DNA of 63,750 nucleotides, the filler included, from Perkinsus chesapeaki ATCC PRA-425 (lineage: Eukaryota > Protista > Perkinsozoa), in NCBI GenBank assembly GCA_013115145.1. It is 8 parts of 8 records of this genome, joined end to end, with 100 filler letters (N's around TTAATTAATTAA, not from the genome) between each part and the next. Parts side by side here need not be neighbours in the genome. Positions count along the whole stretch, not along the records: positions 1 to 20,672 come from JAAPAO010000614.1; 7 more parts are not named here. One strand, 5' to 3'. The notes below the pieces were generated by a model. The model made no database searches. It was not told where the DNA came from and worked only from the letters and a program-made list of their open reading frames with translations. The translations under genes and the position numbers were made by a program. Below are positions 1 through 63,750 of this stretch, piece after piece. Position 1 is the stretch's first letter, and each line of letters starts with the position of its first letter.

Positions 1-524
1 TATAGTAGTGCCCGTCGGGTGCCAAATTGAGATGGTCTCTTTAGGTTGTGTCCCTTTGTTGGCGCGATGCTGGTTGAGCAGGATCCTGCTGCAGGATAAT
101 ACTAAGCTTGGTATGTAAGATATCATGTTACTCCGTCTGGAAACCCTATCCAGCGTATAGCTCCTTTGCCGAACTAGACATGAACTCGAGATTCTGAAGC
201 GCGGTGACTAAACATAGTCCATGTGGTTTGAGCTCACGCCCTGGCGCCGGAGAGGATCCGTTTCAATGACTCAAACTGCTGGAACCAACACAACAGCCAG
301 AACCCGAGGTACATTGGAAATAGTCTAACCATAAGCCTATGCTCAAAAGCAGTGTTCGAATATCTGTTAGTATTACACTCAACCGAGCTCTACAAATTCA
401 TCAACGAATCACTGTAGAAAATGCACTTTAATGCAGGAAAGATGAGAGTTCCGAGGAACTTCCTCTCCTGAGGGAAGTCTCCTCAACTGTAGGGGACAGA
501 TAGATATTTCAACACTGTCAAAAT

Positions 525-1217
525 CTATATGGGGCACCCCGTGTCCTCGTAGTGGTCAATGCCATCTGGCACTTTGGCAATCAGGAGTCTCTCAGTGAGG
601 TCAACTTCAAAGATTAAGAAGTTCTTATCAAGCTGACCCCCAGAATCTTGGATCATCTTATCGCACTGAGGACCACTTAGCTGAGCCTTCAACCCTCCTG
701 ACATTATCGTAGTCCTAGAATTGCAAGTATAGACAATTCTCGGTGATGTTTCATTCTCCTGCCTAAGGAGCTGAGCTTGCGTCTCCGCGAGAGTGATGCT
801 GTAGATGAAGTTGGCAAAACGTCCAGCAACTGATATGTAGCAAGTTCTGGGACATCCATATTCATAAGGTAGTAGCTTTCCGTGCTGACGAGTGAAGAGG
901 TATGTCTTGTCATTCGTAGCCTTCATTTCCAAGAACTGTTCATCAAGTAGACCATTAGAGTCTTTTATCATCCTTGTACATAATACACCTTGAACGTTAA
1001 TCTCTATACCATCACCAACATCCTTATCAACATACACACACGTGTAGATGGTCGTTGGGGAGCCCGCATCTATCTGACTCAGAAAGCGGACTTGGGAATT
1101 ACGGCGGAACTCTATCTTGTTGATAAATTGCGAGAACTGCCCAGTTTCAGGGATGAATGAAATGTCCATGGTCGCCTCGCAGCAGATAAGAAGGCCTTGC
1201 AAGATCGAACCCTTCAT
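525..1217 (-). CDS. Secreted lineage-specific protein with two tandem ~105-aa Cys-containing domains
   Basis: Intronless ORF. Second Met (1217) begins a signal-peptide-like MKGSILQGLLICCEAT. Internal repeat G.F..FI..I ... SP...YTC ... C..MI.DS.G.LD..FL ... YE..GCP occurs twice. Confidence 0.6.
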   Translation of the reverse strand: MKGSILQGLLICCEATMDISFIPETGQFSQFINKIEFRRNSQVRFLSQIDAGSPTTIYTCVYVDKDVGDGIEINVQGVLCTRMIKDSNGLLDEQFLEMKATNDKTYLFTRQHGKLLPYEYGCPRTCYISVAGRFANFIYSITLAETQAQLLRQENETSPRIVYTCNSRTTIMSGGLKAQLSGPQCDKMIQDSGGQLDKNFLIFEVDLTERLLIAKVPDGIDHYEDTGCPI

Positions 1218-1567
1218 ACTATGTGAACGCCTCAAGTTAACTGCGATTAAAGGGTCACTACGACAACCTGTTCTACCATTAGATGATAATCCCAAAATAT
1301 CCGTGAGAAGCTGTCACCGGATCGTGACCATGCCCGTGTCACATGCTCTAAGGTCAGTTCGCAGTTCAGTAGTATCCATGCAAGAGCAAGACCTGCGCCT
1401 TGCCTTGTTGGGCTGTTCATTAGATCCACTATTCTTTACAAGTAGTTACATTAGTTAGCAATGCTAGCCTAGCATGCTGCTTGCTCATCCCTTTAATGAT
1501 AGACTTCCGGGGCACCGGTCTCGCCACTGGCCAGTCCGTTAGCGTCACGAAGCATTGTCAACTACTG

Positions 1568-1713
1568 TGCTGTGCATTGCCAACGTTGACCCGGGAAGTC
1601 GGGTTAAACTCGTCCTCAAAAGTCTCGCCTTGAGGCGTTCCAAGTAATCTGTTGACGCTACAACATCGTAACTCGTTCCACAACCTATACGGTTACGACA
1701 ACAGCTTTGTCCG
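1568..1713 (-). ncRNA. Candidate H/ACA-type small RNA at the distal end of the snoRNA array
   Basis: Minus strand: hairpin with upper stem TCGTAAC/GTTACGA and an internal loop, then ACAGATTA (ACA or H-like box ~14-16 nt from the upper stem). A branched domain follows (CCTCAA/TTGAGG; GTTTAACCCG/CGGGTCAAC), ending in ACA+3 nt. Same strand as the neighbouring snoRNAs. Confidence 0.4.
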
Positions 1714-1840
1714 AGATGGTAACTTAGTAAAAGGGTGTATTATCACTAGACTTCGCATATCTGTTTTCATTGGGTTTATCTCCCAACAACAACACCTACA
1801 AAAACCCCTTCTGCTTTCAACTACCATTTCGACGTTTAAG

Positions 1841-1923
1841 AGTATCAGTGAGAGGAACACTATGTGTACGTTTTCACCACTATCAATCAGATTGGCTGGG
1901 ACGTACTGTTTATCATCATTCAC
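1841..1923 (-). ncRNA. Box C/D snoRNA, family A copy 1 (double guide: LSU P-loop region and sarcin-ricin-loop-like target)
   Basis: C box ATGATGA (1919-1913), D' CTGA (1890-1887), D CTGA (1848-1845). D' guide CGTCCCAGCCAA; D guide AGTGTTCCTCTC. Confidence 0.85.
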
Positions 1924-1934
1924 TCAACGGTCTA

Positions 1935-2023
1935 AATTGTCTCAGAGAGAGGAACACTTGGTTTCTGCTTTTATCCCCACTGACATTCGGACTGGGGCGG
2001 CAGAATAATCATCATCGACAATT
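1935..2023 (-). ncRNA. Box C/D snoRNA, family B copy 1 (snR67/U31-like P-loop guide plus second guide)
   Basis: C box ATGATGA (2015-2009), D CTGA (1945-1942), 7-bp terminal stem AATTGTC/GACAATT. D' guide TGCCGCCCCAGT + CCGA is antisense to conserved LSU GCUGGGGCGGCA. Confidence 0.9.
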
Positions 2024-2032
2024 AATATACAG

Positions 2033-2243
2033 AGCTGTTGCCGGTATGGTTTTTCTTTCAGATAATCACCACATAGTAGCTACTGAACGACTAGGAATAT
2101 ACCGGCACAGCATTGGGAGCGCCAAGGCACTCAACCAACGCATTCTGTATTGGAGGAAACCGTTGGCGACTATACACCACATGAAGATGCTCGCATAGAC
2201 GGTTACACAGGAGTAGTTAGAGGCTACTCCTGTACTCTTCCGA
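2033..2243 (-). ncRNA. U17: U17/snR30 (SNORA73-type) H/ACA snoRNA, distal copy
   Basis: Diagnostic m1 ATATTCCTA and m2 AAACCAT motifs flank the 3' hairpin (stem TGCCGGTAT/ATACCGGCA). H box ACAGAA; terminal ACA+3 nt. Confidence 0.9.
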
Positions 2244-2252
2244 GAGACAGTA

Positions 2253-2338
2253 ATTGCTCAGTGAGAGGAACACTATTTCTACGATATCGCCACTGACATT
2301 CAGATTGGCTGGGACGTAGTTTATATCATCATCGCAGT
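2253..2338 (-). ncRNA. Box C/D snoRNA, family A copy 2
   Basis: C box 2332-2326, D' 2303-2300, D 2261-2258, short terminal stem TGC/GCA. Same two guide cores as copy 1, with diverged spacers. Confidence 0.85.
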
Positions 2339-2350
2339 GATCAATATTGT

Positions 2351-2436
2351 GCTGTATCAGAGAGAGGAACACTTAGTTTCTGCTTTTATCCCCACTGACA
2401 ATCGGACTGGGGCGGCAGAATAATCATCATTACAGC
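2351..2436 (-). ncRNA. Box C/D snoRNA, family B copy 2
   Basis: C box 2430-2424, D 2360-2357, 6-bp terminal stem GCTGTA/TACAGC (sequence differs from copy 1 but still pairs). Guide cores identical to B copy 1. Confidence 0.9.
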
Positions 2437-2445
2437 TCTCTAAAG

Positions 2446-2655
2446 AGTTGTTGCCGGTATGGTTTGTCTCACAGCTAATTGCCACATAGTGACTACTACA
2501 AGTCTAGGAATATACCGGCACAGCCAAAGGAGCGCCAAGCACTCAACTAAGGCATTTTGTATTGAACGGAATCGTTGGCGACTATACACCACTAGAAGAT
2601 GCTCGCATAGACGATTACACACAAGTAGTTAGAGGCTACTCGTGTACCCGTTCAA
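2446..2655 (-). ncRNA. U17: U17/snR30 H/ACA snoRNA, proximal diverged copy
   Basis: m1 ATATTCCTA (2513-2505), m2 AAACCAT (2465-2459), H box ACAAAA, ACA at 2451-2449, 5'-domain closing stem TTGAACGG/CCGTTCAA. Confidence 0.9.
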
Positions 2656-2923
2656 ATCATTACAACCTTTGCGTGCGTCTAAATCACCGGTACCCCACGT
2701 GAAGAGGCACAAGCGCGAACACGCATCAATGACTATACGCACAACCACAGGTCGACAACACCATTAAAGAGGGGCAGTCGAGGGAGAGTGTGCAATGTTA
2801 GCCACTACCAACGCAACATCAACCGTAATATCCTCCATCAAGGCGCATAAAGCAACCCCTCGGCAACCACACGAAACCGTTTCGGCAAGTGAGAGCAACA
2901 TAAGGGAGTCATCGAAGAACACC

Positions 2924-4188
2924 TTAATCGAAGAGATCGAAGTCCATCTCCTCCTCTTCTTCCTCCTCCTCGGCAGGGGCGGCGGCCTCAGCCTTGGCCT
3001 CACTGGCAGCAGGAGCGGCACCGGCAGCAGGGGCGGCGGAAGCGAACTTAGAGGGATCCTTGAGGAATTCCTGAGAAAACAAAAAATAACAAAAAATTGA
3101 GAAGACAAAAGCGTTCTAAATACGAGAACGATAGTTGTTGCCGGTATGGTTTTTCTTTCAGATAATCACCACATAGTAGCTACTGAACGACTAGGAATAT
3201 ACCGGCACAGCATTGGGAGCGCTAAGGCACTCAACCAACGCATTCTGTATTGGAGGAAACCGTTGGCGACTATACACCACATGAAGATGCTCGCATAGAC
3301 GGTTACTGCGAGCATGGTTAGAGGCCACACCGCAATCCCTCCTAGACTATAAACCACCGAAGAAAAGAGCTCCCGTATTACCTTAAGCTCCTCGATCTCG
3401 GGGAAAGTGAAGTCGATATCGGCGCACAAGGCAGCGATGTTCTTGAAGGCATCGTTGATGGCATAAGGCAAGGTGGCCTCGTTGGGGATACCGATCTCAC
3501 GAGAGAAGGCAGCCAAGTTGCGGACACCGTTCATGAACTTGGAAACGAGATCATCATCGCTGATGTCCAAGGCAGCGGCGTCGTAGACCTCACCGTTGTC
3601 GTAGATGCTCTGGAGCTCAACACCGTACTCGAAGGGACGGATGTCCAACTTCATGAGAAGGGCCTGCTGGGAGGCAGTGACCTTGTGGCCCTTGGTGACA
3701 AGAGCGACATCCTGGGAGATTTCGATAGAACCCTTGACAATCTTGGTGGCAATGTTCAAAGCCTGGAAGAAGTTGGTCTGGGAGGGATCCAAAGAAGTGG
3801 GACCAGCGGGGATGTCGACATTGCACTGGGCGACCATACCGGCCTTGGCCATAGCGGGGACCTTGTGCTCACCGATGATCTCACGGATCTCATCAATGGG
3901 GGCCATGCAGAAGATGAAACCAATGTTGCCCTTGGTGACGTTCAACAAGTGACCGAGATCAGCATCGTTCTCCTCCTCGTACTGTCTAAGGGCAGTGCGA
4001 AGCATAGTGTTCTTGCCCATAACAATAACGGCCTTGCCACGGAGAGCAATACGGATGTTCTGGAGCTGCTTGGATCCAACGTGGTCAACGGTGGCGATGA
4101 GGATCTTATCGCACTTGGCGACGAGGTCCTTCACTCTGTCGAGGTAGGCGTTCTTCTTAGCAAGCTTCTTGGGATCGCGAGGTGCCAT
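2924..4188 (-). CDS. RPLP0: 60S acidic ribosomal protein P0 (uL10); exons 4188-3382 and 3070-2924
   Basis: uL10 motifs (GSKQLQNIR, MGKNTM, GPTSLDP..T.FFQAL.I.TKI.KG.IEI). Phase-0 GT-AG intron 3381-3071; exon 2 encodes the Ala-rich hinge and acidic tail EEEEEEEEMDFDLFD. Confidence 0.97.
3133..3343 (-). ncRNA. U17: Intronic U17/snR30 H/ACA snoRNA in the RPLP0 intron
   Basis: Same m1/m2, H and ACA boxes. About 170 nt are identical to the 2033-2243 copy apart from one loop base. Occupies most of the 311-nt intron. Confidence 0.92.
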
Positions 4189-4360
4189 GACGTGTGGAGA
4201 CTGTGAGCTAACGGCTCGTCAATCAATTTAACCACTGAGGGCTGTGAAGAAGTACAACTCACAGCACTATATACCAAATCGATCACGTGATCGATCATAT
4301 TCCTCAGCGGAGCGAAGCAACTGCGCACTTTGCCAATTGTTTTAGTTTCACCCAACCATC
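4189..4360. promoter_or_regulatory. Short divergent intergenic region (likely bidirectional promoter) with an 18-bp palindrome
   Basis: 172 bp between head-to-head ATGs (4188 and 4361). TATATA at 4268-4273; perfect palindrome ATCGATCACGTGATCGAT at 4278-4295. Confidence 0.5.
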
Positions 4361-5110
4361 ATGAGCGAGCTACAAACCTACGCCGCGAGCACGATCTCTC
4401 CCGTACTAAGTCGGGCACTTGCTGACTTGGCTCTGCAGGAGCCTCCAATCGACACCGTGGCGTATCTTTCTAATTGGCTCAAGCTCTGGGCAGCAGCGCA
4501 AGGTAACGCCGGCCATCCTAGAGTGGAGATTTGGGTTATTCAGAAGCCGAGAGCAAACGAAAGGAAGATGCTATGAAGTTGATCGAACATAAAGAACGTC
4601 TCTCGGCAGAGGTGTCCAATCTAACCTAAAGATACGTCCTTGATCGGTGCTGCGTTCAGGCCACCCAGAAGCAAGCGGGAATTGCGTTAGAGAAAGAGAA
4701 GGCGGCCAGACCGATGAAGCTGTTAGCTGGAGTGATCGATAAAGTCGCTGGAGTTGATTATAGGGAAGGTAGTGCTGGGATGGTGGCATGGGAATCGGCC
4801 AAACCATGCATGACAGAATGCATGGGTATCTTGCTCACCTTACGATATAAGACCTTACTAGGGCTCCCAAGCTTGGATGCTCATCGAAGGTTTACTCCAT
4901 TCTACTACCACTACTCGCTCAGCGCAGGAATCTCCTGTCTTTATTTTCCACCTAGCACACAGTATGGGGCAATCGTAAGCAAACAACGTGATGGTGATGC
5001 AACAATGGTTGTGCAATTGGAACGCGTCGTCTGGAATGAGCCCCGTTTCTCTCTTCATCAGGGACAGTTGATGCTCTTTGCCAGCTGGTTTTATGTAGGA
5101 CTGTTCTACT
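4361..5110 (+). CDS. Dpy-30/RIIa-like motif coiled-coil protein, multi-exon (3' end approximate)
   Basis: N-terminus Y....ISPVLSRALADLALQEPPIDTVAYLSNWL fits the Dpy-30/RIIa docking motif. Short GT-AG introns join in-frame helical exons. Confidence 0.55.
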
Positions 5111-8100
5111 AAGTGCCCTCACTAAGCTTCCTGAATTGTGCTTGTAACTCCGCTGTGGTTCACGTACTTTTGTAAATTAATGTTCTTGTGATCCCTCACC
5201 ACACCGGTCGTGCCTAAGACGATTCTCCCATGGGCTCCAATAGCGGAATAGTAAAGGCTACGTTGGAGGCTCAGATGCCCCGGTAGCTCTGGAAATCTGA
5301 TGAGGAATTTCCGTTTTAGACTGTAAACACTGCGAGGCGTACCCGAGCCCTAGTCTATGGCAAGAGCTTACGGATACTCTACGCGAGGCTATCGTGGGCT
5401 GCAGTGGTTGCTACGTCGGCGAAGTGGTGACGAGTGAGGAGGGAGGGAAATTGATTCGGTAGTAGTTGTTGCCCTCGGTGCTGCTGGGATAGGAGAGCAT
5501 GTCAGGTATATCGTTAACTCTGGGACTGGGCCTGGACAGGGGGAGCTGGCCGAGGGGGACGGTGTGGCCTGGAAGGTTGGTCTTGGAGCCTTCGAGGTGC
5601 TCTGACAGTTGATGGTATGTAGGTGTTCGAGCCAGTAGAGGTAGAGGAGGCAGGTGATGGGGAAGAAAACGGACAGAGATCTCGACAGATGTAGTACTGG
5701 ACGTTGGGGGTGGGTTCGGTGTAAAATTCAGTCGGCGCCCATGACAGCATAATGAGCAGAATAGATATTTAATTGTGTGGGCGAAAAGTATTCAGATTTA
5801 TGCGCGCAAGATGGTCCTGAATATCTTTTATTTGGTCGCCGGTTTAAGGTGGATTCCGGGGAATCGCGTCACGTTTCCTACTTTGGATCTACAGTATATG
5901 GCAGCCACTGCGCTGAGGACATTGTTTTCGGTGAAGTACTTTATTGTGATAGAACACACCAGTGATGCGAGATCTCCGGTGAAGCCTAGCTCTTTACTGC
6001 CTTATTCACGCAGGTCTGATGAATATCCGAGGCTTCATCGATGCTTGTAACCTACCGAGCCTTGCCCGATTGTCTGTAGTGTAGTGGGATCTCTTATATC
6101 TCAGTTACCTGCCTAATGTTATGGATGTCGACGAAGTTAAGTACTTCACCTACGCCAAGCCGGGCGCCTTCATTGCGGTGCCGATAAGGTGATAGGGTCG
6201 CTTGGTTGGGCGCCGAGGAGTGTGGCGGTTACTGGTAGCTATACGAGTGTATTGAACAAGGAAGCGTTGGAAGCAACAATGGCAGATTTGAAGGAGAGGC
6301 AAGATCAGTTCACTGAGGAAATGGCAGCGTAGCAGAGGAGGGCGAGTCGAGCTCTGGAGAATCTTGCTTGGTAGCTACCAAGATGCGAAGGCTAAACACG
6401 AAGAGGAAGTAGCTGGTTTGGAGGAAGGGGCAGAGGTTAGCGGCGGACGCTTTAGTAGTTGTTATGATAATATTTGGTAGGCACTAGAGGGCCCGGTGGA
6501 GCCTGTGCTGAGGGAGCTCACTCCACTAGGAGGAGTCCAAAGGCAGTTGGTGCTCTGCGTGGACACTTTGGGGGCTAAAGGAGGCCTAATGGAAATTCCG
6601 GACGAAGTTCGAGAGAAGGTAATGAACCGTGGTGGTCTCAGGAGAGCTTGCTGCAGTTGGACGAGCTCGCTGGGCGCTTGAGTGACGCCATGGCTGCGAC
6701 AGAGCTCCAGGCGATTCGGGAGCAGGCTGAATATAATGTGAGGCTCAGAAGTGATTTATTGTACTGATAGGGTGGATAGGTATCTGAGGAAGGTAGAAGT
6801 GGACGAAAGGGAGTGTTGGAGAGGTATAGGGAGGGCAGTTGTGGGGAGGAAGTGGAGAAGGCTGTGGCGGAGGCAATGGAGGCACTAGGAGAAGGTGAGC
6901 TTATGGCGGATAGTGGGAGGTAGTTACGATGATGGTAGATGCTGCCGCACCAAGTGATGAAGAGAAGGAAATTATCAAGCTGAGCTGTAAGTTCAGCGTG
7001 ATGAGGTAGGGAAGAAGATTAAGAGAATTTAGCACCGATAAGGATTTGACAGGTCGGTGGTGAGCGGTGATGTAAAGAAGGATCTTCTGGCGGATATAGC
7101 TGCTCGAAGGCTACCTGAAGAAGCTCTATCCGTGCTAATTAAAGTAATGGACTGCTTATTATTATTTCCCCGTCACCTATTTTCTCCATTTTATGTCCGA
7201 CCTACTATTTGTATTTTTAGGGTTTATTTCCGCATGGTTTCATTCTCCTCAGGCATTCCTTCTATTTGTTGCTGGGCAGCCTAGTGAAGCACTTGCTGCT
7301 GACCAGCCACCGTGGTCGGAGTTGGTAACAGCCATTAACAGTGATGCAGTTTGGGAGAGCGTAGGTTGTGGGTGAGGTTTACGACCGGGGGACGTAGAGG
7401 AACACGGGACGTTCGTGTCAAATATGTTCCTCGGGAATGGGCTATAATGGGGATTCGGCTATAAAGATTGCAGTTGCCAGGCAAAAAGGGTTGCTGTCAC
7501 GTGCATTCCCTGTAGGCCTAAATTCTGGTGTTCTTCCATGACTTACTGCGGAGAAGGAATGCACTGGATGCCCCTTGTCGCTCTATCGGCATATGCTTTA
7601 ACAAGGAACAATTATGTCGTCGCGCTTGGCAATTTCTGACACTCGGGGGTAGTTGATGAATCTCTGGTTGCAATAGGTATTGGCCGTGGATTTGAGGCTT
7701 CCTAGACCGAACGTGGCAGAGGAAGGGTCGTTAGCGAGAGTTAAGGAAATGATAAGGAAGGCTGTGGAGAGTGGAGGCCTGCGAGGGGAAGGTATAGGCT
7801 AGCTTGGGTAAAGGTGGACATGGCTGGTGTAGACGGTGGAGCTATCGGAGATGATGTGGCTGAGGCGCATCCGGTTGATGTTATCCTGCTGGAAGTGTTG
7901 GAGGCAGCTGTCGAGCTGAGGGAGAAGGTAGGCGTGTGTGGTATGGAGTATCATCCGCAGTATGTAAAATGGTGGGTGGTGAGAGACATAATTTACATTT
8001 AATATCGCCGACTACACTGAATCGGCTTTACTGGTGAATCTCCAATGCATATCTGGCCACTAGTATCCGGCAAGTGATGCACAATGGGCAAGAGTGCCTT

Positions 8101-8285
8101 GTTGGGGCGATGAACAAGCATGCACGGTTGTGCTGTTGTTTCGCAAGCTACCGCTAGACTCTAGGTCTTCGGCAGTCGTAGATGAGACTTTCGTCGCGGG
8201 AGAGGGTTTGGATGATAGCTTCATCTAGATGAACACACAGGTCTATAGATATTCTCAAAGCTTATCGGATGAAATCTGAGTTGCT

Positions 8286-8778
8286 GTGAAGTGGGATGTA
8301 TTTTGGATTCTTGTCAACACCGGAACGTGTGTCTTCGAGGCCATCGAGGCATGGAACTATCTCTCTAAAATGTCTTGGCCGTTCATGAAGCCTTGTAGAC
8401 TGTTCCTCTGTTGTCTTCAGGACGTCACTGCTCGGTGGCTCGTCAGCGATTTGCGTAAGAAGCTTTTCGAGCCTCAAGGCGTGCCTGATGCTGTGGAGGC
8501 GGGTGAAGTTGCGGAAGGGGAGGAGCCAGCAGGAGCTGGTGAGGAAACTGTGGAAGAGGGGGAGGAAGGTGAGGCTGCTTTGCTTGGTGAGCTGGGGTAC
8601 CAATTCATGGCCAGGCCAGCAGCAGCAGCAGCAGCAGAAGGTACCTGTGGCTGAAGTTCGCGTTGATCCAAGCGAGGTCGCTGCGATCGACGGTGACTTT
8701 GTACCACTGTTAGAGAAGGACTTGGCCAAGTTGGCTGAGGAGAGGGGGCAGGGTGCTGATGAGACGGTGGAGGCATAA
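8286..8778 (+). CDS. Hypothetical protein fragment with acidic low-complexity region
   Basis: Overlapping plus-strand ORFs with Glu/Ala-rich coding-like composition; no recognisable family. Confidence 0.3.
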
Positions 8779-9958
8779 TTAACATAAAGTGATTAAGCGA
8801 TGTTATCAAGATGCAGTGAGCGGGTTGAGTTAGTGTATGCTGGGAGGGGCACGCTCCTGCCCGGAGTCCATTGTTATTGTGAATGGGTGGACAAAGCCCT
8901 GGGCTGAATCAACCTGAACCATTGAATTCATTCACGTTTCCGTGAAGTGGTTCTGTGATGGGTGCCAGTAGACATGCTCGTCCATTGAAGGCAGTTATAG
9001 CTGTCCGTGTTGAACCCTTTCATGGCCAGAAGAGCTCGGCGGCCTGCGTTGATCCTATTATTGGCGTCACTTGCAGTATACTCGACGTGCATCCTTTTTA
9101 TAAGTCCACGGCCCCAGACACTGGGACAGTCGGCCATCCCTAGACTGAGGGCCTCGAGAGCCATCTATGGAGACGAGAACGTGGGGTGAGGCAGCACAGT
9201 AGGGAGTAGGCAGCAGCCACCTTACGGAAATGTTCCTACTGGTGATATAGTAGAAAATTTTGAATGCTGTCGGAGAAAGGATGCGTCATGTCATGTTCCT
9301 CTGCGGGTCTGGGTTTAGTAGCGTCATATCTGCCGATGTCAGGCCCCGCTCATCCCACCATGGGGAGTCCACGGCCAAGAGACTTGCGCGGGGCGGAGCT
9401 GTGGTGTCAATGATGGCGATAGGGTCGGTGTTGGGCTACAAGCTACGGCGAGCTATACCGCAATTCGTTGGGAAAGCAGCTGAGATAGGACGACAATTGA
9501 TGGCTCCAGGTGAGTACTTATTCGTGTGTCGCCCAAGCCTTCTTCTATGCTGCGGCTCGAGGCCATTGACGTGGCTCTTATCTTCGGATACTTGAGCTTT
9601 TATGTGTTTGTTATATCGGCTTTGAGCGGAGGGTCTCGTACTTGAGGATCACTTCTTGACCGATTCTCAGCTGAGTCGAACGCCAATAGCTCTACACTTT
9701 TTTTAATCTCAAATTCGACAAACAAAAGAGGATGTTAAAGGAACAAAGGTATTCTTCATTGGACAAAGTACCATAATCGTAAAGTACATCTTGTAATGCT
9801 TCCCTAGTACTTGTCTTCGAGCTTCGCGGTTTAGAGATGGGCGGTATGGTGGAAAATAAAATTGTGGAAAGGTGTTCAACATACTATGTTGAAGCAGACA
9901 TATCGGAGATTATCATTTCCGAGGTCATAGAAGGGCCCTAAAGAAGATCCTCTACAGC

Positions 9959-11330
9959 GTGTATTTGACAAAGCTATTTTCAGCTCCTCCGAAGGAGCTT
10001 CCGCCAGTAGTAGTTTATCCTCCCAATACCATCTTCTGGTACAAGAGCCCCGACCTTAGTGCGAAGTTGGAAATACCTGCCACGGTGCCCCTCACGGACA
10101 CACTGACAGATGCGGCGATACGAGCTAGGATTTGGCAACAAGTAGTTGTTAGGAGAGCTCCTGATTTCCCCTTTCACTGTCTGGCTAGGTTTCCGAAGAA
10201 TCTGCTTTATGGAGCGAATACGTTCCCCATATGAGCACGTTGATGCAGCTGGGCTCGACACTCCTACCGTTCCTGTCCCGTCGAGGGAACGGATGACCAT
10301 TTAATGCACTTACTTAGACTTATGTGGTGTTAAGTGTGAATCTGACGGGTTGGTGTGGGACGAAAGTTTCTGAATGCCCGGATCTCCCAGGAGCAACGAT
10401 GAGGAATCTTTCCTATTGCGCATGCCGGAGGTCGGCAATCCCTTCGACGATGACCTCCCCTCCTCTCCGAGGTCGTGTTGGGCTCGAGGAGAGCCTTCAG
10501 GCGTCGGGTCTTGTGTGGATCTGAAGACATCTCATAGTAGCTGTTGCCGTTGCAATAGCATCGATGGTATTACTGCATTCCATTGCTGCCCTGTTTGCGA
10601 GGTAGGTCGGCGGCCCTTCCCATGGGATGGCAATTGAAAGCTGCTCCAGGCCTTGCTGTGCTCGAGATGCCTGCTGGCTCTGGAGGTGCATCACGGAAGT
10701 GATAAGCTGGCTTGCCCAGTGTGTGGCGATGCGACGACTGCCCGCCTATCGATGACACGCCACGCCGCCATTCTGAAGGCTGCTGAAGGTGCCCAGGTCA
10801 GCAGCCTCCTTCGGGAATTCATAACCCTACTGCAAATCGTGTCGATCTTGTTGTGGTTCAGAGGGCTTGGTCTATGGTATCGGCAGCGTCTAAGGGTATT
10901 GCAGTGGATGTTAGGAAAGCTTGGTCCGGCCTATTTGGCCACGGGAACGTGGAAGGAGCGACAGCGGCAGCCTCCCTGCCACCTGGTAGGCGCAATGAGG
11001 GAAAATACGATACACATAAGGTCACCTGAGCACACTTTGAAAAGTGTATCACATCGCATGATTGTCTGTGAAGTACTTCAGTAGTCTCCTTTGGTCACTT
11101 TTTAACGCAACGAATACTCCTCACTTGCACTTTCCAAACTACACGGGAGGGGGCTTGTTGCAATGTTCGCGGAACTTTCCGATTCCCAACTTGGCAACCG
11201 TGCATATATTTCCTATTTACTCATTCGACGAACTCTTAATCGAGTATCACAGCAGCGGTGGTGCTGCTTACGAGTATCCTCTTCAGTTGGTAGCGAGAAG
11301 CCTCCAGAGACGGATGATTGGTACCATGTA
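9959..11330 (+). CDS. Hypothetical multi-exon protein with Cys-rich zinc-finger-like segment (bounds approximate)
   Basis: Spliced segment CCRC...HCCPVCE|ALLCSRC...H....LACPVC around 10540-10730 resembles a RING/PHD-type finger. Confidence 0.4.
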
Positions 11331-11551
11331 TCGTACGACATGTCTAAAAGTTGACTATTAGTTTTCACTAAGCCGAAATGAGTCGTGTTGGCGAAATTAC
11401 TGGGAATGGTAAGCGCTTTATAATTTCATAACCGGTAGTGTCCAGCTCCAGACCGTGTAGGTTTATCACTCATTTGAGACATAGGTAGACTAGCAGTACA
11501 ACAGAATCGTATGGATTCGGTTCTGTGTCAGGGAGAATTTCAGTGAATGTC

Positions 11552-14254
11552 ATGGGGGTTTTAGTGGGAACCCGATCCCCTACTTCATCTCTTCGGTCGG
11601 TGCTGCTGACCCGAACTTTCACGGCAAGTTCTGCGGCGAAGCACCCACAAGTGAAGAGCGGTGGTGATGATGCTACAGGTCCAGAGGTTGCCTACCAGGA
11701 CGCTGCGCATTTCGCTGGCTATAAGGTGCAAGCCGTAGTCGGTATGTCTATCACAATATTTTAGGTCTTCGATTTGCCTGGGCCGTGACCTCTGGATTAT
11801 CACCCTGACACGCCGCTCAAAGGGGCTCGTGTCGCGTTCGAGACCTGGGGTCAGCTTAACGACCGGAGAGATAATGCAGTTTTATTACACACTGGACTCA
11901 GCGCTAGCTCGCATGCAAGGAGTACATCTTCAAAGACAGTAAGACCATCAGTGTGTTCACCAGGCACTGCTTCAATACCTGCGGAAGGGTGGTGGGAGAG
12001 CTTCATTGGCCCGGGGCATGCACTTGATACCGATAAGTATTTTATTATTTGCACGAATGTGAGGTGCATTTTGCTAACACGACATACTCCTACTCCAGGT
12101 TCTGGGGAGCTGCTTTGGTTCGACTGGTCCCTCCTCGATGAATCCAGATACAGGCCGACCGTATGGTGGGGACTTCCCAGTTATCACCATTTTCGATATG
12201 GTACGGATGCAAGTCGAGCTGCTGCGGCAGCATTTTGGCATAGGTAGCGTTCACCCGATGCTCGGCTATATTAGTTGTTATGGAAGTTGCTTGTGCACTA
12301 TACAACACTTGAGATCGTATATTTTGGTCGCTACCTAGACTAGGTCGCTCATTGCAAAATGTTGGACAAAGGCTTAAAAATACCCATGGCGGCCATGGCA
12401 TACACTAGCGGTGAACATGGGCTGGTTTAGCTGTACGAAGATGACACCCTTGAGCCTCAGAGTCTGAGCCACATGATCGATGTTCCCGAGAGAGATCTGA
12501 GTCAGTGATCGTGTCAGTGTAATACATGATGACGTACAGTCCAACAGGGGAGAATTTGAGAAGTTCAAATCCCCTGTCGGACAGTACATTAATAATCTAC
12601 ATATCGAAGAAAGCTCTAGAGAAAACTGGTAGTTTCTTCCTGTACGGGACCGGTAGTGTCGATAGAAATACTGCAGTTCGGGTGAGGATAAGGCGCAGTA
12701 ACCAGGAGAGCGACGACTTGTACAGTACAACTGCATGCTCGTGCTGGATCATTTCGCCAGCACGTTACTTGTTACTTTACTGTCGTGTAGTGGAGGGAAA
12801 GCTCAACTCAGAATGACCTGTGTATCGAGATAATTCGCCTACCCAGGCTGACTTGCTCAGATTGGCAGTGCTAGTCTACGGACTTGGTAGTTCGGAGGCA
12901 CGTACTAGTAGTACTGTTCCTTTCTTGACAAGACATCCTTGTTATTGTGCTCTCTGTTAGATAAACTCCATAGTAGTGTCGGTAGCTCCATGGGAGGTAT
13001 GCAGACCTTGGCACTATGTACCCAGTATCCAGGCATAGCGGAGCGAGCGGTGGTAAGCTTCACCGTGGTTATTGTATTGGGCCATGATTCTACTGTATAT
13101 CTACTATAAGGCCCGCCGTGTTTCATCAAACACTTCCTGTACTTTAACTCGTATTCTCAGCTCGTGGTTCAGTTCTATGCTAACTGGACTGTAGTACTAG
13201 TGTTCCTGCGCGACTAAGGTGTGGTGCGCGCTGGTGTTTGTAGAACCTTCTAAGCCTGTTCGTTCGGATTCGTTGCGTGAATTTTGCCCAGGTGATCTCC
13301 AGCTGTGCTAGCAGCAGTCCTCACTCCATTGCACTGAGGCATGCTCAGCGGCAAGCTTTGGTGTCTGATCCTAACTGGCAGGGAGGGAATTACTACGACA
13401 CGGAGCATTTCCCAGAGAAAGGCCTCCGATTAGCGAGAGAGATCGCTACTATGACGTAGGCTTCCGGTATGACTTAGAGGTGCGTGAAAACTTCTTTCTA
13501 GGTATCGCAGTGGGCCCGAGTGGGATTCGCGATTTGGTCGGGAGAAGTCCTCAGCGGCATCAAAAGTCGAAAAACGGCGCTTGATGCTGGACGATCCTGT
13601 GTTCAGCATTGAAGACTACATAAGGCACCAGGGGAAGAAGTGGATTGGCAAATACGACCCTAACAGCCTCTTGTATCTCTCTAAAGTAGAACTGCCACTC
13701 ATTACGACGTTGCACTCGAGCTGCAGGCTATGGATATGTTCACGGTTGCCCCGGAGGGTGGCACGCTAGCCGAGGGTTTAAGACCGATGGTTGACGTACC
13801 GACGCTGGTGATTGGAGTTAAGAGTGATATTCTGTTCCCAGTAAGAACTCCCAAACAACAGCTACATGGCGCGAATCTGGGCTTTCCTCGTCCTGCTGCA
13901 TTCGACTTTGTGTTCCGTTGAATGGAATCCGTTCTCAGGTTTGGCAACAAAGGGTCCTGGCTGACGCATTGAAAGAGGCAGGGAATGAGGATGTCATTTA
14001 TTACGAGTTGAATGCAATGTAAATCTTGAGCTTAGCTCAATGAGCTATATTACAATAATATCTTATATTGGTCCATTAATCTCCTTGACAGAAAGAGCAA
14101 GGAGTCCTTGCTCTTTCTGAAGAGGAACACCCCACGCCTGGGCTAAGCCATTTCAGTATGTCATTTTTATCTGTTCAGATTCGGGCATGATACCTTCTTG
14201 GTCGACAAGACTAATGTTGCTCCAGCAGTGAAAGGCCATCTAGAGTTCCACTAA
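11552..14254 (+). CDS. MetX-family alpha/beta-hydrolase acyltransferase, Cys2-type (serine O-succinyl/acetyltransferase-like), probable mitochondrial presequence; ~8 exons
   Basis: [47 protein letters not shown], nucleophile motif GSSMGGM, catalytic D (SDILFP) and H (GHDTFL). Arg/Ser-rich N-terminus. An in-frame TGA at 11786 in the best splice model. Confidence 0.9.
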
Positions 14255-15627
14255 CTTTGTGATACGATCGTTTCCACATTTAATAGTATGCGTTTCACCC
14301 ATTTCCTCTTTGAACTGAGTTGCTCATGAATGCATATATTGCAGTTGTTTGGTAATGGAAGTCCGGGCCGTCCCAGACAAGAATGGATGTCTCGGATTTA
14401 GGAAGTAGCAACACGCCTCAACTTAGTACAGCTACGGCCTGTTCAGGTGTTTTGAAATGAGTTGCTCGCCAGGCAAGCCTCAGGTGCCTCCGGATCGAAA
14501 CGGGCAGCCTTCGATCCCTCCAGCGTCAGGGTCGAAGGAATCACCGTAAGTTGGTTTCCTCTGGATTTCACGACCGTGATTAAGACGCCCGTGTTATTCG
14601 CAGGTCGTCGCAATCGACCTCCAGCCGGGAAGCGGCCAAAGCCGAGCTGACGATGGATGTGCCACGTCCACCTTTTGTGTAGGAGATATATTATTGTCCC
14701 CCTGTGATGGCGCCACAGAACCGCACGGCATCGTTCGCAGTCGGCGCATGATTTGCTATCGTATTCGCGGAGAGCTGTGGTTCCAGCGGTTTCTGTCAGT
14801 CAGAAGAATCCGTACGTTGGATATTTCCTAAAGCATGGCCGAGATAGGGAGATAGAGGTTGGTCGCTCATACCAGCTTCATCAGTCGACACTGCTCAGAT
14901 ACCTTCATCTATAAAGTCACCAACTAATCTTTCTACTGCGGCGGTTGAAGCCGCAATGCGTTTTGTGAGCTGGATGCGTTCAGTGAGTTAAATGGGCCCG
15001 TGTTTCTCCATCTTGGAGGTCCGCAGGTTCCATCGGGTATGCCATCTTCCGAGATGTCTAGAGTCCATCATCGAGTACACAATCGACGGCAACATGCTCA
15101 GACGGTGGCCATGTGAGAATACAGTGGAGCCTACCACCTTTCTTTCGGACAAGATATCATTTCTTAGATCGAGAAAGCGTAGTTCAATATCACGGCCCAG
15201 GAATGTCAGCTACGCGACTGCTGCAAAGGAGATTTACGCCGTCGATTCGTACGTAAACGGGTAGGGGACCCATATCTCGAACCAGCCCTACAGGAAGCCC
15301 TGCTCTTAGGAGACTCCCGTCGGACGCGGTGCCGCCAGCCTTCCGCAGTAGTCTTCGATTTTCGCACCTCACTGGTTACTAGAAGCTCCTGCTGGTCGCA
15401 TTATGCGCTTGTTCGCGCGCAGTGGATACTTCGTGGCTAAGCGTGACCTTTGAAGCATCCGCTGGCGAAGTAAGCGCCGCTCACGTTAGTGATTAAGGAA
15501 AATATTATTAATATTTACTTTTCTTAAACATTGGAATCACTTGTGCAAGTGTCACCAATTCGTCAACGAAATGTGCAGGGCGTTGCGCCGGGGGCGGTCC
15601 GACTAACAGTGGATGACTCCTGTCCCG

Positions 15628-17487
15628 TTACTGGCTTAACACGAGGACACACTTGTAGCTGAGATGAGAGATGAATAGAGGAATCGTCCAAGACGAAGGT
15701 TGCCACTCATACCAATGTGCAAGGCCTAATGAGTTTTTTATTGCCCTCCTACACGCAAGGTAGGTGAGTACAGAACTGTCTACTTGACTATTTGTGCGGG
15801 CAATGACTTCTAAGACTATTGTGTCCTGACACAATATGATTAACTATATCAGGGCAGCCCCTTTACAAAATAAGATGGCTATAGGACGGAGGGAGATAAG
15901 AGTATAGGGTACACTAACATGTCTCACTTGCAGAATAGACACATTAAGTTTTCTAATATATCTATGAAAGGCCTCTCACGAGTTCGGCCATTTGACGTCG
16001 AGTCTGCCTTGTACACGTGAAAGATTTCCAGCCAATCGATGCCTCTATGATAATAGGTCGGAGGGTTATCGACGACCATATTGAACAGCCTGCTGCAACC
16101 CCAACCATTTCCTTGTATCCCACTCTGGGCAACCGAGTCAATGAATCCCTTGTGAAATGGTGCCGCTGGCGTTTTGATCCAGCTGAATTGCACATTCTTC
16201 TGTGAACGGTCACCAATCGCTGTTGTTACTTCGAGGTCAAATTGACTCAGATCATTCCTGGGACATGAAAAGATGCATATAGGGTCCAATGGGCCTGGCA
16301 TATATTATGGGCAGAGTGACAGCTTACTAGTATTTCATAGTGCCCTGTACTAAGATGAGGTTGATAACACTGTGCCTAGTGAGGTACGGGGGAAAACAGC
16401 GCACCCATTCTGCCTGTGGTGAATCGGCTTGTACTCCTTAATCAGTCTCCCCTCATAAGTTTTATCCTCATCCGTGGCAATACGCTGTCTGAATATCGAC
16501 TGGATAATCTTTGAACCGCTCTGAAGGATGCCCATTTCCCATTTATCATCTTTGGCGTAACGGCACAGTCTTTGCAAACCATTACCGTGTACTTCAACTG
16601 CCCCAGACAACTGAGCAGTTAGCCAGGTTTCCTACCGGGTTGGTAGCACAGTCATTACTTGGTGTGCGATCAACATATCCTCTATCTCTGCAAGGCGCTG
16701 AAGTACTGGGTTATCCGCAAGCAGCCGAGTCAACGTTTCCTGCTCCTGGGCAAAACAAGAGCCTAATATGCATTGGAATCATTTTAGTTACCTGACCATT
16801 ACTCGGCACACCCAAGGCTGGTAGCCTTGGGTGTGCCTTGGTTCTGCTGGCCGGCCCACCGCGGCCAGCAGAACTACCCAAGTACAGACGAGAGCCAGTA
16901 GTGAGGGATATGGAAAGATATTAAGGACTATCAGAGAAGTAACGGTGGAAGGGATCACTTAGTGGCATAAGATAGTTGTTCTTTGATGCAACACCGTATT
17001 CTCTCTTTGTAACAAAGACTTTGTCGTTAACCCGACAGTCAATCAGGCTGACTCCACTAAACCCACGTAAAGCGGCTTTACTAAAGCCTCGATAGGGAGT
17101 GATCGTTGTGCGAACGGTAATACTGTGCTCTAAGTGATCCAAGTTGCGTGTTCCTCAAGGAACGACGCAGTGGGCGTCACAAGGAAACGTGTAGTGCAGA
17201 GATGATTCTGCTTCATCTCGGAAGCTTCGCAGCTTGAGGGGAGTTGCCGTGTCTCACCCAAAGACTCTCAGGCGCCCTCCGCTAGAGTTTATCAAGTGGC
17301 CTCCCAAGAATTCCGACATCAGCTCTTCAAACAACTGAAGGTCCTGGGTTGAAGGACGACCACTCGACGAGTGGCACTCGTAGAGCAGGGCCACTAATCG
17401 GCTAAAGAGTTAATTCTTGCGCTACATAAGAGCCGTGTGAGAAGACCGTAATCAAGAAGAAGCCCTTCGCTGCACGTGTGTCACCAT
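15628..17487 (-). CDS. Hypothetical multi-exon protein (bounds approximate)
   Basis: Minus-strand ORF pieces can be joined by GT-AG introns, e.g. EQETLTRLLADNPVLQRLAEIEDMLIAHQ | 48-nt intron | LSGAVEVHGN. Confidence 0.4.
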
Positions 17488-17789
17488 AGCTTCATGCCGC
17501 ATGAATGAACCATGCTTCAACCATCTAAAGTGTCGAATTCACACTCGACACGTACGGGCACCCAAACGGGTGATTTTTTGAAACTTCATCAACGCCGGGA
17601 GGTTCAAGCACCAATCGAAAGTGCATGCCATCCGGATTACAACGGTGTCTGGGATGATGTCAGATTCGATCAGGTTGCGGAGAAATGCGAGATTAACATT
17701 CGATAATTTACGTTGGGCCGCCAGAAATTTTCTAAAATTCTATTTTCTCAGGGGATAGGGCCCGTGCGCAGTTGAATCGTATACCAATG

Positions 17790-19328
17790 GAAAGAGCAAC
17801 GAATTTCTGATCCAGTGCTACCATTTCATCCTCAGACTCGATCGACATCACATTCAGATCGGCGCTGGACATTTTTTTTGACCAGACTGTAAATTGATCT
17901 AGAACGCATCAGCTCGGAAAGGAGAACAACGTTGCCACAACAGTTTCATTAATCGGATTCTCGCTGGCAGAGTATCTTGGATATATAACTATCTGTGCAA
18001 CTTCTAGAACCATCCTCAGGAGCTGAAGCCCGCGACATTGCAACTCAATTACAACACCCAATTCGTGAACAACGGGTGGATATCTCGCAGCGCGCTAGGG
18101 CGAGCGCTCCACCAAACTCGACAGTGAGTCTGTCCTAGTCCAGAACACAGTAGCACTCCTCGAATTGTATTCGCTTTACTGGAAGACTTTACTCGTCCTG
18201 ATTACAGAGTAAAGGGTGGCAACCAAAACCTCTGGAATGTCCGTAGAGCCGAATACTCAAGAGCTACATCAGATAATGTGAGATGCGCAGAGTATGTGAT
18301 CAACTGGAGCATACAGCCAGTAATCAACTTGAGACCAACATCCCGACTCATGCTGAATACTCTCACGTATGTACACAGAATATAGGACGTTGAGGCGTCG
18401 CATTACGTTAGCAGGTCACACGCTGCTCTGCAGAGTCCAGCGGGAGAAGCGGGAATGCTACACTCATCGAAAAATGTATGATGGAGCTCTCGCCTAGTCT
18501 CTTTTATTCTGGGGGAGCAAGAAGAAGACATTTAGAGAGATTGCAGCTTGAACACAGCCTGCATGCATTGGCTATCAGGCACGTCGTATCTCCGGAGGAC
18601 CCTGCATAGGCTCCTCGGATGAAGTATCACCATGCTTCATCGGAGGCTGGCGTTTTTGGCACCTAATAAACGACCAGGGCCTGTATTTACAGCCCCGTGA
18701 GTATCTCCCAGCCCTTCGAGATAGCACATTCATTGCAGGACTATCAGTCTATCAGTCTAATAATAGTATTAGACCTCCTGAAGTATTCTGTTTTCGACTG
18801 TTCGAGTGACTTGTGTTCAGTTGGTACCACCAACTTGGTGGTGGAATACGTGCGAGTTTCCGCCAGTACATGGCAAGCAAGGAGTTCCAGACTGCTCTCG
18901 ATGCCTTGGGGCTAATGATGCTCACCGAACTTGGAAAGGTCAACGCAAAGCTTGACATGGTTATTGGGCGAGTAGACCGACTCTGCCATCAATTCGGAGC
19001 ACAAGGTGTCCACTGGCCGAAGAGAGAGATTATTGTTGAGGCTTCACTCGTGGATGACGATGATGACAGCTCGACAGGCACACCCCAGAAGAATACTCAG
19101 GCCAATGAGGAATCTTTAAGGGAGATTAGCAGAGAAGCTAACAGTGAAAGCGACAAATGCAGCGAAACGTCGAATAGGCGCACTGACAGCAACGCGGTGA
19201 TCGGGTCTAAGATCCTAGAAACCAGTGAGCACACCAACGACAACGGAAACCCTCTACGAAACTCGATCGACGAAGTTCGGACGAAATCGGTAGGGAATGC
19301 GTTGGACCGGCAAAGTGAGTTAACATGA
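17790..19328 (+). mobile_element. Possible degenerate hAT-like transposase remnant
   Basis: Stop/frameshift-riddled coding-like stretch with faint hAT-like motifs (EYLGYIT; GAEARDIATQLQ resembling HTGENIA..L; SIRPPEVFCFRLF resembling the C-terminal dimerisation motif). No TIRs found. Confidence 0.3.
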
Positions 19329-20672
19329 ATCGTCACTGGCGATTCGGCAGGTGTGCTGGTCATCAGGTGAGGGTCTCTGTTACATGCGATCGTTCTTAGG
19401 ACCACCAACTAGTCGGCAGACAATCACTTCAACACCAGTAATTAATAGGGCTTTTATTGCTGCAACAACAGGACGAAAACGACGGCGAAGCGAGGCTGTA
19501 GGCGCACCATGACGCAGTACTGTTTAAACTAGTATAACCTTCAGTTTGGTTTCTGAGATTCTAAAATTTAATAGTTTCTTAATCGCGTGCATTATCTGCA
19601 GTCGGTTTTTACTTTAGTTTTGGCACTGTAGACTCAGGCGATAATAGATTAGTAGAGTAGCATTACCTATGTAATATTGGGAACCACGACGTCTCCTAGT
19701 GGGTTGCTTCCAATGTGCGTTCCTTCAACTCAATTGCATTGCACAACTATATCTTCGCGATAAACCTTCGTCGTTCGGAATCTTGTGGGCGACTTGGGGC
19801 TGCTTGTTATCGACATTCGTAGGCCTCTCAGGTAGATTACTTTGTTGATATCGAAATAAGAGTCCAAACTGAACACAAGGCATACAAGACTCAGGTATGC
19901 TCGAGATATGTGACAAGGCAAGGCGTGAAAGTTCGTTAGGTTAATCTATTCCGCAAAGGACGTCTGATGACGCAGCTAATGAAGTTACTAAGCAGAGAAC
20001 CTCATCTTAAAGAAGCGGTATCGAATCGACATCCGTGGAGCGTCTACGGTCACCTCAACGGGTCCGATATCGAGCTCGATCCAGAAGTCCCGGCCGAGAC
20101 GGCGAGTGTCCACGAATACCTTATCGTCCGATTGACAGCGCCCAACTCCGCTAGTACTAAGGTGGCCTAAGTTCCCCATCCTTTCCTGGGCTCCGTTATG
20201 CATGCCACTTCCTGATTTATTAGTAGTATATTAGCCTACAATTTAGTTTCATGTTTGGTTAACAGGCAATCGATTATAAAGTCTATGATGGCATCCATTG
20301 TGGGCAATAAAAGTAACGGCGTCTGTCCCAGAAACACTCCATGAGTCTCGGGAGAAAGATACCGTACTTCTCGCGAAGAACTTCATGAACTAGAGCGATG
20401 TGTAGCCATTATCGCATCATAACACTTCGGAGTGAAACTTGATTATTGAAGTCATCGGATTACACTCGAAATAAGCTGACGAGTATCCTCGAATGATGGC
20501 CCTCTTTACCCTAATTCTCATCCACCACGAATTTCCAGTGAGTTTTCTTTCACAGCTCCCCGTGACGACTATGTTAGTTCATAGATGCTTTGCACTATAT
20601 TACCCGGCCTTTCCTCCCTGGCGGTGGGGCGCGGGCCGGAGGCCGCCGTAGCGACCTCGGCAAATGGGCCGA

Positions 20673-20772
20673 NNNNNNNNNNNNNNNNNNNNNNNNNNNN
20701 NNNNNNNNNNNNNNNNTTAATTAATTAANNNNNNNNNNNNNNNNNNNNNNNNNNNNNNNNNNNNNNNNNNNN
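20673..20772. other. Assembly linker (N-run with TTAATTAATTAA); same linker at 41885-41984, 44131-44230, 50571-50670, 57544-57643, 59334-59433, 61069-61168
   Basis: Identical 100-nt spacer with six-frame stops occurs seven times. Confidence 0.98.

Positions 20773-20842
<70 letters not shown>
20773..20842. repeat. Poly-C run at contig start (probable artefact)
   Basis: 70 consecutive C adjacent to a linker. Confidence 0.8.
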
Positions 20843-20844
<2 letters not shown>

Positions 20845-21390
20845 GTGGGTTCATCCACACAATCACTCTGGAGCGCTGACTATCATCGTAGTCGAAATCC
20901 TGGTGTTTGCCAGGGACACCGTTGATGGCTGTAGCTGGTGGGTTGATGATTGGATGGAAAAGTGGAGTGCTGGGGTGAGGAAGGAGGCATTGGATCGTCT
21001 TAGACGAAGGGAAGAGCTCCGGGAGGAAGGGTAGGCGACTAAGGCAGATCTCAGTGTACATAGTCGCCCTATTCAAGGCTTTCAAGATCTGCCACTCCAT
21101 CTGTCGGATCGGGGACCGACCCACCGAGCTACCGCAGGCCCCTAGTTCAACAGGTTGGAGCTTCCTTTCGGGACAATAAGCGATTATCTGGTCTTCAGGT
21201 CCTTCCATTTCAGAGATCGAAGTTCCACAGTCTGCTTCCACCGGAGCTTATCAGGCGGTCGAATAGAGTAACCCATGTTAAAGAGAGGGACGAGCATGCT
21301 TTTGCACCTTAATGAAGGCTTATCTTTGGCGGGAAGTTGTGTTGAAGTGTCCCCTTAATGGCGACAGCGGTAGTTCTGTTTTAGTTAGTA

Positions 21391-24300
21391 ATGTCGAACG
21401 ACGTAAGCGAGGGTTCACGGCAGGTTGCCGATTCTGGGCCCCGACGAGTAGATGCTGGCAACCTATGCATACCGGTATTGGAAGGATACCGACAGCAGCA
21501 GCAGGAGGATGAGGGTCGCCAGTATTACGACCAGAGCGCTGTCTTCAGTGACCAGTGTAGCAGCGAGCCCATGGCGGGCGATGACGAGGTACGGTGGAGG
21601 GGTCGGGGGCGATTGGGGATGGTACTGGTAGATATCCGAGATCTTGTCGACAATGGAGGTAACTGATGCATCGGATCCGGTGGCGGTGAGGCGGGTATTC
21701 CGTAAAATTAGGAAACAGCTTAAACGGGATGCGAGGATGCAGAGAGAAGTAATGTCGAGGGGGGGGAAGGGAGGATGTGCCTTCCAGTTGCAGAATACAG
21801 AGGATGAGCTGCGATCGGCCAATGCTGATATGGATGCCATGAGGAATGATATAGCGTAATGGAGATGGGGCGGGCGGGGGGGAATAGTGTGGACTCACTG
21901 AGGGAGGGCCGCAACGCTTAGGCCTTTTGGGGGAAATGACGTCGAAGTAGTTGAGAGGATTGATAGTCAGAGTAGTAATAATATTAATAGTGAGGAGTAA
22001 TATGATAAGCGGAAAGTATTGTTTGTCATTGATGAGTGGGTATCTGACATGAGCTTCTTTCCCGATTTAGCTTCAGTCGTTCCTAGCAGACTTCTAGTTT
22101 GCTCAGTACTAGGGAGCTTTCTCCGTTTATTCGGTTAGACTTTTCTGTGTTGTTAAGGTACCTTCAGGAAGATCTGGATCAGAAATTAGCCTTGGAGAAG
22201 AAGTTGCTGTCGGAAAGGAATGGGTCAAAGCAGAAGGAGGCTGAGATGATGAAGCTTGTTAAGAAAGTGTAGGCGTCTGGGGTAGGTAGGCTTGATGGAG
22301 CCTTTCACTAATAGATACGGTGACGACCCTGCTGAGGTGTATAATTCTCTCTTGAACACCAACGAGGAGCTGCAGAATGAGATGGATGCTGTTATCGATG
22401 TAATGGCTGTTATCGGGTGGAGGCTCTGGGAGGATCCTTGGTTGTTGGGCATGAAACGCCGCCCGGGTCGATAAATCTTAATGGATATCCCATCATAGTG
22501 AATATCTTTGGTATATACGCCAAATGTAGAACAGTGTTAGAGGATCTTGAAGAAGCCCTTTACTCTCGTACGCATCCCGCACTTGGAATGGATTCAATAA
22601 CATCTACAACTCTGAGGGGCTAAGAATCGCTTCTCTGGAAAAGGATGGTCACAAGAACAGCTCCGTAATATGTGTTATATAACGCCATGGCGCGTTTCGG
22701 CATGGGGTTCGTGATGCTCCTTATAACACTTCATTGTAGCTGTGCTGACAGCGGAGACTAACTGTTGGGCATTTTTCCGGCGGGTTTCACACTGCGATTG
22801 GCACTATGTTGGTAGGAGAGGAATGATCTGAGTCAGCAAGTAGATAAGTTGCAGCAGCAGTTGGATGATCTTCGTAGTGAAGCTCAGCAAAAGGCTGCGG
22901 GGAACAGCGGTGATGACCAAAAGGAAGACTCTGGTAGGGTTGGATCGGCGGATCTGAGGGGCATGTGTGCATCAAGGTGCAAAGAGCGACCCACGTATGA
23001 GTGAATTACTTGCGGAAAAGAAGCAGCTTGAAACAGAGAATGCAGATCTTAAGGAAGAGCTCCAGAAGAGGAGAGACGCGGACGGCGGCGGATCACCGGA
23101 GGGGCCGAATGGTAGTGGCAATGACGCTTAATGGCCCCACTGCACAAGTTAGGTGTGATCCAGACGCTGGCTCAAGAGAACGTTGAGTTGAAACAGCAGA
23201 TAAAGAGCAGGTGAGGGAGTTGCGTTATGTTGGCCTGTCTACTGCTGTCGTCTTAGGGAGGTGGAGCTTGCTGGGCTGAGAGCTGATCTCAAGGATCTCC
23301 AGGAGGAGAGGGACGGCGCATCGCCACAGCAGGTTACCGAAGTTACGGAAATCAGCGGCTCTCTGAAGCATTGGTTCAGGTTAATGAGGAGGTCGAGGAG
23401 CTGAGGAAGGAGCTAAGGGAGCTGCAGCATCAGCATGATGAACTTTGGACGCATCTTAATAAGGTAGGGCGGCTGCTGCTGCAGTGAGTGAGTGTGGCAA
23501 GGTGTGTTGGCTTAGGCGTTGGAGGAGAAGTGGAATATGGAGGAACAGCTGCGATCTCTTGGAGGCCAGCATGCGGCTTTCAGCGATTCCCAGGTGAGTT
23601 GTGTTGGGCAATCCCTCAGTTTAATACAGCCTTCTTTTGGCGATCGCGGTATCTGTGAACACCGTGTGATGAAGTGTGGTTGAGTGCACCATTTAGGAAC
23701 CCAAGGCTGATGGTACCTCGGCCACGGACGGAACGCTCCATGATCTTGAGCCTCGATCAATAGCGTCGACTAACCATGAGATGCCGGACTCGAGGACGTC
23801 CACACAGAGTAACTCTGTAAAGGAGGGAGATCGCCAATTGGATGTACCTGCGGTGGCCGGTGTGGTCACTCCTACCACAGTCCATAGCCCTACGGTGGAG
23901 GCAGCTAAGGACACTGACGCGGCAGCACAATCAGGTGGGAAGGTCGGCCTGTGGATGACGTCACTGAACCTGATGCTTTTTAGATTCCAGCTCGGCGATG
24001 GCAAAATCGATATTGTGATTGTAGCATTAACTCCTTCAGACTGTATTTCCATATACTTTTTTATATTCCCTATTGGGCATTGTGTGTTGCACTGTTTAGC
24101 TTGTTTATCCTTCTTGTGGGTATTTTCTGTCACCATCAGCGCTTGTGTTCAGTGCGTGTCATATTACCCTGGCCTTCGGTGACGTACTGTAGGGGCGTGG
24201 CCGCTCAGGTTTCGGTGAGCGGCTGATGATTGTGGAATTTTCAAAGTGGAAACCATTTCTGCCCTGCACAATACTTCAATCACGTTACTGAAGATGCTGC

Positions 24301-25868
24301 CAGTACGGTATTCAATAATGCAGCCATTCTCTGTAATAGGATTATATAAACCGCTTTTGCCCTTTTTAATGATGCCCGGGGCCACCGTCGACTACCGGCG
24401 GGCGCGCACGTCAGACTGTCTGTCACGGTTCATGTACGCCAATAGCTCAGCACCAATAGATGCCTTCAACTCAGAGGTAAGCCCATCCCAGCCACTGTGG
24501 GGTATGACGAGCTTTAAAGGTTCGAAGCCACGAAACGTCCTTACGAGATAAGCGGAGGTCCATGGAGCCTCTGAGGAGCCGGCGAGTAACGATGGATGCT
24601 CGACGTCGGGCATCTTATGGTAAGCGATGAGATGTGCTGTGGTCACCTACCTCTGGACCTGATCTACGGAGGGACCGTCCCTGCTAGGAGTGTCCGTGGC
24701 TGGTGCAGCATAGCGACTGACTACCCGTTTGTATTGCTACTCGAGATCATCGCGTAAAACCTGCTCGGTGGTCCTCTCAGGCCCCACCACCATACAGTTG
24801 GAAAATAGTAGTGTGTCGGCTACCCAAGAGATGGTGGTGGAGCTAGAGGAAAGATATCGAAAGCAGATAAGGGATGCCATAGCTAGTAGAGACCAGCAAA
24901 TAAAGGTAAGACGGACGTTGTGCTATGACGGCTTAAAGGAGCGGCAGTAGGCATTGGAGGCGAGATTGCGAACTGCTGAGGCGGCAGTGGCTGAGAAAGA
25001 CTCCATGCTGTTGACACTGAGCCGTGACATCCTTGATAAAGTAGGAGATGGATGCGGATGAGCCGGTATGGTGTTTGACGGCAGGATAGACTTTTAAATT
25101 CTACAACGAAGGAGTTGGAGACGACCAAGAGGTATTTACTTACCGTAACTCAGAGATTCAACCTTCGTTTTGGTGAGATGTTGCTGATGCTGATCGACCC
25201 GTGGCCGCTTTCATGGGGGAAAGAGTTTATCAGGCGTCGATCCGTTCTCGGGCATCACTGGCTATTTTGCGCCACCTGACACACCGACCGGGTGGCCATC
25301 CTCTACAGCAGCAGAGGACCATGTAAGATTATACCCAAATAACTCCAGCACCGCCGCCGCCGCCGAGGCTTGTGCTGCAGACTGGCGGCTCAACGTGCCG
25401 CTCAGTTGTGCACAGCAGCTTGAACGACTCCGCGCCTTCTGTGGTGATCCCCGATGAATTTGATAGTGTCATCAGCGACGGGGTTATCAGTGCGGAGGAG
25501 AATCCTCATGTGCGAACTGTTATTAAAACGAAACATAGGAAGAATAAAGAGGTGGATGAGGAAGGGGAAGGCTTCGGTAGTGGATATGGCAGTCCCCGCA
25601 TGGCCTGCCCGACCGAGGCTTCCGACACCGTAATTGGTCCAAGTCCCAGCCGGCGACACCAGCATCACAGAGCACAATGCCAACACCTACAGACGCGGTA
25701 AGTGGAACTATGCCGCGTAGTGTGATTCCACTGTTCCAGATTGACGAGGCTGTAAGGAGGCTTGTGGAGGCGTTCCGTTGTAGCGGAATGGCTGTTCCTA
25801 CAGTAGAGAAGATGCCGTCAAGTCGGCAACCTGGTTGGCAGAGCTATCTGATAGGCGGTGAGCGCTAA
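21391..25868 (+). CDS. Large multi-exon coiled-coil protein(s) of unknown function (bounds approximate; may be two genes)
   Basis: Many short exons with heptad-like E/K/L/Q content (e.g. LQNTEDELRSANADMDAMRND; ELEERYRKQIRDAIASRDQQIK) separated by ~45-60 nt GT-AG introns. Confidence 0.5.
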
Positions 25869-26098
25869 GAGGGGTGAATTTCATGTGGGAATGGACGCAG
25901 GTTCGATTCGCGCTGAGTGCAAACTGGCACATAATACTGTTATAGCGAAGCTTCCCAGCGGAAGGATGGCCTCCTTGCGGGAAGTCCTCGAGACGACGAG
26001 GTGACTGTTGTACAACACTGAACCAACGTCAGCAGCATCAGCAGCAGCTTGATCTGCGTAATGCAGCTTCATGCAGTTTTCTTCCACTCCCAGCTTCT

Positions 26099-27761
26099 GT
26101 GTTCATCACAATGCTCGGGTCGGCGGCCGGCGCAAGATACCAATTCCATCTCATGCCACTGCACGACGTTCTTTCGCCGAGGCTCGCGGCAGCGGCGGCG
26201 GCCAATGCTACTCGGTCGGCATGCTGGCCTGGTAGCTGCTGTCTCAGCTCTCTGCAAAGCTCACATGCCAAAGAGAAGAAGTGCCCGATGAAGGCTGCGA
26301 GCGAGAGCGCCTATGGCCAGATGGCGGAGAGGAGCAAGTCAGACCCGTTCTTCACGTCTTGTCGAGATTGGGTATCACGTCATGTCTTACGACTGCCGGT
26401 GTCTGATATCATAAAGCTGGTCTTCTCATTTCACCAAAATGACGATCGGCAGAGTGCGCAAGAGCTGGCTCGACGGGTGCTCATTCGACAGGAAGATATC
26501 TTGGCCGAGGCGGGTGGCCGCGACCTCGCCAGATTCCTCAGCACCCTGGCCGCCTTAGGCATACGAGAGCACGAGCCTGGTATGACCGACACCTTCGAGG
26601 CGGCCATGCCTTCTCTTGTGAAGCATATCGGAGAGATGCGATCGTATCAGATAATTGCCGTTTGTGGGGCATACAAGAAAGTTGGTATCTTTAGCAACGA
26701 GCTGGCCGCTGCCCTTGCACGGCGAGCCGTAGCTCTTACTCGAGACGATAACCAAAATAGCGCCTTCCGAGCCCTACTAGGCATCATGGGCAACCTGAGC
26801 GTCAGAATCGATCGGGACAGTATTGATGGACTGGTTGAAGCTGCAGCGGAGCAGGAGCTGCAAGGAGACAAGATCTCCTTCAGACTGGCAGGGCTCTTGC
26901 AGATCTGCACGAAGCTGGGAATGGAAGATCATCGCCTCTTCTACGTCATGATGGATACCGTGGCTTCCGATGTGGACAAGTGGCCTGCAACTCCTACGAA
27001 GCCTCTGGTGGATACACTCAACCATCTTATGCTATCGTTGGTCTGTCAGCATCAACCTGCAGCTCTGGGCAACAAGCTGGCGGCTCTGAAGGAGAAACTA
27101 CTGCGAAGTGTGGTGGAGTATTTAGCAAACTCGGGTGTGGGCCCGGGAGAGCTAGATACATATTGCCAGATAAACCTCTGTGTCATCGAGCTGCACATCA
27201 GACTTGAGCGTCCATTGCTCTGGTGCGGGCTGAGCGACAGGGCCCGAGTGTTCCTCGGTGAAGTATCACAGGTAGGTGGGGAGACAGTGGCGGTGAACTG
27301 CATGTTGTTCAGCTTCGAGTTAATAACCAGTATGATGCTTTACCGACAATGTCATCTCAACAGCACTTGGTGGTCTCACGAGAGCTTTCACAGCTGGGCG
27401 TGGATCACACGCTTGAGGTGCTCCTTGCTGGTGTCGTACTTTTCCATTGCCTCTGAAGGTATCACTGCAGCAGCCCTACATGATTGATATAGTCATAGCC
27501 AATTCAAGGAAGCTATTAGAGATCGACGGACCGCGGCATTTCATCAACGGGTGAGAAGGTTCCCTTTAAGTGTTGTTTTATTTGTCTTCCATCAGGACGG
27601 AGAAGCCGACAGTGTCGACAGAACTTAAGCACCGCTTGTTAACCCACCTCGGTTACGATGTGAGGCACATTCGGTGGGACATCTGGCCGAATCAGAAGCA
27701 TTCACAGCATGCGTATCTTAGGGAGGTCCTCTATGGACCCCCAGGTCGAAATATTCCATGA
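26099..27761 (+). CDS. RAP-domain protein with helical repeats, probably organelle-targeted
   Basis: C-terminal exons SQQHLVVSRELSQLGVDHTLE ... LEIDGPRHF ... TELKHRLLTHLGYDVRHIRWDIW match the RAP (PD-(D/E)XK-like) domain. Helical-repeat N-terminal region. Confidence 0.85.
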
Positions 27762-27902
27762 CCCACAAGTTTCTGCTACCACTGTTTCCGTTTAGCACGT
27801 CGTCTAGTTGTTAATAGATGGGAAGTTGGTCGATGTCCAGACCAGTAAAGGGCGCTGATTTGGGGAGTGGATAGTTAGTACACCGTTGCAATCTGCCGAG
27901 CA

Positions 27903-29069
27903 ATGCCAAAGCGAGCTAAGGGATTGACACTTGATCAGAAGAAGGCAAAGCTTCACGAGGCTCTCATGGCGGAGCAAAGCTTCTACAACTTTAAGGAGAT
28001 TGAACAAATAGCGAAAAAGTAAGGGCATCGTTTGGGCAGCATCGCAACGCAGCACAGATGCGGAATTGTTCCCCAATCGGTGAAGGAGGTGGTCCAGCAC
28101 TTGGTGGACGGTGACAGGCTCGTTACCATGGAGAAGGTGGGGTCGCAAAATATGTAAGATTTAAGGACTTGCTACAACCTTCTTTCATTGTGCTGACAGC
28201 ACAATACTCATCACAGAGCGCACCAACAGCACAGTGCTGTTGGTGCGCTCTGTGATGAGTATTGGTATTATAGTAAGTGCCCGTTGTGATGATAGCATAG
28301 CCATTGTGAGCGATGATTGTTCCGGGCCGGAACTTTATGCCCCTCAAATCCTATCATATATTTTTGAACTAGCATGGTTTCAGTTACTGGGCGCTCCCAT
28401 CAAGCCAGAAGGCAACATTGATAGCTAAACTGGAGAAGAACAAGAGTTTGTTGAAGTCATCGGAGGATGCGTTGGAGGAGGCTAAAGCTCGAAAAGGCGA
28501 ACTTGAGAAGGAACTTGAAGCCAGTGGAATCACACAGGTCAGTCTCTACCTTAGGAAAGCTGACTTCATATGATAAGTTCCGGAATAATTTTACGACGGT
28601 CATCATCCGAATCAACCTCGGATGGTCCGAGCAAACAACAGGTCCGGGTCGGACCTGCTGTTGTCATTAGAGTAGTCGTGGGCGGCAAATAGTTGCGGAT
28701 AGCACTTTCAAATTTCACCAGGAGAAGTCTGCCGCATTGCGCAAAGAGTTCGAGGAACTGGACGGGAAGCGGCGAAAGCTGACGTCCGAACTGGAGGAGC
28801 TCGAGGCAGCTGACCCGAAAATAATAAGGAAACAGAGTAGGGCTACAGCTCCTCCCGAGGGGGTTGATATTTGGTCTGCGCCAGTTGAAGAGATGCGCCG
28901 TTCTCGGGACCTAGTGGATATCTGGACAGATAACATAAGCACCATAAGACAGTAGGCTTGAGAAGGTCGGTTATAGAAGATTCATGATAGATTCATCGCC
29001 TCGCGTGGTGGTATGAGTGAGGAGGATGTCGACAAGGAGTTTGGCATTGATCCGTCGATATTTGAATAG
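27903..29069 (+). CDS. MND1: Meiotic nuclear division protein 1
   Basis: Spliced translation KGLTLDQKK..L...FYNFKEIEQIAKKCGIVPQSVKEVVQHLVDGD.LVTMEKVGSQNIYWALPS, then coiled coil, then DPKII...WTDNISTI...DKEFGI. Confidence 0.93.
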
Positions 29070-29245
29070 CGTCTGTGTTGTGCGCGTGTAGCAGCCGTTT
29101 CTGTGCGGTTTACGCTTTGGTCACATCGTGGCCTCTTCCTGAGCATAGCCATTTTTTCTGTGGGTCACACGTTGACTACCAAAGCTTTTCAACACCATGT
29201 AAGGAGGTATTTGGCAACGGCGGTGGATATCTGCAGCTTAATGTT

Positions 29246-31353
29246 ATGTCCTATATGAGCCAAGCCCGCAGTGGTTTCTCAACCACCCAAGGGTACGATG
29301 CACATAAGCTCCAAGGTAGAGACGATACCGAGGGAGCACTAGCCAAGGTCGCTGATATGCCGCGTGCAAGGCCTCAGCAGAATGAAGAATGTCGCCATAG
29401 GTTTTGGCACTCAACGTTGATGCCATGCAAGAGCTGGAAGAGGGGTCTCTTACCTGCGCTATAACACATCTCAGAGAAGCTGAGGCTTTATCTGCTACGT
29501 TGCCTGACAGGAGCAGCCGCGCGACCACACTCAACAATATGGCTTGCTACTACAGGAAGGTCAATAAGCCTCAGATAGCCATGAAGTAACGCTGGCATTT
29601 AGTATGCTTCTGCGATGAAGTCGCAGGTGCCTGGTGCGTGCGCTGCGTTTGGAGACCGCGTCGAGCAGCTCGTCATCAGATCTCTCGGCGGCAAAAACTC
29701 ATCTCAACATTGCATCCGTTCTGAGTTGTATGAGCAAACATGAGCAAGCTCTTCGCCATGCTCAAGGAGCACTTCAACTTCTCTTGGCTCTGTAGGGCTA
29801 GGAACTGGAAGTCTGATGAGCTGGTCTTGTGGCTTTGCGGCCTTTTCAAATACGGGGCAAACGCAAAGTGGCAGTCGTTGGTCTTTCAGATGTCATAGTC
29901 CTCCAGATCGCCCACCTGGCGAGCCAGTTGATGCCGATGCTTGTGTCACCACGGCAGGAGCATTCTTGAGTGTGGGCGCAGAACTTGAACATCTTGGCAG
30001 GTTACGCCAGGCTGCAGGAAACTACCGCAGAGGAATTGAGGTAAGTGCAGACTCAGCTTTAGGACAACATAAAATTTCAGTTCGCCACCACATACCTATC
30101 GCCCGATGCCCCCGTTAGAGCCGCTCTTGCTGAGGCCCTCGAGAGCCTACTACCAAGGCGAACGACACAGAACAGTATGCAGAACTCCACCGTACCTGTG
30201 GGGTGCGTCGCTGGTACATCGAGTAGAACTAGAACGAGAGAGAATGTCTCTGTTGGCTCCTCGTCGATACGACCAGGAGATACCAGTCCTGGTATGTCGG
30301 TGCGCTCATTGAGCTGCGCGCCTGCCGAAACAGCGGATCTTCCACCTTTTGTTTGGGACGCCGCCTCTGCAGTGGCGTTACCGAAGCTAGTAGAGGATGA
30401 ACCCTTGCCGCCTTTCCTGCTCGTCGACACGGTATATGGTCCGCATGAGCTGCATGTAGCGGGAGAGCGAGCATCGCGTGCCAGTAGCCTGGTTCTGACA
30501 GACGAGGATATCCTCCAAGCAGTGATCAATATACAACGGTCCTTCCGTGAATATAGTACGCTGAAAAGGCAGGAGAATAATGCGGCTAGAGTTATACAAC
30601 AGAGGTGACCGGGCGGAGAGGAATCATGTAAAGTCTTCTTTTGGTGCAGCACATCATGGACATAGGCTTCCGCCAGTTTAGTGAGCACTAGTGGCACACA
30701 AGCCCTTCTGAAAAATCAGTCGATTTCTCTCCAGCCATAAACATACCCGATCTCAGATACAGGCACCTTGTGCGATATCGGTCGGCACAACGGCAGGATG
30801 GATGCGCCAGGAAAATTCAGGGCCGTTGGCGTGCTAAACAGGATCATCGCCAACAAACGCAGGCGTCGATCAAAGTCCAAGCAGTATGGCGAGGCATGAA
30901 GGCGCGGGGAGACGCTCTGAACATTCGTCGAGAAATTGCAGGACAGCACCGCCGTATAGCACATGAAAATTGTGATGCTTATCAAGCCGATGCTGCCCCG
31001 TCCAATGTATGACGGTGGCTTCTCTGTTCAAACAGACTTCCTCAGACTGTCCTACTGCACAGGTGCCAAGCTCGGCAGGTGCCGCCCACGTCCTCGACGC
31101 ATCCCCGAAGGCCGCAGCGGGAACGATTGGAGTTGGTGATCATTTCCTCGAGGAGCACTCCCATGATTGCGAGCCCTGTAAGCGACGCTCTATGGGTCAT
31201 CGCTTCCTACCTTGCTCAGGCATCCATTCAACTGTTCTGTTACCATTGGATGAATCACTCGATGACGGCGAGCTCTTCTTCCCCCGAGACGTTAGGGACA
31301 ATGATTACTATTCGATGGAACAGTTTGAAGTCTCTCTTGATGAGCCCTCGTGA
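29246..31353 (+). CDS. TPR- and IQ-motif-containing protein, multi-exon
   Basis: TPR-like ATTLNNMACYYRKVNKPQIAMK and AKTHLNIASVLSCMSKHEQALRHAQ. IQ motifs IQRSFREY, IQGRWRA, VQAVWRGMKAR. Confidence 0.7.
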
Positions 31354-31420
31354 AACATCCACTCTCCATTGTGTCTCGTTGTGGGTTTCAAGGGTTCCTA
31401 CAAGTAGCACGCTTCTACTT

Positions 31421-33201
31421 ATGGACGCTGACAAGCCTTTAACGGCGGACTCGCTGCCTTCCGAGACCGCGGAGAGAATTCTCGAGGGCAGCGGCGGCGA
31501 TGACGAGGCTCCTGGGGGTCCTCTAGGCTCCAATGAGTCTTCGGCATTCCTCACTGGTATCAATCTTGAAAGGCAAAGGAGAGGGTCTCAAGGGCAAGAG
31601 CGAGAAGCTCATGCCATAGAGAACAAAGGGTCTGTCCTGGCCAGCGTACCAGTTGCTGGCCCCAAAGGTATCACTTTGAGTGGATGCTGCCCCACACTGA
31701 TCCTCAGTACTGAACCTCTTCGAGCAACTCAATACTCTAGCATCGACGCTTCCAGAGAGGGTGGTGCAGCTCTTGGAGCAGCATGAGCATGACTTCATGC
31801 TAGCGTATAAAACCCACATGTAGGCTGCTGGACTTGTGAGCTGGATTCCCTCACCATTTTGTACGGGACTTTGGTCAAAAATCCAAAAATCGTTTTTGGC
31901 TTTTTTCGATATTTTCCTCAAGCTCGACTACAGATGTAGCCAGCCACGTGCACATTCTCCCACACTGCCAACACGCTTCACGTCCTTATGCGACAAGGTA
32001 TACTGTACAGAAGCAATTCCGTGAGTTGAAAGGCAAAGCCGATAAGGAGGATGAAAGGGTGCGCAGAGATAACAGAGTTCAAGAGCTCGAAAAGGAACTC
32101 AAGTGGTTCATGTCTGAGGCACTTAGACTGGATGCATTATGCAAGGACTATCGGAAGGAGGTGAGAATATCTGCTAAACTGTATTGCATATGACAAAGGA
32201 AATAGGTGGGAAAGTGGCGAAGTCGGGCAGAAACCCTGAGCGAAGATAGGAGGTACCTTGAGGATCAAATGAAGGCCTCTAAGAGACAGACTAAGGTCAG
32301 AAAAGAAACCGCCACCGTTCTCTAAAGCGATGCGGTTCAGGTGTTGAGGGCAGTTCTAGAAAGAGCTCAAGCATCAAAGTCCCATCCAGGACCGGAGCCC
32401 CCGAGCCAGATGATGCCAGGCAAGTGGAGCGCACATCGATCCTTTTTTACCAGGGGATCGGGACTACAGCTCTTCTGGACGTACCCCCTGCTCAATTAGA
32501 TATCTAACCGAGCATAACTGGACGTTGCTTTCTCAGAGCCTGGCCGCCGAGATATGGTGATCTCTCGTGACCCTCAAGATATGACAGCTGAGCGCAGCAG
32601 CGGCACCATGGCGGAGGCTGCCAGTACGGCTGCCTGACGTCACGTGCAGGTGTGTAGCTTCGCTTCGTTATCAGAGAAGGTATCACCAGAAGAGGCCGAG
32701 TATTTGACTAAAATCGGAGAGCTCGAGACGGAGCTGAGAGGTCTCAGGAGGACTCGGAAGATGCTAGAAGATGCAGTGACTGAAAGATACGCTCGGCGTT
32801 CCGAGCTAGAGGACTTCTTTCTTGCTTGCGTCGACGAGGCCCGAAAAGTAGGCCGCTCGTCTCGTACGTGTGGACGTTGGTTGATCACGCTGGCTACTTC
32901 GAGGCTGATACGCTCAGGATGCCTCAAGGCGGAAATATAGCGGTCATGGTGTCAGAAAGATGTCTCCAGTTAACGCTCGACAAGAAGCCATCGATGCTTT
33001 GGTATCGAGCGAGGAGGTGCGGCTGTCTTGTACCCGAACGCATGGCGCAGAGCCTGGTGTCAGGTGTTAGTGTTCCTGTACGAGAAAATGTTCCCACATC
33101 GAGCGTCTACGGTAACAGCAGCGGCCAAGGTCGATAACGTGGCAACCAACTCGGCGGCAGAGAAACTACTTAAGTCCACACGAGGTCGACCTGCGGCGTG
33201 A
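31421..33201 (+). CDS. Coiled-coil protein of a type seen in flagellated alveolates, multi-exon
   Basis: Exons [53 protein letters not shown] joined by short introns. Confidence 0.6.
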
Positions 33202-34777
33202 TTTTTCGTACATTTCCTGACCCTTTCGGCTTGTTCTGGCATCGACTGGTATATCGTGCGCCATGCACGCTCTTAGTTGTTTAGGTGAGACTTCCGATTG
33301 GCAAGTGGCAGCCAGCAAAGTACTCATGGAAGATGACCAGCATGCTAACCGATGATATTGTTGAGCAAATACCTGTCCTTTGCGTTCTTCGCTTGTGGTG
33401 TATCACGAAGGGTGGCTCCTTTAATGTCCGCATCGTCTAACTATCCATCATCTGCGGTGCCTAGTGGAGGGTTGAATAACCTGCCGCGCCCCGCATTGAT
33501 CCCATTGCCAGGACTGGCTGTGAAAACGACTTGCATTCTACATCAGTGAGTCAGACAGATTTTTTTCCATGTGATGACTGCTCCTGTGCGTGCAATCTTT
33601 GACCAGCTTCATCTCAGGCGCCCCAATGCATCTACGAAGCTTTTCGTAAACATTTGCGGGCACCCACTAGTGGAGGGCCCTCTTTTGCCGAGCGGTGCCC
33701 GAGCCGATGGACACCTTGTTGATAAAATGGGCATCAAAAATATGCAGGTGATCGTGCCACGTATTCGTTGAGCCAGATCGCCGTCACAACGCATCAGGTC
33801 CCAGTGGACGTGGGAAGTTTCAGGCGAGTCTTCGATCACTCGGGAAATAGTTGTGCAGCTGTCGATGTTGTCTTCACCCCATGGCTAGTGTCGAAGGCGG
33901 CCGACTGCGTGCCTGCGATCCAGAAAAGAGAGAAGGTGTGCTAAGTCTCTGAGTTGATATGACGCGGTTACGGTGGCATTGGCTTCAGATTGACGATGCA
34001 CGACAATCACTGGTTTTGGATCTCTTAGGAGTAGCTTTCAGGAATGTCCAGGGTTTTGTGAAACCTATTCGGGAAGTGCACACCAGGGGATGGAAGTAAA
34101 CCGACAGATTAACACGGGCTGGGGATCTCTGTTCAGGTTTCTGAAAGCCTCCTACAAGTTCCTCGATGAGCAGACTAATAAGCCGGTGGACTTTGAACCA
34201 GCGGATGAACAAGCTGATAATACAGGAAGTGACGAGGCAGCTCAGCGAGATGTGGTCGAAGAGGATCAAGGATCAAAGCTTATTGAAGTAAGATTCTCCC
34301 TTGGGATGGCTCTTTCCCGTTACGAAGCCCGTCCCTTATTGAAGTACACTGAGCTCCAATGCCGCGGTAGACCAGTACCAGTTTCGTCGTCCACGGGAAG
34401 CATGCGGCGTGACAGCACCTACCCATGTGCAAGGGGGGAAAACAGCACCGGGCGCGCGCGTTTTCCGCGTTTTACCGCGGACCCAAATCAAATTAAGGTC
34501 CGCGGTCAGAGTCTCCAGGGCGACCTTGAGTGTGCTGCGACAACTAAGCTGCAAACTGATTTTTGTAATGTCGAATCCTAGTCACCTCGTATATTTCGCA
34601 TTTACGAGGCCCTCAGATGGGAGTTGCATCCATATTGAAGGCTTCCGATCGACACTACCTTCGACCCTAACGTAGATATTGACTAAATCAAAAACGTACG
34701 CAAGAAAGGTCGATGGCAGTATATACGGCGAGTTTGAGTGCCAAACGAAAGGGAAGGTCCTAAACCAACAAGGAAAA

Positions 34778-34851
34778 TGGTCGATGCAGGGCTCGAACCT
34801 GCGACCCTCGCGTTATTAGCACGATGCTCTAACCGACTGAGCTAAACGACC
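34778..34851 (-). tRNA. tRNA-Ile (AAT anticodon)
   Basis: Full cloverleaf GGTCGTTTAGCTCAGTCGGTTAGAGCATCGTGCTAATAACGCGAGGGTCGCAGGTTCGAGCCCTGCATCGACCA followed by a TTTT Pol III terminator. Confidence 0.97.
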
Positions 34852-34951
34852 GCTTGTTAACAAACTGCGTGAGTCAGCGTCATCATATCGAGAATTTCTC
34901 AATCAGGTAGTCAGTGATAATTCCCAACCCTCTCGGAAAAGTCGAAATATT

Positions 34952-35632
34952 TTGAAAAAGGGCTTCCTCAATGACACTAAAGGTGCCCTCTATGGCGAAT
35001 CTGGAAGCACCGAAGGCATTTTACCGGAGAACGCCGGAGATCCAATGGGGTGGCTGCCGAAGAAATTGCGACAGTCATGCAAGATTGTTGATAGTAAGCC
35101 CTTCTTTGCAGACTTTCATTTAGCACCTGTGAGAACCAAAGGAGCACCCGACTAACGTTCGGTCTACAATTGTTTCATCACTTCTCTTGTAGCCGCCAAT
35201 GTGGCAACTGAGAGTGCGCTGCCGGCCACTACACTCCACAGCGAGCAGTCTGAGATGCAGAAAGAACTCGAAGAAATATTTAACAAGCACTCATATAACT
35301 CCATGTGGTCCGAAGATAAACCGCAAGCAGAGGAACAAGCCAAACCAGTAAGGGGGTTATTTGCCCGCCTCTCAGCCCCGTCATTCATGCGGACTCAGGA
35401 GGCACCTCGAGATCCTGAGGTGACGATGGAGACGGTAGACGGGAAACTGATATGTACGGTCCCAGTTCCGGAGGAGACTGATGTCGCTAGTTTCGACATT
35501 GAGTTGAGCACTCTTGCAATCCGGATAGAAGGTAAGGAGTATCCAATACCAGCGAGAGTAGATGAGACCGCCGCCAAAGCCAAGTTCAGCAAGAAGCGGC
35601 ATGTCATTACACTGACCGCTCCTCTGGTATGA
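34952..35632 (+). CDS. PIH1-like C-terminal CS-domain protein (start uncertain)
   Basis: C-terminus V.VP....VASFDIELS...IRI....YPIPARVDETAAKAKFSKKRHVITLTAPLV is typical of PIH1 CS domains. One intron near 35092-35180. Confidence 0.7.
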
Positions 35633-35741
35633 CTTCTGTGGCACCATGGCTAGTGTATCCCGCTGATGCTATATTGCGTTGCTTTGCAAATAGTAAATTG
35701 ATCCATGCACATCTGCCTGCTAGTTAGCTTGATCGTTCAAT

Positions 35742-37733
35742 ATGCCACGCGAAGTTGTAACGATACAAGTCGGACAGTGCGGAAATCAAATTGGTTGGAG
35801 ATTCTGGGACCTGGTCATCCGAGAGCACTCAGCCGAAGCTCGCCGACGGAAAGCCCAAGGTCAGCCCATAGTGTAGGTATCATCTTATTGCGGTATACGG
35901 AACCTCAAGCTAGATACGATGACAGCATGTCCACCTTCTTTCGGAACGTTGATGCCAACGGTGCAGACATTCCAGCCGGCTCCGATGCCCCCCTCGAGAA
36001 CATGCGCGCGAGAGCTATACTTGTTGATATGGAGCAAGGCGTCATCAATCAGGTGAGAGTGTTTCAGTGGGACCGCGGTGGGATAACCTCACTTAGGTGC
36101 TGAATAGCAAAATTGGCAGCTTGTTCCGTGATCCGAAGAGGCCTAATGATTGTCGCCAGCAACAGTGTGTCACAGATGTCTCCGGTGCCGGCAACAACTG
36201 GGCTCATGGCTACTATGGGTTAGTAACTTCACTGCCTTCGCATATCTACCGGCCTGTTAGGTACGGCTCAACCTATGGTGACTCCGTTATGGAGAAGGTT
36301 CGGTATGCAGTAGAAGCCTGTGACAGCCTTCAAGCCTTCTTCTGCGTCAACTCACTCGGTGGCGGCACCGGCAGTGGTCTCGGCTCGTACATCCTAGAGC
36401 GGCTCGCTGATGAGTGACCAATCCATTCACCTTTCAATGGCAATGCTTGGTCAGGTACGGTTCGAAGGCCTATCGTTTCGTATCGGCCTTGTTCCCTACG
36501 CTCGATGCCGAGGACGATGTGATAACCTCTCCGTACAATGCGATACTGTCCTTGACCAAGTTGAGGGAGAATGCGAGCTGTGTGCTCCCCATCAGTAGGA
36601 CTTCTCATATAGGACGGTGATCATTGCCCGATAGGTAACGACGCCTTGGCCCGCATCGTCAATACCTACAATGCTTCCGCAGCAATGGTGAACGGAACTA
36701 CGCATAGGGATGCTGGAGGTGGCATGTTTGCCAATAAGCAAACCTCGTTCGACGATATGAATTCTATTGTAGCTAGGTAGGCACACCCACTTGTCATTTT
36801 CGCATTGCGCTTCAGGTGCTGGCTGGACCTCACGGCTTCTATGAGGTTCGAGGGATCCCTTAACGTTGATCTCAACGAGATCACGTCCAATCTGGTGCCT
36901 TTCCCCAATACGCACTTTTTGCTGCCAGCCCTCAGTCCCGTCTCTCAACGGTAGCCATCATCAGCCCTTCGCTTCATCACTTTCGGATCTATCACTTTCA
37001 CCGTTGTCAGCTCTAAAGACGTGCGTCTACAACCTCGCAGCTTCGACCATATGTTCTCGGATGCGTTCTTGCCCGGTTCTCAACTTGTTGGATCGGGTGC
37101 CGGAATCGACCCTCGAGCTTCCCTCTCCCTTGCTTCAGCCTTCCTACTGCGAGGTGCTGCGCTTTCACCATCAACTCCGTCCAGATCTATCTCAGGTGAT
37201 TGCTCCTTGAATGACGTGAACAGGAATGTATCCCGAATAAAGAAGACGCTCAATCGCCCGGCTTACCTCGACGACTGCTACAAGATCGGCATTTGTAACG
37301 TATTGCCGACAGCAATAAGCGCAACTGCTGGAAGGGCCAATAACACCGCTTTTCCGCAAGTTCCCCATCCAGCTCTTCAGAATGAATTCCCCATAGGTAC
37401 TCTCTATTGTCTTTGGTAAACAGTTGTGCGATTCGTCCCGTTTTCGAGAAGATGCACGGCAACTTTTGGCGCTTATACAAGCGGAAAGCTCACGTCCACC
37501 ATTACACCGAGCAAGTGCCCCTACCGTTTACTCTTGCCATCACTTTCAATAGGTTCATGGACCAAGGCGTGTTCGATGAAGCACGCCAAACTTTGCGCAC
37601 GATGATGGATGATTATAGTGAGGCGCGTTATACCGACTCTGCCGCCAAGACGGCAGCAATCCAGAAGACGTCGCTCACAGGAATACGTAAGGAATTCGCC
37701 TTTGGTAGGCTGATGCCTCGCATGCTTGTATAA
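35742..37733 (+). CDS. TUBE1: Epsilon-tubulin, multi-exon
   Basis: [88 protein letters not shown]. Confidence 0.95.
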
Positions 37734-37780
37734 AGTTTCACTTCCGACTATATGTTGGTTGATCAATTAAAGTGAAGTGA

Positions 37781-37867
37781 TGTCTCAGAAAGTGTGTAAT
37801 TGATCGGCAGCAGGACATGCCTTACCGAAACGAGGAATTCCAATTTAGACACTTTTCATCATCGACA
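37781..37867 (-). ncRNA. Box C/D snoRNA copy 1 (snR57-like 18S guide)
   Basis: C box ATGATGA (37862-37856), D CTGA (37788-37785), terminal stem TGTC/GACA. 13-nt GGAATTCCTCGTT is antisense to conserved 18S AACGAGGAAUUCC. Confidence 0.88.
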
Positions 37868-37887
37868 AGTGGTTAAGATTCATTGTT

Positions 37888-37975
37888 GCATCTCAGAAGG
37901 TGTGTAACGATCGGCATCGGCTAAAGCCTAACCGAAACGAGGAATTCCAATTTAGACACTTTTCATCATCGATGC
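37888..37975 (-). ncRNA. Box C/D snoRNA copy 2 (same family)
   Basis: C box 37969-37963, D 37896-37893, terminal stem GCATC/GATGC; identical guide block. Confidence 0.88.
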
Positions 37976-37984
37976 TGTGCAGTT

Positions 37985-38080
37985 AGTCTCGTCAGAGATG
38001 TGTGTACTCAATCAGCATGGGGCGGAAACCCTGACTGAAACGAGGAATTCCAATTTAGACACTTTTCATCATTCGGGACT
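37985..38080 (-). ncRNA. Box C/D snoRNA copy 3 (same family)
   Basis: C box 38072-38066, D 37995-37992, terminal stem AGTCCCG/CGAGACT; identical guide block. Confidence 0.88.
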
Positions 38081-38209
38081 TTTTCATTTAGTATTCTACT
38101 AGGCAGGAGTCAAACACCAAGATGTACTCAACGCGACAGCGTTGTTTAGTTTTGGGAAGCACGAAAGTAACCAGTATAAAAACATAGTATTTGAGGAAAC
38201 TCATAAAGC

Positions 38210-40180
38210 TTACAACTCATCGGGAGAGTCGTACTCATCATCATCATAATCCTCATCCTCCTCAGCAGCACCACTGTTATAGTATTTCGAGACGATAGGG
38301 GCGCAAACCTTCTCGACTTCCTTTTGCTGATCCTTGATCTCATCGGGCTCGGCGGTCTCGCCGTTGCTCTCAAGCCAGTCTTCACCATCGCTCACTGCGT
38401 CGAGAACTTCGTTCTTTTCGTCTTCGTCCATCTTCTCACCAAGACCCTTGAAAGAGCCGCTTCCCTCGACCGCGGACCTCATAGCACGGAGATAGCTGTC
38501 AAAGGCGTTCTTAGCATCAAGACGCTCCTTAACCTTCTTATCCTCTTCAGCGTACTTCTCAGCATCCTTGATCATGGACTCAATCTCATCCTCGCTCAGG
38601 CGACCCTTATCGTTGGTGATGGTGATCTTCTCAGACTTGCCAGTGCCCTTATCCTCAGCCTTCACATTAAGAATGCCATTAGCATCGATCTCGAAGGTGA
38701 CCTCAATCTGGGGTTGACCACGAGGAGCCGGAGGAATGCCGGACAACTCGAACTTGCCGAGCTGATGGTTATCCTTGGTCAAAGGACGCTCGCCTTCAAA
38801 CACTTGAATGCTCACAGCGGGCTGGTTATCCTGATAGGTGGAGAAAGTCTGAGACTTCTTAGTTGGGATGACAGTGTTACGGCCAATGATCTTAGTCATA
38901 ACGCCTCCAACTGTCTCGATACCGAGGGTCAATGGAGTGACATCTAACAAGAGAAGATCTTGACTGGCTTCGCCCTTCAAGATACCACCCTGAACAGCTG
39001 CACCGTAGGCAACGGCCTCATCGGGGTTGATGCCACGGTTGGGCTCCTTGCCGTTGAAGAAGTCCTTAATGAGAGCCTGCACCTTGGGAATACGAGTAGA
39101 GCCACCAACAAGGACAACCTCATCGACATCGCTCTTAGCCATACCAGCATCCGAGAGCACAGACTTTACAGGGCCCAAAGTGTTCTTGAATAAATCAGCG
39201 TTTAGCTCCTCGAAACGAGCACGAGACAAAGTCTCAGAGAAATCGATACCATCCATGATATTCTCGATTTCAATACGGACCTGGTGGGTAGACGATAGAG
39301 CGCGCTTAGCCTTCTCGACTTCACGACGAAGCTTGGCGAGTGCACGGGGATCAGTACGAAGATCCTTCTTGTTCTTCTTCTGGAAGACCTTGATAAAGTG
39401 ATCCATTACACGCTGATCGAAATCTTCACCACCGAGATGGGTATCACCAGCAGTAGCGACAACTTCGAATACACCATTATCAATGGTAAGAAGGGACACA
39501 TCAAAAGTACCACCACCAAGATCATACACCAAAATGTTCTCCTCGTTCTTCTTATCAAGACCATAGGCAATAGCAGCTGCAGTGGGCTCGTTAATAATAC
39601 GAAGGACATTCAAGCCAGCGATGGTACCGGCATCCTTGGTGGCTTGTCTCTGGGCATCATTGAAATAGGCAGGGACGGTGATAACAGCGTTCTTGACTTC
39701 ACTTCCCAAGTAGTTCTCAGCGGTCTCCTTCATCTTACCCAAAACCATAGCAGATATCTCCTCAGGATTAAATAGCTTATCCTCACCCTTGACCTCAACA
39801 GAAATCATAGGCTTGTCGTTCTTGTTGACAATCTTATATGGTAGGAGCTTCTTATCACGCTGAACAGTCTTATCATTGTAACGGCGACCGATAAGCCTCT
39901 TAACATCGAAAACGGTGTTATGAGGGTTCACAGGGGCCTCGTTCTTAGCAGCCTCACCCACAAAGCGATCCTCGTCAGTAAAGGAGACGTAGGAAGGGGT
40001 GATACGGTTACCTTGATCGTTGGGGATAATTTCAACACGACCGTTCTTATATACGCCGACACAGGAGTAGGTAGTACCCAAATCAATGCCGACCACGGGA
40101 CCATCAATTTTTTCACCGCTGTCCTTGGCCCCGAGAACAGAGGTTGCCACTAAGGCAAGAGCAGGTAAAAGGAACTTCAT
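38210..40180 (-). CDS. HSPA5: ER Hsp70 chaperone BiP/GRP78, intronless
   Basis: Signal peptide, [12 protein letters not shown], complete Hsp70 NBD/SBD, C-terminal PDEL. Confidence 0.98.
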
Positions 40181-40917
40181 CGATATAATCGACTAAATAC
40201 TTTAAACATTTAGCAATAGCTACCGTTGCAAGCCGAGAGCTTCGACAGTCGCGCGCGCCCTGCTAATCGATTTAGATTCCGTCAGACTCCGTCTTGTGCT
40301 GCTTCGTTCATTGGGGGAAACGTTTGAGGAGGGACAGTGGCATCTCGAGTGGATGCGGTGAATTAGCCGTACTTGATAGGCTGTGATATTTTATAATTGG
40401 TGCTAGAGGCATTATATAGTTGAGAGAGGGCAGCCATAGCATTTGCGGTCTGAGTATCTGCCGTGGTACCCAACAACAACAAGCGGTATTGCTCACAAAG
40501 GCTGCTTATTGCAGTCCTTTATATTGATTGCTGTACGGAAACACGCCTCAGTGTATTATAAATGACGGCATTCTGCCATCCTACTAATAGTATTTGACGT
40601 ATTAGATCTCCTACAGGTTCTCAGCCTCCTCAGCTGTTCAGTTCTTGCGAGCCACGGGCTCAAGCCGGTAGCGTTTCCTGCACTCGTTATGTAAACGTTT
40701 TAACATTGCCCTTGTGGTTTGCGTAATAGTGGTGTCAGAATCCTCATGGGCTTAAGTGTCGTCGGGATTAGCGTTTATCGAGCTATTTCAGTTGTTTTAT
40801 ATAGTGTGTCTTGAGGCACCTCGAACTGCTGCAACTTGGTCCCTCCAACCTGCTCAGTATGACTTCCTCGGGTAAGTGTGCGATTGATTACCGCTGCGCC
40901 ACGAAATACGATTCGAT

Positions 40918-41371
40918 TTGGTTTGTATTTGCCGACCCTCAGAGGACCGTATAATGATGTACTACATTAACCTCATTGCCGAGTCCGAGCGGCGGGAGAA
41001 AGAGCAACAACAACAGCAAGCCCGCTCCAGGGACGCTCATAAAGGGTCATCTGATAGAGGCTCTGTGGAGCGTCGACGGAAGATACTGCCTAGCGAAAGC
41101 GGCGGTGGTTCAGTTACAAGTGATCGGTAAGTGAATGACATAGTGGCTGATATAAACGGTATATTTCAGGGGGCTAGTGCAAAAGAAGAATCGCAGTGAG
41201 AAGAGCAAGAAGGACAAAAAGAGGAAGCATTCGACGTCCTCACCAACGAAGTCTAAGAAGGCCTCAAAGCGAAAGCGCCCTCGGCAGCCCGAGGCGTCCT
41301 TGCTCCCTTCTACATCATCTGATGGTGGCAACTTCGTTGATGATGAAGAGCTTCTAATTGAACGAAGGTAG
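40918..41371 (+). CDS. Hypothetical protein exons, charged/Lys-rich low complexity (part of a larger unresolved gene)
   Basis: Exons joined by GTAAG...TTCAG intron; KKDKKRKH-type basic tract. Confidence 0.35.
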
Positions 41372-42359
41372 TAGAGGTTCAATCTCGCACTGTTGTGGAC
41401 CGATCCACTCTGATCAGGTCAACCCGGAATAAATTTGCCGTGGACGACTCTCCGAGCCTCGAGGAGGAGCTTCACCCGAAAATCGTCACAATATCATCAG
41501 GCGAACTCCGTGACGATCGGCAGTCATCGTAATACGGTTTCCTGAGGCACTCTGTCCTTGGCTCACTGCTCGTGTTTCAGGGACCGTAGTAAAGGTCGAA
41601 AGGAGAAGGCTGATCGAGGGCGAAGATCGAAGGTAGAGGGAGGCCCTTAAGGGAACTCGACCGCATCTGTCTTCTAGTCTTCGGATGGTGAGAGCGAGTT
41701 CGACCATTCCAGTGGGAAGCGACGGAGGAGGCGGCGACGTAGACTTCGAATTGAAGATGCTTCTAGTAGCGATTACGACGAAGATGATGGAGCGAGTAGT
41801 GCTAGTACTGGGAGGAGCAGAAGGAAGAAGAAAACGGTAGAAGGGGGAAGCATTGTTGATGACATTCACGCTGCTCTCAGGCGGNNNNNNNNNNNNNNNN
41901 NNNNNNNNNNNNNNNNNNNNNNNNNNNNTTAATTAATTAANNNNNNNNNNNNNNNNNNNNNNNNNNNNNNNNNNNNNNNNNNNNCCTCTTCTATACTACA
42001 TGCACTATAATAAGCTCCACCACCAAGGGAATGATACACATCACCACCATCTACTTCAGAACAACAACAACACGATAATAACTGTTCGAGGTCTCATTCT
42101 CGACGCTTCTCATCCGAGCAATTCACCTGAACGTAGGGGCCAAATTACGAACGAACACACAAGCTGGTTTGAAAAAAAATTAAAAAATTAGAAGTAGGTT
42201 CGTGTGCGAGTAGGAAAGATTATTAAAAGAGAAGTGCAAGTAAGATGTCGGCGCCGCAGGCGCCGATGGACTTACTAGTATTTTATGGGGCGAAAAAGTG
42301 TTTTTGGGGCGAGCGGAGTTTTTTTCGGGTGCCGGTAGCATTTTCCGGGGACCGGAAAG

Positions 42360-43330
42360 CATATCCCGACAGACTGAGCAAATACAAAGCTTCGCTCCGC
42401 TCACTCTTTTCAAAACCTCCAAATCCTCGTGGAGCTTCTCCTTCATTTTATGCATCGCTTCGTCAGCTTCCTTCGCCTTGACTTTCTGTCCCTCCAACCA
42501 GCCGCTCAACGCACCGTTGCTGTCCTCTTGATGAGTGGCTTGGACATACTCCTGAAGAAATGAATGACAAGGAGACAGAGTCAACAAGGTATTGTATTGT
42601 GTTGGACAAGACAGAGCCGGCTGATGATCTAGCATCGTCAGCATATTCAATCACCCACAGGTTCTTGTTGTCCAAGTACCAGTCTACGATACTTCACCTA
42701 CTCTACACTTTCCAAACTCCTACTCGCTGGAGCACGCACGCCTAGCCAGAAAAAAGTGCGCGTCTTTCGGGAATGTTGAAATTAACTTCATCGAAAAGGT
42801 CCACCTACGTACACTCCCAGATAGAGTATATTCAACATAAGCTGATCGTTTATATAAGACCAATGCATCACTTCGTAACTTTCCCTCCCCACAGCAGCTC
42901 ACGTTGTGAATCTTCTCATTATCGGCAGCCACTTCCTTTCGATGTCCTTCAACGCTTCCGTCTCCTTCTCAGGATCCTAGTGCAGCACACCGTTGCCTGT
43001 CTGGAGAAGACTCTCCGTCCCAGCGCTCGCGTCCAGCTTAGCCTGTATGTCCTTCGCAGCATCAGTCTGAAAGGTGCCCTCACCGAGATTCGAACCTGTG
43101 CCCTCTTTCCCACCTCTTCCCGCGAGAAGGCCATGATATCGTGCTTCAATTTCTTCATAGTGTCATCAAAGTCGTGCTGCAAATGCTCCACATCTCGCTG
43201 GTCCTTCTTCACCTTCTCGTTCGCCTAACCAACAATTGCCTCTCCGAATCCCCGTCGCCGCCGGTCATTCTACGGCCACGCTAGCGAAGTTGATGCCCTT
43301 CTGGAGAAATGGACTCTTCGGAATATCCGT
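42360..43330 (-). CDS. Hypothetical coiled-coil protein, multi-exon (bounds approximate)
   Basis: Helical exons (MKKDQRDVEHLQHDFDDTMKKLK; KAKEADEAMHKMKEKLHEDLEVLKR). Confidence 0.4.
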
Positions 43331-44546
43331 CATCAACTATATAAAGTTGAAATTGGTTATGGCTAGAATTAGTATTATGGGATTGAACCCACGGTGTTTA
43401 CTAAGCTGCCGGAGGCCTCCTAAGAAGAATAGCGGCAAAGCCATTCGGTTTCAACTTCACCACGGACCGATGCCCATTAGTAAGCACACTACCGTGCAAG
43501 AGGGGCTAATCAGTGGCGAGTCCGGACATGCCCATTTCATGGAGCCTTTGTACGGACCAAAATGAAATCCATGTTGATCCGGTCCGGTTACTGGACCAGT
43601 TTAGGAGAGCGGAGCAGGGGCTTCGCAGTGAAACGGGGATTCGAAATGACCTGCGTGAATCTCGCCCCAAGTACGAGCGCAAAAACACTGATTGTTGACA
43701 GCTGTATTCTGGCGTTTGTTGACAGAGTGAGCACTGACAGTGTTGGCCGTATTACCGCCCGTGCTGGTAACTATCCAGCACGGGCGGTAATTATTATTAT
43801 AATTATTGTGATAATTATTCAGCATTATTATCCGATAATCCAGTGGATAGTTCCAACTGTAAGTGTGCATGACGGGAACCAACTGTTAAAAAGAGTATCT
43901 CTTCGAGGGGCGTAATCTCTCAAGGACGATAACAATGGCTTACCTTTTTCGTTCACAAATTCCTAGTGTGAGAGAAGAGATAGCGCATCAAGTGATCGAT
44001 GGTCCAAAGGTGGAATACAGCCCAAAATAGGATATTTTCGAAAAATTCTTGGTCCGCCGCTTCGACAGTTAGAACGGTCTGCCAAGAACTTTCTTCTGAC
44101 AGGCAACTCGTCGCGCGTAGCGCAAAATAANNNNNNNNNNNNNNNNNNNNNNNNNNNNNNNNNNNNNNNNNNNNTTAATTAATTAANNNNNNNNNNNNNN
44201 NNNNNNNNNNNNNNNNNNNNNNNNNNNNNNAACCCGAGCTCGGAAAACGCCCTTTTCCGAGTACTTGGACTCGGAAAATCGAGCACTTTAATTGGCTCCA
44301 GGACTATGGAGGCTCCATAATGGAGCATCCTATTATTCGGGCGAAGTCGTGATTGATACGTCGATTAATACTATCGGTAGACGACGATTACCGTCTCTGA
44401 TAACACAATCCCGATACAGGCTCCATACAAACCAGCGCCAATACACCTTGTGTACGCGTGTGCACGTAGCTGGAGTCCAGCTGCTGGACCCCGGCCGACT
44501 ACAACAGCAAATGAATGTAAAGAAGCCATAGAGTTGCTTTATTCTC

Positions 44547-46711
44547 ATGTCAAGCAAGAGACAAGTGGTATTGAGTAGTGCGGCACTCTGTGCAACAGGC
44601 ATTGCAGCTATCTTAATAGCTAAGTGTATCAAGGCCCTATTGAAAACTTCAGAGAAGCTCCCATTTTCTGGCCCAAAGGTGCTTGGTTACCTTGTTGTTC
44701 GATACGCTTCCCTCAGGGGCTTCCTCTGATTGGTGTAGCATCCCAGCTCAGTCCTAATACCGCGGTGCGTAAAATGAGTATGTGGTGTGACATGTATGGA
44801 GGAACATGTGCCTTCTGGTAAGTGGGAAAGTTGGCATGATCATTAGAGTAGGGTGTCTTCAGGGTGTTCTCAACTCCATTTATCGTCACATCCAACATAC
44901 ACACTATTAAAGAGATTATGCTTGAGACGACCAAGACCTATTCCTTGGAGATCAGCAATTCTGGCATCATGGAAGATCTGGGTACAGACTGTCTTTTCAC
45001 ATCGGATGGAGATAACTGGAAGATGCATCGCCGAGCGACTGCCCCAGCCTTCAATGCAAAGAATGTCGACGAGATGCTGTCAACCATCTCACTAGTTGCT
45101 CACCGTCTAGTAGGGCGCTCGCAATAGATTTACAATAACCTGCAATAATCTCAGATAAAGGCGATCCAGAAAAGGGGTGAGCGGAAGGGAGGCGATAAAG
45201 TAGAAATCGATGCTTTACACTGGTTCCGCCTCACTACACTTGATGTTATCTTCGCTGTGTCCCAGGGGAAGGATTGGAACCTACTTAGCGATGAAAGCAA
45301 GACTATTGACTCAGAAACGACTCCTTCAATGAGTACCTATTCAGGCTACGAAAGTAACGAGGTCGTTAGAATGGTGAGTGAACTCCTTCACGGGTTCGCC
45401 TTTCTCATGATGAACTCGGGTATGGGTCCATTGATTCGAAATAGATTCCCGTGGAACCTCAACCCTCGCGTACGGAGAGTAAGTCCTTCTACGTGAATAG
45501 ACTTTGGCGAACGTGTGAACACTTCTTCAATCAGGCATACGCTCGTGTTAGTAAGGGTGTGGAGTTTACCAGAAGAGTTGTTCAGAAGAGGGAAGCTGAG
45601 ATTGAAGCTGGACAAAGACTCAAGGATAATATCCTGGATAAACTCATATCATCTGGTTCACATGAAGTGGAAGGAAATCTAATAGGGTAGTCCAATATTA
45701 TCCCATCATGATCGAACCGTGCGACAATCTTTCCAACAGATGCAGGTCGCCTACAAAAATACTGCTTCCGTTCTTATTCTTCTCATAAAACCGAGATACA
45801 GTTCAATCAGGATTTCGATCAAAGACTCATTTTTCCAACTGTTCGTCGCATACGTGCAGCTGAGTTAGCTAACTTCGCTTGGAATGTTTACAATCTAAAC
45901 TATAAATTCGTAAGCTCAATCATCGATCGTAAAAGGTGACCTGCAATGAAATAGTACAGTAAGCATGACGGGGATGTTACCAGTATATCAGATGTCTGTA
46001 GCTCCTTTCAACAAATTTATATCGTCAGGTTTATAGCTGGTGGAAGTGAGACCGTTGCAACTTCCCTTGCTTGGCTAACCTTTATGTTTTGTAAGTATCC
46101 CGAGATCCAAGCCAAAGCCCGGGCCGAAGTTATGTCATTGGGACATGATCCAGGAACAGCAGATGACCTTATCAAACTCCCCTACATTGAAGCGTGTGTT
46201 TTGGAAAACATAAGAGTAGCATTTCGCATCGATAGAGAAGTCTGGTTATCATGCTTCGCGAAGGTACAGCCTGTCGGCCAGAGCCTTCCAAGGATCAATG
46301 TGAAATCGACCACGAAGATTCTTGGTAATGATATCCCAGTGGGGGCTGTTGTGATCATGCTAATCGGCCATAGCCTCATTCAACCATGTTGTGGTGGAAG
46401 AGAGTTTAAGTGAGTTGATGATATAGACCCCGATTAAATATCTCTGAGAGTTCACACTTCTTAGGCCTGAAAGATGGTTAGACAACGATGGAAGAGTGGA
46501 CATGAAGTTACTGCATGATATCCCCATTTTTGGTATAGGCCCCAGGTCTTGTCCAGGACAACTTCTGGCAATAAAACAGATTATGATTATTATTAGCACG
46601 CTTTTGCGTCATTCTCACACTATGCGTATAAGTTCAAATGCCGAAGTTGGTACTAAGGTAGATATTACCAGGACACCAACTAATTTTCATCTTCAGCTGG
46701 ATCTTAAGTAA
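44547..46711 (+). CDS. Cytochrome P450, multi-exon
   Basis: N-terminal anchor and P-rich GPK|GLPLIG, C-helix WKMHRR, I-helix AGGSET, K-helix ENIR, PERW, haem motif FGIGPRSCPG. Confidence 0.95.
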
Positions 46712-47638
46712 CTTATGTCCTGTTGATTTGTAATGTACGCGTATTGTCCTATGATAGTACTGCTATCCTTTTCATTGTATCATACCCCCGTTGCAAAAAC
46801 TGCACGGGTCGATGACGCTCAACATTGCTTCTATTTCTGCGCTATTTACAGCCTGTAGATTACAGGTGCTTTCTATATACAACATAATTGCAATAAGCTT
46901 TTATTTTTCACAGTCGAGTTCAGAATGTAGAAAAACGCCTTTTCGATAGGGCGGACTGTAGTCGACACTCGATACAAGGATTTACTCGTCTTCTGTTAAG
47001 CAGTAGACAAGTTATCTCAACGGTAAAGCTGGTGTTGAATAGATTATAAATTAAAACTGTAGCAACGTATTCCCAATGGTTTCGAGAGTGGGCAGTACAT
47101 TTAGGTGTCTTACTCGACGCTTATTATTATAATAGTAGTAGTGAACTGATACCTGTAGCTGCTGTTGTAGCGCAAGGCAGGCTTATCAGGGGCGAAACAG
47201 ACGATTTGCTGCTAAGTGTGGGTACCTTATAAATCCCAAGTGTAGATTGCAACGGTAAAGCAAGGGAGTCGATATGAGCGCTAAGAGCAACAGCTCGCGC
47301 CAAATGTCCCTTACCTCCGGAGAGGGTATACGCGGCTTTGCAATGATTGTTATAGCCCGCCTATCAGGGGAGTGATATACGACATCCGGTGAGCATAACG
47401 GTGGCATTTCCAAGGATAAGGGTTTTCCTAGGGGCAAGGCATTGGGAGTGCGCGTGTTTAATTTTACAGAAGTCTGAACGGGTGATCACAGCGATGGGAG
47501 CATCAGGGCCTGCCTTGTGCTGTGCAACACTATAGATGGTCACGTGGGGTCGTGAGAGCATAGAAGGAAGGTAGTTACCGAACCAATATACAAATAACGC
47601 AACCAATCGATGACGCTTTTTAATGTTACTAAAATGTA

Positions 47639-48672
47639 TCATTCCGGCAACCGAAGAACGATGTGTAGGAAGAGATCGGTGTAAAAAGTATGTAACATCA
47701 ACCACCACATTGGTGTATCTGGATTAACATGTATACCATGGATAATAGCACTATAGGATCTAGAGCCATCAATTTCAGTGATTAAATCAGATATAGTAGA
47801 ATGCGGAGATATAGAATATACCAACGGTGAAGCAGCATATCGATGGTACACTTTCAATGCTACACGAGATATGTCTTTAAGTGTATTAACCTTAGCGTTG
47901 CGTAACTCCTTTGAATCAACACACTTGTTCAATATCTGGGGATCGCGCCGGCGTAGGCGCTCTACGTCAGCTGCTAACATTAACCCAAATGCTGTTGGAG
48001 CATGCTTCGGTATTTGTATGCCAAGGGCTGCTTTCATTTGATTGAAGTGTATACTGGAAAACTGTTCGTATGTCTGAAAGAAAAACAAGCAATGAGCAAG
48101 CAAGAGAGGCGCTCGTTTAACCTGGTTTACCTTGAATTCCAGAAGAGTTTGAGGTGGTGGATAATACATGAAATGAACGATTATTTTCCATGGTGTTGGT
48201 GCAGGAGTTCCTTCTTTTGCACAAGGCCCATATAAATCGAACAACACTCCAATAGGTATTGACCAATTCAATGGGATGGCTGTTTCACCGCCGCCTTGGG
48301 AGATTACTTCAAACCATAATGCATGACCATCGGTATCACTGAACAACATATCGATGTAGATGTAGGAATTATAATAACAGAGACTGACTACCTGTTTGTT
48401 GATCCTATTAATGGCGGTATAAATGTTAAGAAATGATCTTTAATAATTGTATATAAATCAACAAGATATTCTACTCTTAATGGATGACAGTATAAAGGTG
48501 AAGGATGTTTGTGGGCTGTAACCTCCTCTTCAGACATTGATATCTCTATTAATACTCTACCATTTGATATCATATCTCGACTTATACCATCACTTAATGT
48601 CTCTAATGATGGATAGGCGGTGATGATGGTACATTCATTATTGGATTGATAAATGTCATCAGATGCCGACAT
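47639..48672 (-). CDS. ATG5: Autophagy protein ATG5
   Basis: NGRVLIEI...PLY....RVEYL, PLNWSIPIGVLFDL, PWKIIVHF and the C-terminal IHGI....DTPMWWL.....YTDLFLHIV motif. Confidence 0.88.
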
Positions 48673-48891
48673 CTGGACAATAGATTATATTTTATCATTT
48701 AGTATCCTCAAACTAAACAGACTAGAGTATACATTCTAACAAAGGTATGTGTAGATGGTATCATAAACAAAGTCATGCGCTTAATATTAGGCTGCTATTG
48801 ATGATGTTGACGGCTCGGAAGGGTTCATATCGACAACCTTACTATACCTGTAATAATATAATAATAATGTAATACAATATTAATGTACTAT

Positions 48892-50463
48892 TCAATACCC
48901 ATCCTCCTTATGTTTCAGCATATACATAGCTATATATGTGATAGGGTCTTTAGGTCTATCTCTTGATACCTCATTAATAGCTGGTGTCAGAACAGGTAAC
49001 ACAGTCTGCCGCAGATAACTCCTTGGTGTAAGCGATGATGTTGCTTTATCCGATCTGTCCAAGTTATTATTATATCCCAATGCAGCAGCAGCAGCACCTT
49101 CCTCCTTCTCACGACGTAGCTGTGAAATAGTAAATGTATGTTTCCTGTTTCAAGAGGCTTCAATGATCACTAACCTTATCTGTATGCTGTTGTATAGCAT
49201 CGTATATTATATTATTGAAATACTCTTCATCTTTAGTTGCCATATAGTCATCCACTACCAGACCAATCTCTAATTCTGATGGTGTATCTAGTACTCGTAA
49301 ATATTATCGTAGTAATACAATACATTATCACTTGTTAAAACATCCATAACAGTTAATTTAGATACTTTTCTAGCTTTACCCAAGTATATATGTTGTATAT
49401 TAGTATCAGCTGTATTGATTAATATCTTCCTAACTTCTTCTTCACCTATTATCTTCATTATCCCCCTGTTTTAGAGCCCCCCTACCATTCTTTTCCATAA
49501 TACTAACCATCCTCCCTTCTGGTATCATCTCATGTACTAAACCACAATAAACATCACTATAACCTCTGTACTCAGTCATTAAACTCTCTGATTCAATAGA
49601 ATTATTATTAGCATCGATAGGTGCTTCCTCCTCCTTCTCAGCAGCAGCAGTCTAAAAAGCATGAGCTGCCCACTTTACACCCTATTATATAATACAATAG
49701 GCGTATATCATAGGCAATACTGTATAATAACGTATATGCTTAATTTGATTCACCGTATCGGATATATTCCCTCCTACCTTAGCACCATTACTCCCTTGCT
49801 GTTGCTTCCTCCTATGTGGAAATAATAATATAGGCTCATTGGTATCACTGTCTATTGTTAATATCCCTCTATGAGTATATTGTGGTGTAATATTCATAGT
49901 ATTACCATCACCATTGATGATAACCTTATTAGTCTTGTATTTACCACAATACATAGGATGTTTCCCTTCACATAATAACCTTAATTCTTCTATAACATAT
50001 TGCATATCTATTGTAGTATGTAGGTTAGTAGAATCATCAGCGTCATCATCTTCAGTAGTGGTAATATCATCCCACAGTACCAAAGCGAAATCTCTTTTCT
50101 CTTGTGTAAGGCGTATTATCATATTAATAAAGCTGGGTAAGATACTATACAGGCCATACCTATTATGACCATATGACCAATATTTAATACTAACAACACA
50201 TATTACTGGAATATAGTTTTTATTCCTAATTCATATTCCTTAGGCGGCTCTTTAGATTCCTCCTCCTCCTTCTCCTCCTTATCCGCTTCACTCTGCCTTA
50301 TATTAACCTTATTAGGTAATCCAAAGCCTTTACGAACAGATGGTGGAAGTGATAGGCAACATTTAATAAGGTTATCAAATTCCCCACGTAGCTTAGCTCC
50401 TGGTGATGTCTTCTTTGTTGTAAAGTCCAATAATATATTATTAATAATATCCCTGATAAACAT
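48892..50463 (-). CDS. Multi-exon protein with C-terminal Dpy-30 motif (possibly AK7-like), 5' end lost at the gap
   Basis: Last exon RSYLRQTVLPVLTPAINEVSRDRPKDPITYIAMYMLK is a clear Dpy-30 motif; upstream exons are AT-rich and unassigned. Confidence 0.55.
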
Positions 50464-50789
50464 TCACAGCAACAGTATGAGTAGTAGTAGTAGTAGTAGA
50501 TTAGGATTTAATAGATTGGTTGGTGGTAATGATAGATGGAAATGTTCTTCATGTGGTAGTACATTTCATANNNNNNNNNNNNNNNNNNNNNNNNNNNNNN
50601 NNNNNNNNNNNNNNTTAATTAATTAANNNNNNNNNNNNNNNNNNNNNNNNNNNNNNNNNNNNNNNNNNNNACCAAAATTTAAACAATTGCCCACCCAAAA
50701 TGGTAAAAAAAATTCCAACAAATTTCCCCATTCCCCCCCAAAAACCAATCCCCCTTTTATCCCACCCAAACCAATGGTCCCCCCCCCCC

Positions 50790-52686
50790 CCCGACTTACA
50801 ATTTGCTCAGAGGCACTTGATAGGTAACATGGCCATCCTCCCCTCGAGGAATGTTGCCCTTCTCCATCGCTCTCACCGACTCCATGCCGCCCATATCATA
50901 CAGGAACTTCTTGGCCTAAAGAAGGAGGAGGAGAAGTAGCAATAATTACACGGCTTGAAGAGCCGTGTATAACTAAATCCCCGCTACTTAGTGCTCGGAA
51001 GTACATTCCCGCGCCCAACTCAAGAAGGCAGCCGGATGGACAATCAAACTCCATTCGCTGGTCTACACTTGCCCACACCTACTGGGTCGGCTAAGATCTC
51101 ATTCGCTTCGCTTATTCTCGTAAACTTGCGCTGAGCCATCGGATCTGAGCACCACTGCAAAGCTCCCTTCGCTGACCGTGTCTTTACCATTTCCTGTCTT
51201 GTCGGGGTGGTATTTGATCGACATTCTCCTGAACGCCTTCTTAACCGTACTGGTGTCGGAGCCCGGCTCCAAGCCGAGGTCGGCATACCTGTCAAAAACC
51301 TCCATGAATATTCCCAACAAATTCTGAGGACTTGAAAATTTCTTATTATGAATTCATTTCGATTAATGCTGATCAAAGTTGGTCGATTGTCCGAATGGGA
51401 TGTAGTTATTATTCTCCTCACTTCCCAGCTGACGAGCAGACCAAGAAGTCCTGTGACATTTGCTGCTCGCTGACATTCTCTCCACTCCACAGTCCCACAG
51501 TCAACCCGTGCGTCAATACGTATACGTGTCGGAGTTTACAAAATTTCTGTCATGTCGCAAATAATCGGCTCATTGTTTCTAATTAGTGGGTCGCTATCGG
51601 CAGCCTTCTGGAGGAGTATAGGCGATGAAATGGTCAAGTGGGAGGACAGCTTACAGATCTCGTCGACTGTCTTGTATCTCCGAATCATAAACTTGTACGA
51701 ATTCAGCATGAAGTGGCTCACCATCACGCTTCCTCTCTCCTGTTAATGTAATCTAAAAACACAATCACAAGGATTCGAACCAGACACCTTCCGATTATAA
51801 AACTAACTCCTTAACCATTACGCCACTCCTCCCTTACATTTGGCAAGTCCAGTTCAAAGTCATCGTCCTCCATATTGGGAATGTGATCCGGTTTCACTCG
51901 ATGTAATCCAGATTTCCTATCATCCTTGCGCATGCGTGCATACCGACTTTTTCTCATTCTCACTTTCCCCACATTATATAGATGTTCCCCTCCTTATCAG
52001 CGCTCCATCTGCATTGCTTCGTCTGTGGCTGATTGCACTCATCGGTTGGAGCGATGAAAATACCATCCGACTCGAAGCGGACTTTCTCCCAGCTGACCGG
52101 AATGGCGAAAATAACTTCTCTCCCCACTCCTCCCGCTGCTGTTTTCTCATTCGATCACCACAACAGGTGCGATCCGTCCTTAATGCTTCAACAATGCAGA
52201 GCGATCAACCAGGTAGTGTCATTGGCAATTCCAATGATTACAGTGCTGGTCTCAAAGTGGCAAAGATTCTCCCGACGTTACTTGTTCCACATCCACTCAG
52301 TTCCCTTCAGCCAATCCATAGACTTATGAATCTTAGAGGTAACTCCCTTTGGGAACTTAACTGGTTTATATTGGACTTGCTGAGCTTGTTGGAAACCAGA
52401 ACCTGACGAAAATGATAAAGCCGATTAAGAAGCCTAAAAGACATTAATAATAAACATTCCGAACTTCGGCAAAAAAGGACCACATTCACGGTCGAAGTTG
52501 AGACGACCTCACGCTATCGATTGCTCCTGAACCACAGCGCTCGAGCAGCGTAGATACAGTATGACCTCCGAATTGGAACTGAAATCCACCACCACCTCCT
52601 CCTCCAAATGCCTCGTTGAGAATGTCCTCGAAGAAGCCTTCAGTCGGTCGGATGAAAATGAACACCAGTATAGAAGGCAAATACAT
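50790..52686 (-). CDS. Secretory-pathway DnaJ protein with N-terminal extra domain; 3' end truncated at the gap
   Basis: Signal peptide, G/F-rich stretch, WLKGTEWMWN exon, J domain YADLGL...VKKAFRRMSIKYHPDK...KFTRISEANEILADP...YDMGG. Confidence 0.88.
51760..51832 (-). pseudogene. Decayed tRNA / tRNA-derived SINE-like sequence filling an 85-nt intron
   Basis: A box TGGCGTAATGG and B box GGTTCGAATCC at tRNA spacing, TTTATAA anticodon-like loop, broken stems, followed by TTTTT. Confidence 0.7.
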
Positions 52687-53234
52687 TGTAAAAAACTAAC
52701 AAGTAGAGTCTACCTATATACCATCGGCAGGAACTCCGTTTCAAAGAATCTTTCAAGATCCTATAGACTGACCGCTGCAATGACACAAGTGTCGCTGGAA
52801 TCCTGCAAGGCGGGACGGGCCGCCTTTCAATTTACTGCTTCAAGAAGACTCATCCTGTGTCACCGTCTCCACAATAGTTAATATTTTACTTTTAGAATTA
52901 TCGTCCGTCCCCCGAATCTAGTCATGATCCTCATAACGTTCCCTAGAGAATCGGTATGTCACAAAGATCAATGTTGCTGAAGATAATATTTTCGAAGAAT
53001 AATGTCTTCCTGAGCCACTATAAAATTTATCACCAAAAATAGCAGCTTTAAACGGGCTGGTCTTAATTCTATACGTAGAACTTTGTTAGTTGCTCCCTCC
53101 CCCATGAAAAATCTCCAAGATGAAAACTTTTCAAACTCGAAGCATATTTTCCGTCACACAATAGAAATGAATTCTTCATGCTCATCTGTTATCATCCGAT
53201 TTCAATAGTCGATATATCTCATCCAGTACCTACC

Positions 53235-53426
53235 GCCGCACTATAAAGAATTAAAGATACCAATCTCTATAATGCCGCACTATAAAGAATTAAAGATACC
53301 AATCTCTATAATGCCGCACTATAAAGAATTAAAGATACCAATCTCTATAATGCCGCACTATGAAGAATTAAAGATACCAATCTCTATAATGCCGCACTAT
53401 AAAAAATTAAAGATACCAATCTCTAT
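53235..53426. repeat. 39-bp minisatellite, ~4.9 copies
   Basis: Unit GCCGCACTATAAAGAATTAAAGATACCAATCTCTATAAT head-to-tail; single substitutions in copies 4 and 5. Confidence 0.95.
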
Positions 53427-54535
53427 ATTTACGTGCCACGAGATAATAAAAGATACTTTTGAGGTTGATTCGCGAACCTCCTCACCTCATCAGGCGGGCA
53501 CTCCTTATTAGCAACAGCCAGTTTGAAAGCCTCTCGGAAAACCTGATAAAAAATTCCCGAAAATTTTCCTATTTTTTACCTTCACAACATTTGTCCCGTT
53601 GCTCGCGCTGACGAAATAAAACGGCAACTTGTTCCGTGATGCAAATGCGAAATTACGCTAAAAAAATATCAGAATTTCTTTCCGCAATTTTACCTCGGTG
53701 ACTGTCATATCGATATCAATTTTATTAGCCACGCAGATCGCTGGGACACCGTATGTGTGCTGACGAAGCTCCTCATACCAGGTTGATCTGAAATGGGGAA
53801 ATCTAAAGAGTCTTCAGAATAGGAAGATGGTGAATTGCCGTAAAGGGAGGGATACAGAAGACAATACATCTCGAACTGGTGGGGGTTGGGATGAAGTGCC
53901 ACAAGGTTGGCAAATGACAGCTGTGATGTCTCGACTACCCTTTTTACGAGTACATTTAAGGGGGACTCGTGGCTCATCCACTGGTGAAAAGTTATACCAC
54001 CACAAGACCAGCAAGAGGCACATATAAGACAAAACAGAAAATATATAGCTTGGAATGAGCGTTGATGGAAACCTTGTTAGTTACTAAATAAGACCATAGT
54101 ACGGCAACTTAACATTCCAATGGCCTTGTAGAGATCGACCCTCCGCGCTGCTTAATCGAACGTGATAATGAACTATAAATATTTAACACAAAATTAAAAA
54201 CTATAATATCGATTATCCTTTTCTTACGGTAACGGTAATAAACACATAATTAGAAAACTTCGCCGACTTCTAAGACTGGAATCTTTCCCCTGGGGCTTCA
54301 ACCCTGCTTTGTGAAATAACCGAGATTAATATAGTGGGCCCATCGCAACTAACCCGACACTTGCGGAGACTGCATCATTAACAAAATTATCAATTTTATA
54401 TTTACTATTGAAATCTTATATGACAAACAAAATGTCATAGAATCCACCAATTTAAAATATACAATAATAAATTTAATCAGTATTTATAATCCCTCTGAGC
54501 CAGCAGCACAGCATAGAGAATCTCTCCCGATATCA

Positions 54536-55651
54536 TTACAAATTCTTGTAGGTAATTTTCCTAGTAATATCAAATACCAATATCGCAGCATTAGCCTTAT
54601 AATAGTAGCTCGGATGGAGCTTGTTGAACTGTTCCTGCCCAGCAGTGTCCCAAAGGTCTATTTTCCAAACTCTCCCATCTGAAGGGGGGCAACAGTACCA
54701 CATTCCAGTGTAGAGTTCACCGGAAAAATCGAAAAGAAAACCGTAACGGTGAAAACCAGTAGGATCACGAATACAATACATCCTCCATTCGTTTATCAAA
54801 TTTACCATTTATCAATTAATCTTCCATGGGAGCCCGGGAAATTTTCCGCCCAAAAAAGGGAAAAATATTTTTTTCGGTGACAAACTTTTCTGATAGTCAC
54901 TGGCTGCTACCAACGGAAAATTGTATACATTATATAATAGTTCTTACCATCTGAAGTGGCATTATACCGGAATAGATTGATCGCAAATGTTGATAGTTGG
55001 CGAGGATTATAATCATCCAGTAGGAATCTTTCCACTAGTTTACTTTTGCCCGAGGCAGAATCACCTGAAAACGACACTACAGCTCCGCAGGAACGCACCA
55101 GCATAGATTGATTCGTATTTCATCATCTCAATCAATATTGAATAAAGATTCTTATGAGGTTGTTATTCGTAATAATTGCAAGTATAAGTGTAACTTATTC
55201 TCTTCCATCTCGACCGACAGTAAAATCTTGCATCCGGCCCTCCTCCAACTCTTTCCCCTGGCGTAACAAGCCAATCTAAAATGTCTATTAACTTGCCTAT
55301 AATTAATAATATCGATTATAACACTAATAAATACCATGATGATCATCTATCAAGCAGATTTTGTATATACTAATAAGTTCAATTACTAATTCTTAAGGAG
55401 CTTACGCGGGGATAGGGATTTCGCATTGGCACCGATCGGAAGGTTTTAACTTTTGCGGCTCAGATTTTTGCATTCTTCCTTAATTTTTCTTCCTTGCCAA
55501 ATTAATATCAATTTATTTATTAACCACCAAACCAGAAGGATGCTAGTTTCCCTATCTTAAGATCCCCTATGAAATCACCTAATAATATTATCTTCAAGTC
55601 GGCAGGAGACAAGTCGTCCTCGTCGATTTCAATAGGTTCATTTCTCTCCAT
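54536..55651 (-). CDS. RABL2: Rab-like GTPase RABL2 (flagellar), partial multi-exon model
   Basis: DLKIILLG|DSASGKSKLVERFLLDDYNPRQLSTFA..LFRY|IDLWDTAGQEQFNKLHPSYYYKANAAILVFDITRKITYKNL. Confidence 0.88.
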
Positions 55652-57103
55652 TCTAACCGGTGTCTTCCAATCAACCTCGAAAATATCTTCAAGTGCGCAA
55701 GATACTTGGGTTTGCGTTCAAGTGTACGCATGTGCGAAAGGCCTGCCATTTCTTGCCGAATCTGGCTTAAAGCATATATTGAACAAACATTAGTATGGTG
55801 CTATCTGTTAATGTTTTATGGATTTATATATAGATATACTAATATGGTTACTAATTAGACTTATAACATTAGTACTATAAAAGTTATTTGTAATTTAATA
55901 ATAGAATGGTTTTCATAATGATACGATATTACTATATTTATTGTTGAGTATCTTTGGTTAATCGCTATGTCAAGCTATGTCATGAAGTAGTCCTACCACA
56001 AGAGATAACATCTCAGGATTCTATCGGACAGCTTTAGAGAGAACCATTCGATTTCAGAAGTCCTTGTCGAATAAAGTTATCGCTTTATCTATCAAAGGAC
56101 TCCGTCATCATTGGGCATTCAATCATCCTCTCCCCTGAACAAAGCGACATCGAACCAGTTGCTTTCATTCTGGTCAATCTATTTCTTCCCACATGCTTCT
56201 TCGTTTGGCATTTTCCAAATCAATGCGCCTTGTGGCCAGACGTTTAATAAACTCTTGCTGGTCGTCTGCCCAATTGCTGAGACCTTAAACCCATATGTAT
56301 GGAACATGCGCACTGTGAAGAATTAAGATACTCGACGGAAAGGTGATATGAAAATCGATTTACTGGAGAACGTGTCCATTCACCCCAATGAAAGCAACAA
56401 GCATATAGCGACAAGTCATTGAACAACAGACTTATCTTAGGTAGTCATGAAACATTAGTAACTGATCTACAACAAAATGATATAACACCACCTGACAGAT
56501 CGGCTGGGGTTTTAGTTAGAAAATGTATGGAAAAATTGCAGCGGCAATTGGTAGGCTAGAAAGGCTATTTGAAATAGGGAATTGCGGGAACACCGACCGC
56601 AAGCGACATTAGCATTAAAATTTGACACTTTGGCGAATCCTGACGGTGACGCCACATTTAGGGACACAATGATATGTCTTTCATGTCACTATAGAAGTTG
56701 TCATAATACGTGTTATGTAAATAAAAAATTCAACAATGAGTTGTTATCAAACTGCTGCGTGGAAGGTTTTTGTAAGAATGCTCGACTGGTGACTATCATC
56801 ACGTTGAATGGTTGAGTATCTTCAGTAATACTGGAATCTTCAATCAACCTTGACCTGCTCAAGTCTACCTCTGTCACACTTTGCACGCATGCGCACGGTC
56901 GAGGGAATTATTATGACTTATCTCATTGATAAATTAACTTGATTTCGTGACTTGGTTTTCCCTTCAACAGCTGGCTCAGCTCGGATTGAACCACCGCTGA
57001 CGTCACTGTACTTGATATATGTAAATAAACAAAACGCAGATGCAATTTAGAAAATATTTTTCCAACATTAGTTGTTTATTCATGTGGCGGCAACCGTACG
57101 ATT

Positions 57104-57442
57104 TTGTCCGACGCTACTGCGGGAAAAAATGTAAAAAATACGGAAAAATATTTTCCCGATTTTCCCGCAGGTGCTTTGGTGGGAGCCTGGATTTATTTCC
57201 GATACGGATATTTCAATGATACTATCGAGCTTGGAAAAAAGATACAAATTCGTGTTAAGAATCAATTTGTTGGCGACCCTAAGCTTCCCAGTCATGTCGA
57301 TGTATTGGTGCTCGGGGGTGGAGTTATGGGGCTGAGTGCGGCGTGGGCTTTATCGAAGCTGAAGAGAAAGGATGGCTCCGAGGTGACGTTCATGTTGGTG
57401 GAAAAAAGTAAGGGAATATTATTGGGAAAATTAGAGGGTTAA
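57104..57442 (+). CDS. FAD-dependent oxidoreductase N-terminal fragment, truncated at the gap
   Basis: Rossmann motif DVLVLGGGVMGLSAAWALS...V..VEK. Confidence 0.7.
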   Translation: MSDATAGKNVKNTEKYFPDFPAGALVGAWIYFRYGYFNDTIELGKKIQIRVKNQFVGDPKLPSHVDVLVLGGGVMGLSAAWALSKLKRKDGSEVTFMLVEKSKGILLGKLEG

Positions 57443-58073
57443 GGGGGATATATAACAGAAAGGAAATATTTTACTAGTGATACGGAGGAGGAGATATAAT
57501 AGAAAGGAGTTTGATAGGAAATATGTTACTAGTGATACGGAGGNNNNNNNNNNNNNNNNNNNNNNNNNNNNNNNNNNNNNNNNNNNNTTAATTAATTAAN
57601 NNNNNNNNNNNNNNNNNNNNNNNNNNNNNNNNNNNNNNNNNNNCTATATTAATTTGTTCTGGGCTTTAACTAATTTGGTCTTGGCTTTTACTAATCAGAT
57701 CTTGAAATGGTGTAGTTGACAAGCGGTGGACGTCACCCTAGGGGACATCCATTGGGTAACGGGGTAGGTAAGAGTCCATGAATTTTATCATCACTGCTTA
57801 TAGGCCCAAAAGTATTGCAGATGCTCCGTATTTACTGTTTTGTGGAGACATGCTGCATAGCATGTTGATTCATACGTGTTGGGCGGCCCAACTTGGGCCC
57901 CGTCTACATACTTCCCACGGCGCTGAAACAGAACGGTCACCGTGACGGAGGGCCCACATCCCAACTTCTCGGCGTCTCCCCGTTAGGCAGTTTGTGAAAC
58001 TGGCCAACATAGCCGGTAACTTACGGCACCTTCAAACATCTGTCTTAGAAGTTTACTCCAGTCCGTATCCCAT

Positions 58074-59333
<1,260 letters not shown>

Positions 59334-60000
59334 NNNNNNNNNNNNNNNNNNNNNNNNNNNNNNNNNNNNNNNNNNNNTTAATTAATTAANNNNNNNNNNN
59401 NNNNNNNNNNNNNNNNNNNNNNNNNNNNNNNNNTTGGTTCGTTCAGCATGCATGAGAGGAATTTTCGTTATAAATAGCATAACAAGTAGGCTGAACTCTT
59501 TTTGTAAACTCAGTCTCACGAACTTCGTGGGTAAGCCCAATCGTGTAATGCCAGAACAATGACTCATTATCAGTGAGGAAGAAGAATTTATAGGGGTGAC
59601 CAAGCATCAAAAGCAAGTCGTTTTGTACAACGGTTTAGCTTTGGCATTCGGAGAACTACACGGAACGTACCGACAGAGAACTTCTCAACTCAACTTAGTT
59701 GTCAATGAATCCTTACAATGCACTCGATTCGGATGGGATTTCACACTGTGGAGCACCTATTATAGGAAATCTCCTCAACGCATGACACGTATTTGATCTG
59801 CAAAAAGCAGGCTGTTATCCTTGGTATTATTATCTCATCGTGAGTGACGTGCTCAAAACGGCGTCATCATGAAACCCGTATGCTACGCTGTGGCGGATGA
59901 GCCGATCACTGCGGAATACTCGGTGCTCTCTCCGGAAAGGTTAATTCCATATATTGCAGAATATATCTCCCATCATTTAGGTTCTTTCAACAACCTCGCA

Positions 60001-61030
60001 ATGCTCACGGTCCCACTAGCCTTCTTCGTTTATAATACACTCACTGTGTGTCGTTGCCTAGCAGAGGCTGGTCGAGAAGTGGGGATATATATAAACGAGT
60101 ATGAAATCCGTGAAGGTTATCCTCACAATTTCACCATGCTCGAAGAGATGGGTGTGAATCGGTACATATTTGCCACGGGCTACGTCAGCTCTAATGGTTC
60201 CATTGATTTCGTTACGGGCTTGAATGCTTCATATACCAGGAGTGTTGGTGCTCAAATAGGAAGCAGCTCCACACTACTTCTTGCCCTCGAGATCATTGGG
60301 TTCGTGAGTGGCAACAGTAGTATTACCGAGTTCCAGTATCATGCTCAGCGGGTCATTGATGACTACAAAGTTGATGGGTTCATTTTCGTGACTTCTTACC
60401 TCTATCGAAGCTTGCAAGGTGAAGAGTGGGGCAGGATGATCGAAATGGTTAAAGCCACTAGGTCGTTGAAACGCGCAAGATCACAGCCTGTAATCGCTCC
60501 GTTCATGTAATGCGGAATATATGATTTAGCTACGTCAAGCATATCATCTCTTAGGTTCAGGGCCGAGAACTTCACGACGTCCTCGCTGTGGTCAGACCTC
60601 AAGTCCTATCAGCCCTGGTTGTATGCCGACTATGCCTACGTCCTCCTAGTCTCCGGGACCGTCGATCCCGAAGTAGAAATCAGCACTGAGTGGGCAAAGA
60701 ACGTCACTAATTGGTACATGGAGGCATCATCACGTGGGTGCAGACTTTCAATTGCCGTAGGATAGGCGTGCGATGCTCTTATGTTGGAAATGAACTTTTG
60801 TCGTTTCAGGTTTATGCCTTGGGTAGGACGAAGGGCTCAACGCTATTGCGAGCTTATTCTGACATAATCGCGGCCGGAGGAGATCCTCGTGGAAACGGTT
60901 CTTTCGAAGGCTTTTATGTCAACACGCCAAGACAGATCGAGTACAAGGCCGATCTAGTATATTCGAGTCATCTACTCGGCATGGCTCTATTTTTTCCAAG
61001 TGCGGATCTACCCCCTACTGACCCACGGGC
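60001..61030 (+). CDS. Secreted GH18 chitinase-like TIM-barrel protein, apparently non-catalytic
   Basis: Signal peptide from Met 60001. VIDDYKVDGFIF sits where GH18 has FDGxDxDxE; the C-terminal YSDIIAAGGDP...F.GFY.N.P..I..K segment fits the family. Confidence 0.6.
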
Positions 61031-62192
61031 CATGCTCCAAACAATGACATCACATTTACGTCCGGTGGNNNNNNNNNNNNNNNNNNNNNNNNNNNNNNNN
61101 NNNNNNNNNNNNTTAATTAATTAANNNNNNNNNNNNNNNNNNNNNNNNNNNNNNNNNNNNNNNNNNNNAACTTCTGTCACACCAGCTGGTACGTCAGTTG
61201 TGTAATGAATGGTGATTAATGAAGTCCCTGTATTTGCGTTTCGAAGTATGCACAGTTCATAATAAACTATTTATGGAGGAACATCGTTTTCGAACTGCAA
61301 GATTAGTGATTTTGGGTTAGCTTTATGCTGCTATTTGTTGATAGAATAGCTCTTGCTGTTTTCCTGATTCGGACTCCACTGTATTCGCCTTGGGATGCAA
61401 GCACTTCCTGTCTCGCTTCCCCGTGGGTGTCCATTTTGCCATTGCTTGTACTTAAACGTGAATCCAGTCACATCCACCACTAGAACACAACGACATATAC
61501 GATTTTAGCTACCTATGTACATCAGGACGGCAAGACACATTAACGGTATACCAGTCAAACATGCCAATGGCTTCCACACTTCTACGAGTAAATCACCGGT
61601 TTCACTTACATACACGACGGTGCCAAGGAGGACAATCCACCAAGCGGACAACAGAATTACTTCCGGCCGTTTCGCGCGTTTGCACAGGTACCTTGCCACG
61701 CCAAGTACTCTGTTTGATCCAACGAACCCGACTTACTGCCACACAGTTACTTGCCGCCGCCGCCGGCTCCTTGTGCTACTGCCTCGGAGCCTTCGGGTCC
61801 TGGATGCCCCTCTTGGCGACCGGGGACGGTTTCGAACAAGAGTTGTATGAATTGGTTGCGTGTACTTGATAGGCCGTCCCGAGGCCGTCGGAGGAATTCT
61901 CAATGGCGAGCGCCCACGAGAGACACTTCGGCTCCGTGGAGGAAGAAAGTTCGGGCGCGGAGGAGTAATGCTTGTGATACCTGCGTTCATCGCGGCAAAC
62001 GGCTATATGGGCAATGTCAGATACCTCTTGGAGACCGGCAAAGAAGAACGTCTGTCCTCGGTGGAATATTCCGAATCATGACAGAAAAGCTAGCAGAAAT
62101 ACCTTTACATTGACAAACGAAACAACAATCGGTGAATGACAATTGCCGTGCGCTTACAGGATGCGACATAACAGAATTAGCAATAGTCCGTC

Positions 62193-62308
62193 GAGGTTAC
62201 CCTCTAAAGCTCATCGCTTATATAACAATAATCAGTAGGAGGTTACCCTCTAAAGCTCATCGCTTATATAACAATAATCAGTAGGAGGTTACCCTCTAAA
62301 GCTCATCG
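62193..62308. repeat. 46-bp tandem repeat, 2.5 copies, overlapping the stop codon of the adjacent gene
   Basis: Unit GAGGTTACCCTCTAAAGCTCATCGCTTATATAACAATAATCAGTAG starts at 62193, 62239 and 62285 (last copy partial). Confidence 0.95.
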
Positions 62309-63342
62309 TTTGTTATTGGTATGTTCTTCGACACTTCGGAAGTTGTGAACGTGTACTCTCTTGCATCGTGATGAGGCGACTCTCCCTCATCCACGAGAGT
62401 ATCAACTTCAACTGGTACCGTAACAATCTTCCCACCCTCGAGCTCGACGCGGTTGCTGTCGAACTTCTTCACTCGACCAAGAGCCATCGGGACAATTACC
62501 GTGATTGTGTCATCGTCACCAAATCTGACTTTGATACCGTCCCTCTGGCTCTCCTCATCCAACTGCTTCTTTATCGCCTCGGCGTCCCCCTTGGGGTCCT
62601 TCGGGCTATCGCCTTTCGCCGCCACCATGTCTGGGTTGCGCGGAATTGTGATTCTCAGTTTGCCGCTGTTCTGATCGTAAACGACTTTCGTCTGATCGAG
62701 CAGGCAGTCCTCCGTCATCGGATAGTATCGTTGCATCTCCGTTACGAGTGGGCCGTCCGTCTGTCTAACTAACACCACAATTCCCCGCCCGACCTGCTTC
62801 ACAGTGATACCATTGTCCTCCTCGCCCAGATCAGTTCGAAGCGTCTGTTTCGGTAGCTGACCAGTGATGGTAACTTCATTCGTGGAGGTGTTCATCGAGA
62901 AAGACGATTCCCCCTGGATTCCGCCGATAGAGCCCGCCAGCATCTGGTTCAACATTTGGCCAAGAATGCCGTTGAAGACGTCCATCACCGGGACAACTCC
63001 TCGCCTAAGGCGCTTCGGTTGCTGTGGTTGAGTCACCACAGCCTTGTCAAGGTCACCACCCGCCAGCTCGTGGACGTCGTCGATGGAGTCATAAACCTCG
63101 TCCAGTGGCGAGAAGAAAAAACCGCCGAGGGGAATGATCATGCCAGAGCCCATGCCTGGGCCGAAATCTACATTGAATGGTATCCCTCCCATAGGGGGCC
63201 CGCCACCGCCGTCGCCGCCAGGCGACACTTCATCGTTGTTCTCGTCAAACACGACGCGGTTATGCTCGGCTGCCTCCTCGGCCCATGCCAGACCGACCAG
63301 CAGGGGTACAAGGGTACGGATTAAGGCACTATATGCTACCAT
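62296..63342 (-). CDS. ER-luminal protein with alpha-crystallin/HSP20-like domain(s), intronless
   Basis: Signal peptide from Met 63342 (..LVPLLVGLAWA|EE); MQRYYPM....LDQTKVVYDQNSGKLRITIPR resembles ACD strands b7-b9; C-terminal NDEL. Confidence 0.7.
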   Translation of the reverse strand: MVAYSALIRTLVPLLVGLAWAEEAAEHNRVVFDENNDEVSPGGDGGGGPPMGGIPFNVDFGPGMGSGMIIPLGGFFFSPLDEVYDSIDDVHELAGGDLDKAVVTQPQQPKRLRRGVVPVMDVFNGILGQMLNQMLAGSIGGIQGESSFSMNTSTNEVTITGQLPKQTLRTDLGEEDNGITVKQVGRGIVVLVRQTDGPLVTEMQRYYPMTEDCLLDQTKVVYDQNSGKLRITIPRNPDMVAAKGDSPKDPKGDAEAIKKQLDEESQRDGIKVRFGDDDTITVIVPMALGRVKKFDSNRVELEGGKIVTVPVEVDTLVDEGESPHHDAREYTFTTSEVSKNIPITNDEL

Positions 63343-63677
63343 TACTTTGAAAAATTGAACTAACGACAGCGGCTTGGCGAGTGAGGCCAACTTAACCCAG
63401 AGAGGATGTGGAAACTACCAATAGAGTTATTACGATTATTGTTCACACAGTGATGACGAATGCTGCAAAGAGTAGTGTATTAGATGGGCATCTGCGTTTA
63501 CTGGCAACAACACTATTATTTCATAAATCACCATCATCATCATCATCGAGAGCGAGTGCTGAGCCAGCTTATCCATACCACTGGTAAAGTCAAGGTGAAG
63601 AGGAACACCATCAAGTTCTGCCTCACCTGAAGTCGATACGCTATGGCTAGGGAGGCTTCCGCTCAGAAACTCGGCCG

Positions 63678-63679
<2 letters not shown>

Positions 63680-63750
<71 letters not shown>
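63680..63750. repeat. Poly-G run at window end (probable artefact)
   Basis: Uninterrupted G homopolymer. Confidence 0.8.

Follow-up and report, generated by a model that had tools for sequence, protein, structure and literature searches.

Tandem box C/D snoRNA genes beside the ribosomal protein P0 gene of Perkinsus chesapeaki share a conserved guide predicted to target the sarcin-ricin loop

The window analysed here is a stretch of 63,750 nucleotides, filler included, joined from eight parts of the Perkinsus chesapeaki ATCC PRA-425 genome (GCA_013115145.1). Its first part (positions 1 to 20,672, from JAAPAO010000614.1) contains the gene for ribosomal protein P0 (uL10) and, just downstream of it, a compact cluster of small nucleolar RNA (snoRNA) genes, all on the minus strand. 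The P0 gene (2924-4188) is made up of exon 1 (4188-3382), a single intron (3381-3071) and exon 2 (3070-2924). The two exons comprise 269 and 48 codons, 317 amino acids together, matching the length of the P. chesapeaki P0 record, and exon 1, the part that was searched, is 100% identical to P0 of P. chesapeaki and 89-90% identical to P0 of P. marinus and P. olseni. A U17-like H/ACA RNA with a SNORA73 match lies inside the intron (3343-3133). About 270 nt beyond the P0 stop codon starts a tandem array (1845-2654) in which a unit of a U17-like H/ACA gene, a B gene and an A gene is present twice: H/ACA copy 2 (2446-2654), B2 (2357-2430) and A2 (2258-2332), followed by H/ACA copy 1 (2033-2242), B1 (1942-2015) and A1 (1845-1919). 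The first-pass annotation had placed four C/D RNAs at 1845-2372. All four are canonical box C/D genes and the start stands, but they are two paralogous pairs (A1 with A2, B1 with B2) rather than four unrelated RNAs, they are encoded on the minus strand, and the fourth extends to 2430, so that an end at 2372 truncates it.

The H/ACA genes are related to U17/snR30. The U17-like copies score 37-58.8 bits with the SNORA73 model (RF00045), below its gathering score of 74, with E values down to 4e-12 across the full model; array copy 1 reaches 37.3 bits (E 4e-06) and array copy 2 58.8 bits (E 4e-12). The motifs ATATTCCTA and AAACCAT are kept in every copy in three Perkinsus species, and many compensatory changes are found in these genes among the same species. 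The P0 loci of P. marinus and P. olseni have the same arrangement, with a U17-like RNA in the intron and then units of H/ACA, B and A, two in P. marinus and three in P. olseni. The C/D snoRNAs are most likely processed from a transcript running through the array downstream of P0. None of the sequencing runs that contain the locus is recorded as RNA, and two small runs presumed to be RNA gave no match there. Contigs from a second set of DNA runs under the same species label (X2) represent a variant haplotype or strain at 2165-2563 and 3559-4128, in which the second H/ACA gene has numerous single-base differences and those in the P0 exon follow a three-base rhythm; among the 40 differences listed, of 67, none falls inside any 12-mer guide. 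A full-text literature search found no papers on Perkinsus snoRNAs, and as far as the literature searched goes, no snoRNA genes had been described before for Perkinsus, which parasitises bivalves (oysters and clams) and is of commercial importance.

All four C/D genes in the window carry the C box ATGATGA 74-75 nt upstream of the CTGA of the D box. In A1, the C box (1919-1913) is followed by a D' box, CTGA, then by the D guide (1861-1850), one unpaired base (1849) and the D box (1848-1845). A2 has its D guide at 2274-2263 and its D box at 2261-2258, and the B genes have D guides of 13 nt, at 1959-1947 in B1 (D box 1945-1942) and 2374-2362 in B2 (D box 2360-2357). C and D boxes are present in all copies of the three species, the C box of P. 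olseni family A being GTGATGA. For the D' box, family A has CTGA and family B has CCGA. Three sequences are candidates for the C' box, TGGCGA, TGGTGA and TGGGGA; they are degenerate and lie partly within an internal hairpin. The terminal stem of family B has 6 bp in every copy. That of B1 (ATTGTC/GACAAT) differs at all positions from that of B2 and the other copies (GCTGTA/TACAGC) with pairing kept, although a fixed-column count scores it as broken, solely through a one-position shift of register. In family A the terminal stem is short (3-5 bp; 5 pairs in A1), 65% of its cells being paired and changes occurring in both strands, while an internal stem shows one compensatory change from G-C to C-G and the two internal helices have 10 of 10 cells paired in every sequence.

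The element common to both families is the D guide. The 12-mer AGTGTTCCTCTC has exactly four copies in the window, all on the minus strand (1850-1861, 1947-1958, 2263-2274 and 2362-2373), a count that was matched in 0 of 100 shuffles. Each copy is followed by one variable base (A in both A genes, T in both B genes) and then by the D box CTGA, and the arrangement AGTGTTCCTCTC-N-CTGA in all four genes bears out the earlier description of a 12-nt element one nucleotide before the D box with variable flanks. Across P. chesapeaki, P. marinus and P. olseni, the 12-mer is unchanged in nine of nine distinct C/D copies of the two paralogues. Among these nine, either A or T stands between the 12-mer and the D box, the base on the 5' side of the 12-mer is T in family A and A in family B consistently across species, and the spacers and stem flanks have diverged.

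The complement of this guide is found in the large subunit (LSU) rRNA of the organism itself. The core of the sarcin-ricin loop (SRL) occurs at two places in the assembly, one in a 3' LSU piece on contig C3219 that scores 304-327 bits with the eukaryotic LSU model, the other in a short fragment at the end of contig C2948. Both read GAGAGGAACACTT, in the context ...AGTACGAGAGGAACACTT... or ...GAAGTTAGTACGAGAGGAACACTT..., and the 3' strand expected from the guide complement, GGAACACU, had been anticipated in the first-pass annotation from the conserved eukaryotic sequence. The guide forms 12 Watson-Crick pairs with the SRL in family A and 13 in family B, where an additional A on the 5' side supplies the thirteenth. 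The base next to the D box (A or T) stays unpaired opposite the C before GAGA, the duplex begins with the base after it, at position 2, and position 5 is an A-U pair in which the U of the guide faces the last A of GAGA. Counted on the organism's own SRL, the fifth-base rule leads to that A, as had been proposed, which corresponds to E. coli A2662 in standard SRL numbering and to yeast A3029. The D guides thereby show what we used as the mark of a guide, namely a run of 10 or more contiguous pairs that ends beside a D or D' box and has Watson-Crick pairing at position 5.

Because the sequence rules of C/D-guided methylation are followed in this way, 2'-O-methylation of the tetraloop A is the best reading of the shared D guide. 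In unfolded pre-rRNA the guide would pair with the SRL across its GAGA tetraloop and its 3' strand. The final A of GAGA would then face the fifth guide base counted from the D box, and fibrillarin would methylate the 2'-OH of this A. Since the guide covers both the loop and the 3' strand, the methyl group would be installed on pre-rRNA before helix 95 (H95) folds. While gene anatomy, complementarity, register and conservation are read directly from the genomes, we infer from them expression, snoRNP assembly and methylation.

The D' guides point to a second region of the LSU rRNA, each having a single anchored LSU target of 11-12 pairs. In family B the D' guide CCGCCCCAGT, which directly precedes the D' box, forms 11 pairs with GCTGGGGCGGCA of the LSU rRNA on contig C2713. 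Its target sequence is GGCTGGGGCGGCA, and position 5 lies opposite the second G of GGGG. This target is presumably the P-loop, at the equivalent of E. coli Gm2251 and yeast Gm2619, where methylation is guided by U31 in human and snR67 in yeast. The family A D' guide forms 12 pairs, one of them G-U, with the same LSU stretch shifted by four. Family B would therefore address the G that is conserved at the U31/snR67 site and family A a G four bases upstream, a predicted second methylated G. The family A D' guide derives by this shift from the U31-type guide found in family B, and the two would exemplify a shift of target after snoRNA duplication. Because the D' guides, too, have anchored LSU targets, each RNA looks able to work as a guide through both of its halves.

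The relationship of family B to SNORD31 is confined to one half of the RNA. With the SNORD31 model (RF00089) B2 scores 26.2 bits and B1 23.6 bits, below the gathering score of 40, and only the part with the C box and the D' guide aligns. Like U31 and snR67, family B keeps CCGCCCCAGT before the D' box and aims it at the P-loop G; the Perkinsus genes differ in their sub-gathering scores, in the CCGA of the family B D' box and in having a paralogue, family A, with a D' guide shifted by four bases. We know of no human U31 or yeast snR67 whose D guide is aimed at the SRL, unlike that of Perkinsus family B.

Most of the rDNA is missing from the assembly, in which patterns made from conserved LSU and SSU probes had no match. 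It is represented only by scattered fragments, on C3219 (L014 4365-4994), C2948 (215150-215312), C2713, C3059 (1-335) and C2253. On C3219, the SRL-bearing contig, the LSU piece is preceded by about 10 kb of AT-richer non-rRNA sequence, whose last letters are ...CTCTATG, and the LSU is taken up again at ATAACTGGC; C2713, which holds the preceding part of the LSU, ends 13 nt before this point of resumption. Such a break points to an insertion in the peptidyl-transferase region or to the edge of an array there. The terminus of C2948 is an isolated SRL-containing fragment of about 70 nt.

Because the assembly is without most of the rDNA, the scan for rival targets covered no more than about 2 kb of rRNA, and the D guide might in truth serve another RNA (a missing part of the rRNA, an snRNA, the spliced-leader RNA, a tRNA or an mRNA), with the SRL match being secondary. 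The gap in the rDNA leaves room for such a target, as do five further exact matches in the genome: a whole-genome search with the 12-mer complement found 11 places, comprising the four snoRNAs, the two SRL pieces and these five. However, five is the number expected by chance in a genome of 41.7 Mb; none of the five lies in an Rfam family, none offers the 13th pair of family B and none has the CTGA context. Within the 2 kb of rRNA that was available, the SRL is the only anchored match of the D guide, with a duplex energy of -22 to -23 kcal/mol versus -16 kcal/mol or weaker on the other pieces. When the guides were shuffled, only 2-5 of 10000 gave an anchored Watson-Crick run of at least 12 on the same rRNA, or about 0.7% when G-U pairs are allowed, and another perfect 12-mer would turn up in the missing rRNA with a probability of roughly 1 in several thousand. 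Thus the search for a better target, which the first-pass annotation had called for, yielded none in the whole genome or in the rRNA at hand, and we hold a different principal target to be improbable. More improbable still is that the identity of the guides merely reflects recent duplication and gene conversion rather than selection, the element being an inert relic in one or both families. The array does appear to evolve in concert, since copies within P. marinus and within P. olseni are identical or nearly so. Yet in all three species the sequence flanking the 12-mer on either side sets families A and B apart consistently, which argues against simple homogenisation by conversion tracts, and the 12-mer has stayed constant though the spacers have diverged and the P0 proteins are 89-90% identical.

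More weight belongs to a reading in which the snoRNAs pair with the SRL without methylating it and act as assembly chaperones or tethers in early pre-60S particles, although we consider this, too, rather unlikely. With the D' guide on the P-loop stretch of domain V and the D guide on the SRL in domain VI, an RNA of this kind could hold the SRL strand open or bring the two domains together. That each RNA has two guides for LSU sites about 400 nt apart, and that there are 4-6 gene copies per genome, would fit such a role, and two known systems provide models for it. In Tetrahymena, the box C/D snoRNA TtnuCD32 has complementarity of 15/16 nt at the base of the SRL stem, no methylation was found at the predicted site, its knock-down affected 5.8S processing, and its authors proposed a chaperone role. 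It resembles the Perkinsus RNAs in being a box C/D snoRNA with long complementarity adjoining the sarcin-ricin stem-loop. Its pairing, however, is at the stem base and takes in box D itself, whereas the Perkinsus guides lie over the loop in the canonical, catalytic register, with pairing from position 2 upstream of an intact CUGA, a Watson-Crick pair at position 5 and 12-13 bp in all, which argues against pairing alone. The yeast protein Rbp95, along with the snR37 snoRNP and the Npa1 complex, binds H95 at an early stage. This, too, is a snoRNP-linked contact with H95 in pre-60S particles that tethers domains V and VI; there a protein contacts H95 and the H/ACA RNA snR37 pairs with H90, whereas in Perkinsus a C/D RNA would itself pair with H95. 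A chaperone role and methylation are compatible and not mutually exclusive. Against the methylation reading stand the degenerate C' boxes, the CCGA of the family B D' box, the short terminal stems of family A and the Tetrahymena precedent. Taken together, we regard it as probable that these are canonical C/D snoRNAs whose D' guides address the P-loop and whose D guide directs 2'-O-methylation of the last A of the GAGA tetraloop.

According to reviews of the plant, yeast and human modification maps, the SRL loop of plants is not ribose-methylated, domain VI of yeast is unmodified, and human H95 is more modified than that of yeast or plants; the ribose methylation named for human H95 is 28S G4618, which is not described as being in the loop. 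A full-text literature search found no report of ribose methylation in the SRL tetraloop for any organism, and the literature searched agrees with the earlier statement that no guided 2'-O-methylation is known at the tetraloop A in yeast or human. By 28S numbering, we place G4618 in the lower H95 stem, more than 10 bases from the tetraloop. It is like the predicted Perkinsus site in being a box C/D-guided ribose methylation on LSU helix 95, but in Perkinsus the guide is directed at the GAGA tetraloop itself, at a distance of two bases from the site of ricin action. When the guide sequence was used as a text string in the literature, only unrelated papers were returned.

Comparable guides were also sought beyond Perkinsus. 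In 185,579 prokaryotic genomes, a pattern of C box, SRL guide and D box in a compact, archaeal-style arrangement had 35 matches, which is the chance level for this pattern, one that a C' variant or another spacing would escape. An archaeal precedent was rejected, as 34 of the 35 matches are bacterial and the sole archaeal match reads as part of a protein-coding frame. In metagenomes, the pattern of a C box followed by TGTTCCTCTC-N-CTGA was found in 97 stretches, among which only two (L037 and L070) and, more weakly, L045, L065 and L071 are snoRNA-like; most of the 97 look unrelated, many being GC-rich or repeated, and match by construction. L037 and L070 each contain two diverged tandem C/D genes (2554-2619 and 3874-3942 in L037, 2376-2444 and 3699-3764 in L070) that share ATGTTCCTCTCTCTGA and adjoin a SNORD52-like gene. 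Their D guide reads ATGTTCCTCTC-T-CTGA and their shared D' guide ends in CCAAT-CTGA. The eukaryote of origin has a DPAGT1 with about 60% identity to those of invertebrates and Balamuthia, and its guide may be an independent SRL-directed guide.

The SRL is among the most conserved pieces of RNA known and is attacked by toxins of the ricin and sarcin types. Translational GTPases dock there and are activated, the phosphate of the tetraloop A positioning the catalytic histidine of GTPases of the EF-Tu/EF-G type; alpha-sarcin cuts between this A and the G before it, and ricin acts at a site two bases from the A. With regard to self-protection from such toxins, a search for the RIP domain (PF00161) had no match in the genome, and control genomes were equally blank. 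It is a doubtful extension of the methylation reading, in our view, that the 2'-O-methyl group at the final A of GAGA would be specific to this lineage and would measurably alter GTPase activation or sensitivity to ribotoxins, and that, with the guides of L037 and L070 from at least one unrelated eukaryote, it would be an instance of recurrent ribosome specialisation.

What is new here is a set of apparently canonical C/D snoRNAs with an unprecedented predicted target beside the GTPase-activating site of the ribosome. The canonical register and the conservation in three species make this a concrete and cheaply testable prediction. If it is true, Perkinsus would provide a natural system for the effect of a 2'-O-methyl group at A2662 on factor kinetics and toxin action, and the heart of GTPase activation would tolerate, or in the Perkinsus lineage even need, a bulky ribose modification.

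Follow-up and report, generated by a model that had tools for sequence, protein, structure and literature searches.

In Euglena and in plants, snoRNA genes occur in tandemly repeated, polycistronic clusters of mixed type. The snoRNA clusters of trypanosomatids are also transcribed polycistronically (PMC6562600). In Plasmodium, snoRNA genes lie downstream of ribosomal protein genes or in their 3' UTRs (PFS8, PFS9 and PFS13 after L7a; PFS10, PFS11 and PFS12 at L5), and one snoRNA alternates between the last intron and a downstream position among species (PMC2656528). The RNAs of the U17/snR30 family, whose m1 and m2 motifs have been tabulated (PMC7601244, Table 1), are essential wherever they have been tested and are found in introns of ribosomal protein genes in Xenopus and Fugu (PMC7601244). 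The C/D snoRNA snR67 guides formation of yeast Gm2619, which is equivalent to Gm2251 of Escherichia coli (PMC11121408). In Tetrahymena, the C/D snoRNA TtnuCD32 is complementary to rRNA at the stem of the sarcin-ricin loop, and the site predicted from this complementarity is not methylated (PMC6315972).

Here we describe a snoRNA locus in Perkinsus chesapeaki (ATCC PRA-425; assembly GCA_013115145.1), a parasite of oysters and clams, in a genus that includes economically important parasites of shellfish. A full-text literature search for snoRNAs in Perkinsus found no paper describing them. The DNA analyzed is a stretch of 63,750 nt, filler included, which we call the window. An earlier note on this DNA had proposed six snoRNA genes about 270 nt past the RPLP0 stop codon and on the same strand, separated by 8–14 nt and arranged as a duplicated three-gene unit. 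We find seven snoRNA genes at RPLP0, three of the U17/snR30 type and two C/D pairs, with one U17 gene in the RPLP0 intron and the other six in the array. It is likely that these are true snoRNA genes and that their RNAs derive from a shared precursor.

Results

Organization of the locus

Every element of RPLP0 and of the array lies on the minus strand. The features are listed below in order of transcription, with positions counted along the window; all SNORA73 scores given are below the Rfam gathering threshold of 74 bits and both SNORD31 scores are below that of 40 bits, and the SNORD31 E-values come from a 1.75-kb scan.

3382..4188, minus strand: RPLP0 exon 1, 269 codons, an open reading frame
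3071..3381, minus strand: RPLP0 intron, 311 nt, GT..AG, host of U17c
3133..3343, minus strand: U17c, intronic U17/snR30 H/ACA gene (SNORA73, 37.0 bits, E 4.5e-7); m1 3200-3192, m2 3152-3146, ACA 3138-3136
2924..3070, minus strand: RPLP0 exon 2, acidic C-terminal tail EEEEMDFDLFD followed by stop codon TAA 2926-2924
2655..2923, minus strand: conserved spacer from the RPLP0 stop to the array, from a three-species alignment
2446..2654, minus strand: U17b, array-type U17/snR30 gene of the proximal unit (SNORA73, 58.8 bits, E 3.7e-13 locally); m1 2513-2505, m2 2465-2459, ACA 2451-2449
2351..2436, minus strand: proximal C/D-B, SNORD31/snR67-like (SNORD31, 26.2 bits, E 0.004); box C 2430-2424, box D' (CCGA) 2405-2402, box D 2360-2357
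2255..2336, minus strand: proximal C/D-A, paralog of C/D-B, from alignment and guide duplexes; box C 2332-2326, box D' 2303-2300, box D 2261-2258
2033..2242, minus strand: U17a, distal array U17 gene (SNORA73, 37.3 bits, E 3.7e-7)
1935..2023, minus strand: distal C/D-B (SNORD31, 23.6 bits, E 0.022); box C 2015-2009, box D' 1990-1987, box D 1945-1942
1840..1925, minus strand: distal C/D-A, from alignment and guide duplexes; box C 1919-1913, box D' 1890-1887, box D 1848-1845

The host gene is identified by exon 1, which, as the sole query, is 100% identical to the P. chesapeaki 60S acidic ribosomal protein P0 of 317 aa; the match assigns the genome to P. chesapeaki and not to P. marinus. Both splice sites were read from the sequence: exon 1 ends at EIEELK/gtaata and exon 2 begins after ttctcag/GAATTC. 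The two exons provide 269 and 48 codons, giving 317 aa, the length of the reference P0. Within the intron, U17c lies 38 nt from the 5' splice site and 62 nt from the 3' splice site.

The array begins 269 nt past the stop codon, in good agreement with the earlier estimate, and the distance is similar in P. marinus and P. olseni. Read in order of transcription, its unit consists of U17, C/D-B and C/D-A, spans about 414 nt and is present twice. The duplication proposed before is thus real, in the form of two diverged tandem units; a repeat search gave a period of 412–415 nt, in place of the ~405 nt first noted, with copy identities of 81–96%. The coordinates of the six genes proved right, and successive genes are separated by 9, 14, 12, 9 and 9 nt. 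These gaps leave no space for individual promoters, as had been argued, and, with all genes on one strand, give the array the layout of a polycistronic cluster. The open reading frames over the array had been called spurious, and we reject a protein-coding reading on the ground that every overlapping open reading frame is without a Pfam match. The intronic third U17 gene, the paralogy of C/D-A and C/D-B and their rRNA targets were absent from the earlier note.

The Rfam check that had been proposed was run at two stringencies. A scan of the whole window at gathering thresholds produced no match, and only a permissive scan showed SNORA73 and SNORD31, all with scores under those thresholds.

U17/snR30 genes

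All three U17 copies in the window align to the SNORA73 model end to end, with sub-threshold scores and E-values of 3.7e-13 to 4.5e-7. In a genome-wide search the E-value of U17b is 2.1e-12, this locus is the sole SNORA73 match, and no further U17 genes were found in the genome. The motifs m1 (AUAUUCCUA) and m2 (AAACCAU) are exact in each of the three copies and invariant in ten aligned copies from three species. The distance from m2 to ACA is 7 nt, equal to the Rfam consensus, and ACA sits 3 nt from the 3' end in all three. Between the 5' and 3' hairpins, the hinge contains an H box (ANANNA) that reads ACAGAA or ACAAAA. A consensus fold of the ten copies has this H/ACA architecture; 97.4% of its cells are paired, and double (compensatory) changes affect 13 pairs; none of 500 shuffles was as good, and slid controls gave 0–2.

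The 18S rRNA of P. chesapeaki carries the matching elements, as seen in a fragment (L017) with rm1 GGAAUA at 364 and rm2 UGGUUU at 398. The two are 34 nt apart, the same distance as in yeast, where rm1 starts at G802 and rm2 at U836 (PMC2664660). Together, the SNORA73 E-values, the exact m1 and m2, the placement of ACA and the matching rm1 and rm2 elements in 18S rRNA from the same organism uphold the original U17 assignments. By analogy with the family, the RNAs would dock, through m1 and m2, on these elements within expansion segment 6 of 18S pre-rRNA, and would be needed for 18S processing.

The intronic and array genes represent two lineages, intron-type and array-type, which are older than the species. 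U17c is 87–97% identical to the orthologous intron copies in P. marinus and P. olseni; the P. olseni intronic U17 has AUA where ACA is expected. U17a is chimeric, with an array-type 5' apex and an intron-type remainder. In alignment columns 1–38 it is 81% identical to U17b and 58% identical to U17c; in columns 39–211 it is identical to U17c at 171 of 173 positions, and 84% identical to U17b. P. chesapeaki thus shows an intron-to-array conversion tract.

C/D genes and their guides

The C/D-B genes have the architecture of C/D snoRNAs, with boxes C (AUGAUGA), D' (CCGA), C' (GUGGGGA) and D (CUGA) and terminal stems of 6–7 bp that are paired in both copies. In the proximal copy the stem is a 6-bp helix, GCUGUA/UACAGC; in the distal copy it has been remade as a different helix, AAUUGUC/GACAAUU, with the same guides. 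C/D-A likewise has canonical C, D', C' and D boxes; its terminal stems are short, 3–4 bp in P. chesapeaki. Proximal C/D-A is 94–95% identical to its P. marinus and P. olseni copies. Distal C/D-A is only 84–85% identical to other C/D-A copies, with boxes and both guides intact, and has derived letters in common with a decayed copy at the end of the P. olseni array. The SNORD31 consensus has the CCGCCCCAGUC guide in common with the C/D genes. C/D-B is best called a functional counterpart of SNORD31/snR67 and not a proven family member, and C/D-A is an old paralog of C/D-B.

The P. chesapeaki assembly is nearly without rDNA. Pattern searches found three rRNA fragments, C2253 (SSU), C2713 (LSU, including the P-loop) and C3219 (LSU 3' end); several other matches turned out not to be rDNA. 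The guides form duplexes of 12 bp (GCUGGGGCGGCA), 12 bp (UUGGCUGGGGCG) and 12–13 bp (GAGAGGAACACU(U)) with the organism's own LSU fragments L021 and L001, within a search that covered about 1.76 kb of rRNA, and better targets elsewhere in the rRNA may exist. Shuffled guides match the duplex scores in 1–11 of 1000 trials.

The D' guide of C/D-B forms a 12-bp duplex, including one G-U pair, with GCUGGGGCGGCA of fragment L021, exceeding the minimum of at least 10 bp set for a guide. Opposite the fifth nucleotide upstream of D' stands the second G of the P-loop GGGG. From this pairing, the guide would select the universal P-loop Gm (E. coli Gm2251, yeast Gm2619), and the shifted D' guide of C/D-A would select the G four nucleotides upstream of the C/D-B target.

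The D guides of C/D-A and C/D-B are invariant and pair over 12–13 bp with the sarcin-ricin loop, the sequence of which was taken from a truncated rDNA fragment. The nucleotide that the shared guide would select for 2'-O-methylation is the second A in the GAGA tetraloop (A2662 in E. coli); alternatively, the guide would hold this segment during folding. We tentatively suggest, as a possibility that is less likely than not, that in Perkinsus ribosomes this A of the sarcin-ricin GAGA is 2'-O-methylated under snoRNA guidance, the guide being redundant in two paralogs with 4–6 gene copies per genome. There is a sizeable chance, if less than an even one, that the D guides do not methylate, and that they act as a chaperone for folding of helix 95 and the sarcin-ricin loop in 60S assembly or are functionless complementarity. 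The literature searched yielded no account of a ribose-methylated nucleotide within the GAGA tetraloop, and TtnuCD32, for which a chaperone role has been proposed, is complementary at 15 of 16 nt to the stem of the loop without methylation (PMC6315972). The geometry of the Perkinsus duplex is nevertheless canonical, with 12–13 Watson–Crick pairs that begin at the second nucleotide before box D. Moreover, it reaches past the universal core into the lineage-specific letters CACUU, and every intact copy of both paralogs, in each of the three species, has the same guide, with mutations confined to the decayed copy. All three observations argue for a methylating guide.

When metagenomes were scanned for the two guides characteristic of C/D-B, two matches appeared, both in GC-rich bacterial coding sequence without C/D boxes, which we attribute to chance.

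Conservation among Perkinsus species

The synteny comparison that had been suggested for P. olseni was run there and in P. marinus, and in both the same gene order lies behind RPLP0, with two units in P. marinus and about four in P. olseni, packed equally tightly. Same-strand snoRNAs within a few hundred nucleotides of the RPLP0 stop codon are thus kept among the three species. The background is well diverged: 4-fold codon sites are only 70–74% identical, the intron flanks and the DNA past the array are unalignable across species, and conservation ends with the array. Because the gene order persists against this background, the array is not a product of chance. Within the C/D genes, boxes and guides are invariant across species at 48 of 48 positions in C/D-B and 45 of 48 in C/D-A, compared with 56–65% of other internal positions. 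Selection on boxes, guides and stems, which had been claimed from the two units, is corroborated by this invariance, by the remade C/D-B stem and by the compensatory changes in U17.

Origin of the probable precursor

Splicing and trimming by exonucleases would release the intronic U17c. For the six genes of the array, a single polycistronic Pol II precursor would be cleaved and the products trimmed to the ends protected in the snoRNP. That the array genes share a polycistronic precursor seems very likely to us. That this precursor arises by read-through of RPLP0 beyond the stop codon, as the earlier note supposed, is plausible, at slightly under an even chance. Perkinsus mRNAs are trans-spliced, which makes long Pol II units plausible. 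Two small public RNA runs with the same species label gave zero coverage of the locus.

The spacer that separates the array from the RPLP0 stop codon contains invariant blocks of ~20–54 nt in three species in which neutral sites are ~70% identical, it forms three predicted hairpins, and its sequence is unique in the genome; an Rfam scan of the spacer at E<=10 gave no match. Conservation of this kind is compatible with a 3' UTR and equally with a promoter, a further RNA or a signal for processing.

It is possible, though we doubt it, that the array is a transcription unit of its own, with a Pol II promoter in the spacer (2923-2655) and the RPLP0 mRNA ending upstream. In favor are the contrast between the invariant blocks and the neutral sites, the end of conservation at the end of the array, and the known regulatory region before the RPLP0 ATG, which is likewise conserved block-wise. 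However, the blocks form predicted hairpins, a better fit to RNA than to a DNA element, and no motif common to the spacer and the RPLP0 upstream region is apparent by eye, in a genus without a known promoter motif for comparison. In addition, the Plasmodium precedent favors co-transcription with the ribosomal protein gene (PMC2656528).

The spacer perhaps encodes a further structured RNA or a processing element, a reading that is weaker than that of sarcin-ricin methylation. In P. marinus, its 3' ~145 nt fold as hairpin, ACAUAA, hairpin, ACA; at the corresponding boxes P. chesapeaki and P. olseni read GUAUAG/AAA and AAACAG/AAA, respectively. Taken as an H/ACA RNA, its sole pocket match by eye is one of 4+5 bp, next to the P-loop. 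As an antisense RNA the spacer was rejected, its best complementarity to the available rRNA scoring 10, less than a typical shuffled value.

It is improbable that the array lies in an intron of the RPLP0 3' UTR, with TAAG/GUGU at the stop codon serving as 5' splice site and all seven snoRNAs derived from introns. Such an intron is suggested by the eight letters TAAGGTGT at the stop, which do not vary among the three species and look like the 5' splice site of the RPLP0 intron, AAG/GTAATA, and by pyrimidine-rich AG sites 40–80 nt past each array; moreover, multi-snoRNA introns occur in plants and Plasmodium (PMC2656528). But AG sites this good are expected by chance, the DNA past the array is unalignable and offers no conserved downstream exon or acceptor, and the same stop-codon letters are alternatively paired in a predicted hairpin.

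Evolution of the array

With 2, 2 and ~4 units in the three species, the array would evolve by unequal crossing-over and gene conversion. Units are homogenised within P. marinus and within P. olseni. Arrays carry decayed edge copies; in the copy at the end of the P. olseni array, boxes and guides are mutated. Although dead copies do build up in tandem arrays, that edge being an example, it is scarcely credible that the region as a whole consists of snoRNA pseudogenes or of a tandem repeat without function, given boxes and guides that are invariant across species against a diverged background, compensatory changes in U17 pairs, and the fact that the locus holds the only U17 genes found in the genome, from a family essential where tested (PMC7601244).

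Discussion

The Perkinsus array is an ordinary kind of gene cluster, previously undescribed in this lineage. The locus supplies the lineage with its U17/snR30 genes, which are apparently confined here, and with a guide for the universal P-loop Gm. A ribosomal protein host with the same snoRNA in an intron and behind the stop codon had previously been seen only across different Plasmodium species. In Perkinsus, a sister alveolate lineage, both positions coexist, with gene conversion between them, and thus provide a clean case for the movement of snoRNAs between intronic and downstream sites. The sarcin-ricin loop is contacted by the elongation-factor GTPases and attacked by toxins of the ricin and sarcin types; if the D guide directs methylation, a loop that ranks among the most conserved and functionally critical in rRNA would gain a modification. 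In practical terms, the annotation clears spurious open reading frames and yields probes for small-RNA work in Perkinsus.

The U17 genes resemble the U17/snR30/SNORA73 family (RF00045) in several respects. [quoted passage not shown] The intronic copy in a ribosomal protein gene has counterparts in Xenopus RPS8 and Fugu RPS7 (PMC7601244). They differ from the family in that Perkinsus has intron-type and array-type lineages with differing 5'-hairpin apices, and in that most copies lie in a tandem array with C/D genes and not in introns.

C/D-B is similarly close to SNORD31/snR67 (RF00089), with the guide core CCGCCCCAGU abutting D' on its upstream side, the same predicted target G and a length of ~85 nt. 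Three features set the Perkinsus genes apart. First, D' of C/D-B is CCGA and not CUGA. Second, the other guide is aimed at the sarcin-ricin loop and not at Um2724, the second target of snR67. Third, there is a paralog, C/D-A, whose target is a G four nucleotides upstream in the same helix. For the D guide the nearest comparison is TtnuCD32 (PMC6315972), likewise a C/D snoRNA from an alveolate, which pairs through its 3' part with helix 95 in LSU domain VI. [quoted passage not shown]

In layout, the locus shares features with two systems. Like the clusters of trypanosomatids (PMC6562600), it mixes C/D and H/ACA genes in a repeated unit with gaps too short for promoters, but its H/ACA RNAs are of the two-hairpin type with ACA, in contrast to the single-hairpin AGA type of trypanosomatids, and the Perkinsus cluster is tied to a protein-coding host gene. 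With Plasmodium (PMC2656528) it has in common not only alveolate ancestry but also snoRNAs a few hundred nucleotides past a ribosomal protein stop codon on the same strand, and a family found both in the last intron and past the last exon. Plasmodium snoRNA genes are mostly single-copy, whereas the Perkinsus unit is tandem, mixes H/ACA and C/D genes, is present in 2 to ~4 copies and shows concerted evolution. Co-transcription in Plasmodium was established by RT-PCR and ESTs, whereas in Perkinsus it is a prediction from sequence.

Layout of the RPLP0 locus

The snoRNA array behind the ribosomal protein P0 gene, RPLP0, is real, and its genes were correctly identified. RPLP0 and all snoRNA features lie on one strand.

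Features of the RPLP0 locus (window positions)
4188-3382, minus: RPLP0 exon 1
3381-3071, minus: RPLP0 intron, 311 nt, GT..AG
3343-3133, minus: U17c, third U17 copy, inside the intron
3070-2927, minus: RPLP0 exon 2, with stop codon TAA at 2926-2924
2654-2446, minus: U17b
2436-2351, minus: proximal C/D-B
2336-2255, minus: proximal C/D-A
2242-2033, minus: U17a
2023-1935, minus: distal C/D-B
1925-1840, minus: distal C/D-A

Exon 1, searched by itself with the exons unjoined, gave RPLP0 its protein identity (100% to the 317-aa P. chesapeaki 60S acidic ribosomal protein P0). The array begins 269 nt behind the stop codon, which bears out an earlier note that placed six same-strand snoRNA genes about 270 nt past it. 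The claimed duplication into two three-gene units also stands, with a period of 412-415 nt rather than about 405 nt and 81-96% identity between copies in a repeat search; the packing is indeed tight, the spacers measuring 9, 14, 12, 9, and 9 nt in gene order rather than 8-14 nt. Absent from the earlier gene list was U17c, which leaves 38 nt of intron on the 5' splice-site side and 62 nt on the 3' side.

Beyond the array on its downstream side is a same-strand 256-aa ORF (525-1295, minus); its sequence contains an internal two-fold repeat and does not match Pfam. Gene content on this side differs among species: P. marinus and P. olseni have a succinate dehydrogenase flavoprotein gene nearby, and P. 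chesapeaki has other content.

Identity of the U17/snR30 genes

By their sequence, the array and intronic H/ACA genes are U17/snR30. In the Rfam check proposed earlier, no family reaches the gathering score in the window; below that score, a permissive scan aligns SNORA73 end to end with all three copies (58.8, 37.3, and 37.0 bits; E-values 3.7e-13 to 4.5e-7). Across the whole 41.7-Mb genome, the RPLP0 locus is the sole SNORA73 match (E 2.1e-12), and BLAST found no further U17 copy elsewhere. Each copy carries m1 (AUAUUCCUA) and m2 (AAACCAU) exactly, the motifs tabulated for the U17 family (PMC7601244); m2 stands 7 nt from ACA, after which 3 nt complete the gene. In the 18S fragment of the same organism (contig C2253, SSU positions 454-1063), rm1 (GGAAUA) and rm2 (UGGUUU) lie 34 nt apart, an arrangement like that of yeast, where they start at G802 and U836 (PMC2664660). 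These matches uphold the original U17 identification, and by family membership the RNAs would act in 18S processing.

The suggestion that stems had diverged yet still pair is borne out by the U17 consensus fold of ten copies, in which 97.4% of cells are paired and 13 pairs changed on both sides; 0/500 shuffles match this, and slid controls give 0-2.

Conservation and evolution in Perkinsus

The proposed synteny check is answered by the orthologous loci to which the P0 proteins led in P. marinus (L023) and P. olseni (L024, L025): both species have an intronic U17 and, past the stop codon, the identical (U17, C/D-B, C/D-A) order. In P. marinus there are two units and, at the array edge (L023:7335-7385), a truncated third U17 of which about 35 nt of the 5' end remain. 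P. olseni has about four units, the fourth with an intact U17 and decayed C/D copies (C box AUGAUAA, D box gone, both guides mutated), an internal example of what neutral decay looks like. Past that U17, the array edge at L024:7990-8130 consists of a C/D-B cut short and a C/D-A whose boxes and guides are mutated. The P. olseni intronic U17 has AUA where ACA is expected.

When intact copies are compared, box and guide positions (13 nt per guide) never vary in C/D-B (48/48; other internal positions, 17/26) and are invariant at 45/48 in C/D-A (15/27), as the claim of conserved boxes and guides would have it. Between species, RPLP0 shows 70-74% identity at its four-fold degenerate sites, and neither the intron flanks nor the 300 nt beyond the array could be aligned across species.

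Two U17 lineages, an intron type and an array type, differ in the 5'-hairpin apex, and on sequence comparison both predate the three species. U17a is a chimera in which alignment columns 1-38 are of the array type and the other 173 are identical to intronic U17c at 171/173 and to U17b at only 84%. This is a gene-conversion tract between intron and array in P. chesapeaki. Array units are about 99% identical within P. marinus and likewise within P. olseni, which indicates concerted evolution. Derived letters common to the distal C/D-A of P. chesapeaki and the decayed P. olseni end copy show that the duplication is older than those species.

C/D genes and predicted rRNA targets

C/D-A and C/D-B align over their full length and are paralogs. 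They share the C box AUGAUGA and D box CUGA; their D' boxes are CUGA and CCGA and their C' boxes GUGGYGA and GUGGGGA, respectively. Guide-target searches in the genome are incomplete because the assembly almost lacks nuclear rDNA, present only as short 18S/28S fragments in tiny contigs plus the LSU 3' end.

Available rRNA fragments
C2253: 616 nt, 18S
C2713: 511 nt, LSU including the P-loop (pattern search)
C3219:4365-4994: 630 nt, LSU 3' end with sarcin-ricin loop, joined to non-rDNA sequence (pattern search)

Predicted guide pairings
C/D-B D' guide: 12 bp with GCUGGGGCGGCA, fifth position opposite the second G of GGGG
C/D-A D' guide: 12 bp with UUGGCUGGGGCG, fifth position opposite the G four nucleotides upstream of the C/D-B site
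D guide of both: 12-13 Watson-Crick bp with GAGAGGAACACU(U), fifth position opposite the second A of the GAGA tetraloop (E. coli A2662)

Shuffled guides equal these scores in 1-11/1000 trials against 1.76 kb of available rRNA. The sarcin-ricin duplex continues into CACUU, letters we take to be lineage-specific relative to yeast and human, which speaks for a real target. The guide core of C/D-B also occurs in the SNORD31 consensus (SNORD31 matches, E 0.004 and 0.022), and its predicted site is the universal Gm (E. coli Gm2251; yeast Gm2619, guide snR67; PMC11121408). Judging from their families, the C/D RNAs would direct methylation. At the sarcin-ricin loop, the D guide may do so or may act in chaperoning only: literature searches turned up no case of methylation in the GAGA tetraloop, and Tetrahymena TtnuCD32 pairs with the base of the sarcin-ricin stem without methylating it (PMC6315972).

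Flanking elements and biogenesis

The spacer between stop codon and array (2655-2923, minus) is conserved far above neutral DNA in the three species; its invariant blocks measure about 20-54 nt, and three hairpins are predicted, the first taking in the stop codon. It is unique in the genome and has neither an Rfam match nor a significant antisense match to available rRNA. Its role could be that of promoter, processing signal, or additional RNA; in P. marinus the 3' ~145 nt resemble a two-hairpin H/ACA RNA (H box ACAUAA plus ACA box), for which P. chesapeaki and P. olseni have degenerate boxes. The conserved elements ahead of the RPLP0 ATG, at 4189-4300 (minus; e.g. 4295-4278 and 4241-4227), are probably its promoter and 5' UTR, and a trans-splice acceptor may be among them. 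A palindrome, ATCGATCACGTGATCGAT (CACGTG core), is kept there in three species, and the roughly 55 nt immediately before the start codon are nearly invariant.

The array genes would be cut out of a single precursor because, as had been argued, spacers of 9-14 nt have no space for individual promoters. Polycistronic snoRNA precursors have a precedent in plants. Trypanosomatids provide another (PMC6562600). U17c would instead follow splicing and then an exonuclease route, as known for vertebrate U17 (PMC7601244). That the array precursor is RPLP0 read-through is plausible, if a little short of probable: the array lies on the RPLP0 strand in all three species and RPLP0 already hosts an intronic U17, but the 269-nt spacer, with its invariant blocks and predicted hairpins, stands against it.

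At the level of sequence, gene identity, structure, guide-target complementarity, and purifying selection are established here. Our literature search found no earlier description of snoRNAs in the Perkinsus lineage, and a few features of the cluster deserve further study. In kind it is ordinary, a group of snoRNA genes linked to a ribosomal protein gene. Plasmodium offers the precedent that also favors read-through, with snoRNAs in the 3' UTR or downstream of ribosomal protein genes and one that switches between the last intron and a downstream position (PMC2656528).
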